A stretch of DNA of 63,106 nt, filler included, from Reticulomyxa filosa (Eukaryota; Protista; Foraminifera), in the NCBI GenBank assembly GCA_000512085.1. It is 21 parts of 21 records of this genome, joined end to end, with 100 filler letters (N's around TTAATTAATTAA, not from the genome) between each part and the next. Parts side by side here need not be neighbours in the genome. Positions count along the whole stretch, not along the records: positions 56,509 to 61,918 come from ASPP01011069.1; 20 more parts are not named here. One strand, written 5' to 3'. The notes below the pieces were generated by a model. It was not told the origin of the DNA, did not search any database, and was given only the letters and a program-made list of their open reading frames with translations. The position numbers and the translations under genes were made by a program. Positions within the stretch are counted from its first letter, which is position 1; the number at the start of each line of letters is the position of its first letter. Shown here piece by piece: positions 1 to 63,106 of the stretch.

Positions 1-1221
1 TATCAAATTAATTTTTTATAAGACTATGACAAACAAGTTGTCAATTTTTGGACTTTCTTATTCAAAAATTTTTGTTTTATTTTCTTCATTAGTACAATTA
101 CAATTAAGACTTATCTAGAATTATTTAGTTTTCAGTTACGTCAAAAGAAAAAAGTAACTCCAGCCAAGGATTTCCACTAAGGGAAGACAAAAGTGTTACA
201 TTAAATGTGACAATTAAACTTATACTTTTTGATAAATTAGTTCCATTTTTTTTTTTTGTCGTCTTCACTAGTTTTGGAAAATGAACAACAGCCCAATTTC
301 TAACTCTGTTGATGCTCTCTTGAAAAAATCTGTAAAAAAATCTTGTCCTTCTCGTAACAAACAAAGTGTGCTACTTTACCGTTAATTTTTTTGAGAAAGT
401 CTCACAAAGAGATTTGACACTCTTTATCCGACTCGTCTTTTAGTAACAAAGATTTTAATACATCCAGTTTCATTATATATTGCACGATATTGCTAAGAGT
501 ACTTCTTTGACGATGTGTCTGTATACACTTTCAAACATGTTACACTTTAATGCATCAAATGCAGAAATAAATAGGAAGTTATCTAGAACAAAACAAAAAT
601 CTATATTATTATGCCAAAGAAACAATGGTGCATCACAATATCCTATGTTCATTGAAGCAAAAAAAATAATAGATTTATTTTATTGACTGACTATTAATAC
701 GTTTGAAATTCGATAAAATAGACAATATTCTTAATGAAATTCAAAGATATGTTGCAATGATTTTACAAACAAAACATTTTCCATTCAATAAGTTCAGGCC
801 ATCATAAAGTTTTGGTGCTTCAACTAATGAAACAAAAAAAATCGGGGACATACATATCATTTTGTTTGTTGCATTTCCTTGTTCTCAAAAACATTTATTC
901 ATATTATATAATGAAATTTTTGTTGTAATGCAAAATGTTTTGATGATTGTATATCAGTATCTTCCAAAAAATAACAAATGATATGTCGCATTTTGCATTA
1001 TTTGTTATAAATATTTTCAAAGGAGTAATCGTAATGGCATTAGCTGAAAAAAGGACAAAAAGCAATTGAAATATAATTATCATTTTTTGCAAAGGAAAAC
1101 AAGAAGTTTTCTCTTCAGAAAAATTTTGCTCCATTTGAATTCGGTTGATAGTGTATAGCTCCAAATAAGTTGCACGCATTCGACTTGGTTCATTGAAATA
1201 ATCATAATCATTTATTAACAT

Positions 1222-1321
1222 NNNNNNNNNNNNNNNNNNNNNNNNNNNNNNNNNNNNNNNNNNNNTTAATTAATTAANNNNNNNNNNNNNNNNNNNNNNN
1301 NNNNNNNNNNNNNNNNNNNNN
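1222..1321. other. Artificial contig-joining linker N44-TTAATTAATTAA-N44 (first of 20)
   Basis: Identical 100-nt spacer with stops in all six frames. It recurs starting at 2807, 8361, 10682, 15635, 17111, 18325, 21624, 23776, 27545, 29506, 32060, 38752, 40587, 42370, 44384, 46236, 47924, 56409 and 61919. Confidence 0.99.

Positions 1322-1372
<51 letters not shown>
1322..1372. repeat. (TTA)n microsatellite encoding poly-Asn on the minus strand
   Basis: Perfect trinucleotide run. Similar runs occur at ~16709-16768, ~38189-38249 and ~53627-53695, all inside minus-strand ORFs. Confidence 0.95.
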
Positions 1373-1374
<2 letters not shown>

Positions 1375-1755
1375 GCTATTGTTGCTACTGTTGTTGTTGC
1401 TGCTATCATGGATGTATAACACCTTTCGATAATTCGGTGATTTACTCCACATATGTGTGTTTGCAATAGACGACATTGGGGAGGCTCTCTTCACTTTCGT
1501 CATATTGCTGCTCTCCAATTCCTTTCCATTGCCTCTTTCTACTTGCTTCTGGTTGCTGTCTTCTTCTGCCTTATCCATCTTTGACGACTCACTACGGCTA
1601 CTTTTGTTGCTGCTGTTGTTGCTCAGCTTTCCATGATGCTGTGACAACGCTTGGTCGTGTGTCGACATCGCTGATGCCGACGCTCCTGCATGACTCATCC
1701 TCCCTCCAGGTACTACTTCTTCTTTTCGAGGAATAGAAGTCAATTTTTTGCTCAT
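1322..1755 (-). CDS. 5' part of a low-complexity Ser/Asn-rich protein, truncated at the contig end
   Basis: ATG at 1755. GC-richer coding composition runs into an (AAT)n poly-Asn tract at the contig edge. No recognisable domain. Confidence 0.5.
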
Positions 1756-2906
1756 TGATTCCGTTTCTTCAATATAAATTTTTTAATTAATTAAAAAAAT
1801 AACAAATCGCTTTTATTGTTTTATCCTCTCTTTAAAAAGAACTGCACGTCTTTCAAAAAACAACTGGTCGTGTTACAGATTGTTAATGTCTTATATTTTT
1901 TACATGTAATATTTTCACTGACAAATGTTTCTTCTGCAAGATTCACAGAATACCTTTTTGAAATAGTCATAATAGTGTAAACGACATAAACTTTAATCCC
2001 TGAATTTTCAATACTCTTTTTTCTTTCGTGGAAAGTGATACCAGCCGCAAAAATAACATGAGAGTTTTGTTTTTTTGAGTAATTTCCAATAGAAAGCAAA
2101 TAAGTAACGTAAGAAAAAGAAACACAAGAAAACGAAACACAGAATTTCAGCTAAGGGGGTTTCCATGTTCCAATTGGAACTCCCCTTTACAGTCCCTATG
2201 GCACCATACGTTCTTTCCTCTTTGCTTCATCCAGGCAACATATGAGGTTGCCGACATTCGAAACTTGTTTGTGGCACTTTTTTGACTGAGAGTTCTCACT
2301 TAAAACACCGAGCGTTCAGACTTACACAAATATCTAACGATTTTAATGAACAAATAAATCTATTGAAAGCATTCTTCAACAAATCATCGCAATTTCCTAT
2401 TTTACTTTGTTTGCAGATTGCATAAATTTAAAACGCAAACAATTTTTTCAGATCCAACAATCGCCAATAAAAGCAGAATCGAATGTTTACATCTTGTCAA
2501 ACCCCAAAGTAATTCAATAAGTATTCCTTATATATTAACGAAACATTTGACATGGGCAAATTCAAGATACTGATTTAAACCATTACGTTTAACATAAGCC
2601 TAAACTTTATCGTAAATTGTCAATTAACGAAAAAACTATTCCAAATATAAAATTATATAAATTCTTTGCAAAAAAAAAGTTTAGTTATACTTCAAAACAG
2701 CAGCATTTAAAAAAACTCATAACAAGTTATAAATTTCTCCAAAACAGAAAAAAAAAAAATTTTAAAAAAAGTTCAATCAAAGGGACCTTACATTGAACTT
2801 TTCATGNNNNNNNNNNNNNNNNNNNNNNNNNNNNNNNNNNNNNNNNNNNNTTAATTAATTAANNNNNNNNNNNNNNNNNNNNNNNNNNNNNNNNNNNNNN
2901 NNNNNN

Positions 2907-5900
2907 GTTACAATGAATTAAATGAAAAACAAATCATTTCTCAAGCATTACAAATGAAACAAATCAACAAAGAGATAATCGATGTTATTCGTGAAAACAT
3001 TTCATTTGTATTTATTTTAGATGGATTTGATGAAATATTTGACAAATATGATAAAAATAAAAATAACAATAATAATGGAAGATATTTTCATGACCGATTC
3101 AATTTAAATGAATGGAATGCAAAATTTATAGTAACATGTCGAAGTCATGTATTAAGTGATGAAGATATTAAGCATGTTTTAATTGGTTCAAAAAATATAA
3201 CATCAATGATATATTTGTGGCCTTTTTCAAAGGAACAAACACATGGATATATTGATAAGTTTGTGAAAATGAATACAAAAAATAATATGAATGATAATTT
3301 AGATTGGACAATACAACAATATGAAACAACATTAGACAATTACCCAAATTTACATAAAATGATGGAAGAGCCATTTTTGCTTCAAATGATATTAACTGTA
3401 TTACCATCATTAATGAAACAACATCCAATTGGAACTAAAATATCAAAAGCTCAAGTTTATGAAGCATTCAATGAACAATGGATTGATATTCATGTGAAAA
3501 ATATTTCAAATAAATTATCAGAATTAAGGATTCAAATAAACCCCAAAAAAGTCAAATTATCATTTCAGCAATATTGTCAAAATCTAGGATTTGAAATGTT
3601 TATACAAGGAAATCAAGTTGCAACAGAAAATGATTATAAAGGATATAAAAATAATAACAAATTGGAGTAAATTAGATCCAACAATGGAAATGGAGATTAA
3701 ACATATGAATGAACAATTAGAGTTAAAAACAAATAAAGCTAAAACTATTGCAAAAACACAAGATACTTGGAGACAATATTTCAATGGTGATAGCATTGCC
3801 AAATATGTATTGAGAAGAATTGGTGATAATAAGTATCAATTTTTGCATAAGTCATGCCAAGAATATTATGCTTCAGAAAAAATCATGTTTGATATAATTT
3901 CATGGAAACCCAATGCTATTACAGTTGATAATCAACAATTTCAACGACAATTTGAACAATATGTTCCAAAATTATCTATTAATCGTAAATTATTAAATGA
4001 AGAATTAGGAATTATCCAATTTATTGCAGAAAGGATTCATGACAATAACACAATATTTGTAAATTTGAAATCAAGATTATTTAGGATCATTGAAGCATCA
4101 AAAAATAATGAAAATGTTAGTATTGCAGCAGCAAATGCAATCACTATACTCAATTCAGCAAATGTGAACATGCATAATCGAAATTGGAGTAAAATAAAAA
4201 TTCCTTATGCAATTTTAGATCGTGCATTTCTTGAAGGGACTAATTTTAGCAATGCAAATTTAGATCATGTGCATTTTTATCAAACTTGCTTAAACAAGGT
4301 CAATTTTACAAATGCATCAATGAATAATATTTACTTTGGAGAATATGCATATCTAGAAGGACATTCAAAGGGGGTAGATGGTGCTCAATTTTCGCCTGAT
4401 GGAACAAAAATAGTATCTTATTCAAATGACAAAACGATTCGAATATGGGATACATCCTCAAGAAAACAACTTCACGTACTAGAAGGACATTTAAATCTAA
4501 TAAATGCGGTTCAGTTTTCACATGATGGTTCCAAAATTGTGTCATGTTCACGGGATAGAACAGTTCGACTATGGGATATACTATTAGGTAAACAAATTAA
4601 AATTTGTGAAGGACATTCACGAAATGTGAGTTCAGCAGAATTTTCATCAGATGATTCCAAGATTGCATCTTGTTCGTGGGATAAAACTATTCGAATATGG
4701 GATGCATCATCTGGAATGCAAATTCAATTATTGGAAGGACATTCAGATTGGGTAACAAAAGTGCAGTTTTTACCAGACAATTCTAAAATTGTTTCATTTT
4801 CAAAAGGAACATGCATTCGAATATGGGATGTACTTTCTGGAACACAACTTTTACTATTAGAAGGGCATAAAAGTGGAATAACCGGAGTACAATTTACATC
4901 CAATGGATCCAAGATTATATCATTCTCAAAGGATAAAACTATTCGAATATGGGATGCATTATCAGGTCAACAACTTCAATTATTAGAACATACAAATTAT
5001 ATAAATGGAATTCAACTATCACCAGACGGTTCAAAAATCTTGTCATATTCAAGAGATAAAACAGTTCGAATATGGGATTTGTTATCTGGAAAACAGCTAC
5101 AAGTTCTAGAAGCATCTTCAAGCTTCGTGAATACAGCAAGATTTTCATTTGATGGTTCTAGAATTGTGTCCGGTTCAAATGATGGTACAATTCGACTATG
5201 GGATGTATCATCTGGAAAACAAATCCAAGTATTAGAAGGACATTCAGATATTATAACTGGTGTGGAATTTTTTCCAAATGAATCAAAAATTTTATCATGT
5301 TCAGCTGACAATACTATTCGAATATGGGATATATCTTTAGAAAGAAAAATTCAGTTAACAGAAGGATATCTAGATATCATAACAACAATAAAATTTTCTC
5401 CTGATGGCTCTAAAATTGTATCAGGCTCTGAGGATAAAAAAGTAGGATTGTGGGATGTACAATCAGGAAGACAAATTCATGTATTTGAGGGTCATTCAAA
5501 TAGTGTAAATGGGGTATTATTTTCGCCAGATGGTTCTAAAATTGTGTCCTATTCAAGTGATGAAACAATCCGAATATGGGATGTGCTATCAGGAAAACAA
5601 CTTCGATTATTGAAAGGACATTCAGATTCGGTGAACAAAGTACGATTTTCACCAGATGGTTCCAAACTTGTGTCATGTTCATCAGATAAGACAATTCGAA
5701 TATGGAGTGCATCATCAGGAAAACAAATTAAATTATTGGGTGGACATACTAGTATTGTAACTGATACACAATTTTTGCCAGATGGATATAAAATTATATC
5801 TTGTTCATGGGATCGTACAATTCGATTGTGGGATACATTATCTAGAAGTCAGCTTCAGATATTTCAAGGACACACAGATTTTGTAGAGGGGATACAAATT

Positions 5901-6503
5901 TCACCAGATGGTTCTAAATTTGTATCACATTCATCAGATAACACAATTCGACTATGGGATACATTATCTGGAAAACAAATTTTTTTATTCGAAAAAAATA
6001 AAGACGTAACCGAAATACGATTTTCTCAGGACGGTACTAAAATTGCGTCTTGCTCAAAGGATAAAACAATTCGATTGTGGGATGTATTGACTGGAAAACA
6101 AATCCAAATGTTTAAAGGACATTCCAGTGCTATACAAGGAGTTAAATTTTCATCAGAAGACTCTAAACTTATCTCATATTCAGATGACAAAACTATCCGA
6201 ATATGGGATGTGTCTTCAGGAAAACAAATTCAAGTATTAGAAGGACATAATGGATGCATTAATTGCGTTCACTTATCATCAGATGGTTCAAAACTAATGT
6301 CATGTTCTGGTGATAAAACAATGCGGTTATGGAGAAATAATAATGGTAAAATTGTTGATGTAAATGAGAGCAGTGCAGTGGATTATATTTGGAGAGTAGG
6401 TATTCAAAGTGGTTTATCAATGAAAGACAGTATTTGGAAGGACGCAGATGGTTTAGAAGAGCAACAAAAATTGCTTGTGAAACAACGTGGCGGATTATTT
6501 TAA
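2907..6503 (+). CDS. NACHT (STAND NTPase)-pentapeptide repeat-16x WD40 protein (NLR/NWD-like); 5' truncated, one frameshift at ~3659-3663
   Basis: Walker B FVFILDGFDEI, sensor-1 IVTCRSH, EEPFLL (GxP-like), winged-helix YQFLHKSCQEYYA, pentapeptides AILDRAFLEGTNFSNANLD, 16 GH..WD repeats at a 42-aa period, and C-terminal cap GLEEQQKLLVKQRGG. No introns seen. Confidence 0.93.
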
Positions 6504-7388
6504 TGCCTTTTTTGTTATGTGGTATATAATTTCATTCATGTCATTTGTTAAATAACAAAATAATTTCTTATCAAAATTGAATGGCAACTCCATAACTTTC
6601 ATTATCAGCATTTTTGGTGGATAATTACAAATGTAATTTTGATAAACAAAAAACAAATACAACAGACCAATAATATAAGTTTGTCACAACATCATCATAT
6701 AAAATTGGAATTTTTACATTCATTTATTTTCAAATTTGGTTCATTTTACTACTCTTTGTTTTATATTTCCATTATCATTCGTTTTTTGGAGCTATTTTAG
6801 ATAATCAATATTTTCTAGTACAGTTCTTGTATAGAATTCGATTATGCAAAAAAAAAATCTATTTTGAAATCGCCATCGTTGAGAAAAACTCGTTTTTTGA
6901 TTTTAGTCCTTTTCATTGGATATTTGATAAAAAAACAGAATGTGCTTTTTCCACATTCAATTTTTTTTAAAATTTTTTTTGAAATTTTTTTGTTTCATGT
7001 TTTATTCGAAAGCATTTATTAGTGCTATTCTTTACTTTTGTGTAATGCAAAGTCCATGTTGTTGGAAATGATATTTACTATAATTGTTTTGGTTTTGTTG
7101 CTGTGCATTTCAATTATTTGAAGAGCTTATGTCCAAGTTTTTATTCAAACATACAAATTTTCCTCTGTTTATGGACTGCTAATCAATTTTCGTTCATATC
7201 AATTCATACAATGTAATTCAAGTTGAATTATTGTATAATTTTTTTTACTAAAAAGTTTGTGAATAATTACTAATGAACAAACTTATGTGGACTGTTTTTA
7301 AAGATTATTAAAATAGAAATGAAGGATTAATCGCTGCAAGTTCATTTTAAAAAATGTGTAGCCATTTTTTTTAATAAATATACAAATT

Positions 7389-8265
7389 TCAACTTTCTTG
7401 TATTCTTTTCAATTTTGCAATTGCAGACAATGTTTTTTTATGATTGGCTCCAAATATTGCATGAAACTCGAATATAGTGTTTTCATAATTTTCAATAGCC
7501 TTGCTTTTGTTTCCAATTTTTTCATAAGCAATACCTAAACTCTTGTACAAATCTACATGGTCAATATACTCATCATACATATAAAATGTCTTGCAGAAAA
7601 TGCTCAGTCCTTTTTCGTGATAATAAATTGATTTTTCATACTCTCCTTTCTTTTGAAGTGTAATCCCGATATCATAATAAAGAAATCCAAAAGAATACAA
7701 GATATCAGGATTACATTCATTAAAATTAATCAAATTATCCTTCAATACTTTTATCTTAATATCTAATGCCTTCTCGTGATATTCTAAGGCCTTATCATAT
7801 AACTTAAGATGTCGACATATACGCCCAAGAATATACTGTGAGAGCATAGCACATGTATTATCCATTGTCAAAAAAATTTCCAAACTTTTTTCCAAAAACT
7901 TTTGTCCTTTTTCAAGCTGGTTTGTACGATAATAAGCAAAACCTAACGAAAAATACGTATGTGCAGCCGTTATTCCATAAACAGAATTGGACGCTTGTTC
8001 TAAATAATAAATGGCTTTATCATATTGTTTCAATTTAAAATATAAAGTACCCAGATTGTTGCAACAAGATTGAAAACGTGTACTACTCTTTGAACAAATT
8101 TTAAATTCTTTTTTGAAATAATAAAAAGATTTTTTTATTTCATCAGCTCGCAAATATGAATAACCTAGCATACAGTACAAGTTGGAAATCATGTAATAAT
8201 CTATATTTGGATTTGGATCTTGTTCTATTAAAAAGAGTGCATAAAGTAATATCCAATTATTGGTA
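7389..8265 (-). CDS. TPR-repeat protein (TPR_12 / kinesin-light-chain-like repeats); 5' end interrupted by a transposon terminus
   Basis: Repeats NNLGTLYFKLKQYDKAIYYLEQA, YDIGITLQKKGEYEKSIYYHEKGL and end motif IFGANHKKT. The frame stays open upstream of M8192 up to the TA at 8264-8265. Confidence 0.85.
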
Positions 8266-8360
8266 CAGTAAGATAAAAAAGAAAGTTGACATCTAAAATG
8301 CTACCTTATATAGATTATTGTGTTTCTACATGAAAAACAACATTTAATCAAAATTTTTTT
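8266..8360 (+). mobile_element. Terminus of a Tc1/mariner-type element or MITE (divergent copy)
   Basis: TA|CAGTAAGATAAAAAAGAAAG...GATTATTGTGTTTCTACATGAAAAACAACATTTA aligns with the reverse complement of 29606-29771. Confidence 0.6.
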
Positions 8361-8495
8361 NNNNNNNNNNNNNNNNNNNNNNNNNNNNNNNNNNNNNNNN
8401 NNNNTTAATTAATTAANNNNNNNNNNNNNNNNNNNNNNNNNNNNNNNNNNNNNNNNNNNNTTTTTTTCTCACAAACATTTTTGTTGTTACCCAAC

Positions 8496-8666
8496 CTGAA
8501 AGTATGTTCTACCACCTACTGTCCCATTGTGACTTCCTTTTCCTACCGTCAACTCCACTCCATACCAATGACCTGGCTTTCCCTCAACTGGACCTGAATA
8601 TCGAATGTAACCTTCCCGGGAATTTGAAATATGAACTCTGTCCCCGAGTTGGTATTGCATGGCCAT
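8496..8666 (-). CDS. First coding exon of a protein with an N-terminal CAP-Gly domain (dynactin p150/TBCE/CLIP-like); absent from the ORF track
   Basis: Translates to MAMQYQLGDRVHISNSREGYIRYSGPVEGKPGHWYGVELTVGKGSHNGTVGGRTYFQ, followed by a GTTGGG donor. Matches the CAP-Gly consensus G.W.GVEL...GK..G.V.G.RYF. Confidence 0.85.
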
Positions 8667-9156
8667 CTTGACAAAATGTCCAAGTATTACCTCCTAAAAA
8701 AAAAATCTTAATTTGTTTCCTCCTTTGACCAAACGTTTGTACTTTCTTCCGACACATCCACAAACTTGAGTCGGCATATTTGTGTTTATAGAGAAAATTT
8801 GTGATGATCATCAAATTATTTTATTTTATTTTTTTGCAAATTACTCAGACTTTAATGATCGTAATTTTTAAATAATTTTAATAATTTTTCTTTTGATAAA
8901 CATTTTACTAGATTTTTTAAATTCTTTTTTCTGTACAAGATGGACAAGTCTTTTAAAAACACAAAGTTTATTGAGAAAAAAATGCATAATCTCAAACGGA
9001 TGAAATTTTCATTTTTGGCTGTTGCTCTTATATTTTTTTGAGCCTACTAAATGCAATCCATTAGCAAACGAAGTTTGTTTATTTGAAAAAATAGCATGAT
9101 TCCCCCACGTAAGACTTTTGAAAAAACACAAACAAACTAGACAAGCACGAATCGCT

Positions 9157-10591
9157 TCAGAACTTATATAAATTGGAAGCGTTGAACATATCGACATCGC
9201 TCATTGAACTGAACATTGAACCACTGTTTCTTTTGTCTTTGTCGTTTTTGTTTGACTTTTGAGAAGAATGCTCGGAGTTGTACATTTGAACGACATCACT
9301 GGATTTGGTCTGTGACAAATCATACAGCAATATATTATCACTAAACTCTTTGGTGCCAATGGCCAAGTATCTGCCATCCACGTTCATTTGCATGGCCGTA
9401 ATGGCAACACGGCGAGAACTGGGATCGCATCGAGATAAGGGATTTTTATTTCCAGAAATTTTGCGCATCTTATTATTTTTATCAAAGGAATGCATGGTGA
9501 CCACACCCGACTCACCCCCAGCGATGACGTACGTGCCGTCACTACTGACACAATAGAACTCCTCTCCCGTGTTTTGATGAGCGAGCAATTTGCCACGATC
9601 GCCATCCCAGTGTTTGATCCACCCGTCGGTGGAGACACTAACGAACTCGAATTTATTTGGGATCCAGCACAAACGAGTGACCTCTTTTTCATGAGCTTTG
9701 GAAATGCTACGAATATGTGAACCTTTTTCACTCGATTTCGCGTCGTTGATTCGAGTATCATACAAAAAGATGTTGCCACTTTCGTCGCCGCTGCCAAATA
9801 TGTACGGAGATAAGAAGCTGCTCACGGTGCACCGTATTTCAGAGCGAGAAGAGGAATAGCTTGACAATGGCACACTCGATAAACCATCGGGTCTCCAACT
9901 CCAGATTTTTACGCTGGCGTCCCAAGAGCCACTACATAATGACAACATCGACGAGGACAGTGAAGACACACTCTGTTGATGGACCGTTAATTTCTGCAGC
10001 ACTCTACCTGTTGTATACATATATATATATATATATATAAATATATATGTATATATATGTATATATATATCAAATATAACCCACACCGGAAGCACTGTTG
10101 TACACATAAATGCCATTGTCCCAAGAGCCAGTCACAATCAATTGAAAATTTTCATTATCGAATGGCAGACAACAAGAGGACAGTGGATAATGTGAGATTT
10201 TGACGCTTCGAAGCGTGAGTTTCTTGGGCAGACAGTACATGGAGAGCGTTCCGTCGTGCGATGCAGAATACAAGAAAGTGGAATTGGTCGTGAAGCACAA
10301 GTCGGTGATTCGATGTGAGTGTGGGGAGATAACGGTGGTACTCCCGGCTGTTTCGTTGATCAGGTTTTGACGGCCTTTCGCTTTGCCCGCGCTGCCTTTG
10401 TCCATTGGAGTGTTGGACAGAGTGCCTTTGGTCGGCCCGGCCGTCGTCATTGGAGTGGACGACTCTCCACGAATCCGATGGTGCAGGACCGTCCACTTTG
10501 GAATGTTATTCGTCGAGGGAGCACTTTCGGAGGTTTTGGAGATTAGTGGTATTGGTTGCGATTTGGATAAAGAATCGGAGCGTTTCAAGGG
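9157..10591 (-). CDS. C-terminal WD40 region of a FAN/NSMAF-like BEACH protein (exons 10591-10087 and 10007-9157)
   Basis: HRITDLCF..FLYSASHDGTLSMY..LRSVKISHYPLSSCCL..IVTGSWDNGIYVYNSASG|RVLQKLTVHQQSVSSL..SGSWDASVKIW parallels the FAN WD region. The 79-nt GT-AG intron 10008-10086 restores the frame. Confidence 0.75.
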
Positions 10592-10781
10592 CTAAAGCAA
10601 AACAAATCAATTTAGTTTCTTTTAATGTCAGCTGTTACTCTTTGATATACATATATATATATATTATATTATATTATATATNNNNNNNNNNNNNNNNNNN
10701 NNNNNNNNNNNNNNNNNNNNNNNNNTTAATTAATTAANNNNNNNNNNNNNNNNNNNNNNNNNNNNNNNNNNNNNNNNNNNN

Positions 10782-11288
10782 GGATATACAATTTGTTCTG
10801 GATCATGGGATAATACCATTCGCATATGGGATATTGAAACAAACAAACAATCCAATGTATTCAAAGGACATAAAGATTGGATTAATAGTGTAAAATATGG
10901 ATCAAATAAATTATTGAATACAATATTATCTGGATCAGATGATAATAGTGTTCGTTTGTGGGATATTCGATCTGGCCAACAAATTCAAATATTCAATAGA
11001 CATACAAATTTTGTATTGTTTGTTGAATATTCACCATTTGTAATGAACAATAATATTGGTAATTCAAATGTGATATGTTCTGGATCATTTGATAATACAA
11101 TTCGTTTTTGGGATATTCGATCAAATAAAAATCAACTGTATATAATCAAAGGAGATGAGAAAGAAGATTGTGGAATATATTGTCTTAAATTTATTGTATT
11201 GAAAAAGAAAGATAAGACAAATGATGTTACATATAATTTAAATTTATGTTATGGTTCAGGCAAAGGTCCCATTCGTATTTGGGGATAA
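10782..11288 (+). CDS. C-terminus of a WD40-repeat protein (expanded lineage-specific family)
   Basis: ICSGSWDNTIRIWD, ILSGSDDNSVRLWDIRS and ICSGSFDNTIRFWDIRS; ends LCYGSGKGPIRIWG*. Close paralog at 44484-44985. Confidence 0.9.
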   Translation, partial: GYTICSGSWDNTIRIWDIETNKQSNVFKGHKDWINSVKYGSNKLLNTILSGSDDNSVRLWDIRSGQQIQIFNRHTNFVLFVEYSPFVMNNNIGNSNVICSGSFDNTIRFWDIRSNKNQLYIIKGDEKEDCGIYCLKFIVLKKKDKTNDVTYNLNLCYGSGKGPIRIWG

Positions 11289-12714
11289 TTTACTGTTTTG
11301 TCGAATAAGAAATGAAAGTGCTTTTGTTTGAAAAGTTTGAGTAAAAGAAAAGTACGAGGATATTAAACTTGTTTGATTTTATTGAATACAAGCATTGAAA
11401 GATGTTGTTAAAAAACATTAAAAAAGCTTTGTTCAATGTTTTTTAAAGAATTCACAAGCATAATAAATATTTCATCCAAATATCAAAATAAATTGCAAAG
11501 TGTTTCAAGTAGTATGTTTTCTTTATTGCAAATCGCTGCTAATTTTTTAAAATTAATTTTGTTTATGTCTGTTTGCTATTGTTTTTTGTATAGTATCGAA
11601 CACTCAAAGAGGATAAAGCAGAAAGATAACAGGGTGCATTATTAAAACAATATTTTTTTCTGAAGTAAGATATAATTGATCAGTAACTCAAAAATGAAAT
11701 CAGATAAATAATCCTTTAATATCTAAGGAATAGTTCACCTTTCTAAGCTGTAGCTTTATGCAAAGCGAATATATCCTTCATTATATCATATTCTATACGC
11801 TTTTACATCGCTTGGGCATGTAAAATAACAAAAATATTATTTTAACAATAATTTAAGAAACAACAAAATTCGGCTTAATATTAAATTGAAAGATCAAAGA
11901 AACGATATCACTGAAAATCTCTGAAAACAAAGTTGTTGAAAAAAAATTATTCTAAAAATTTGTTTAAATTCATTCCTTATGTTTTGGCAACAAGATATTT
12001 TTAACAAAGGAAAAAAAAGATCAAAAAGGTTCATTCAAGTTGTTATTCCCAAACTAAATTAGGCCCTTGGTTAAACCTCATTTTTATTTAATTTCTTTTT
12101 TCAATTATTCAATTTCACTAAGTTAATTGTCCAAATTAATCAAATATTTAAATGTTCATGTCTTTTACTCCCTTTAAAATCACATACATTCTCTACATAA
12201 ATTTCTGCTACACCATTGCTGGCCAAAAAACTAATACTCCAGTCTTTATATCTTTTTTACTAAATTAACCATCTTCAACTACACAAAAGAGTTACAAAAA
12301 ATAAAAAATAAAAATAATCAAAATAATTATCAAAACAAAATGCACAGCAAATGAATGCACTTCAAATAAACTATTAAAATACTTTCAGCTTTTAAAGTCC
12401 TTAAAAATTTTGTAGATTAGATCAGCGATTCATCCTCAACAATCTATCAAGTAAACTTGTTCGCTGATCAAGATAACATTGTAATAATCAACAATCAAAA
12501 AACTAGCATAAGTAACGCACAAAACGTCAGTTGTAATGCAATTGCATACAAATAAGACTGAAAAAGTTCATTCGCAATTAATATCCTCAGACGACTCGTT
12601 AGTCTCCCCCAATAATATACTGTCGTGTCAAACCTCTATCTATTTTCGACACAAAACAAAATTACATAAAAGTTGATCGAAATTAAATTACAACATCTAT
12701 TGCATACACACATA

Positions 12715-12890
12715 GCGGAGGTATTTCGTATACATTTAATAACATATTTTTCCAGTATCGACCAATCTGCAAGTAAGCATGAAGATTATTGCACCGTTGT
12801 GCGAAAAGATGATCCGGAGGTATAGTGTATTATCCTTCACTTATGGGCAAACTGGAACTGGCAAATCTTTTTCAATCTATAGCAATCCGG
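12715..12890 (+). pseudogene. Kinesin motor-domain N-terminal fragment
   Basis: YTFNNIF..(frameshift)..IIAPLCEKMIRRYSVLSFTYGQTGTGKSFS matches kinesin FD.VF...PLV...GYN..FAYGQTGSGKT. Similarity stops just after the P-loop. Confidence 0.7.
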
Positions 12891-12959
12891 AAATTTATGA
12901 AGCCAGTACAACGCTATTCTTCCATTCGCTACACATATATATTGTCCAACACAAATTGT

Positions 12960-13627
12960 CAGTATTCCTAAATTTAATTTTGACATTCGCATATGCATGG
13001 AATCAATTGTGGGCAAACCACTCATCGATTTGAAATTGCGACAGCCAATTAAACAAGTAGACTTTGGATTGCGCACCATTCAACGATATTCAAGCAAGTC
13101 CTTTAAGTATCAATTGTTGGTCCCTTTCGTATTCTGCAGTTTATTCATCAAGGTCACAAATAATTGAATGTACAAACAACAAAGAGATAAATGAGGCATT
13201 GGCCCATTATAACTCACAAACAACCGCCACAAATGCCATCAGGACAACAGACTCAATACTGACTCACACGAACCTAGCTAAAGACGTTACTTCTCACGCT
13301 GTCCATGTGTTCTTAGAAAATATCACTCCTCGTTCAAAGGCTGTTGTCACAGCGCTATTGGCAAACCAATCATCTGCATACCTACACGCCTCGCCAAACA
13401 AGTTTTCACGGACGATGTTCGATAACAGTGAATTCCAGACAATCCTCCATCTTTGCTTCTCGATGGCGCTATCAGCAGATTGCATCTGTCATGGGGGCGG
13501 GACATGCGAAGAAGCAATGGATAACTTCGGCGACCACATATTGACATGTGTGCATGTCAATGGAATAAAGAAATTTATCAATGAACACAGTTCAACTTTC
13601 TTTGAATTGTATCATTCTATTCAATGA
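12960..13627 (+). mobile_element. Decayed CRE-clade-like non-LTR retrotransposon (RT thumb to zinc knuckle)
   Basis: DIRICMESIVGKPL..LRQPIKQVDFGLR resembles the QA.LP.R.GGLGLR thumb. SSAYLHASP..FDNSEFQTILHL..C....C...MDNFGDHILTC resembles WL.A.P..L.N.EF..LRLRLG..C.CG..D..G.H..SC. Frameshifted. Confidence 0.65.
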
Positions 13628-14559
13628 AAATCGAAAGGTAAACACATAACTTGAAAATGTTTATTTGTAGTCCTAATTTTGAATCACAAGTTAACGCGTT
13701 TACTAGTTGAACACGCTATTTTCGTTTGATATAATTCTGCTCCATATACAGTATCAAGATATCCTTTTAAAATTGTAATTTGTTTTCTGTGACATTACAT
13801 TTTTCTCATTGATAAAACCAGCTGTTTTTACTGTAAACTTTGAATTTTGCTTGTTTTGGTCACACTCCAAGATCATCGTTAAAGAACATTGAGCAAAAAA
13901 AAAAAGTTTTTAATTATAGTTCAATTCCAACAGTATTATCATGTTAAAATTTCAAGGTTGTTATGAACACAGAACAACAAACGATAAAAAGGAATTATGT
14001 ATTGAAGAGTTCTTTCTAAAGAAAAGTTGAAGTTGGCTCTGTAAGAAAACATAACTTGGTTTTTGAATTTCTTTGATTGACTGCTGTTTGCTTTTGGTGG
14101 ACTCGGTTTTGCAGTTTTTTTATAAAAACTTATATTGTCTTTCCTTTTATTTTTTGCTTTGTTTGAAACTAAACTGAATTGAAATTTAAAAAAACCATGA
14201 AAGTGAACCAAATATCGAATTTATCTTTTATTTTAAAAAACAGATTGATAGGGATAATACCCAAGACCCACTCTATAGTGAACTTTGAGCTTATCGCTCG
14301 TAGTAGAGCCATTGTTTACATTTTCCCAAATTGCGCTTTCTATATTACCATTCTCTCAAAAACGATGAGACACTTCCTGATAAAAAATTATTTAACATTT
14401 CCGCATATTTTCATTGTTTTTTAAAAATTTTGACAAGTTATATTGTAATCAATCTAGATGAGACCTTCATTCACATCTATGCGGATTGCTAGAGTTTTCC
14501 TCAATATTTATTTCAGATAATACATTTAACTTATGGAAATTTGACTAGGCCTTTTCAGT

Positions 14560-14720
14560 TCAATTATTAGATATGGATTTGAAGTGTTTGATGGATGTAA
14601 TAAATGACAATAATGAAAATGTAGGATGACATACTCAAGTGTTTAAAGTATAGGCTCGAGAATGACGACTACAATGTGAGAAAATTAATGGAATTTGGTG
14701 AACAACAAATGAAATACTCA
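14560..14720 (+). pseudogene. Possible HEAT-repeat protein remnant
   Basis: QLLDMDLKCLMDVINDNNENV and KCLKYRLENDDYNVRK resemble the L...L.D.D..VR HEAT motif. Interrupted by stops. Confidence 0.3.
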
Positions 14721-14975
14721 AAGAAGAAAATATATTACTAAAATAAATTTAGGAAAGAGTAGATGAAAAATTTCACTCCAATTTTTGCATTGTTAAAGTT
14801 AGTTTGAATAAGACAACTTGATTATAAAAATCTTTAACTGTTAACTTTATTCAAAAAAAATTTTGGCATTATTGTCAAATTTTTTCTTTTTTCAAAATAA
14901 CAACCTTCTTAATGACCAACTACGTAAATTAAATACAAAAAAAAGGGTTTTCTTTTGCGGTCAACTTTCATCATC

Positions 14976-15634
14976 ATGCTTGCACAACTTCAACATACGT
15001 TCCCCGAGATTAATGAAGAGATCATTTCAGATGTGTTGGAATGGTTTAAGCAAGATGTTGAAAAAGCAAAGGATATCTTAACATGGCTGGCAGAGAACAC
15101 GTAACAATACATTTCATGTAATTTTTTTTTTGCTAACAAAAGCATTTCATTGCTTTGTATATTTAATATAGCACAAATTTACAACAACAACATTATTTGT
15201 TGAGTTTATCCAAACATTTTGGCGATAAGCTCGAAAAAAAGACAATATCACAGATATGGAAATATTATAATCAAATTTATGTTGATACACGAGAGAAATT
15301 AAAAGAGATTTGTGCAACTTCCAACTTAAATGAGTTAAATATAAATAAAATATACAACAAATTTGATAAATATAAAATATAATTATTACAGGTTGAAAGA
15401 AGAAAATGAATTTAAAATGTTGAGGGAAATGTGTTTGCATATTTTATGGAATATTTTGAAACATCCTAAACATATCAAATATCGTCAAATTAACAAACAA
15501 GCTTTATACAACTATTTATTTCAGAAATATCATACATTAAGTGCAAATTTTATACAAGTATTAGTAGATATGGAAATGTGGTTGCAATACTTTGGATTCA
15601 AAAAAGAAAATGATGATAATTGGTATTATCAATA
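14976..15634 (+). CDS. CUE-domain plus PUB-like-domain protein, 3' truncated (exons 14976-15100, 15172-15333, 15392-15634)
   Basis: MLAQLQHTFPEINEEIISDVLEWFKQDVEKAKDIL (CUE FP motif) and ILWNILKHPKHIKYRQIN...LQYFGFK (PUB NI...P...KYR.I...LGF). Two GT-AG introns of 71 and 58 nt keep the frame. Confidence 0.7.
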
Positions 15635-16117
15635 NNNNNNNNNNNNNNNNNNNNNNNNNNNNNNNNNNNNNNNNNNNNTTAATTAATTAANNNNNNNNNN
15701 NNNNNNNNNNNNNNNNNNNNNNNNNNNNNNNNNNATTTCAACGTTTCAAATTTGGATATTGATTCAACAACAACAAATATAAATAAATATATACGTCAAA
15801 AAAAAAAAAAAAAAAAAAACAAGTATACGTAGCAAATACCAAAAGGTAGAATGCCTTGCGCGGAGTGATCGGCGTCACAAAGGTTTGCCCGCCCAATTTC
15901 TTGTGTTTCATTGACAACGATATCATAATCATCAGCAAAGACGAAGCCGTCGTCATCATTTTTTAGGGAATGGTACTGATTGTGGTATGTGAGTGAAGGT
16001 AGCGTTAACGTTTGGTGTTTGGGTTCATACGTTTCGCATTTGACCTTTTCATTGGGCTTCTGACCATCGACAAGGCCGACATGGGCACACTCATGGACGC
16101 GCAATACGTGTCATCGG

Positions 16118-16711
16118 CTACGGCAGTAACTCGGAAGCCTTCCTCATCTTTGCAGTCCTATCAACAGTGATCGGCGGCACAACACCCGACGCAATGTGTC
16201 CGTCACTTGTCGCAAATGGAGTTAATCGCAGCGGCTTGAGTGTGTCCGCACTAATCGGCGTCGGCGACGACGGAGTGCTTTCGAGCTCACCGCCATGCAC
16301 AAATTGTGAGCATTCTTTGGATCTGGAACATCGCAACAAAGGCATCGTCATCGTGGCGGTAGTCGCGGTCGTGGCTGTAGTCGTCGTCGTCGTCGTCGTC
16401 GTCGCTGTGGTAGTCATCATAGTCATCCTCGGAACAGGGCCATTGCCAGGAGAAAGATATCCCTCGCAAAAGGACCGATCATTGTTATGGTATCGCGACA
16501 AGGCTGTCTTTAGCATTAACTCTTTCGCTTCGATCGAGGTGTCGATAAGTGGGAGTTGATTGTCCGTATCTCTTCCAATGCTGTCGCTCGATTTCAGCGC
16601 CCTTGTCACCGAGTTCGCATTAGACGACGCCAAACTTACCGAGTCCAACCATGTTTGGGATACTGGCGATAAAGATGCGGGCTCGTTTGGCTCTATTGGT
16701 TCATTGTTATA

Positions 16712-16768
<57 letters not shown>

Positions 16769-17083
16769 GTTGCAACGGATGTAATTATTTTCAAGTAGTA
16801 ATCCCGAAAAATAGAAATTCAAGCCGTGTGAATCTTTTTTATTCTGCAAGTCGGTCGTACGAGAAGACGTATCGTCGTACGTCGGTGCCACCGTTGCCAA
16901 TGTGCAAGACTTGTTACGGCTGTGCGCACCGCTTCCCCACGCATCGACCTTGTTGCTTGATAACTGATCACTGTTTGTACAAAGCGACCACAGCTCACCT
17001 GCTGATCTGGACGCGAGTGATTCATTCGGGTTGATTACTTGCGATCTATTGAGGCTATTCTGCCAATTTGATATTGTCTCCAA
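16118..17083 (-). CDS. Low-complexity Ser/Thr/Asn-rich protein fragment of unknown function
   Basis: 321-aa ORF with coding-like GC content and poly-N and poly-T tracts. The 3' frame is unclear. Confidence 0.5.
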
Positions 17084-17312
17084 CGAGGAAGAACCTAGTT
17101 TTTTTTTTTTNNNNNNNNNNNNNNNNNNNNNNNNNNNNNNNNNNNNNNNNNNNNTTAATTAATTAANNNNNNNNNNNNNNNNNNNNNNNNNNNNNNNNNN
17201 NNNNNNNNNNAAAAAAAAAATTGAGATTGAAAAGATATGGTTTTTATATATACATATATGTATATGTATATGTATATATATAAACACTATGAAAAAAAAA
17301 TGCAATGAACAG

Positions 17313-18293
17313 TATTGCTGAAACGCAATATGATAAATTACAAAAGAGAACCGTTGGGATATTTAATGCGCTTGGCAGCATTCACTCTGCTCAGCATCGT
17401 CGTTGGGTTCTTTTATTTTCAAATTGGTAATTCCAAGTCCTACATACGAGATCGCATCAGCCAGGCCTCGTTCATCGTCGGGTTTTACTCGTTCATGATG
17501 GTCGCCGCCATACCTGGTGCCTTGCAAGACCGTGCTGTGTTCATTCGCGAGCGCATGAACCGACACTACAGCACTTTTCCCTATGCCTTGGCCAGCTTCT
17601 TGACTGCCTTACCGTGGATTTTTGCTATGGCGTTTTCAAGTAGCATCATTGCTTTTTCGCTTATTCTTTCTCGACCAAGGTTTGTTTTTTTTTTATTATT
17701 ACTATTTTGTTAATTCATTTGCTATGTGTCTTGTCTTGTACAATACAATATCCCAATGTTTGTCAATGTTTCTGAACTACCTTCCTTCTCCAGCGCATAT
17801 TACTTCTTTGTTTATTTGGCTGTGGTGTTCTTTTGGATTATTGCTTGGAGACTCAGTGGTGGTTGCCATTGCAGCATTCTACAACAACTTCATTGTTGAC
17901 TTGGCATTAGGCACTGGCATTCAAGCACTGATGCTGATTTTATGTGGGTTTTTCTTGCTCAAATCCAACATCTCTATCTATTGGATGTGGGGACACTATG
18001 GGTTAAGCTACTTCAGTTATACGTTTCCTGTTTTAATGAAGTTGGAATTTGATGGCTATAACACCACGCACCAGCATGGCGCTAATGGCATTGTTGGGTC
18101 TGAGGTCCTGAAAACATATGGCTTTCAACATGTTAACATTGGCCATAACTTTGGAATTTTGTTTGTGTTCTTGTTTGTTTTTCGAAGGAAGTCAATATAT
18201 TGCGTTGCGATGGTTTTGCAAAACTTTGGCATAAGGGTGTTTATGCAAGGTACCTTTTTTTCCCTCCCTTTTGTCCAGGATAGTTGTAAATAA
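17313..18293 (+). CDS. ABCG (White/WBC-type) transporter, transmembrane domain (partial)
   Basis: LLKRNMINYKREP..IVVGFFYFQIG..DRAVFIRERMNRHYS..YALASFLTALPW, LILCGFFL...ISIYWMWGHYGLSYFSY and LMKLEF form the ABC2_membrane signature. An intron starts near 17680. Confidence 0.9.
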
Positions 18294-18608
18294 TACATTT
18301 CAAATGTTTATTTTTCATTTTTTTNNNNNNNNNNNNNNNNNNNNNNNNNNNNNNNNNNNNNNNNNNNNTTAATTAATTAANNNNNNNNNNNNNNNNNNNN
18401 NNNNNNNNNNNNNNNNNNNNNNNNTATATATATATATATGTACATATATGTGGTATATAATATGTATACGTAATATATAAATATTACGTATACGTATTGA
18501 TATGTTTCCAAAAAAAAAAATTGTTGGTTATGTGCACGTGTTGTATGCGATGTATGAATGCATTTAATTGCTTTTTGAAAACTTTTTTTTCCAATGATTG
18601 ATACCTAG

Positions 18609-19649
18609 CCTGCAGTGACGAGCAACAATTATGTATGCTTTGATCGTGGGACGGTGATGGCGTGGGAGCCGGTGACACGAATGCTAAAGCAATCTCCCGA
18701 AGACGTGTTGTCTTTGTATCGTAAGAAATATTGTCATAGTTTCGATTCCACGTTGCCAGTGATCAAAGGCAAGCAAACGTCTTTGACATCAACAGTGTGG
18801 AATTGGATCTCGTGGATGGGTGCCCATTCTTTGCTGTCGTTCCATACCCATTGTGCATACGAGTTGCATTTTAGCGAGCGCGAAATTGAACGCTTGAAAA
18901 ACAATTTAACCTTTTTAAATCCTTATATGATTGGCATTGAAAACGGTGACTCCATCACCACTTATGAAGCCATCGTTTGCCATATCACTCCTTTGATCTG
19001 GAAACTGCACGGATATAATCGCAAGGGCATTTCGACTCAAATTACTACGATGGCAAGCTTTCGAAATCATTGCAGCTTCACCAAAAATATTGGTTACTTT
19101 GGAAACGTACTGGCTCCTATTTCCACGCCTGTTTATACCACAGTTTGGTTTGGCTGTCTTCCATTCGCTCACTCCAAACTTTGGAGAGGGGTGATGTTTT
19201 TTACCATTATGTGTATATGCTTTTTTTTTTTCCGCTTCTTCAAGGACTCCAGCCAAATGTTGGCTTCCAAATTACGTGTAACGATGAATGATTATCGTCA
19301 GCAAAGTAACAAGGCAATACAAAACGTGGATGAATACTGGTCGATGGTGTATGCTCTAGAGCACCATTGGCGTGGTCGGGTTTTACCTTATAACCACCAC
19401 CATTATAATAACTATTTGACACTCGTTAGCAACGAGTGGTTGAGCAATGGCATTTATGATATTACCTTCGGTTGCAGTTTTCCTGCCATTAAATTTGTTC
19501 ATAGAAAAGATTTTAACAAATTTCTGGTCATGCCTTCGTCGCCATGCGGCCCGAACAGTGGAGGGGTTGACGTCTTTTTATACTATCCACAATATATCAT
19601 CAGCACTTTACAAACTGATACATATCAAAAATTACTGCATAGTTTGTAA
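18609..19649 (+). CDS. BAHD/transferase-family (CoA-dependent) acyltransferase, C-terminal half
   Basis: ITTYEAIVCH (ST.EAL.AH), SFRNH...GYFGNV, WLSNGIYDITFG..P (DFGWG-like) and MP...GGVDV. Probable in-frame 102-nt intron at 19143-19244. Confidence 0.75.
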   Translation, partial: PAVTSNNYVCFDRGTVMAWEPVTRMLKQSPEDVLSLYRKKYCHSFDSTLPVIKGKQTSLTSTVWNWISWMGAHSLLSFHTHCAYELHFSEREIERLKNNLTFLNPYMIGIENGDSITTYEAIVCHITPLIWKLHGYNRKGISTQITTMASFRNHCSFTKNIGYFGNVLAPISTPVYTTVWFGCLPFAHSKLWRGVMFFTIMCICFFFFRFFKDSSQMLASKLRVTMNDYRQQSNKAIQNVDEYWSMVYALEHHWRGRVLPYNHHHYNNYLTLVSNEWLSNGIYDITFGCSFPAIKFVHRKDFNKFLVMPSSPCGPNSGGVDVFLYYPQYIISTLQTDTYQKLLHSL

Positions 19650-20519
19650 TTCTTCAATAAGGTCATTACTATCTCTCTTTTTTGTTTGGCCACTTCATCA
19701 TAAAAAATACAAGTTGCATCTTGCCATTTTTCCATTTTTCGAAATACTCATGAACAATTCTATTGCAAAGTTGCATTGGCAAAATCGTATTCTGCTGGTG
19801 TAAAAGTAAGTAAGAATTGTTGTCACCATTTAATACAAGCAATTAATAAATTATAATTGTCAAGTTTTGAACATTTTTAGGAAATTAGAGTTCTTCAGTT
19901 ATTAAACTTAAAGCATTTTGTTTTAGTTTTTCGTATTCAATTTTACAGCTTTTTTGAAAAAATGCATTTTTATGAAGAAAATTGAATGTTTTTTGATAAT
20001 TTTTTTGTTGTAGATTTTATGACCCATGAATTTACAAATTATAACTAAATTGCTTTTAGATAACGAAGTTTTCAATGAAAAATCAATTTTGAAAATTTGT
20101 TACAACGCTCATAAAGTGCACACCAAAAAAGGAGTTAGTTGAACAGAAAAGGGAATTTTGGAGTAAGGAACTCCATTTTGTGCGGGTCGTAATGCATAGT
20201 TCCTTTACAACGCATTTTCATTTAGAAAAAAACTTTTTTCATCACATTTGTGAAGTGTGGCAAAAAAAATGCTTCAATTTTTATCAAAGAATTTTCAAAT
20301 ATTTGACAAGACAACGAACAAATTTGAAGAATGCGAAGGAAAAAAAAACACAAATATATTCAAATATTTGTGACAAATTGACCAGCCCAAAATGTAAAGC
20401 TTTTTACAATTGTTTTAAAAAAAAAAAACCGTGAAAAAAAAACCCCAAAACAATGACAAAAAAAGAAAGACAGAAAAGAAGGAAAAACAACAGAATTCAA
20501 CGAGTTTTCTTCCTTCTGT

Positions 20520-21623
20520 TTAGTAAGCTCCATGATTGCCAGTGGATGTTTTTTGATGCAATGGTGGCAAATCACGTGATGGAGGTTTTCGAAAAGACTC
20601 ATTTCCATTGGACATTCTAGTTTGCTCTCGTTGGTTATAATCTTGGTTCTCGTTTTGATTATCCGTTAATGGTTGCGTTTTGCCACGGGGAGGAGGTTGC
20701 TTTGCGAGTCATTGAGTTGTTTTTATGGGTTCACAACCACAAAAACACAAGTTAAATATGTCATTGTAAAAGAAAGATGTCATAACATATATATACATTA
20801 CATATATTTGTAAGTTGAGTTATCGTTACGTCCAAAGAAATAAATAACAAAAAAAAAAAAAATTGATAATCCAAAAAACGGACTTTCTTTTTAGGTTTAT
20901 CAGGTATTGTCTTTCCATTCAAGGTTGGCAAAGGTTTTGAAGGTGGTACTGCACTGACACGTCTTGTATTTGGATAACTTTCAGTGTTGGAATAGGACGG
21001 AACTTCGTTGGTACTGTTGGCAGTCCCTCTGTTGTTTCCAGTCGATAGTTCCTTAGTACTTCCGCTCTCGAGGGCTTTTCTGTTTTGTTTGTGATAGATT
21101 CCATTTGTTTTCCCATTTTCGTTGTCATTTGCAGTATTGCCATAATCAAAGCTTTTGTATTTTTTTTGTTTTTGTTTTTATTTCGGTTGTCATCGTTATT
21201 TTCATTGTCATTTACAACCACATTCATGTTTTCATTCTGTTCGTAATAAGTGTTGCCATTATTATTTTCGGCATCCGAAGTGCGATTGGACTGATTGCTT
21301 TGTAGATTTTGTTGTTGAATAGTTTGTTCCGCTTTGGTCATGAAAGAGGCTACCTCTTCTGGATTATTCAAATGTGCCCAATATAAAAACTCTTGGCCAC
21401 TTTCTTTATATACCACTTGTACTTGTCCAGACGAACGGTCCATTCGTCGGATCTGTCCTGCCTTCCACCCTGGATGTCGCAACGTTGGATTTATGTCGAT
21501 GTAGTCGCGCACTTTCAGTCCTGGAAATCGAGTATTGGGTTCTAGTGGATTTAAAAAAACAAACAACAAAAAAACTACCATCTAGGTTGTGTCGATTGTA
21601 AACTTCATACCTTTTTACAAAAA
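20520..21623 (-). CDS. Multi-exon protein C-terminus with an SH3-fold-like (Tudor/Agenet/MBT-like) domain and a Pro/Asn-rich tail
   Basis: LKVRDYIDINP...GWKAGQIRRMD..GQVQVVY..YWAHL. The last exon ends ...KTSTGNHGAY* at 20520. Confidence 0.5.
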
Positions 21624-24600
21624 NNNNNNNNNNNNNNNNNNNNNNNNNNNNNNNNNNNNNNNNNNNNTTAATTAATTAANNNNNNNNNNNNNNNNNNNNN
21701 NNNNNNNNNNNNNNNNNNNNNNNTTCTACAAAAGTGGGTTTTTGGTGTATCTTTTGAAATCCCAACTCTATCGAGTAAAACTTTATTCGTGATACGAATA
21801 AATAATATAAGATAGCGTAAAATGACACAATATCCAAGATTAAGTTAAAACGGTTTTTGTATCTTTGCTCTGAACCTTACAAGTAACTGCAAATTTGAAG
21901 ATTATTTTTTTAGCAATGAAATTTCTGATGCTGTTAAGTTGTATAAATGTGCAGATGCTGTTTTTTATTCAAATAAAGTGAGTGAAAGTCTCAATGGGTT
22001 GAACTCACGTTTTTGTGTATGTGATGGCAAATATAATCAAAATATAGAAAGATTAGGATGAGTTGCTGCGATAATATTTCATTGACGGGGAATATGAAAG
22101 ATGTATTCATGGCATTTGATTAATATAAAAGACAGCGAATATGAACTGAAACTGACTAAAAAAAATTTGCTCAAGAGTCGGAAAAAAAGATGAAGCGTTT
22201 GACGGGCAATTATCTGGATATTTTACAGTAGCAATTCTTAAAGGTATGCATTTGTGAAAAGAGTGACGAAAATGCATCGGCAATAAACTCGTGAAATTTC
22301 AAGGAAAAACTAACTTTTCTTTTTTTCACTTTAATTTAAAAAAGAATTTCCTTGATAGAAAGAGTAATTATAATTTGATATGTTAGAAAATTTTTACCTG
22401 AATAATATCGAACAAATTTTGGAAAAATGTATTGCTGTTTTTATTTTATTCCCATGCGAAAGGGGCTGAAAATTGATATTGTGTGCATGAAACTAATAAA
22501 AAAATGTAGTCTTGTGCGTTTATGTATGAACCAATTAATTTAAAAAAAAAATTTTTAATATAATGAGTTCTTTGTGTATTTTCCGTTTTATTGTGCAATT
22601 TGGTAAAGAAATGTTTTTTTCAAAAACCACTTTACAAAAGCTAGACAAACCCGGTTCAAATATTTGTGCGTTCACATAACTTTGTTTTTTTAAAAAATCA
22701 ATTGACAAAAATGCAGTAACTGCTGACTCATATGTTTGTGTTTAGAACAGTGTAGTTCAACTAGATTGTTTGCTATTTGTTTGAAATTACCGCTGACCTA
22801 AAAAGGTTCCCACTGCCGTTGTTTGGTTTATTTCAATGATAATAATTTTCAAATTGGAAAATAAACATAAATTTGTACAACAAAGCAAGCATTTACATAT
22901 TATTACATTTATTGTACATGTTCCATAACTCTTGCAAAAAGTTTTCTAAATTGATGTAGAATTTCATAACATTATCTTTAATAAAAAATCGAAAAAGAAA
23001 AATTTAAATTGGATGGAGCTGCCAATTTAAAGTTTTTTTTTATTTTGTCTTTTTTGGCCTATTTTTTTGCTAAACAAGTTTTAAAAACATTTAAACTTGT
23101 GGACCTATAGAAGAACGCGTTCCATTATGTTGATATACAATTGTTGATTCAATTGCTTTATACTTTGCAGTGAACTTTATAAAAATATAAAACAATCAAA
23201 ATTATTGCATTGGCAACCTTTTATTCAAATCTAATGGAACAATGTGAAATGATTAAAGAATTTAGCACGCCGTTTGACAGCTACATAAAAACAAATTTAG
23301 TCTTCAAAATAGTTTATTGAGTCGTGTGGAGGTATTCAAAACCAAAATACTTGCTATTACAAGCACTGTAACTGGAGTGATTACAGTACCATTTGTCAGA
23401 AAGCAATAGTGCTACAACAGCAAGTTGCACTTATATGTAATGTTATTTTTTTCTTTGCCTTCTAGCAAACCTGAAAAAAGACAACTGTGTTTAAGTGCAT
23501 TACGACGTGTAATATCCATTGATTAAAATTTTAAATAAACTAAGTGCTGTTATCCTGTTCTTAAGTAACTTACGAAAAAATTATAAACTGAAGTAATCTT
23601 TTTATCTTGAACAGTTGCACTTGCCTAAAATGTAATATTCATTAGTAAGTGTAGTTTTTCATTCATTCTTTATTTTGTAATAAACATTATACACATTACC
23701 ATAATCATCAAAAATTCATTTAAAAAAAAGTTGGCCAAATTATAAGTTAATTCTTCCAAAAGGAAACCTTACCATNNNNNNNNNNNNNNNNNNNNNNNNN
23801 NNNNNNNNNNNNNNNNNNNTTAATTAATTAANNNNNNNNNNNNNNNNNNNNNNNNNNNNNNNNNNNNNNNNNNNNAAAATTGGGGGACAATTTTGTTTAA
23901 GAAAAATGAAAAAAAAGAATAATGAGAAAATAAAATAAAAAGAAAAAAAAGATCAAAAAAATGATATTATTGAAAAAAAAGAGGAAAAAGAAAAAAAAGA
24001 ATGAAAAAATAAGGGAAAAAAAGTAGGAAAAAGGAAAAAAAAAATGTGGATATGCGCATGAGCGCACTGTGTAAAGAATAAGATGTCGTTCTCGACAATG
24101 AGACGACATTGTCAATGTTTATTGTTAAGCGGTCAGCTTGACGACCGTGAAATATTTAATGTTTGGGACATGTGGACTTCAAGATTTGTGTTAATTGTAG
24201 TCGGGTCGATGAAATCCCATGCAACCAATGGCAATGTCAATATGTTTCTTATTTTGATTGTATGTGTGGACTTGGTTATTTGGCTTTCCTATACAACATC
24301 GTCAACACAAGAACCACCTAACCAGATGACGAAGCTTACTTTCAAAAATACTAACTTCATTTCAAAGTCGGAGATAAAATTCGTTTAATTGAAACCACCG
24401 ATGCAGCTGGCACTGATAAAATTATTGCATTTGGTTTTGTGTTTTCTGCCTGTAACAACAAACAAATAAATATTTATACTTGTTATTATTATTTATGATT
24501 AATTTGTTTTTTTTTTGGATGTAAATGCAAAAGATAGATGTATATGCGAAACCGGTTCTGCATAAAAAATGGCATCTATGCAAATTGAAAGCTTGCAAAG

Positions 24601-25029
24601 CAGGACGAACTTCAATGACCTAGTGTTAAAGATGGTTTAGTACGTACAAGAAAAACAATGATAAAGGTGCAATTGTATAACAATAATAAAAAGAAAGAGA
24701 AGAAATAATTGTGAGTGAATGAAAAAAACTTGGCTCCATTGTTTGACTGAGAATCCATCGGGTTCTGTCCACTGACTATTGACTCGAATACCTTTAATCA
24801 TAAATCATGTTCGAACAAACGTCACGATTGGAACAGTTTGTTTCTTTGGAAAAGCTGCCATTGTAATTGAGTTGGAAGAGTGGCAGACCTCTTCGAGTAA
24901 TTGAATTTAAAGAATTCCTGGCCATTCACATTGCCAAGACTGATCCGTATGCATTGTGTAGGTTTTGCTGCTTGTACTTGGGTCAGTACGACGGAGTCCA
25001 GTACCGCTTCCAGTTCATTCAAGCTTGCA

Positions 25030-27544
25030 AAGTCGATAAAGTGAAAATGATTCACGGCAAAATGGAGTGAGATAAAATTCATTGAAGTTAGCAAACGCGA
25101 CGGAATGATCATTTTGGTTCTCAATGGATAAAGGGGCACATGACAGATAAAGGGGCCACGACGGATAAAGGGGCACATGACGGAAAATTCCATGTTGTGG
25201 GAGTTACCAACGGTGACCGTGGTAGGGTCGACACAAGAAGCAAAAGCGTCAAAGTTGGTGTTCGTAAAGGTGTCGCGAAATGGGTTGGAGGACTGACTTT
25301 AGTCGAGGCGAGAAACGGGACCCGAACTCGATAATTGATGGATCGATTATTATGGTGGAAGAAATACTCCAAGTTCACGACAACATAAAGAAAGAATCTA
25401 CCTTTGTATTAACATATTTGTGTGTGTTTCAATACAGTGACTGAAAACAGTGAATACTCGCGAAAAACAACACGAGGAAGACACTTGGTTAGCTAACAGA
25501 AGCAATGACGAAATATCTTTGTCTGCAATCGCCTTTTTGATATCATCCGAAGAACAAGAAGGCGAGGAAGAAGCAGAAATGAATAAAGATGAAGACGAAA
25601 ACGAAGACGACAAAGCCGAGCATGGACGCGTAAAAAGCAAGGTGATGAATTGCGTTGACGTGGATGTCGGCGATCGAGTTTAAATTTATGGAAGAAAGGC
25701 AGTGTCGTGCGCTATCTTGCAATGTGATTTTCCAATGGAAAAAATTATTGGAATTGAGTTGGATAGTCGACATCCTAATGCAACTGACGGAACTGTGCGA
25801 GGAAAGATATATTTCAAGGTTAGCTTTAATTTATTTGTTTATTTATTCTTGTCTTGTTTTAATTTCATCTTATCCACTCTAGTACGCTCCCTAATACAAT
25901 TTCGTTGTAGAGGGATCTAGGGCCAGTGGTATATAATTTATTTATTTGCTTTTGGAAAAAAAAAGTCCTTGATTATTGTTAGATTTTGTTTTTGATGTTA
26001 GAAAGCAAACTGCGAGCAACAATGATAACGATTTCGATGGCGAAGACGAGACAACAACACCTCCGCAAGCGCCATAACCGAAAAACACAATTCAAAATCA
26101 GAGACTACGTGAAACTATTTCGAGGAAAAGTAAAAGTGTCAAAGTACATTGGAGAAACCGATTTGATCGAGTTGGAATTGGACACATAGAATCCTTACGG
26201 CACAATGGCATATCGTGAGGAAAGAAACATTGTGAGGCCAATGTATGTCGTGGCCATTTCACTCGAGAGGCTCAAGTAGTGATTCCTTTGGTGAAACCAT
26301 TAAAATCCGGTAGTCGCATAGTTTTCGTCAGTGGAGAGGCGACAAGTATCATCAAGTACATTGTTTATCCTCATTTTTCCGAGAGTGAAGTTATTTGCAT
26401 TGAATTAGATTTGTTCTTTTAGAAATAATTTTTTTTTTAATATGTAATGCTATGTTGTGTTTTCTTTATAGACGAATGGACTCCTGGTGCTCATGACGGT
26501 ATGTACAACAAAACAAATACCACTACTTTCAGGTGTTCTTTTTTTGTTTTTGTTGTGCATTATGTGTTTGAAGTGAAAAGACGTATATCAATTGATAGTG
26601 GCTTTGGTTCGAATGTAAAATGTAGTGTCTCAGTCGAATAGGTACGTTTGCCAAACGAAGATCAATTGTCGTGACTCAATCGATTTCGGAAGTGGAAACA
26701 AGATGACAGCGACAACGAAAGGGAAGAAAATACAATATTGAACAACGGATGCAAATTGAAACGGGGAAAAAAAAGAGTTAATCTGACTATTTTTTTTTTT
26801 TTAAAAAAACAATTTGCAATGATGAACTTTGAAATTTGGAAAAATAGACAACGCAATACATTGGAAAAAATACAAAAGTATAGTACGTATATCATTGAGT
26901 TAAATGGAAAAATACCTGGATGACCGACGGGCAGTTTATACTGTACATGCAGGTTTGTTATTGTTAATAAATTGCTATTGAGATAGAAGGGATATGAGCA
27001 AAACAAAATTCAATATTTTTGCTTTTTTTTTTTTTTAAAAAAAAAAAAGACATGGATGGTGGTATATTTGTGTGGAATGTTTAATCAAATGGCAATCGAC
27101 AAAGACGGCGTTCAAAATACAGTGAAATTGAGCCTTGGACGTCATGGACACATAAAATGCGTTGAAGATATAAGCGAATGATAAATGTATGTCATCGAAA
27201 TCAACATGTGGACCAGAAAAATCAATAAACACCGAAGCGGGACGAACAATGTGCTCCAGTGCAACTTGCAGACATAGCATAACTAGCTCACGCTTCTGCA
27301 TTACAGCCAATTCGCTGCTCGAGTTCGACCAAGACAAGCAACAAAGCTTGAAAGAGTCCAAAATGGATAGAATCGAAGAAAACGACAACTAGCATCTTTA
27401 AGTGGGTGAAACTGTGGAATTGACCAATGGCATGACGGCCACGATCTGTTTTATCGTTATCACACATTTTACGACAGACGAGCAGATAGGTGTGGAGTGT
27501 CACGATGGATGGGGCAAGCACGATGGCGCGCACAAAGGGAATAC
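25030..27544 (+). pseudogene. Decayed multi-CAP-Gly domain gene
   Basis: At least five CAP-Gly-like units: DKGAHDGK; VGDRV*..IIGIELDSRHPNATDGTVRGKIYF; IRDYVKL..KYIGET..LELD; GSRIV..IKYI..ICIELD/EWTPGAHDG; VGETVEL..IGVECHDGWGKHDG. Contains stops and frameshifts. Confidence 0.75.
25126..25183 (+). repeat. Three-copy ~19-nt tandem repeat (GATAAAGGGGCACATGAC)
   Basis: Directly visible; the middle copy lacks one base. Confidence 0.9.
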
Positions 27545-28110
27545 NNNNNNNNNNNNNNNNNNNNNNNNNNNNNNNNNNNNNNNNNNNNTTAATTAATTAA
27601 NNNNNNNNNNNNNNNNNNNNNNNNNNNNNNNNNNNNNNNNNNNNCATAGGCATTCAGCCATGTATGATAAGGGCTTGCCCTACAATCTTGTGCCATTTCT
27701 TATTTGTTGATAAATTGTAAATTGCCAGTTTTGTTGAAAAATAGCAAAACTCTTTTTCGTGATTTTTAATCCTCTTTTCAAAACAAATGTGTCTGTTAAT
27801 TATTATCACAGAAAATTTCACGAATAATCCTGAAATATTAACAGTTTTCATATAACTGAAGTCGGTCGTCTTCCAAAAAAAATACAGTAGAATAAAAAAT
27901 TAACAAATGCCACATTATAAAGATATTTATTTTCTTCAAATTATTTCATCTTGTGTATTGATTTATTAATTCGTGAAGATAAATATTTAACTCTGTCAGT
28001 ATCTTTTTGTTACTTAAAATAACCAGCTATGCTTTTACGAAGAAATAAATGTAAAAAACTTTTCCCCAACCAAATCAAACACATAAAAAAAACCGAAAGT
28101 TTAAAGATTA

Positions 28111-29355
28111 ATGTCGCTCCAAACTGATTTGGTTTCTGACATTGCCCTGCAAGCGGCAAATCCGTATTCACATTCTCTAGTGCCTCCGCCTACGGTTACA
28201 TCCACACGCCCACCGTCAAACATATTGCATGAAATATTTGAGACTTGGCGCACAGACCCGCAAGGAAAATTGATATTAGGATGTTGGATAGGAGGACTTA
28301 CAGTTGCGACCATATGGGGAGTATTTATGCGAAGGAGAATAAACCAACAAATAAAAAGCGAGACAATGAATGGAAAGCAGTTGGAAATAACGCCACAAGG
28401 GGATGAGCCGAGCGTCTCTAATAAAGTGGGTCCAAAAAATCAAGAAAATAATGGTCGCAAGAGTACCGGAGAGCACAATGTGGGTGAGGCGCAATCTCCA
28501 CGACGACAGTTTTGAAAAAATAATAAAAAATTGAATTCTTTATTTTATTGTATTTTATTGTTTTCTCTTTCACGTTCCGAGTGTTTTTTTTTTTTTTAAA
28601 TTGATCGGATGTAAACCTTTTTCCCTTGAATTTTCTGAAAGTTTCTTGTCCAGTATGGCAACTTTTTTTTTTTTTTGGTACAGTTCAGGCCAATCACAAC
28701 TTGATGAAGAAAGTGAAGTAATGGCGTCGGTGGATGCAAAGCCATTGAAATATTCCGGTTTGAAAGCAGCAATATCAGTGATGCGACTGGCGACACCACG
28801 GATGATAAGTGTACCATCACTATGGAGTGCATTGTTGATGGGAAGTTTGATATGGAAAACGCGAAGCCAGTCATCGGTGAATGACAGCATCGGTCGATTA
28901 GGAGAGATAGTGGTGAAACGCAAATGGAATGCATTAGCTCATACGACAATGGAATTTGCAGTAATTAGTGTGCACGCGGCGATAGCATTGGCAACAGCAG
29001 ATTTGCTGCAACGAATGCTAAGTCTAAGTGTGCGCTATTATCTGACCAATTCACTCCAAAAAAAATATCGCATCAAAGGTGTCATCGACAATGACACGAT
29101 CAGTGGAGTCAGTGACAAAAGCAACCACTTGCGCAATCGCCGAGGAGGACAGCACATATTGCGAATGATTGCGCAAATCCCGGATGCCGATGCACGCATG
29201 ACCAAAGATGTGGAGCAGTGGAGTGACTGCTTCAGCTTGTGCGTCGTCAACTTTACAAAGCCAATCATTGACTGCAGCGTCTACTCCACCAAATTGGTTC
29301 ATCGCATTGGCATGTATCAATTTGCACAATGTATCTTTTATTTCTTTATCTCCGG
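28111..29355 (+). CDS. ABCD (peroxisomal) transporter N-terminal/transmembrane region, 3' truncated
   Basis: SLSVRYYLTNSLQKKY..IPDADARMTKDVEQWSDCFS..NFTKPIIDCSVYSTKL matches ABC_membrane_2 (NPDQRIT.DV...KP.LD). An intron at about 28509-28683 joins the exons in frame. Confidence 0.8.
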
Positions 29356-29605
29356 TTTGCTTTGTCATCTTTCTTTCTTTCTTTCTTTCTAAATTCTTTT
29401 TTTTTTCTCTTTTTCGTTTTTTTTACATACCTCTATTGTCCCACTTGCATTTTGGAACACAATCTTTTTATATGTGTATGTGTGTATACATACGTATATT
29501 TATTTNNNNNNNNNNNNNNNNNNNNNNNNNNNNNNNNNNNNNNNNNNNNTTAATTAATTAANNNNNNNNNNNNNNNNNNNNNNNNNNNNNNNNNNNNNNN
29601 NNNNN

Positions 29606-29771
29606 TTCATCCAACAAAAAAAAAAGTTATTAAAAAACAAATTTCATATTTAAAAACTACAAGATTTGTAGATATTTAAAAAAAAATTAGGTCTAAATGT
29701 TGATTTTTCATGGGGAAAATCAATAATCATAAGATATGTTTTAGGCGTTCAGTTTTCTTTGCAACATACTG
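29606..29771 (-). mobile_element. Terminus of a Tc1/mariner-type element or MITE (longest copy)
   Basis: Reverse complement reads TA|CAGTATGTTGCAAAGAAAACTGAACGCCTAAAACATATCTTA, nearly identical to 46204-46235 and 61878-61918. Confidence 0.8.
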
Positions 29772-31127
29772 TATTATATTCTTGATAATGTACTAACAAT
29801 GTACATTTAAACAGTCTGAAATAGTATTGTTTATTTATTTGTTGAATTTTTCGTTTGTTTGAATTATTATGTCCTTTTAATATTTAACATTCTATGCAAT
29901 ATTTACAAAAATCTTTGCTATATTTATATCACTAGCTAAGTCATCAAGTATATTGCTTTCAAATATTGTCGCATCGTCAGCTTATGCTGAACAACTAATT
30001 AATTTCGTAAATTTACTTTCACATATTGCAAATTTTGCATTATGTTAACTTTATTACATTTCCAAAATAATTCACAATATCACAAGTACATCCACTAATA
30101 GATGCAAATCAACAACTATCAAGATGATGTCATTTGCTAGAAACACTAGTCCAGCTTACCAGCCGATGTCACATCGATCACTTTGAACACATTTAACTTC
30201 AACTGCATACCCATAATTACGTCAACTACATCTGCACCTTATAAGACAATGACACTTGTTACAAACTCTCCTGCGCTGTGCGTGTGTCTGTATGTATCTA
30301 TCATCATGATTCATGCAAACACGTAGTTATACATAGTGATTTGATGTATAATATCGCTTCATGACTTCTATAATCTTATACTGTATTTGCTCGCTGTCGC
30401 CAAAGTCGTATATTTCTGCATTGCCTTTACATGTTGCTTCTAGTTCAGCTTTCGCTTTTTTACGCTCTTGGACTGTGGTCGATGTTGTCGTCATGCTGCT
30501 TGACATAAATTTCAATCCATTTGTACTTCATTGATATTCGGTCTGGTCGAAACTTCAAATGACTATTGCCTCGCACTATGTCGCCGGCTACTGATAAGTC
30601 GCCCAAATGATTTTACAGAATTTTCTGCTAATTACAACAGTCGACTTAAAGCTTTCTTTAATACACGTAAACTTGACAACAACTTCACACGCGTCACTCC
30701 GACTTGTCGCGATCCTCTCTCATGGCGAACATATCTTCAGCTTCAAAAGACCAGTTCGAAGCACTAGTCTTAACACGCTTGGATAAAAACAGAACTAGTT
30801 GTTTTTTTTTTGCGACTAAACAGTGGGTACCAAATGTAGTCTCGTTAAGAAAATCAAAAGCTAAAATAGAAAATAATTGTAATGTTGCCAGAAAAATGTT
30901 GATGCAGCTTTAACATCAACTGTGACTCTACTGATGGTTTATAGTGCAAACTAAGTATGACAAACTTGTACATCGCTATGATTTAAATTGTCTAATACCG
31001 TAAAATACTTTGAAATTTTTTTCAAATTTTGAAAACGGGGACATTTACGTGTGACAAGACCGAGCAGTTTTGGGAAAAGGGAGGGGAGGTTGCTGACGAA
31101 TAAATAAAAAAAGGAAATAAAATCGAA

Positions 31128-32059
31128 ATGAGTATAGTTGAAGAGGCCGAAGCAAAATTTATAACTGATCGCCGTACATATAATGCTGCATCAAATGATA
31201 GTGATGACGAAAGAGAGTTAGAGATGCGTTTGCAAAAGTCACAGCCCATGCCCGATCTCCCTTCGGACGCGTTAATTCACGCGTTGCCAAGTGACCCCGA
31301 GCATGTGCCAATGAAGACAGTGGAAGTGGAGATAGAGAACAAGGTAGAGAATGGGCCAGCGGAATCGAAATTCGGGGAGCCAGTGAAGGGTCCAAGTAAG
31401 CGCCGTAATTCATCAATGAAAAGCGGTCAATCGGAAGAAGTGGTGTCGCGAAGTATATTTGACAAAATCGATGAAAACAAGCCGACATCGAGCAATGGAG
31501 GCGAGGACAACGATAACAAAGCCAATACAAACATGGGCACGACATTGATAGGAGGGACAAGGAACCGTTCCAAAACAGAAGGCGCAAGAACCGCAAGGCG
31601 AAGAAGAGAAGTCAAAGAGAGGAATTACAAAGACAAATGCATTGACGGCTTGTATTCATTTCCAAGATTTCAATTGCTCATGCATTTGTTTCATGTTTTA
31701 TTCACGTAAATTAATATATACATACACATTTTTTTTTTTAAAAAAAAAGGAGGGGGGGGGGAGAAAAGAGGGAAGATTAAAAAAAATATATATGTATACA
31801 TACATATATGTGTATGTACATAATAATATATTGAAATGACATAAAAAAAAAAAAAAAAAAAAAAAAGGGGGAAAAAAAGTTCAATCCAAAAATAAAAAAT
31901 AAAAAGACGCTTACTGATGATAGCAGATATACTAGCAATATTGCACATGCTGCGAATGCTCTGGAAGACACACCAGTTTGCGTTTGCGGCGGGATTTGGT
32001 ATTGTGGCGTCGCCGATGATAATCGTGTGGAGCGCTTGCTTGATTTACGTGGAACAGAT
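31128..32059 (+). CDS. Protein with an acidic disordered N-terminus followed by transmembrane segments; 3' truncated
   Basis: ATG at 31128 starts a hydrophilic exon. After an A-rich intron comes a hydrophobic exon ADILAILHML..FAFAAGFGIVASPMIIVW. Confidence 0.5.
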
Positions 32060-32159
32060 NNNNNNNNNNNNNNNNNNNNNNNNNNNNNNNNNNNNNNNNN
32101 NNNTTAATTAATTAANNNNNNNNNNNNNNNNNNNNNNNNNNNNNNNNNNNNNNNNNNNN

Positions 32160-35026
32160 TACAAGTACAAGCTGGTCGGCGTCACGGTCCACACAGGCAG
32201 CGCCGAGGCCGGACATTACTACTCGTATATTAAAGACCGCAAGACGGGAGACTGGAACGAGTTCAACGACAGTTGGATTAAGCCGTTTGACCCAAAAGAC
32301 ATGGACAAGGAATGCTTTGGCGGAAAAAAGCCGGGCAACAGCAGCAATTCCTGGAGCAGCGATTGGGGAGATAATCAAGAACGAATTAAGAATGGATACA
32401 TATTGGTATATGAGCGTCCCGCATTTTTGAAACCCGAACATAATGTTGTCCCTACTACTACTACTACTACTGCTACTGCTACTACTACTACTCGAACTGA
32501 AGAGAAAAAACAAGAGCCGACACAGAAGAAGCAAGATGAAGGAGATAACAAAGACGCATCGTTGGAAGAAGCGAAAATGCAAGACAAGGGCAAAACCAAG
32601 AGCGGCAACAATCTTGGTGTTAGAGTCGACCCTGGACTGAGCGTGGATGAAAGCTCTCTCAACTTCATCAACAGAGTTATGACGAGTCATCAATATCGCT
32701 AGAAAATGGGACAGAACAGGAAAAAAAGAAAGAAGAAAAAAAAGAAGAAGAAGAGAAGAAAGAAGCCTTAGTCAACGTGCTTGACTTCACCGACATCGAC
32801 CCGGTCAAGATAATGGCGCAGGAAATCAAAACGGACATTGTGAACAACAACATCGAGTTTATGCGCGATCGGCAGGTATTCAATCCCGCGTACTTCAAGT
32901 TCGTCTTCGATGTGGTCCGAGTGGCTCCAGTCCCGCCTTTCAAAGAGTACGACGACACGGGCAAGGAAAACATTGGACTTTCCGTCATCCAACTCGCTAC
33001 CAAAGTGTGCTTCCAGTACATTGCAAGAACTGCTGACAAACAAGTCATTTTCAACAAATTTGTTGCCTATTTGAAATGGTTGTTTGAAAGTTATGTTTTT
33101 TTTTTTTTTTTTTTTAACAAAGTCTGAAAAAAAATATTAAACTATTGAAATGTAAACTAATTTAACCATGAAATAATGTTGTTTTTTTTTTTGGTTAAAC
33201 TTTACTTAGACAATGTTCCTGCTTGTAAATGGTTATTATATTCTTTAAGCGAGAAACGTAAATTGGTGAGTGACTACATGCTGAAGACGCGCGAAGTCCC
33301 GGTGATGCGCGGATTTGGTGAACTCCTGGTGCACGCGTTCAAAACGCTGAAGCCTTTTGAAGAGCAGTCTCTAGACAAGGTCGAGACCATTACTCGCACT
33401 GTGAAGACGAAGAAGGGCGAAGACAAGAAAGTGGAGGAAGAGGTGGGCGTGACTGCAACCACTCGAATGGTGGAAACGCTGATTGCTTTGATCGAACTTG
33501 CGCCCAAATATTGGTTCCGCTTTTCCTATTTCTTCAATGTCTTCCGCGACTTTGCCATCTTGGGCCCGCTTCAACGCACGCTTTTAGTGCGCAGACATCT
33601 CATTGAAAAGCTCGGAGACTTGTACTTGGGCAATCGCTCGCCTTATGCAAAAGATACTCCCAACAAACAGTACCAGCAAATGGGCTCGCGAATGTATCCC
33701 CCCAAGTTTGACTCGCTCGTTCAAACTTTGAGCTTGCTCATTTGCTCTTGCCACACTCCGTCCACGCGAACGCGTTTGACGGCCATTAGACAACAGAAGG
33801 AGTTGACAGACAACGAAAGGAAGGAATTGATCAAGTTCCCTCAAACGTCCATACTTTATAAAAATGCAAACAACGAGGATGACTTATTGGAAATGTCTTC
33901 GAAAGACGAAAAGTTACCACATGCAAAAGAGTTTTATTTGGAAATGATCAGCCAAGCCCATCGCTCCAAAGACATTTTACACGCATTAAGCGATATTATG
34001 TGCCATTGGTCATTTGAGGATGCAAAATATAGTGACGATGTCGTTCGCATTATCATTGACGGTATTGACTCGAGCGGACCAGAGTTTGTCATCACGTACT
34101 TGCATATCATGGAACACTTTATTGGCATCAATGACTCGTACCAAAATCATCGATTAGAACAACTGCACGGAAAAGACGTTGGAGTCTTGTCCGCCATCAC
34201 CACCTATCGCTTGCATCATCAACCCTTTTCGTTCACTTGCATGCGTCACGTGATCGAAATCATGCTCAAAAATGAAACGTATCGCAACTTTATGCTCCAA
34301 AAACGTAATGAATGGAAATGGTGGGATTCGTGGCTGGATTCGTATATCAACCGAAGATATGGATCCACAAGTGACGTTTCACCCGATAAAAAAAAGTTGT
34401 TCGATGCGTATTTGCAATTGCTTACCAGCAACAACATTGAACCGATAAGAAATGTGCAACGTGAGGAACCCAAACATTTGGGTGGAGAAGGTGGCTATAG
34501 CATGTATGATACTCGCGTCCCGTCATCATTTCCTGAAGACCATGAACCAGGCCAAACAGATGATATTTACGAATCGGACGAGGAAGCTCCTACTCGCTTG
34601 AATGGTTTACCTGCATTGCCGGCACCAAGTAGCACTGGATATAGGATGAGAGCTTAGCTCAACGTGGAGACGGAAATGTAGCTGGACAGCAAGGAGTCAC
34701 AGGTCCACAAGGACATGGGACAAGGCATCAAGGCGATGCACTTGAAGCTGTCCAATCTTCTGAACATCCTCTTGCGCGTGAAGAAGTACCAGAGCATGGA
34801 CCTGCAGGAAATGGTGAAGCAGCTCGCATACCACGTATGTGAAATTGAATATAAGAAGCTAATACATACTTATAAAAAAAAAAAGGCAAAAACAAAGATT
34901 GCAAAAAAATGTTCAAATTTTTACGTAATATTGTGTCACATACATTATCTATGTATGTACACATAAGATATGCACATACAAACAACTTAGACGGTGAGAC
35001 AGACGCAAACTTGGACGATGTTTGAA
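32160..35026 (+). CDS. Ubiquitin-specific protease, USP9/24/34-like, C-terminal part
   Basis: His box YKLVGVTVHTGSAEAGHYYSYIK..WNEFND..ECFGG..NGYILVYER, followed by a long helical tail. Intron 33090-33209. Frame breaks near 32655 and 34643. Confidence 0.9.
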
Positions 35027-35760
35027 GTTCCATTCAAGTAAAAAGGTTTCTTTTTCTTTTTCTTTCTAGTGACCTGGAAACGTAGCGAACAGGTTTAGTT
35101 TATCATGTCGACCCTTTTTTGTTGTGACGTTTATGTTGTACATTGCACAAACATGACGTGGCTGTTCTCTGTGGTAATTTCGTTTTCTTGTTGTGGTCTT
35201 CCGGAGCTTCTCAAATCAAAGTCATGTTGCTCTTTAAATCATGAGTACAAATTGCTCCAAAAGCTTTTTAATTTTGTACGCCTTCGCACGACGAAAAGAA
35301 ACACCTCTTCAGATATGGTTCTTACACAAAATCATGTATAAGTTCCGGTCCTAAAATTCTTTTTTATTGGTCGTTGTGAAATGAAATTTTTTATTTAATA
35401 TCAATTTTATATTAACGACAACTATAAAGAACACAGCTGAGTAATAACAAAATATTTTTTACAACTGAGTTGTGCAGATCAGTTACAGAAAGTGAACGCT
35501 TATTTGTTAAAAGGATTGGCTACTCATTTTAAAAACACCCGAATAAAAGAAATCAATTATTCAAATCAGAAACGGAGCTTTGATTGCAAATTGTGTAAAT
35601 TTTTTTTTGGGACTTTTGTAATACCTCCTAGCCAAAACAATTTGTAAAATGGCAAAAGGCTTTGTCAAAATCCAGCCTGGATTTTTGTCAAAGTAATCTC
35701 TAGTCAATTCCCTCCAAAAAAAATAATAAATCACACTTACATTACAAATGACATTGCATT

Positions 35761-36447
35761 TTATGTGGCTTTGCCTTTTTCTCTTCCTTGGATTAATTTC
35801 ACACGGTTCTTCAATTCCTTTCTTTGCTTTCTTGCTCCTTCTTTCTTCTTTGCCAATTTGTCCTGAAAAAGTCAACATTAATCAAAAAAAACAAACAAGC
35901 AAATTCGCATCACATTCGAAGAGAGTGAATGACACAAGAATTCCTTAACTCGAATTAGTCTATATTTGTAATCATAGCGTTTTCTGGAACTGAAATCGTT
36001 GTAAATCAAGCAGAAACCTCGAGTTCGACCTCCACCAAATTTGGATCGGAATCCAAATAAAACAACTGTTTTTGGGTCTTTCACCTTAAACATTTGGCAT
36101 ATCTTACGACGAACCAAACGACGGCTTGGTGTTGCTAAATGCAAGTGCTCGACGTTCACAACCTTAATTGATTTTTTTTTATTAAGTCAACGGCGCTTTA
36201 TTTAATGACTTTGGTCCGAATTTTCGTATGTTTTTTTTTTTAAATCCTCAATGGGGAAAAAAGCAAAAAAAAAATTTCACTTCTTTTCTTTCTCGATTTC
36301 CTTTTTTGTTTTTTATGGCATTTATGTTACCATTTGTCGGCGTTTCAATAATTGGTTTGTTTGAAATTTGCCGGTTCTCACTGTAACAACACGTTTTAAT
36401 TTCGTGTAGCCTTTATATGGAGGTTCACCGGTTTTGGCCTTTGGCAT
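35761..36447 (-). CDS. RPS24: 40S ribosomal protein S24 (eS24), complete, 143 aa; exons 36447-36331, 36162-35950 and 35862-35761
   Basis: VTVRTGKFQTNQLLKRRQM|VVNVEH..VVLFGFRSKFGGGRTRGFCLIY..YRLIR|DKLAKKKEGARKQRKELKNRVK. Both introns are GT-AG, phase 0. Confidence 0.97.
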
Positions 36448-37075
36448 TTTCGAAAGTTTTTTGGGTTTCTTTTGATTTTATTGCAGAAAGAAACAAATCC
36501 AAAAATGAAATTTGGGGGAAGCAGGATTCAATTGTGAACTCAGAAAAACTTAAACAAAACCAGAAATACGTTTGATGCACCGTGCCATTAGTGAAACTAT
36601 CTTTCTTGTCAGACCGTTACAATCACCCAAATTGCAGTATATCATCTGGGAATTAAGTACATTTTATCATTGTGTATTTACTTTTGTTTAATTAATATGG
36701 ATGGAGTATCAAAAATTAATGTAGAAGAATACAACAGTCACTAATTTCGTTATCATCTTGCGTGTGTTTAATTTTTTTTCTTCGTTTGATTTCTAGCTAA
36801 AAAATTGATTTAAAATGTTAGTTTCCCTCCCTTGTTATGACGCAAAAAGAATTTGTCTAAAAAAGAACTGGTGTAACAAACGTGCTTTTCCAACATTACA
36901 CTCCTTTTTTTTTTTTGTCAAAAAAGTACTTTTAGGATCTGAACATTTGTACATCTACAAGAGATCATTGAAAAAGAAAAACAAAAATAAGTTGTCTATT
37001 TTTTTTTTTTGGAACATTGAAGTAATCTGTAGGACATGATTTCTGCGGACACAAAAGAGCTTTTGATTTGACTTT

Positions 37076-38186
37076 TCATTCACCAGTTTTTTTTCTTTTG
37101 AGTTCTTTGGGACTAGCATTGGAATCATCCCACAACAAATTGCCTCTCAATCGGCCAATTCTGTGTAGTTTTCGATAAGTGGAATAGTGTTGACTGGCAG
37201 CATAAATGCTAACAGGAATTCTAGAATAAATGATGGTCATTTCATTCAGCCAATAGCTGTCATTTTGTTCATGAGCAAAGCCAGATTCTGTATTTGTTGT
37301 TTCATTATTCTTCACATCGTGATTACTGTCGTCACCAGCAGAGTGAGCATTCATCTTGACAGTAGTGTAGTCCTTGAAGGTCATTCTTCGGTTTCTCTCT
37401 TCTTCGATAATGGATTTCATGCCTGCAAAGTCTCTCAAATCGGGTGTTTCGGGAATGTAAACTTTTTTGATATCATTGCAATACAATGAAAACAGCACTT
37501 TTTTCCAACTATTTGTGTGCAAATGTCCAATTACTAATGCCAGTTTATCAATTCCCACATTTTTCATTACATTGCTTAAATGTTGCAAGCTTAGTTTGTT
37601 CGTCAATATCTATTTCAATTGCGTGAGCATAAATATTGCCACACAACACATTTGTAAACACGTAGAGATGTAACAATTTTAGATACATATACATATACAT
37701 ATATTATAATTTTTTCCCTATTGTCTTTGCAAATTCAAAAATTACCTGCTTTTCATCCAAGCAAACTGCGCGCAAGTGTTTGCAGGTAGTGAAGTCAAAA
37801 TTGCAATCCGTTGTGCATGCAAAAGCCCGAAAGACTTCCAGCCCAGCAGGAAATTGCATTGTTGTTCCCTGCTTCCACAAAGACCTAGAGGCATAACCAA
37901 AAAAAAAAAAAAAAATAAAAATAATATGCATATATACATATACATATGTGAAAACTAGTACGAGTTATATAAAACAAGTGTTTGTTCACAAGACCTGTAC
38001 AAATCCAACACGATAAGCCGAGGCAATTCGTCAATAATGGGTTGTATCCAATCACGATCAGAATATTCGATGTTGTTTAATTCCAAGAACATGACTTGAT
38101 TAAACTTATTCCGGAACAGCATGTTCAATCCGGGGAATACCATTGGATCTTTGATATCCGATTCTGTTTCTATTTCTTGGTATTGG

Positions 38187-38250
<64 letters not shown>

Positions 38251-38688
38251 CGTCGTTATTGTCGTTATTGTCGCTATTATCTTCTGGAAAATAACGTTCA
38301 TGTTCAAACTTGCCATTGATACTAACGTGGATAACTTTTTTATGTTTTTTTCCTTCTTTTGTATTGTCTGATTTTTTTTTTACTTCGCCATTGCGTTCAG
38401 ATGATCCCCGTTGCTGATGTTGCTGTTGCTGTTGCTGTTGCTGTTGTGATGATACAAGCATTGGTTGGCGTTCAGTTCTCAACTCTTCGTCGTCGGATAT
38501 CGTCGCGTCTGGGAACAGTTTGTCACTCCAGTACACGACATCCTTCTTTCGTTTTGTGGTGGACGATAGGTTGATGCTATGCAAATACGGCAACACATAG
38601 TGGATCAATTCCGTCATGTCATATGCCACATTACGCATACTGTCACCATCCACATCAATATCTTCGATTGAAGAACAAGTTTTCATAG
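37076..38688 (-). CDS. Multi-exon protein with LRR-like segments and poly-Q/poly-N tracts
   Basis: LPYLHSINLS, LPRLIVLDLYRSC, FPAGLEVFRA and CKHLRAVCL resemble LxxLxL repeats. Exons are separated by AT-rich introns. Confidence 0.45.
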
Positions 38689-38714
38689 CTAAATTGTTTT
38701 ATTTTTATATTTGC

Positions 38715-38751
<37 letters not shown>

Positions 38752-38867
38752 NNNNNNNNNNNNNNNNNNNNNNNNNNNNNNNNNNNNNNNNNNNNTTAAT
38801 TAATTAANNNNNNNNNNNNNNNNNNNNNNNNNNNNNNNNNNNNNNNNNNNNAAAAAAAAAAGTAAAC

Positions 38868-39704
38868 GTCAAAGGGAAAGGACTCCAGTTCAAACTCTTC
38901 GGCAAAGGTGATATCACCATTGTACTTGACGCGAATCCAATATCCCTGTCTAGGATCGAAACCAATGTGATCGAAGCGCACGTCCCACGAATACTTGTCC
39001 CACGGCTCATTTCTCGACTTTTTTTTAATCTTCAAATTTTCTGTCTCGGACATCAAATAACTCTTGTGGTCGCCCCTTTTTATTTTGAAGTCCGCTTTAC
39101 GGCATTTGCACACATACATACATATATATATGTATATGTATATATGTACATATATGTATATATGTTATATATATGTATATATTTATATATACATATATAT
39201 ATATTGTATGTAAGTTATGTCCATTACTTCCAAAAAAAAAAAAAAAAACATACAATAATGTTTATACATAAATAGAAACGAAACATTTTCGTTCGTATTC
39301 TTGGATGTCAATTGCATTGGTGAATTCGATTTGTGGCTCCCACTCGGGCACCCAGGGCTCTGGTTTTTGGATGGCAGGGTCCTCCTTTTGTTTTTCCACA
39401 TCCTTTTCCCACTTCAGATACGACTTCACCTCGTCGTGCGTGGCTAGCCACGTCAGATAGATGTGGAACTTCACGCGAAACAGCTCCTCCGTGGTGTCGA
39501 TGCCGCTCACACGTTTGATCTTCCCGTCGAAAAACACGATCCGCCGAATTGCTGGACTTTTCCCTTGATTTAAGGCCATGCGCTCCTTCTCACTGAATAA
39601 ATAGTTGCCTTGTGAATCCTTTTGTTGTTTTTTTTTATAAAAAAAAAAAAAAGGGGTCGTTTTGCAAACGCATAAAATGTTCAAAAGCACTCAATTTATA
39701 TACA

Positions 39705-39747
<43 letters not shown>

Positions 39748-40228
39748 ATTGAGTGCTTTTGAACCTTGGCAAAAGCATTGGTAGTGGGCAGCATGTCGAT
39801 AAAATCATCACTTTTGGTTTCGGCCAAATCCAATGAGAGCAAACCTCTGGGCACGATTATTGATGACGATGACTGTCTCGCTGTTTCGTCCGATGATATA
39901 ACGTCCTGTGGAAACACCGCACTCGTTTTTAGTAAACTCGAATTGCGCTTCATATGCATATCCGAACCGTCGTCTTTCCATCCTATAAACGCCTCCCTTT
40001 CTTTTTTTTTGTTCTCCGCGAAATGCACCTGGTGCAAATATCGCTTATGGTTCGATGGACAGTTGTCTTTTGCTTTTCCTATCGATTGCATAAGTCGAAG
40101 CGCTCTTGCTTGCTCCGACAGACTTGAACTTTTATTTGGTTTTCATTTCCATTTTTTGTTTTTGTTTATTTCTTTAGATGCCTTTTTTTAAAAAAAGAAG
40201 CTTGCCTTTCTGTTCGGTTGGTGTCCAT
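38868..40228 (-). CDS. Pentameric ligand-gated ion channel, Cys-less (Pro-loop) type, extracellular domain; 3' truncated
   Basis: IKRVSGIDTTEELFRVKFHIYLTW (beta1-2), WEPQIEFTNA (loop A) and NGDITFAEEFELESFPFD (Pro-loop without the flanking Cys pair). Confidence 0.8.
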
Positions 40229-40686
40229 GCTTATAAAACTGTTTTCAATAAGTGACTTCTCCTTTTCAGTCATTCTTGCCCAAAATAACCGCAAAGAACA
40301 ATTCGCAAGCTATTTGATTAGTTTCTTTTTATTTTATTCAAACGTGCAGCGGAGACCGTCCCGTTTTGAATACTTTCATAACTTCTTTGTAAATTGTCCA
40401 AACTACTTATTCAAAGGAATGAGAATTCTATTGTGCTGCTAAACTTTTGCAATGTTTGCGTTTGTGTATCAGTTTTTGTTTATTATTATCACTGATGCTT
40501 ATACATCTCATTATCAATAAATATTTTATATTTTCATTATGTGGAGATGGGTATCCAATCGTATTTTTAAATAAGTGTTTGCTAGGNNNNNNNNNNNNNN
40601 NNNNNNNNNNNNNNNNNNNNNNNNNNNNNNTTAATTAATTAANNNNNNNNNNNNNNNNNNNNNNNNNNNNNNNNNNNNNNNNNNNN

Positions 40687-42369
40687 CCGCGAACGAGTTG
40701 AAGCCATCCAGAAGGCAGTCCTATGAAAAACTTATCAAATCATTGAGTGGTTTTGAGTTGCAGTTGCAACAAGACTGTAACGATTTGGTTACCAATAAAC
40801 TACTTTGCAAGTTTACTTTTCATTTTCGTATTTCCATGGAATATATATATATATATATTTTTTTGTCTCCCATCGCAGTAAAAAAAAAAAAGTCTGACCA
40901 AATCTAAATCAAAGCAAAGGCAAACAAACAAAACAATAAAAAAAAAAAAAAAACAAAAAAAAAAAAGAATCAAATGGACACAATAAGCATTTGGAAGCAG
41001 AGCAAAAGCAAATATCGATGAGAGAGGAACTGAAGATGAAGCAAGCAAGACAATTTTTCGGCGAGGAGTATGTAGCAAAATATAAAAAAAAGAGTTCGAG
41101 CATTGCAATTATGGCTAACAGCAAGCACATGGCACAAAGAGATCTTCAGTACAAAAAGCACATTGTTATGCTGTACACGTTGAATATTGCATCGCTAAAA
41201 GATCAATGCCACTTTTATGTACAAGTTGAGAGAAAATATTCAAAAAGGGATTGAAGAGGAGAATATTGGCCAAAGTCCGTCTTTTCAAACCATTTCTCTA
41301 TTTACTTTATTTTTTTGTAGAAAGGTCATTGCTAAAAAACCCACAACTCATTACAAAAAGAAAAAGGGAAAACAAACAAAAAAATGCAGTAAATAAGTAA
41401 ACAATAATAAACAACGTGGAAAAAAAAAAAAAAAGAACCACATCAATGGAACAAAGCCCGCAACGAAAAAGGTCCCATTGAAGACAATTCGCAAGCGCTT
41501 GCAAGACATGAAAAAACATTGGAAGGCCATCAAAACGACGGCCAATTGTATGAGTGCAATGCTCGATATCCCGGAATCGAGTGCAGTCAACTTTCATCGA
41601 AACACGATTACAACTGTGTCCAAATATTTGGCCAAGCAAAGGTCCACTACTCTTTCTGGATCCGTTCAGCCACTGCATCCCAGTTTAAATCAGTAGAAAA
41701 AATACGCCTCTTGTTTTTTTGTAGTTTCACTTCGTTTTTTTTTTTTCCTTCCTCCCCCCCCCCCCTTTGCGCAAATCTAATCCTTCCTTCTCCGACTTTT
41801 GTTTTAGCACATAAAAGCACCCATAATGCAACAAAAAAAAAACAAACTTGTTTTTGTTTCATTTTTGTGTATTTGAGGAGACGAAAAAAACAATGCAATC
41901 ATGCTTGAAGCGAAAAAAGAAACCAAACTGTCGTCCCTTGTCGATACCAATGGAGCGCATATAGTCGATTCGGACCGGGTATTTGTGCTGAACATTAATT
42001 TGTTCTCTCCTCTTCCTGAGGGGAGGAAGGGGGAAAGAGAGAGAGAGAGAGTTTGATAGGATTACAACAAAAAAAAAAAAAAAGTGCAAGTGCTACTTTC
42101 AAACGAACCAAAACATAAACAAACAAACAAAAAAGATGGTTTTAAATCCCAATCCAAGTTCAAATTCCATTTCAGCTTCCATTGCCAATCTGACGTCGAA
42201 TATGGGAGATGTGATGACATCAACTGGCGATGACAGCGATGGCCAGTCAATGAACAAACTGGAAGATTTGCTAAATGCGGTTCAATGGGAACTGACAGCT
42301 CTTGAGAGGGAGAAGCACTTGACAAATGAAGTAATCGAGATGCCGTCTACAGTGAGAGATCTGTGTTTA
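40687..42369 (+). CDS. Internal exons of an unidentified coiled-coil-rich protein
   Basis: Several short coding-like exons (e.g. KTIRKRLQDMKKHWKAIK and KLEDLLNAVQWELTALEREK) separated by A-rich introns. Confidence 0.4.
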
Positions 42370-43824
42370 NNNNNNNNNNNNNNNNNNNNNNNNNNNNNNN
42401 NNNNNNNNNNNNNTTAATTAATTAANNNNNNNNNNNNNNNNNNNNNNNNNNNNNNNNNNNNNNNNNNNNCGTTGATCGATTTTGATATTGCAATTTTTAT
42501 GTGACTCATTGGCGTTTGAAGAAAAAAGAGGGAAAAACAACAAAACTATGTAAATAACAATGATATTAGGTTTGTTTTTTGTTGGAATGCTTTGTAACAG
42601 TTGTTATTGAAATTTATCAAGTCTTTGACTATTATTCAAAAGCTCTTCGTTGATCGATAAATACAGTCGAATACATAAATTCATTTCTTTAGTTGTCGTA
42701 TTGCAGAAAATATTGATTGAATGAAATGATATATATTTTTGTAATAAAATGAAATATTTCAATTAAAATATCGGCAAAATTAAATGCATATGTATATCAC
42801 AGTTATATGTATGATATATCCGTATAAGAAGATGGTAAAATCATAATAAATGAAGCAAGCATGAGCAAGGCAACATTAAAATGAGCATCAGTAGTAAAGC
42901 TATGAGTTAAAAAAGAGCACCCAATCAAAGAAAATTGGACCACTATTATCATTGTGTCGCGTTTGTCTGTCTTCCCGTGATTATGAAAGGTTTTTGCTTT
43001 TATTAATGTCAATAGCATTACCATCAACTGTATATGAGTTGTCAATGTGTGTTGTCACTTTTCTTTGTTTAACTTATTTGTTTTATTGGTTTGGTAACAT
43101 AAACAAAAAAATAAAATCATTGAAATATCGATCATTTCAAACATACCTCAACAGCATTTCCAAATGTTACAATACTTCCCTGTTGAATCCTCATCTCTCG
43201 CTCTCCAATCCTCCTGGGGATTTGCCCTCTTCTTCTTCTGAATATATTTTTTGCCTCAATTTCCCCGATTTTACCTTCTTGAAACCTATTGCATATGCTG
43301 CATTATCGCTTCGATTAAATTGGCTTGGATCGTACAGCGTGGGGCTTACTGTGGGTCTGTTTGGATTATCTTCGCCTAAGGTGCTACCGTTCGCAAGTAA
43401 CGGACGCAATTCCTTTTCTTCGGGCTCAACATCTGAATTCGACAACATGATACTTCGATAAGAGGCTAACCTTGGTTATCAATATTAAAAAACTCGTCCT
43501 TCTTTCTCTGTTTGTTTCTAGCAAACAACAAAAGATTATTTTGTTAAATCATAAAATAATAAAATATTTGTCATATTTCATCCTATTTTTACACTTTTTA
43601 CTGAAAAGTACAGTTATCAAACATTTTGTACAAAAAATTAGTGTTAGAAGTCATTTTTGGAATTAACTTTTACTTCATGATATAATTCTCTTGATGCTCC
43701 TGTTTGTCTTGAATTAATTATCACATTTCATGAAATTATATATTTTTTGTAAAAATGAAAAAATCAAAAAATTTCAATTAAAACATCAGCAAAATGTCTA
43801 ATAATTTCTTTATAATGATTTTTG

Positions 43825-44006
43825 AAAAAAAAAGAAGCTGGCAATATTATCTGCCAAAACGCTAGCCTGCCCCACAGTCTTAATGTCAGCCGTACAGTTA
43901 AGTACGACCAGACAAGCTCCGGTAAGGGATCCAGATAACACAACCAACTCTTGTTGTACTACCATTGAGGTAGTACAAAACCTGATTATGTCCTTAGTTC
44001 GTTACC
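43825..44006 (-). ncRNA. Candidate structured non-coding RNA (unidentified)
   Basis: GC-richer island with a perfect 10-bp stem, three further helices that need G-U pairs on the minus strand, a terminal hairpin and a T9 run. No ORF. Confidence 0.45.
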
Positions 44007-44483
44007 TTTTATAAATTTTCATGTTCCACACATCTTTTTATTTTTTTAAACAGAAAGCTAATGAATTTTGTTGAATTCTCTTTACAAACTTTTCTTAAAA
44101 CGGGGGTTAGTACAAGGTTCGCTTTGGACAACATAAATATAAATTTCTTTAAAGATTATTTTAGGAAAAAAAGGAATTGCTGAACGTTTGTTGATGTTTT
44201 AATTGAAAAAAATGTTTTCATTTTATTACAAAAATATATATCATTTCAAAAAAAAAAAAAAAATTAAAAAAGCATATGCTATTGCATGGACTGACAGTTT
44301 CAGTTTCGCTCAAACAACAAGGCGCCAAATGTAAAAGTTGAAATTTAACTCGAACTTCAATTTCACTTGAAAACAGCACACCCNNNNNNNNNNNNNNNNN
44401 NNNNNNNNNNNNNNNNNNNNNNNNNNNTTAATTAATTAANNNNNNNNNNNNNNNNNNNNNNNNNNNNNNNNNNNNNNNNNNNN

Positions 44484-44985
44484 CACAATTTGTTCTGGAT
44501 CATTTGATAATACCATTCGAATATTGGATATTGAAACAATAAAACAATTGAATGTGTTCAAATTACATACAAATTGGATTAGAAGTGTAAAATATGGATC
44601 AAATGAATTATTAAATACAATATTATCTGGATCAGAAGATAATACTGTTCGTTTGTGGGATATTCGATCTAATAAACAAATTCAAGTATTCAATGGACAT
44701 ACAGATTGTGTATTGTCTGCTGAATATTCACCATTTGTAATAAAGAATCGTATCGGTTATTCAAATGTGATATGTTCTGGATCATGGGATAATACAATTC
44801 GATTTTGGGATATTCGATCAAATAAGAAAGCATTGTATATGATCAAAGGAGATGAGAAAATAGATGATGGAATAATTTGTCTTAAATTTATTGAATTGAA
44901 AAAGAAAAATAAGACAAATGATGTCAAATATGATTTGACTTTGTGTTATGGCTCATGCAAAGGGCCTATTCGTATTTGGAGATAA
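44484..44985 (+). CDS. C-terminus of a WD40-repeat protein, paralog of 10782-11288
   Basis: Same motifs (ILSGSEDNTVRLWDIRS, ICSGSWDNTIRFWDIRS, LCYGSCKGPIRIWR*) and visible nucleotide similarity. Confidence 0.9.
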
Positions 44986-45249
44986 TTTATTTTTTGTTGA
45001 ACAAGAAATGAAAGTGTTTTTGTTTGAAAAGTTTAAATAAAGGAAAAGTAAGTTTATATTAAACTCGTTTGATTTGATTGAGCGCAATCATTGAAAGATG
45101 TGTTTTATCTTACTTTGTTGCTTAAAAAAGCTTCGTTCAATATTTTTTGAAGAATTGAAAGTCATAATAAATAAAAATTATATCCAAATATCAAAATAAA
45201 TTGCAAAAGATGTTAACCATTGACTTATGACAGTTATTAATTTTTTGAC

Positions 45250-46000
45250 AATTCTCTCCTGCAATCAGTGCTTTATTCATATCTTCATATTGTTTTCCAT
45301 CGCTTGCCCAAACACTTACATATTTCATTACCATGTATGTCTATTTTCTCCTTTCCAATCAGATCCAAAAAACAGCAAATATATTTCATTATTATCTTTG
45401 TAATTATTATCTATGTCTAGTCTAACATGACTTGGATAATTACAGGTAAATTTGTATTTGTTTTTGATTGTACTTTGTTGATAACCTCCACAAATGATGA
45501 TTTCGTATTTGTGTAGCACACATTGAGATTGAGAAAGTGAAGTAAGAATATGTTGACTTTGTTTCGTTTGTCTTTTGAAAGGTTTTTGTGTTGTAGTCCA
45601 ATTTCCCATGTTATTGGTGTTGCTGAATTTTTTGATTTTTAACCATTTTATACGAATATTTTATAATGTCAAAAACATTGAGAATGTCCTTTCAATATTT
45701 GTATTTTCTTTCCTGATTTTGCATTCCATAATCGAATTGTATTATTTAATGGATATGATATAATAAATTTACTATCTGGAGAAAATTTTGTACGTGTTCA
45801 TGTATAAATTACTTATTAATTATTTGTTAATATTTTAAAAAAAATTTAAAAGTAAACTTACCAATTTAAAGTTTTTTATTCGTCCATTTACTTATTTTTG
45901 TGTTCATATGAATTGGTTTAATATGTATACTTTCTCCAATAATATGTATATAAGTTTTATCTTCATTCAACATCCCAAAACAACTACTCAATGAAGTATG
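45250..46000 (-). pseudogene. Two fragments of Kelch-like beta-propeller genes
   Basis: SQSQCVLHKYEIIICGG..YKFTCNYPSHVRL..LLFFGS..HT(fs)MKYVSVW at 45609-45300, and a C-terminal piece CFGMLNEDKTYIHIIG at ~45990-45930. Contains deletions and stops. Confidence 0.6.
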
Positions 46001-46203
46001 CAAAATATATTTATATTGAACAATGAAAAATAAAAAATGTAATAAAACATTTATCACTAAAAGATCAAATATCAAGAGTATAAAAAATGTTACAAGATGA
46101 ACATAGAACTGCATCACATATAAAATCAAGAGTAAATCGTGTATCAGTATTATCAGCAATAACAAGTGCAAGAGAAGATTAAAATTATATAATAAAGAAC
46201 CTA

Positions 46204-46235
46204 CAGTAGGTTGCAAAGAAAACTGAACGCCTAAA
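46204..46235 (+). mobile_element. Terminus of the TA|CAGTAGG element
   Basis: TA|CAGTAGGTTGCAAAGAAAACTGAACGCCTAAA runs into the contig end. Confidence 0.8.
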
Positions 46236-46361
46236 NNNNNNNNNNNNNNNNNNNNNNNNNNNNNNNNNNNNNNNNNNNNTTAATTAATTAANNNNNNNNN
46301 NNNNNNNNNNNNNNNNNNNNNNNNNNNNNNNNNNNAAAAAAAAAAATGCGGTCAAGCATAC

Positions 46362-46413
46362 CAGAATCTCCAATGAGCAATAATTTGAATAAATAGTCGT
46401 ACTCTGCGCTCAT
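46362..46413 (-). CDS. RAB1: Rab1/Ypt1 small GTPase, exon 1
   Basis: MSAEYDYLFKLLLIGDS(G) followed by a GTATGC donor. Confidence 0.85.
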
Positions 46414-46977
46414 GATTATCTGAGTTGTTCCTTTATGTAAAAAAATGTGTGGAAATGAACCAGATACAACACAACCACTAAACAAAAAGCGCACAAGTCC
46501 CTTTGAGGGACCTAGACTCTCTAAACGCGCAACAAAACAAAGCAAAGATCAAACATGGCAATGTAAGCCAAAAAAAAATCAACAGTTGTATTTTAAAAAA
46601 TAATGATGCTTGTTTTTACTTTAAAAGTCAAGGATAAAAAATGAATTGCTAGCTTGATCCAAGTGACTTGACAATGATCTTTTTTGTAAGTGAAAGTACA
46701 GTTTTTCGAGACATACAAATTGATGATTCGATGGCTTTGTTGCATTTAAACTTTCAAAAATTCGATTTTGTTGAAACTAGTTGCATTGCTCACAGAAAAA
46801 GAATGTGTAAGAGATATCAATTATGCATTGGCTCATATTTGCTCTTTTAAAAAAATTTTGTTGGATTTTTGAAAAAAATTTAACAAACAAATAAGACATT
46901 GAAATAGTATATGAGAAGAGCCATTGTTTGATTTACGTTGGTTTGATTATTGTTGACAATAATTCGGTCAAAGCAGT

Positions 46978-47780
46978 TCACTGAGCGGCAAATGATACTT
47001 GCATCGTGTGACCCCGTAAATTAAGGCCGTGCAACATTTCAAGAGCAGGTGCAGAACGAAACGCATCAACAAAATCGACAAACGCAATTCCAGGCTTTGA
47101 TTCGATTAAGCGAACACGTTCAAATCCTTGATACCTTTTTTTTTTTTTTTTGTAACAGACAGACACACAAACATTTTATTCAACTAATGTCTCAGGGGCA
47201 CGAAAGAAAAACAAAACAAAGTGTAGACACGACAAAAAAAAGACAAACTGTTGAAAAATCATGACGAGTTCGGTGTGCGTGGTATCCCATGGTAAACCCT
47301 CCAAGAAAAGGGTTTTATTTGGAGGTAGTTGTCGACGGGGAATTGTTCTTTTTCGAGTGTTCGAGTTATTGTTTTCTTGATTTTTTCGAAAGCCCTTTTC
47401 TTTCTCTCTGTCCGTCGTGTTCATGGCACTGTCACTACCACCAGGATGAGTATCGGACATTTTCATATCTCCGTCCATTTCCTTCATTGTTTCCATTCCG
47501 TTATTATCATTTTCCTTTTCTTTATCTTTATCCTTGCCTTTCTTTTTTCTTTTTTTCTTCTTTTTTTGATTTTCATTTTTTGCCTTTTTGGACTCTTTTT
47601 TATTTATTTGTTTTGTTTTTTTTTTTTTTGTATTCTCCTTCGCTCAATCAAACAACAACAACAAAAAAAAAACAGTTAAGTTCCGACAAACTTTTCTTTT
47701 TTTCTGGTCGAACGCGTTCTGGCAGTTGTTTTCCATCTCTTCTTAAAGTGGCGTCAGAAACATTCAAAGAAAATGCTACC
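46978..47780 (-). CDS. U1A/U2B''/SNF spliceosomal RRM protein, 3' exons
   Basis: VAFSLNVSDATLRRDG (end of RRM1), a linker, then PPNKTLFLEGLP..IFQQ|YQGFERVRLIESKPGIAFVDF..LHGLNL..MQVSFA (RRM2). Intron 47135-47248. Confidence 0.88.
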
Positions 47781-48023
47781 CTCTTGTTTTATTATTGTTT
47801 GATGAGTCGACATTGTATTTATGACAGAGAGAGAGAGAGAAAGAATAAAGAAAGAACAGGCAATAAAAAGACCACGTTTTTGTCATTATCCAAAGATGGC
47901 ATATATACACATATATATATGTANNNNNNNNNNNNNNNNNNNNNNNNNNNNNNNNNNNNNNNNNNNNTTAATTAATTAANNNNNNNNNNNNNNNNNNNNN
48001 NNNNNNNNNNNNNNNNNNNNNNN

Positions 48024-48517
48024 ACATTTGGCGAAGACATAATGAAATGATTTCCGATCGTACTACTGTGAAACGTGGTGGAAGCATGATGATTTGAGGA
48101 TGCATGTGGGCAAAAGGAGTCAGTGATGATGTTAAAATCACAGTAACTGTTAACTCTTAGTTGTATAAAGAGATTATCGCTGACGAAATGTGGAACTTTC
48201 GTCAATATTGTATCGAAGAAAATTATTATGAGTACTTTATCTTTCAGCAAGACAATGCATCTTGTCAAGTCAAACTCAACTATGGAATTTTTGGAGAATC
48301 ATCGAATAGCGTTCTTAGAACATTCTCCGAGAATATATGGCAAATTATAAGATAAAAGTCAATCAAAACCATGATGTTAAATCTTTGGAGCAGCTTTGTG
48401 ATGTGTTTGAGAAAGAATAGGAAGATATTGACAAAGATATTTTTAGAACGTTAGTGGAATCCATGCATGATATAATAAAAGCTTTGATCAAGCAAGGGGT
48501 GGGCATACGAAATATTA
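48024..48517 (+). mobile_element. Decayed Tc1-family (DD34E) transposase
   Basis: TVKRGGSMMI*GC..KGV, FIFQQDNA, ENIWQII and LVESM...ALIK.G follow the Tc1 consensus TVKHGGGSVMVWGC/FQQDNAP/IENLW/LV.SM..R..AVI..GG.TKY. Contains stops. Confidence 0.88.
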
Positions 48518-49609
48518 ATAATTGTTGTTGGTGTTTTTTATTTGTAACGGTAGTTATTATATATCTACTGTGAAAGCATCTTCTCGTAAATAATTTTGTA
48601 AAAAGCAAATACATTCTGCTACATACATCAAGGTGGATATAGTGCCTAAATTACAATCATTTTTGAAATTTTTTTTCTTCAAATAACTTTTCTAAATTTT
48701 TGTTTATTGTTTTTACAAACTACTTATAAAAGTGTAAACGTATATCCAGTAAACCAGAAAAATCATCAAAATTTGCTACTCAAATTTTTGTTAGAAATAC
48801 AAAAAGTTCATATTTTAGGTTTGTCTAATTTTTTTTGTCGCAACTGTACGATGCTTCTTTTACTCAAATAAAACGTTTTTAAATTAAATGATTAATATTA
48901 TTTGCATAATATGTTAAAAATAAATTTTTATGTTTTCCAGCAATCACTAACAATCGATTTGGAAATTAAAATCCCAATGAATGTGCCAATATACCACATT
49001 ACACAATAGTGTATAATAGTTTTTGAAGAAGAATGAAAATAATCTGTATCAGTATTTTCATTCTGATTCAGGTTCATCGGATTTATATATTTACTTTCAT
49101 TTAAATTTGATATTTTTTCTTTTGCGTACCGTTTCATGTTCCATAATCCAAGTATATTTATTTAGTTGGTGTTTTTATTCGATCAGGTTCTGAAGTGATT
49201 ATTTACATGCAGTGAAAAAAATCAAAATATTTGTTTTTCCCTTTGTGACGCAAAGTTGGGATACAATGTACTTATTCAGAGAATTCTTAGAGGTTACAAA
49301 TTAGTTTGGGATCATCATTATTTTAGAATCAAGCTGCTGTTTGCACGCAAATAATTCAACAACTTTTGGATCACCAAATGCAAAAGGAAAGGAAAATTAT
49401 GTTTCCAAAACTCAAAAAAGTGTTGTATTTAGAGGGCCACATTTAAAAAAGTTTGTTACACAAAATTTCGAGACAAAGTAACCTTTTTGATTTTCAAGCG
49501 CGCAAAAGTTATTGAAGACAATAGTTTTAAGCTTGCATCCATAATTTTGATGTTTTCAATGTTACAATGGAGAGAAGAAAAAAAATTAAAAAAATATGAA
49601 AAATGAAAA

Positions 49610-56362
<6,753 letters not shown>

Positions 56363-56365
56363 CTA

Positions 56366-56404
<39 letters not shown>

Positions 56405-56508
56405 AAAANNNNNNNNNNNNNNNNNNNNNNNNNNNNNNNNNNNNNNNNNNNNTTAATTAATTAANNNNNNNNNNNNNNNNNNNNNNNNNNNNNNNNNNNN
56501 NNNNNNNN

Positions 56509-56551
<43 letters not shown>

Positions 56552-56575
56552 GGTTATATGTATACGTTTGACAGA

Positions 56576-57084
56576 GTATCAATGGGAGTGATTGTGAAAG
56601 TCAATTGGATCAAAACCAATTTCAGGTGTTCAATATACATTGTTATTTATTTGTTTAAGTTTGTTCTCTCTTTCAAAAAAAAAAAAAAAAAAAAACAATA
56701 AACAATAAATAAAACAGTTGACCCCTTCTTTTTGGTGTGATGTTCCTTCTTTACTTGAAACAGCCGTATCATGTGTCTCCCAGTCATATGCAAACCTTCT
56801 CTCCGTATGACAGTAACTTTGCGCTGTTGTCTCCGGTCAATCACAATTCTCTTTGGCTGTCACCCAACAGCAAGCAAATGTTTGATGGCGGATCTGTTCA
56901 TACCAATTCAAATACTTTCAATTTCTCTGCACCTTCTCCTATGATCTTGAGTGCAAATTCCACCAACGGGGTTGATGCAATCAACTCGTCCCCATTGATG
57001 GTCCAAGGCCAAAGTCAGATTTCCAAATTTACCACAGCTTTGCCTATCCCGTCCACACCGCCAATTGTTGATTATGCACTTTGA
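56576..57084 (+). CDS. Ser/Pro-rich C-terminal exons of an unidentified protein
   Basis: Coding-like exon QPYHVSPSHMQTFSP...PPIVDYAL* after an AG acceptor. Confidence 0.4.
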
Positions 57085-58099
57085 ACTGCCGTAAAAAAGA
57101 AAAAGGAGTTCATATTCACTCAATAAAGGCGATCAAAAAAAAAACAACATTGCATGTGAGTAAATTTTAATAATGGATTATTTTCAATAAAAAAAAAAAT
57201 AATTTTTTTTTTTGTTGTGCGTGTACGTTCTTTCTATGTGTAATTGTCACAATGGAAAAAAAGTTTCGTGTATTCCTCGAACTAATGAACTGCAAAAGTA
57301 AAGTATGCTTCACCACGTAAATATTTTTTTTTTTTTTTGCTCAGTATTAATTTTAATGCAGGTTTTGATGTTTCATCTTTTTATTCGTACAATTTGTGTG
57401 AGAATTGGATATTACAATTTGGTACGCATTCAAAAAAAAAAAAGAAGAAAATTTGCTTTTTTAAATTGCATAACATTGTTGAAAGCAATGCTAGTAATGT
57501 AGCTATATCCTCGTTGTATTTAATTTTTTGATTGCACAAAGCCATACTAAAAGTAGAAAAGTCACAATGAAACATTGAAACACTTTTTAAGCTTCTTTTT
57601 TAAACAAATTTCTATTCTTTATCGGTTTTTTGTCGAGCTCATTTAAGTTTCTATTGAAATTTTCTCAGAAGAGTAAAACTTTGGTATTATTTTTTCTGGA
57701 AAAAAAGTCATGGTCAGATGTTGCTATGATATGCACTTCAAAACCCTTTTGTAAACAATAACAACTGTTAATTAATATTTATGATATTTACTGTCCAAAA
57801 AAATATCCAAAAGAATTGAAAATTTGCTGGGATTGGGCATTGTGCATTGCAGAGAAGATTGAACAACCATTAAAAAAATCAATAATGCCAATAGAATCAA
57901 AATACTTTGATAAAATGGAAGTAAAATTTAACAAATAGTCATAATTGTTTTCAATGCGAAAATAAAGAATTTCAATACAATTTGTTCGAAAACAATTTAA
58001 AAAATGTAAAATGAAACATTGTTTTTATTGTATCTTGTTTGTGACTGAATCAGTCAAAAGAAGAAAAGATCAAATCATTATCCAACGTTGATTGATGAT

Positions 58100-58165
58100 A
58101 ATGATATACAATTTGTTCTGGATCAGTTGATGAAAGTGTTAGTGTATGGGATATTCGATCAATAA
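58100..58165 (+). pseudogene. Remnant of the same WD40 family
   Basis: TICSGSVDESVSVWDIRS; DNA similar to 10785-10830 and 10930-10972. Confidence 0.55.
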
Positions 58166-58440
58166 AAAAATAAAATTACAAAAATTAAATAATTGTTGTG
58201 ATGTTCATTTATGTTATGATTTAGCAATACTTTAATTCGTGTCTATGTGAGCATATGAACTATTATATTTTAGAGATGAATAGCATAACTCTGTACAATC
58301 TTCAATGAGATCATTTAGTTAGAATAAAAAAACTCTATTTGAAAGAGGATGATCATATTTAGATGATATTCATACTTAATCGACAACCAAAAGAAACGTT
58401 CAAATTTAAGTCCACTTTGCTTTCAACAAATCAAACACAT

Positions 58441-60886
58441 TTACAAATTTTTCAATCTTAATTCGACTTTTATTGTCTTTTGATGATTTTTACCCAATTT
58501 TTGAATATAAATCGACAATGCATTTTCATAACATTTCTTTGCTTCCACTTTGTCTCCTTTTTCAAAATAGATATTTCCTAAAATACTATATGATTCACCA
58601 ATATGTGGATGATTCGAATCCAATTTACTCAATCTTAATTTCAATGCCTTTTTTCCAATTCCATCGCTTTTCCATATTCTTGTTTGCCACAATAAGCTGA
58701 TGCCAAATTTTTGTATGAAATAGCAACATCAGGATGATCAGATCCTAATTTATTTAGACTAATTTTTAAATCTTTTTCATGATATTCAATTGCTTTGTCG
58801 TATTCTCCTTTGCTATTGTAAGCAAGTCCCAAATTATTATATGAAGTAGCAACAGCAAGATGTTCAGGTCCTAATATATCTAATCTAATTTTTAAAGATT
58901 TTTCATGATATTCAATTGCTTTATCATATTCTCCTTTGTTGTCATAAACACATCCCAAATTGTTATATGAAACAGAAACTTCATAATTATCGTGCACAAA
59001 TTTATTTAATTTAATTTTTAATGATGTTTCATGATATTCAATTGCTTTGTCGTATTCTCCTTTCTTGTTATAAACACCTCCCAAATTATTATATGAAGTA
59101 GCAACATCAAGGTGTTCAGATCCTAATATACCTAAACTAATTTCTAAATCTTTTTCATAATATTCAATTGCTTTATCATATTCTCCTTTATATTCATGTG
59201 CTTTACCTAACTGGAAATAAGAATAAGCAACATCAATATGAAGATCGTGTAAGGTTTGCAATTGAACACAAAGCACAAAACGAAACAATTGAATTGCTTC
59301 ATTCACTTTTGATATATCTAATGTATTTTTTCCTAATTCCATTAAATTTTCTATATCAATAGGCCAAGGACAAGTAAAAACATGAGAACGGAAGTGACAA
59401 CGAATAACAGATGTATTAGTAGGAATAAGTTGTTGAGTAATGTGACAATTTCCAAATCCATCAATAATACAATCAACGGCATAAACGGATCCATCAATTG
59501 TGATATTATCAAATGTAATTATTTTTGAATGAAATGAGGAAATAGAATATGACTCAAGAATTAATTTCTTTTTCATATATTGACTTGAATCAATCATCAT
59601 TGAAAAAGGAATATTTTTTTGAGATAATTGACCATTTGAATTTGATTTTGCTAATTGTTCAATATTTGTTGCAACAACAACAATTCCTTGTTGTTTGTTG
59701 TTAATCATTTCATTTACCATTTCATGTGCTTTTTTATTTGCTTTATTCCATGAAACATCTTTATCAAGTTCAGCATTTGTACTTGATAAATAATTATTAT
59801 TAATATAAAGAAAGGCATGTCGATCACAAGTTGAAGTAAGTTGAATAATTTGCCCATTCAATGCTTTTTGTTTAGTTGATTTAGAAATTAACATTAGATT
59901 ATCATATAATGATTTTGATGATTTAATATTTTGTGATATGACATTGCAAAAACATTCAGTAAAATAACTTCCTTTTCCTTTATAAGGATTTGTCGAATTA
60001 AATATTGATTTTCCAGGAGTTATTGAAGATATTGTAATAGTATCTGATCCACAATTATACCATTGTTGATTAATTCTTTTTCGTTGTTGATGTTGTTCAT
60101 TTCCTCGATATACATTTTTAATATATATTTTAGGCTTGTTTAAAAAAACATTTGTATCATGTCCGAATAATTCTTGTACTTTTTTAAATGATTTATACTT
60201 ATCATCGTCTGATGTTATTAATATATCTTCGCCTTCTTCTTTTTCTTCTGATGTTGTATTACCATAACCACACCATACAAATATTAATGAATCATAACTC
60301 TTTTCAGCTATATTTATATAATATTTCATTAAAAAACGATTTAATTGTCTTAATGTCAATGATTCAGTTTCAGGTTTATTTGGATCATAAGTACAATAAA
60401 CTTCATATCCATATACTTCTTTAAATACATTTTTAAACATTATTAAATCTTCTTTCACATCCGGTAAATCATTTAAACTTTTATATTTCGCAGATCCTGT
60501 TAATAATACTAACGGGTTTATGATCTTGTGAAATTTTTCTTCTGGATTTTTTTTCTCATCATTGTCATGATCTACTTTGTCATCAGTTGTTATTGCTATT
60601 TTGATTTTAGAATAGACAAATAAATAACAAAACTTTGAATAAAATGGACAGAAAGGAAAACAGGTCTCGTTTTGAATGCAATTTTTAATTGTTTGTTACT
60701 GGTAATGTCGTTTCCATTATTGTCAACAATTTTAAATTGATGCATAGAATTTCTTGTTTTATCATTGTCGTTTTTGGCAGTATTAATAATCTCTAGCACT
60801 TTTTTTTTCAAGCTTTTTAATCTCAGGAAAACAAGTTTCACTTTATGAGTCTCTTTTTTAAGAGAAACAAAAGCTTTGTAAGGCAT
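58441..60886 (-). CDS. PB1-like domain + caspase-like (peptidase C14) domain lacking the catalytic dyad + TPR array; 38-nt intron at 60596-60633; frameshift at A6 58649-58654
   Basis: Exon 1: K5..FKIVDNNGNDITSNKQLKIAF. Caspase region: NPLVLLTG..Y..LNDLPDVKEDL..F..YGYEV..YDSLIFVWCGYG..LNKPKIYIKNVYRG. About seven 42-aa TPRs of the type VATSYNNLG.VY..KGEYDKAIEYHEK.L. Confidence 0.88.
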
Positions 60887-61139
60887 TCTTTTTATTTATT
60901 TATTAGATGAAATAAAAAAATTAGAAAAGTTCTGTCAACTCCAGTTTTTTTAAGCTCTCTTTTACATTTGTATTTTGAGCAACAAAATTATTTTATTGAT
61001 TTTTGTTTTATTGTCTTTATCTGAATATTTAATGGAATAATAACTAAAGTTCTGAAATCAATTCGAATGAAACAAAACTTGTTTTGTACTTTTCAATTAA
61101 AGTTGTTAACTTCAAGCAAATTGGTAAGAAATATATAAC

Positions 61140-61290
61140 TTTTACAATCTGATTACAAATGCAGCAAATTAACGTGTCCAATCTTTGTGACTCATTTGTC
61201 AACGAAATCCAAGCTTTACTGTAGCACTCAGAAAGAAAAAAGGCTGTTCCTTTATCTTCAATTTCTTCTTTTCTATCCGCTTCAAATGAC
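61140..61290 (-). pseudogene. Fragment of a RING/TRAF-type zinc-finger gene N-terminus
   Basis: CYSKAWISLTNESQRLDTLICCICNQIV resembles the first CxxC of a TRAF-like RING. Truncated. Confidence 0.35.
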
Positions 61291-61489
61291 AACATTACTC
61301 TAACTTCTAGAAAATCTAGCAAGTTTTTTTCCTCTAAAGGCTTTAGTTTGAAAGGGTGAATCTCAAACAAAGACTTTGTAGTTTTTTTTTTTAGTGAAGA
61401 AAGTTTTTAAAATAAGATAATTCAATTGAGCAAAATTAATACAAAACAAATTTTAGTGGTATGATATTTTTGAAACAACAATGAAATCT

Positions 61490-61877
61490 TGCAAGAAAAA
61501 GTATATTTTGTCGTTATTTAGAGGAGACATTATGGAATAAATATATTAATGATTCAAAACAATCTATTCCTGTTTATATTTCATTTCCAAAAGTATATAA
61601 TAAATAAAATGAAAAAGATATCATTTTACAAGCATTATAAATAAAAAGATTATTGATGCAATACTTGAAAAAGTATCATTTATATTTATTATGGATGGAT
61701 TTGATGAAATATATGATTTTTATCGTAAAAATGAAAATGAAAAATATTTTTATGATCGTTTTAATTTAAATCAATGGAATGCAAAAATAATTGTTACTTG
61801 TAGAAGTAAAGTATTAAATGATGGTATATTAAAAATAATTGAATTGGTATACATCATAATAATACATCAATTATGTA
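61490..61877 (+). pseudogene. NACHT-domain pseudogene, paralog of 2907-6503, interrupted by a transposon
   Basis: KSIFCRYLEETLW (post-Walker A), IPVYISFPK, FIFIMDGFDEI, FYDRFNLNQWNAKIIVTCRS. Contains in-frame stops and indels. Confidence 0.85.
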
Positions 61878-61918
61878 CAGTAGGTTGCAAAGAAACTGAA
61901 CGCCTAAAACATATCTTA
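61878..61918 (+). mobile_element. Terminus of the TA|CAGTAGG element inserted in the NACHT pseudogene
   Basis: TA|CAGTAGGTTGCAAAGAAACTGAACGCCTAAAACATATCTTA. Confidence 0.82.
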
Positions 61919-63106
61919 NNNNNNNNNNNNNNNNNNNNNNNNNNNNNNNNNNNNNNNNNNNNTTAATTAATTAANNNNNNNNNNNNNNNNNNNNNNNNNN
62001 NNNNNNNNNNNNNNNNNNGTAACCGTGCGTGGAAACTACAACACCCTGGTCGCAGCCCCTTGGCACAACCCAATCTGATGTTTTCAGGCATCACCACTCC
62101 CAGTACCCCACTGGCGTCTCTACCAGGGCAGTGCCTGGGCCTGGCTGACCCAACATGCAAACACTTTCAATACGGGCTTTACCCATAAGTTACGCCCCTT
62201 CGTGCCCATTTCAAATTAAAATCAAAACAACATTTAAACTGTATGATACCTTAAAACAATGTTAAATGCTTTCGATGACAAATGACATTGCAAAAACTTT
62301 ATCAAATACAGCTAACTTCACATCACTTGCAATATCTTCAATTCTTCCATCATTAGATGTTTTGAATATATCAACGGCTATATAGTTTGGTTATCACGTA
62401 ACTACAGCATTATTCACACATTGGATTTATTAAATGGAACTAACTACAAAACAATTACACGCTATCATTTGGAGTATTTAAATTATTATCATTATGGACA
62501 ATACAACTACAACAAAATAACTCCTGATCCGAATTATAATAATTATAACACGAAATGATAAAGATAACACACGCTTTGAGCACCACTTAATTGGTCTTGA
62601 TAATCGCAATCAATTGTCATTACTACCAAGTGCACAAATTTGTGAAAAAAAATTGGATTTAAATTAACAATTTCCGCAAATGATCAAACTTGAAATAACG
62701 ATCGTAATCAATACCATGCAAGTTCCGTCTCAAATGCAAATGCTTCATCTTTTTCAATCCATTAAAAATTATTATCATTCGAATCCACGTAATCATGTTT
62801 GTTCAAGTTGATGGCATCGCTATTTAATTTGGCACTATCATCTTGAACTCGGCAAGTCAACACTGACGATGAAAGAAAGCAACTATTTCGCTATGCTGTT
62901 TGAGTGTTTTCAATGTCAAATGTTTAATGTGTCTTTAAGCAATTGATAACAACCATAAGACACATTACACATTACCAGAGAACAAAATTAAAACCTGGAA
63001 AAACGATTAAATAAAAATCCGATCTCGTCGTTCGGAGAAAAATATTTGACATTTAATTGTCAACTTGCGCCAAATTTTTTCCAGTGTTCCCATAGCAACA
63101 TAATTT

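What the first reader, a model, noticed from the sequence alone, without database searches (positions are those of the whole stretch)
58441..60886. PB1-like / pseudocaspase / TPR protein with both catalytic residues changed to Tyr
Seen: the caspase-fold His motif reads WCGYG (TAT at 60264-60266) and the Cys motif reads KNVYRG (TAT at 60108-60110). Known: C14 peptidases use ..HG and ..ACRG. Each change is a single transition (CAT>TAT, TGT>TAT), yet the rest of the gene is intact apart from one homopolymer slip. The ~85-aa exon 1 resembles a PB1 module (N-terminal Lys plus an OPCA-like D.NGNDI.S..QL motif). Inference: a sensor (TPR), a polymerisation module (PB1 in place of a death fold) and a caspase-like effector in one chain, with this copy acting as a c-FLIP-like decoy or scaffold. 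This could be an undescribed protist immune or cell-death signalling design.
Basis: partly seen in the sequence, partly recalled or inferred. Interest (0 to 1): 0.8.

Follow-up and report, generated by a model that had tools for sequence, protein, structure and literature searches.

The report
Dead caspase-like TPR protein, foraminifer
This is a gene of the foraminifer Reticulomyxa filosa for a caspase-shaped protein that has lost both catalytic residues to tyrosine but is still kept by selection; it belongs to a family of over 100 such proteins that carry a PB1-like front domain and a TPR tail.

Summary
The piece is a whole 5,410-bp Reticulomyxa filosa contig. The minus-strand gene is RFI_15146.

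- **Caspase-like domain:** Exon 2 matches Pfam Peptidase_C14 (E 5e-12). Its model aligns best with true caspases (Z 21-23). The TAT codons at 60266-60264 and 60110-60108 lie in the columns of the catalytic His and Cys. An intact paralog has CAT and TGT there.
- **N-terminal domain:** Exon 1 folds as a beta-grasp (pLDDT 86). Its best structural neighbours are PB1 domains (Z 9.5-9.9; ubiquitin-likes about 7.5). Pfam PB1 does not match, and the acidic OPCA core is largely missing in this copy.
- **Not private to this copy:** About 100 N-domain representatives were found, all but about three in R. filosa. Of 33 caspase-like domains, 6 keep His/Cys and 20 have Tyr at the Cys site. This gene sits in a well-supported clade of four Tyr/Tyr copies. 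Other members lack the caspase-like domain entirely.
- **Selection:** dN/dS is about 0.3 on this gene's own branch, so it is not a simple pseudogene.
- **Frame break:** A 1-nt gap at 58659-58647 could not be checked against reads.

A non-catalytic scaffold or regulator is the best reading. The immune or cell-death role remains speculation.

The parts
60634..60886 (-). Exon 1: N-terminal PB1-like beta-grasp domain (84 codons plus the first base of the next codon). The start codon is at 60886-60884.
   Evidence: The ORF is. The AF2 model has pLDDT 85.8 and order b-b-a-b-(b)-a-b. VIA-align Z is 9.9, 9.8, 9.6 and 9.5 to the MEKK3, MEKK2/MAP2K5, Par6 and NBR1 PB1 domains. The best Foldseek hit is the AtNBR1 PB1 domain at E 0.014. 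The domain is conserved at the N-terminus of about 100 proteins.
60596..60633 (-). 38-nt phase-1 intron (GT..AG) between the N-domain and the linker.
   Evidence: The frames of exon 1 and exon 2 differ. The GenBank model P0001 uses the same junction. The donor context CAAAGTTTTGTT is invariant in 4 paralog loci. No RNA evidence was available.
60537..60595 (-). Start of exon 2: an acidic/basic low-complexity linker. Its length varies among paralogs.
   Evidence: Translation and family alignment.
59808..60536 (-). Caspase-like (Peptidase_C14) domain without the catalytic dyad; exon-2 residues 20-262.
   Evidence: Pfam PF00656 E 5.4e-12. The profile matches caspase-3 and CED-3. AF2 pLDDT is 81.6 for the 441-aa model. 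Foldseek matches caspase-9, CED-3 and caspase-3 at E about 1e-9. VIA-align Z is 21-23 to caspases, 19.8 to MALT1 and 15-18 to metacaspases.
60264..60266 (-). TAT (Tyr) in the column of the catalytic His (WCGYG).
   Evidence: Paralog RFI_27043 has CAT here.
60108..60110 (-). TAT (Tyr) in the column of the catalytic Cys (KNVYRG).
   Evidence: Paralog RFI_27043 has TGT here.
59355..59807 (-). Family-specific middle domain (exon-2 residues 263-413): a long helix followed by a run of short beta-strands. The fold was not identified.
   Evidence: Secondary structure of the model is. There is no Pfam hit, no PDB sequence relative outside its TPR-like end and no Atlas lead. Invariant Y, D-G, Y, T and T columns hold across 24 members.
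58444..59354 (-). C-terminal TPR array: a capping helix pair plus six 42-aa kinesin-light-chain-type units. It is read in two frames because of the frame break.
   Evidence: Pfam TPR_12 E 2e-66 and TPR_10 E 6e-38 for exon 2. The piece after the break gives TPR_12 E 2e-12.
58647..58659 (-). Frame break: one base fewer than in paralogs, within GGAA-TT-GG-AAAAAA-GG.
   Evidence: DNA alignment with the loci of P0003 and P0036. It leads to the premature TGA at 58643-58641.
58441..58443 (-). Stop codon of the shifted frame, at the position where the paralogs end.

Best explanation
The locus encodes RFI_15146 of Reticulomyxa filosa. It is one member of a large family that is nearly restricted to this organism.

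**Architecture.** The order is: a PB1-like beta-grasp N-domain, a linker, a caspase-like domain, a beta-rich middle domain of about 150 aa, and six KLC-type TPR units.

**Shown.**
- In this copy the catalytic His and Cys are both Tyr. It therefore almost certainly cannot act as a cysteine protease.
- The Tyr/Tyr state was inherited from the ancestor of a four-member clade.
- The whole protein, including the dead domain, has since evolved under purifying selection.

**Inferred mechanism.** I take it for a pseudo-enzyme that works as a non-catalytic scaffold or regulator.
- The N-domain would mediate homotypic contacts with other family members.
- The caspase-like domain would keep a dimerisation or peptide-binding surface, as in FLIP(L).
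- The TPRs would bind a ligand or partner.

**Open.** The 1-nt frame break in the fifth TPR unit is either an assembly error or a very recent lesion.
For: - **Identity and family:** 100% match to RFI_15146 on a 5,410-bp contig. All 54 homologues by word search are from R. filosa.
- **Fold:**
- **Tyr codons in the dyad columns:**
- **Inheritance:** the gene sits in a clade with P0002, P0009 and P0036, all Tyr/Tyr, with support 100/98.
- **Selection over 494 codons:** own-branch dN/dS is 0.28 (bootstrap 0.18-0.43; never 1 or more in 500 replicates).
- **Selection on the caspase-like domain alone:** dN/dS is 0.33 (0.17-0.65). The pair of two Tyr/Tyr copies gives 0.28-0.66.
- **N-domain:** beta-grasp with PB1 domains as the top structural hits. 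A beta-1 Lys is conserved in 63 of 104 members, an Asp in 83 and another Asp in 79.
- **Possible active partners:** six paralogs keep His/Cys.
- **Precedent:** FLIP(L) also has Tyr for the catalytic Cys and works as a regulator (PMC7586951).
Against: - The reading frame is broken once. No sequencing run was listed, so neither the break nor expression could be checked.
- dN/dS of 0.3 reflects the whole time since the split from P0002. It cannot exclude very recent loss of function.
- The two Tyr columns are only about as conserved as an average column (42nd-59th percentile). Tyr itself may simply be the mutationally favoured replacement (both changes are GC-to-AT transitions in a 26% GC genome).
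- Members without any caspase-like domain exist. The dead domain may therefore contribute little.
- No binding was shown.
- This copy's N-domain has lost most of the family's acidic motif.
Confidence: 0.6

Rival explanations
1. Recent pseudogene. The 1-nt deletion in the fifth TPR unit is real. It truncates the protein by about 75 residues, and the copy is a dying member of a rapidly turning-over family.
For: - A frame break and premature TGA are present.
- Other family loci are visibly degraded. The P0036 locus lacks residues 190-329 and changes frame twice.
- Many database members are fragments.
- The GenBank model had to invent introns to bridge the break.
Against: - There is only one lesion in about 2.3 kb of coding sequence at 26% GC.
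- The shifted frame remains open for 71 codons up to the family's usual stop, and it still scores as TPR_12.
- Own-branch dN/dS is 0.28.
- The break lies in short homopolymer runs, and a second paralog shows a gap at the same site. That would fit a systematic sequencing error.
Confidence: 0.25
2. The family has nothing to do with proteolysis or cell death. Its conserved core is N-domain + middle domain + TPR, for instance an oligomerising adaptor for cargo or the cytoskeleton in this giant reticulopodial cell. The caspase-like domain would be an optional, mostly vestigial insert.
For: - Many members go straight from the N-domain to the middle domain.
- P0077 does so in one uninterrupted ORF.
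- The P0013 locus has only 172 nt between the two domains.
- P0012 and P0013 are 82-84% identical to this gene in the middle domain.
- The TPRs are of the kinesin-light-chain type.
- Only 6 of 33 members keep the dyad.
Against: - The dead caspase-like domain is itself under purifying selection (0.33), so it is not vestigial in this clade.
- Six members keep His, Cys and the GSYF motif.
Confidence: 0.25
3. The domain is still an enzyme that uses a different chemistry, with the two Tyr residues forming a new active or ligand-binding site.
For: Tyr recurs at both sites. It occupies the Cys site in 20 of 33 members and the His site in 16 of 33, with at least 10-11 changes of state per site on the tree.
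Against: - The Tyr columns are no more conserved than average.
- Other residues (W, S, E, N, I) also occur at the Cys site.
- Both changes are the single GC-to-AT transitions expected from mutation bias.
- No known clan CD enzyme works without the Cys (my background knowledge).
Confidence: 0.04

Closest known systems
Caspases, MEROPS family C14A (caspase-3, caspase-9, CED-3, Sf-caspase-1)
   Same: - The fold is the same, with Z 21-23 over 195-217 residues.
- The profile aligns with caspase-3 and CED-3, including KPK(I/L)F before the Cys and a GSYF counterpart of GSWF.
- Caspases match better than the paracaspase MALT1 (19.8) or metacaspases (15-18).
- Klim et al. 2018 already grouped Reticulomyxa caspase-like proteins with animal caspases (PMC5982838).
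   Different: - Both dyad residues are Tyr.
- In the profile alignment, the Arg of CED-3 that lies before the first helix aligns with Leu (this depends on the alignment).
- There is no death-fold prodomain.
- A middle domain and TPRs follow the caspase-like domain.
FLIP(L) (c-FLIP long form), the human pseudo-caspase
   Same: - It has a caspase fold without the dyad. Its Cys is replaced by Tyr (Y360) (PMC7586951).
- The FLIP(L) protease-like domain is among the top structural matches (3h13, Z 21.4).
- It has an N-terminal homotypic-interaction module and coexists with active paralogs.
   Different: - FLIP has Arg, not Tyr, at the His site.
- FLIP uses two DEDs instead of a beta-grasp and has no TPR.
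- FLIP is a single gene, whereas here most of a family of more than 100 members is 'dead'.
- Heterodimerisation was not tested here.
PB1 domains (Pfam PF00564; MEKK3, Par6, NBR1, Bem1, p62)
   Same: - Same beta-grasp topology, and PB1 domains are the top structural hits (Z 9.5-9.9, rmsd 1.6-2.0, 70-72 residues).
- A Lys sits in beta-1.
- An Asp-x-(N/D)-Gly ... Asp stretch lies at the beta-3/beta-4/alpha-2 region.
- Related polymerising beta-grasps also score well: Par3-NTD 8.9, and CIDE-N/DREP 7.7-8.3.
   Different: - No Pfam PB1 match in any member.
- Sequence identity to PB1 structures is 8-23%.
- The OPCA core D-x-D/E-x-D/E (PMC7051960) reads D-N-N-G-N in this copy.
- By my recollection of the p62 motif, the spacing from the Gly to the helix is about two residues shorter than in PB1.
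Prokaryotic and fungal caspase-like/CHAT proteins fused to TPR or WD40 arrays (orthocaspases, TPR-CHAT/Csx29)
   Same: A clan CD protease-like domain and a TPR array lie in one chain. The family is lineage-expanded and variable.
   Different: - The domain here is nearer to true caspases than to CHAT or metacaspases (SAVED-CHAT Z 13.4).
- It has a eukaryotic intron and a PB1-like N-domain.
- No NTPase or CRISPR partner is present.

Membership tests
Peptidase C14 / caspase fold (clan CD) | Match to Pfam PF00656 above the gathering score | tested here: met
   46.3 bits against a cut-off of 21.4, E 5.4e-12, exon-2 residues 29-242.
Peptidase C14 / caspase fold (clan CD) | Caspase/hemoglobinase alpha/beta fold | tested here: met
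   AF2 model. Foldseek E 1.5e-9 to caspase-9. VIA-align Z 23.3 to Sf-caspase-1 and 22.1 to CED-3.
Peptidase C14 / caspase fold (clan CD) | Catalytic His-Cys dyad | tested here: not met
   Tyr (TAT 60266-60264) and Tyr (TAT 60110-60108) occupy the dyad columns. The gene is a structural member but not an active peptidase.
Caspases proper (C14A) rather than metacaspases or paracaspases | Closer to caspases in sequence profile and structure; GSWF-type motif in the small-subunit part | tested here: met
   The PDB profile hits are caspase-3, caspase-7 and CED-3 only. Z is 21-23 for caspases against 19.8 for MALT1 and 15-18 for metacaspases. GSYF is present.
Caspases proper (C14A) | Arg residues that bind the P1 aspartate | tested here: inconclusive
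   In the profile alignment, CED-3's Arg in PTRNGT faces Leu of the family consensus. That part of the alignment is gapped and not reliable.
PB1 domain (PF00564) | Beta-grasp fold with PB1 domains as nearest structures | tested here: met
   pLDDT 85.8. The top four VIA-align hits are PB1 domains at Z 9.5-9.9; ubiquitin-likes score about 7.5. The top Foldseek hits are the NBR1 and PKCiota/Par6 PB1 domains, but only at E 0.014-0.05.
PB1 domain (PF00564) | Recognised by the Pfam PB1 profile | tested here: not met
   No PB1 hit for this copy or any of 17 members at E up to 10.
PB1 domain (PF00564) | Conserved Lys in beta-1 (basic face) | tested here: met
   K4 lies in strand 3-9 of the model. That column is Lys in 63 of 104 family N-domains.
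PB1 domain (PF00564) | OPCA acidic core D-x-D/E-x-D/E (definition from PMC7051960) | tested here: not met
   This copy reads D55-N-N-G-N-D60. The family consensus is D(80%)-x-N/D-G-x-D/E(42%) ... D(79%, Asn in this copy).
PB1 domain (PF00564) | Head-to-tail self-association | not testable with these tools
   It needs biochemistry. The one complex job gave no verdict (see Tried and rejected).
TPR_12 / kinesin-light-chain-type TPR | Match to Pfam PF13424 and PF13374 | tested here: met
   TPR_12 E 2.1e-66 and TPR_10 E 6.4e-38. The piece after the frame break gives TPR_12 E 2.1e-12.
Pseudo-caspase of the FLIP(L) kind | Heterodimerises with, and regulates, a catalytically active paralog | not tested
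   Six His/Cys paralogs exist, but no interaction test was made.
STAND / NLR-type sensor | Central P-loop NTPase (NACHT or NB-ARC) domain | tested here: not met
   No NTPase family appears in the Pfam scans of any piece of the gene. Only the separate neighbour on the plus strand has weak STAND-like remnants.

The most novel reading that the evidence does not exclude
Foraminifera independently built a caspase activation platform. In this reading, a PB1-type head-to-tail polymerising prodomain takes the place of CARD, DED or PYD. TPR arrays sense a ligand. The few His/Cys paralogs are activated by induced proximity. The many Tyr-substituted paralogs (this gene among them) act as FLIP-like modulators in mixed polymers.
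Probability: 0.15. Interest if true: 0.85.

Novelty: new variant of a known kind. Interest (0 to 1): 0.55.

Why it matters
True-caspase-like proteins outside animals are rare, and those of Reticulomyxa are already used as an outgroup in work on the evolution of apoptosis. Three results here were not mentioned in the papers I could search:

- These proteins carry a PB1-like prodomain, a new middle domain and TPRs.
- About four in five of them have lost the catalytic dyad, mostly to Tyr as in FLIP(L).
- The dead domain is still under purifying selection.

The outgroup that others use belongs to this caspase-like set, which is largely made of pseudo-enzymes. The family also offers a natural series for study: His/Cys, His/Tyr, Tyr/Tyr and caspase-less copies. 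That series could show how pseudo-caspases arise and what they do. It could also show whether beta-grasp polymerisation can replace death-fold assembly.

Tried and rejected
- **Reads:** The look-up of sequencing runs listed no run for 58441-60886. Read laying was therefore not used. The frame break, the intron and expression remain unchecked.
- **Complex prediction:** Complex prediction with two copies of the N-domain gave 'no answer' (score 0.00, controls not run, the alignment not used). This is no evidence either way.
- **PDB search with the single sequence:** the caspase region gave only noise (designed TIM barrels; caspase-7 at E 0.97). The family profile was needed.
- **N-domain against Pfam:** only chance-level hits (DUF896 and the like).
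- **N-domain in the ESM Atlas:** only sub-threshold leads, all beta-grasp oligomerisers: TDP-43_N, GRHL1_C, PB1, Par3 N-terminus and CIDE-N at 0.80-0.87.
- **Middle domain:** no Pfam hit, no Atlas hit and no PDB sequence relative. My impression of a beta-solenoid comes from the strand pattern only.
- **Linkage of the STAND-like neighbour to the family:** not seen at three other paralog loci, so I treat it as incidental.
- **Spliced protein:** I did not build or search a joined exon 1 + exon 2 + shifted-tail protein. Exons and frame pieces were searched apart by reference. The database model P0001 was used only as returned.
- **Literature:** searches for Reticulomyxa with TPR or kinesin light chain, and for pseudocaspases with Tyr, found nothing relevant.
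Full report
**Source and gene structure.** The translated gene is 100% identical to hypothetical protein RFI_15146 of the foraminifer Reticulomyxa filosa. Its longest contig is 5,410 bp, which is the length of the piece. Paralog loci come from assembly GCA_000512085.1. The piece is about 26% GC.

The gene lies on the minus strand.
- Exon 1 runs from the ATG at 60886 to 60634.
- A 38-nt GT..AG intron (60633-60596, phase 1) follows. The GenBank model uses the same junction. The donor context CAAAGTTTTGTT is invariant in four paralog loci.
- Exon 2 starts at 60595 and is open for 650 codons.

No RNA data were available to confirm the splice.

**The observation.** WCGYG carries TAT at 60266-60264, and KNVYRG carries TAT at 60110-60108. 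Pfam Peptidase_C14 matches exon-2 residues 29-242 at E 5.4e-12, above the gathering score.

A profile of 25 family members finds caspase-3 and CED-3 in the PDB. In those alignments the two Tyr columns face the catalytic His and the Cys of QACRG/QACQG. The dyad-intact paralog RFI_27043 (P0003) has CAT and TGT at the same codons.

**Caspase fold.** The AF2 model of exon-2 residues 15-455 has mean pLDDT 81.6. The two Tyr residues sit at the C-terminal ends of strands 88-99 and 141-149 of the model, which I recall is where caspases place the dyad (not checked here).

| Search | Best matches | Score |
|---|---|---|
| Foldseek | caspase-9, CED-3, caspase-3 | E about 1e-9 |
| VIA-align | Sf-caspase-1, caspase-9, CED-3, caspase-3/-8, FLIP(L) pseudo-protease domain, caspase-4, Dronc | Z 21-23 |
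| VIA-align | MALT1 | Z 19.8 |
| VIA-align | metacaspases | Z 15-18 |
| VIA-align | SAVED-CHAT | Z 13.4 |

The domain is therefore nearer to true caspases than to metacaspases. This agrees with Klim et al. 2018, who grouped Reticulomyxa caspase-like proteins with animal caspases (PMC5982838). That paper says nothing about TPR, PB1 or catalytic residues.

**The N-terminal domain.** Exon 1 was folded with 16 paralog N-domains. The model has pLDDT 85.8 and the order strand, strand, helix, strand, (short strand), helix, strand. This is a beta-grasp.

An exhaustive structural comparison puts PB1 domains first:

| Structure | Z |
|---|---|
| MEKK3 PB1 | 9.9 (rmsd 1.6, 71 residues) |
| MEKK2/MAP2K5 PB1 complex | 9.8 |
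| Par6 PB1 | 9.6 |
| NBR1 PB1 | 9.5 |
| Par3-NTD | 8.9 |
| Bem1 PB1 | 8.8 |
| TFG PB1, DREP3 CIDE | 8.3 |
| ordinary ubiquitin-likes | about 7.5 |

Foldseek also ranks NBR1 and PKCiota/Par6 PB1 domains first, but only at E 0.014-0.05 and mixed with FERM, ubiquitin and CIDE-N.

At the sequence level PB1 membership fails. There is no Pfam PB1 hit in any of 17 members at E up to 10. Across 104 family N-domains:
- The beta-1 Lys (K4 here) is present in 63.
- The Asp after beta-3 (D55) is present in 83.
- A Gly three residues later is present in 68.
- A second Asp (position 64) is present in 79.

The consensus, roughly (F/I)-K-I-T-D-x-N-G-x-(D/E)-I-E-T-D-(E/Q)-x-L-x-x-A-F, resembles an OPCA region. 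However, only one or two of the three core positions D-x-D/E-x-D/E are acidic (definition from PMC7051960).

This copy is a basic variant. It reads D-N-N-G-N-D-I-T-S-N-K-Q-L and has many extra lysines. I therefore call the domain PB1-like in fold, not a demonstrated PB1 family member.

**The rest of the protein.** It has a long helix and then seven short strands, and several columns are invariant across 24 members. It has no Pfam, Atlas or PDB sequence relative. I could not fold it alone, so its fold is open.

Next come a TPR capping unit and six 42-aa units of the kinesin-light-chain type (TPR_12 E 2e-66).

**The family.** Word-based searches found 54 homologues, all from R. filosa. An exhaustive profile search with the N-domain found 105 cluster representatives at E up to 1e-3, of which 81 were at 1e-10 or better. 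About nine of the weaker ones are multi-stretch hits on long proteins, which I take to be low-complexity matches. Of ten hits looked up, seven were R. filosa.

Three hits were from outside R. filosa:
- P0125, on a Logan contig of run SRR32617133, has the N-domain plus an acidic, probably coiled-coil (my impression) tail.
- P0146, from a JGI metagenome, has the N-domain plus a weak fn3 match.
- P0137, also from JGI, has repeated partial matches.

Within R. filosa I saw two main architectures and no NTPase or other effector partner.
- One is the full form described above.
- The other runs straight from the N-domain to the middle domain and TPRs.

The caspase-less form is real at the DNA level. 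P0077 is a single uninterrupted ORF. The P0013 locus has only 172 nt between the two domains and no caspase-like remnant. One member (P0016) instead has a Cys-rich region after a His/Cys caspase-like domain. Paralogs lie in tandem or inverted pairs.

**Dyad states.** I tabulated 33 caspase-like domains in which both sites are readable.

| Site | States |
|---|---|
| His site | His 16, Tyr 16, Asn 1 |
| Cys site | Tyr 20, Cys 7, Trp 2, and one each of Ser, Glu, Asn, Ile |

Only six domains have both His and Cys.

I built a maximum-likelihood tree without the two columns.
- This gene sits with P0002, P0009 and P0036, all Tyr/Tyr, at support 100/98.
- That clade lies inside a 14-member clade (95/99). 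The larger clade also holds four His/Cys members, another Tyr/Tyr member (P0011) and a five-member clade (100/99) with four His/Tyr members and one Tyr/Tyr.
- The fewest changes of state on the tree are 10 at the His site and 11 at the Cys site. Many deep branches are unresolved, so these counts are rough.

The Tyr/Tyr state of this gene is thus inherited, not private, and loss of the dyad is recurrent. The two columns are about as conserved as an average column (42nd-59th percentile). Both replacements are GC-to-AT transitions in a very AT-rich genome. Mutation bias alone could therefore explain the preference for Tyr.

**Selection.** Nei-Gojobori estimates on codon alignments are shown below.

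| Comparison | Codons | dN | dS | dN/dS |
|---|---|---|---|---|
| vs P0002 | 505 | 0.138 | 0.344 | 0.40 |
| vs P0003 | 629 | 0.186 | 0.573 | 0.32 |
| own branch, three-point | 494 | - | - | 0.28 (bootstrap 0.18-0.43; never 1 or more in 500) |
| own branch, caspase-like domain only | 225 | - | - | 0.33 (0.17-0.65) |
| vs P0002, caspase-like domain only | 225 | - | - | 0.28-0.66 |

In the last row both copies are Tyr/Tyr, and by parsimony so was their ancestor. The dead domain has therefore been kept by purifying selection. These are simple counting estimates, not codon-model fits.

**The frame break.** Relative to the loci of P0003 and P0036, this gene lacks one base within GGAA-TT-GG-AAAAAA-GG (58659-58647). 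That produces TGA at 58643-58641. The shifted frame continues open for 71 codons, is still recognised as TPR_12, and ends where the paralogs end.

The P0036 locus has its own 2-nt gap at the same spot. That fits either a sequencing-error hotspot or a slippage hotspot. No sequencing run was listed, so I cannot decide. The GenBank model bridges the break with a model intron and also drops one in-frame TPR unit. I regard both as annotation devices.

**Mechanism.**
- Shown: the architecture, the loss of both dyad residues, the inheritance of that state, and purifying selection.
- Inferred: the protein is a non-catalytic scaffold or regulator. FLIP(L) is the closest functional analogy. It has the same fold, Tyr in place of the catalytic Cys (R315/Y360, PMC7586951), a homotypic-interaction module at the N-terminus, and active paralogs alongside.

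The 'dead' state is the rule in this family, and whole subfamilies do without the caspase-like domain. The conserved core therefore looks like N-domain + middle domain + TPR.

An immune or cell-death role is suggested only by analogy: a lineage-specific expansion, tandem arrays, TPR arrays and a caspase fold. A cytoskeletal or cargo-adaptor role is equally open. The degraded STAND-like NTPase remnant on the plus strand (61485-61918; nSTAND3 E 0.054 only) was not found beside three other family loci. I treat it as incidental.

**Novelty.** Reticulomyxa caspase-like proteins are published and are used as an outgroup. UniProt labels this protein as containing a Peptidase C14 caspase domain. None of the following appeared in the papers I could search:
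- the PB1-like prodomain;
- the middle domain;
- the dominance of Tyr-substituted pseudo-caspases;
- the caspase-less members;
- the selection result.

I rate it a new variant of a known kind.

**Not done.** I made and searched no joined exon 1 + exon 2 + tail sequence; all searches were by exon or frame piece. Read-level checks were not possible. The one complex prediction gave no verdict and counts for nothing.

Noticed in passing
window 61485-61604 and 61613-61918, + strand: Two frames of a degraded P-loop/STAND-like NTPase, divergent from the caspase-like gene and cut by the contig end. One frame has a Walker-A-like RKSIF..RYLEE stretch and the other a Walker-B-like FIFIMDGFDEI stretch, with stops between them. 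The only Pfam match is nSTAND3 at E 0.054. It is not found next to three paralog loci.
   Followed up: partly
window 61044-61370, - strand: A 108-aa ORF just upstream of the gene. It has a Cys-rich stretch (LICCICNQ) followed by a possible GT donor. It has no Pfam match, and whether it is a gene at all is unknown.
   Followed up: no
window 56709-57108: An island of 43% GC in a contig of about 26% GC. It holds a 115-aa Ser/Pro/Asn-rich ORF on the + strand (56737-57084) with no Pfam match. Long poly-T/poly-A runs flank it at the contig end (56509-56560, about 56690).
   Followed up: partly
L006:1242-2687 (P0077) and L005:3094-4830 (P0013): These family members lack the caspase-like domain altogether: the N-domain is followed directly by the middle domain and TPRs. 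P0077 is one uninterrupted ORF. The P0013 locus has only 172 nt between the two domains.
   Followed up: yes
P0016 (RFI_05622), residues about 316-600: A His/Cys caspase-like domain is followed by a Cys/His-rich region that looks like a TRAF/RING-type zinc finger, in place of the middle domain and TPRs. This was not checked with Pfam.
   Followed up: no
L004 (Logan SRR32617133_125180), P0125; also P0146 (JGI metagenome): The N-domain occurs outside R. filosa with other partners: an acidic, probably coiled-coil tail (coiled coil is my impression) (P0125) and a weak fn3 match (P0146). In these the motif after beta-3 is more acidic (for example TDGEGYRIETDE) and closer to an OPCA motif. The source organisms are unknown.
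   Followed up: partly
L002:6030-6160 (P0036 locus) against window 58647-58659: A second paralog has its own 2-nt gap at the same GGAAA(A)G site where this gene has its 1-nt gap. This points to a hotspot for sequencing errors or for slippage.
   Followed up: partly
L002:1026-6105 and L003:1-165: Family members lie next to each other. P0011 (misnamed 'ABC transporter') and P0036 are in tandem. A second N-domain lies head-to-head with P0003 at the contig edge.
   Followed up: partly
P0001 (GenBank model of this gene) against window 58644-60593: The deposited model skips the frame break with a model intron. It also removes one complete in-frame 42-aa TPR unit, although the genomic ORF is continuous there.
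   Followed up: yes
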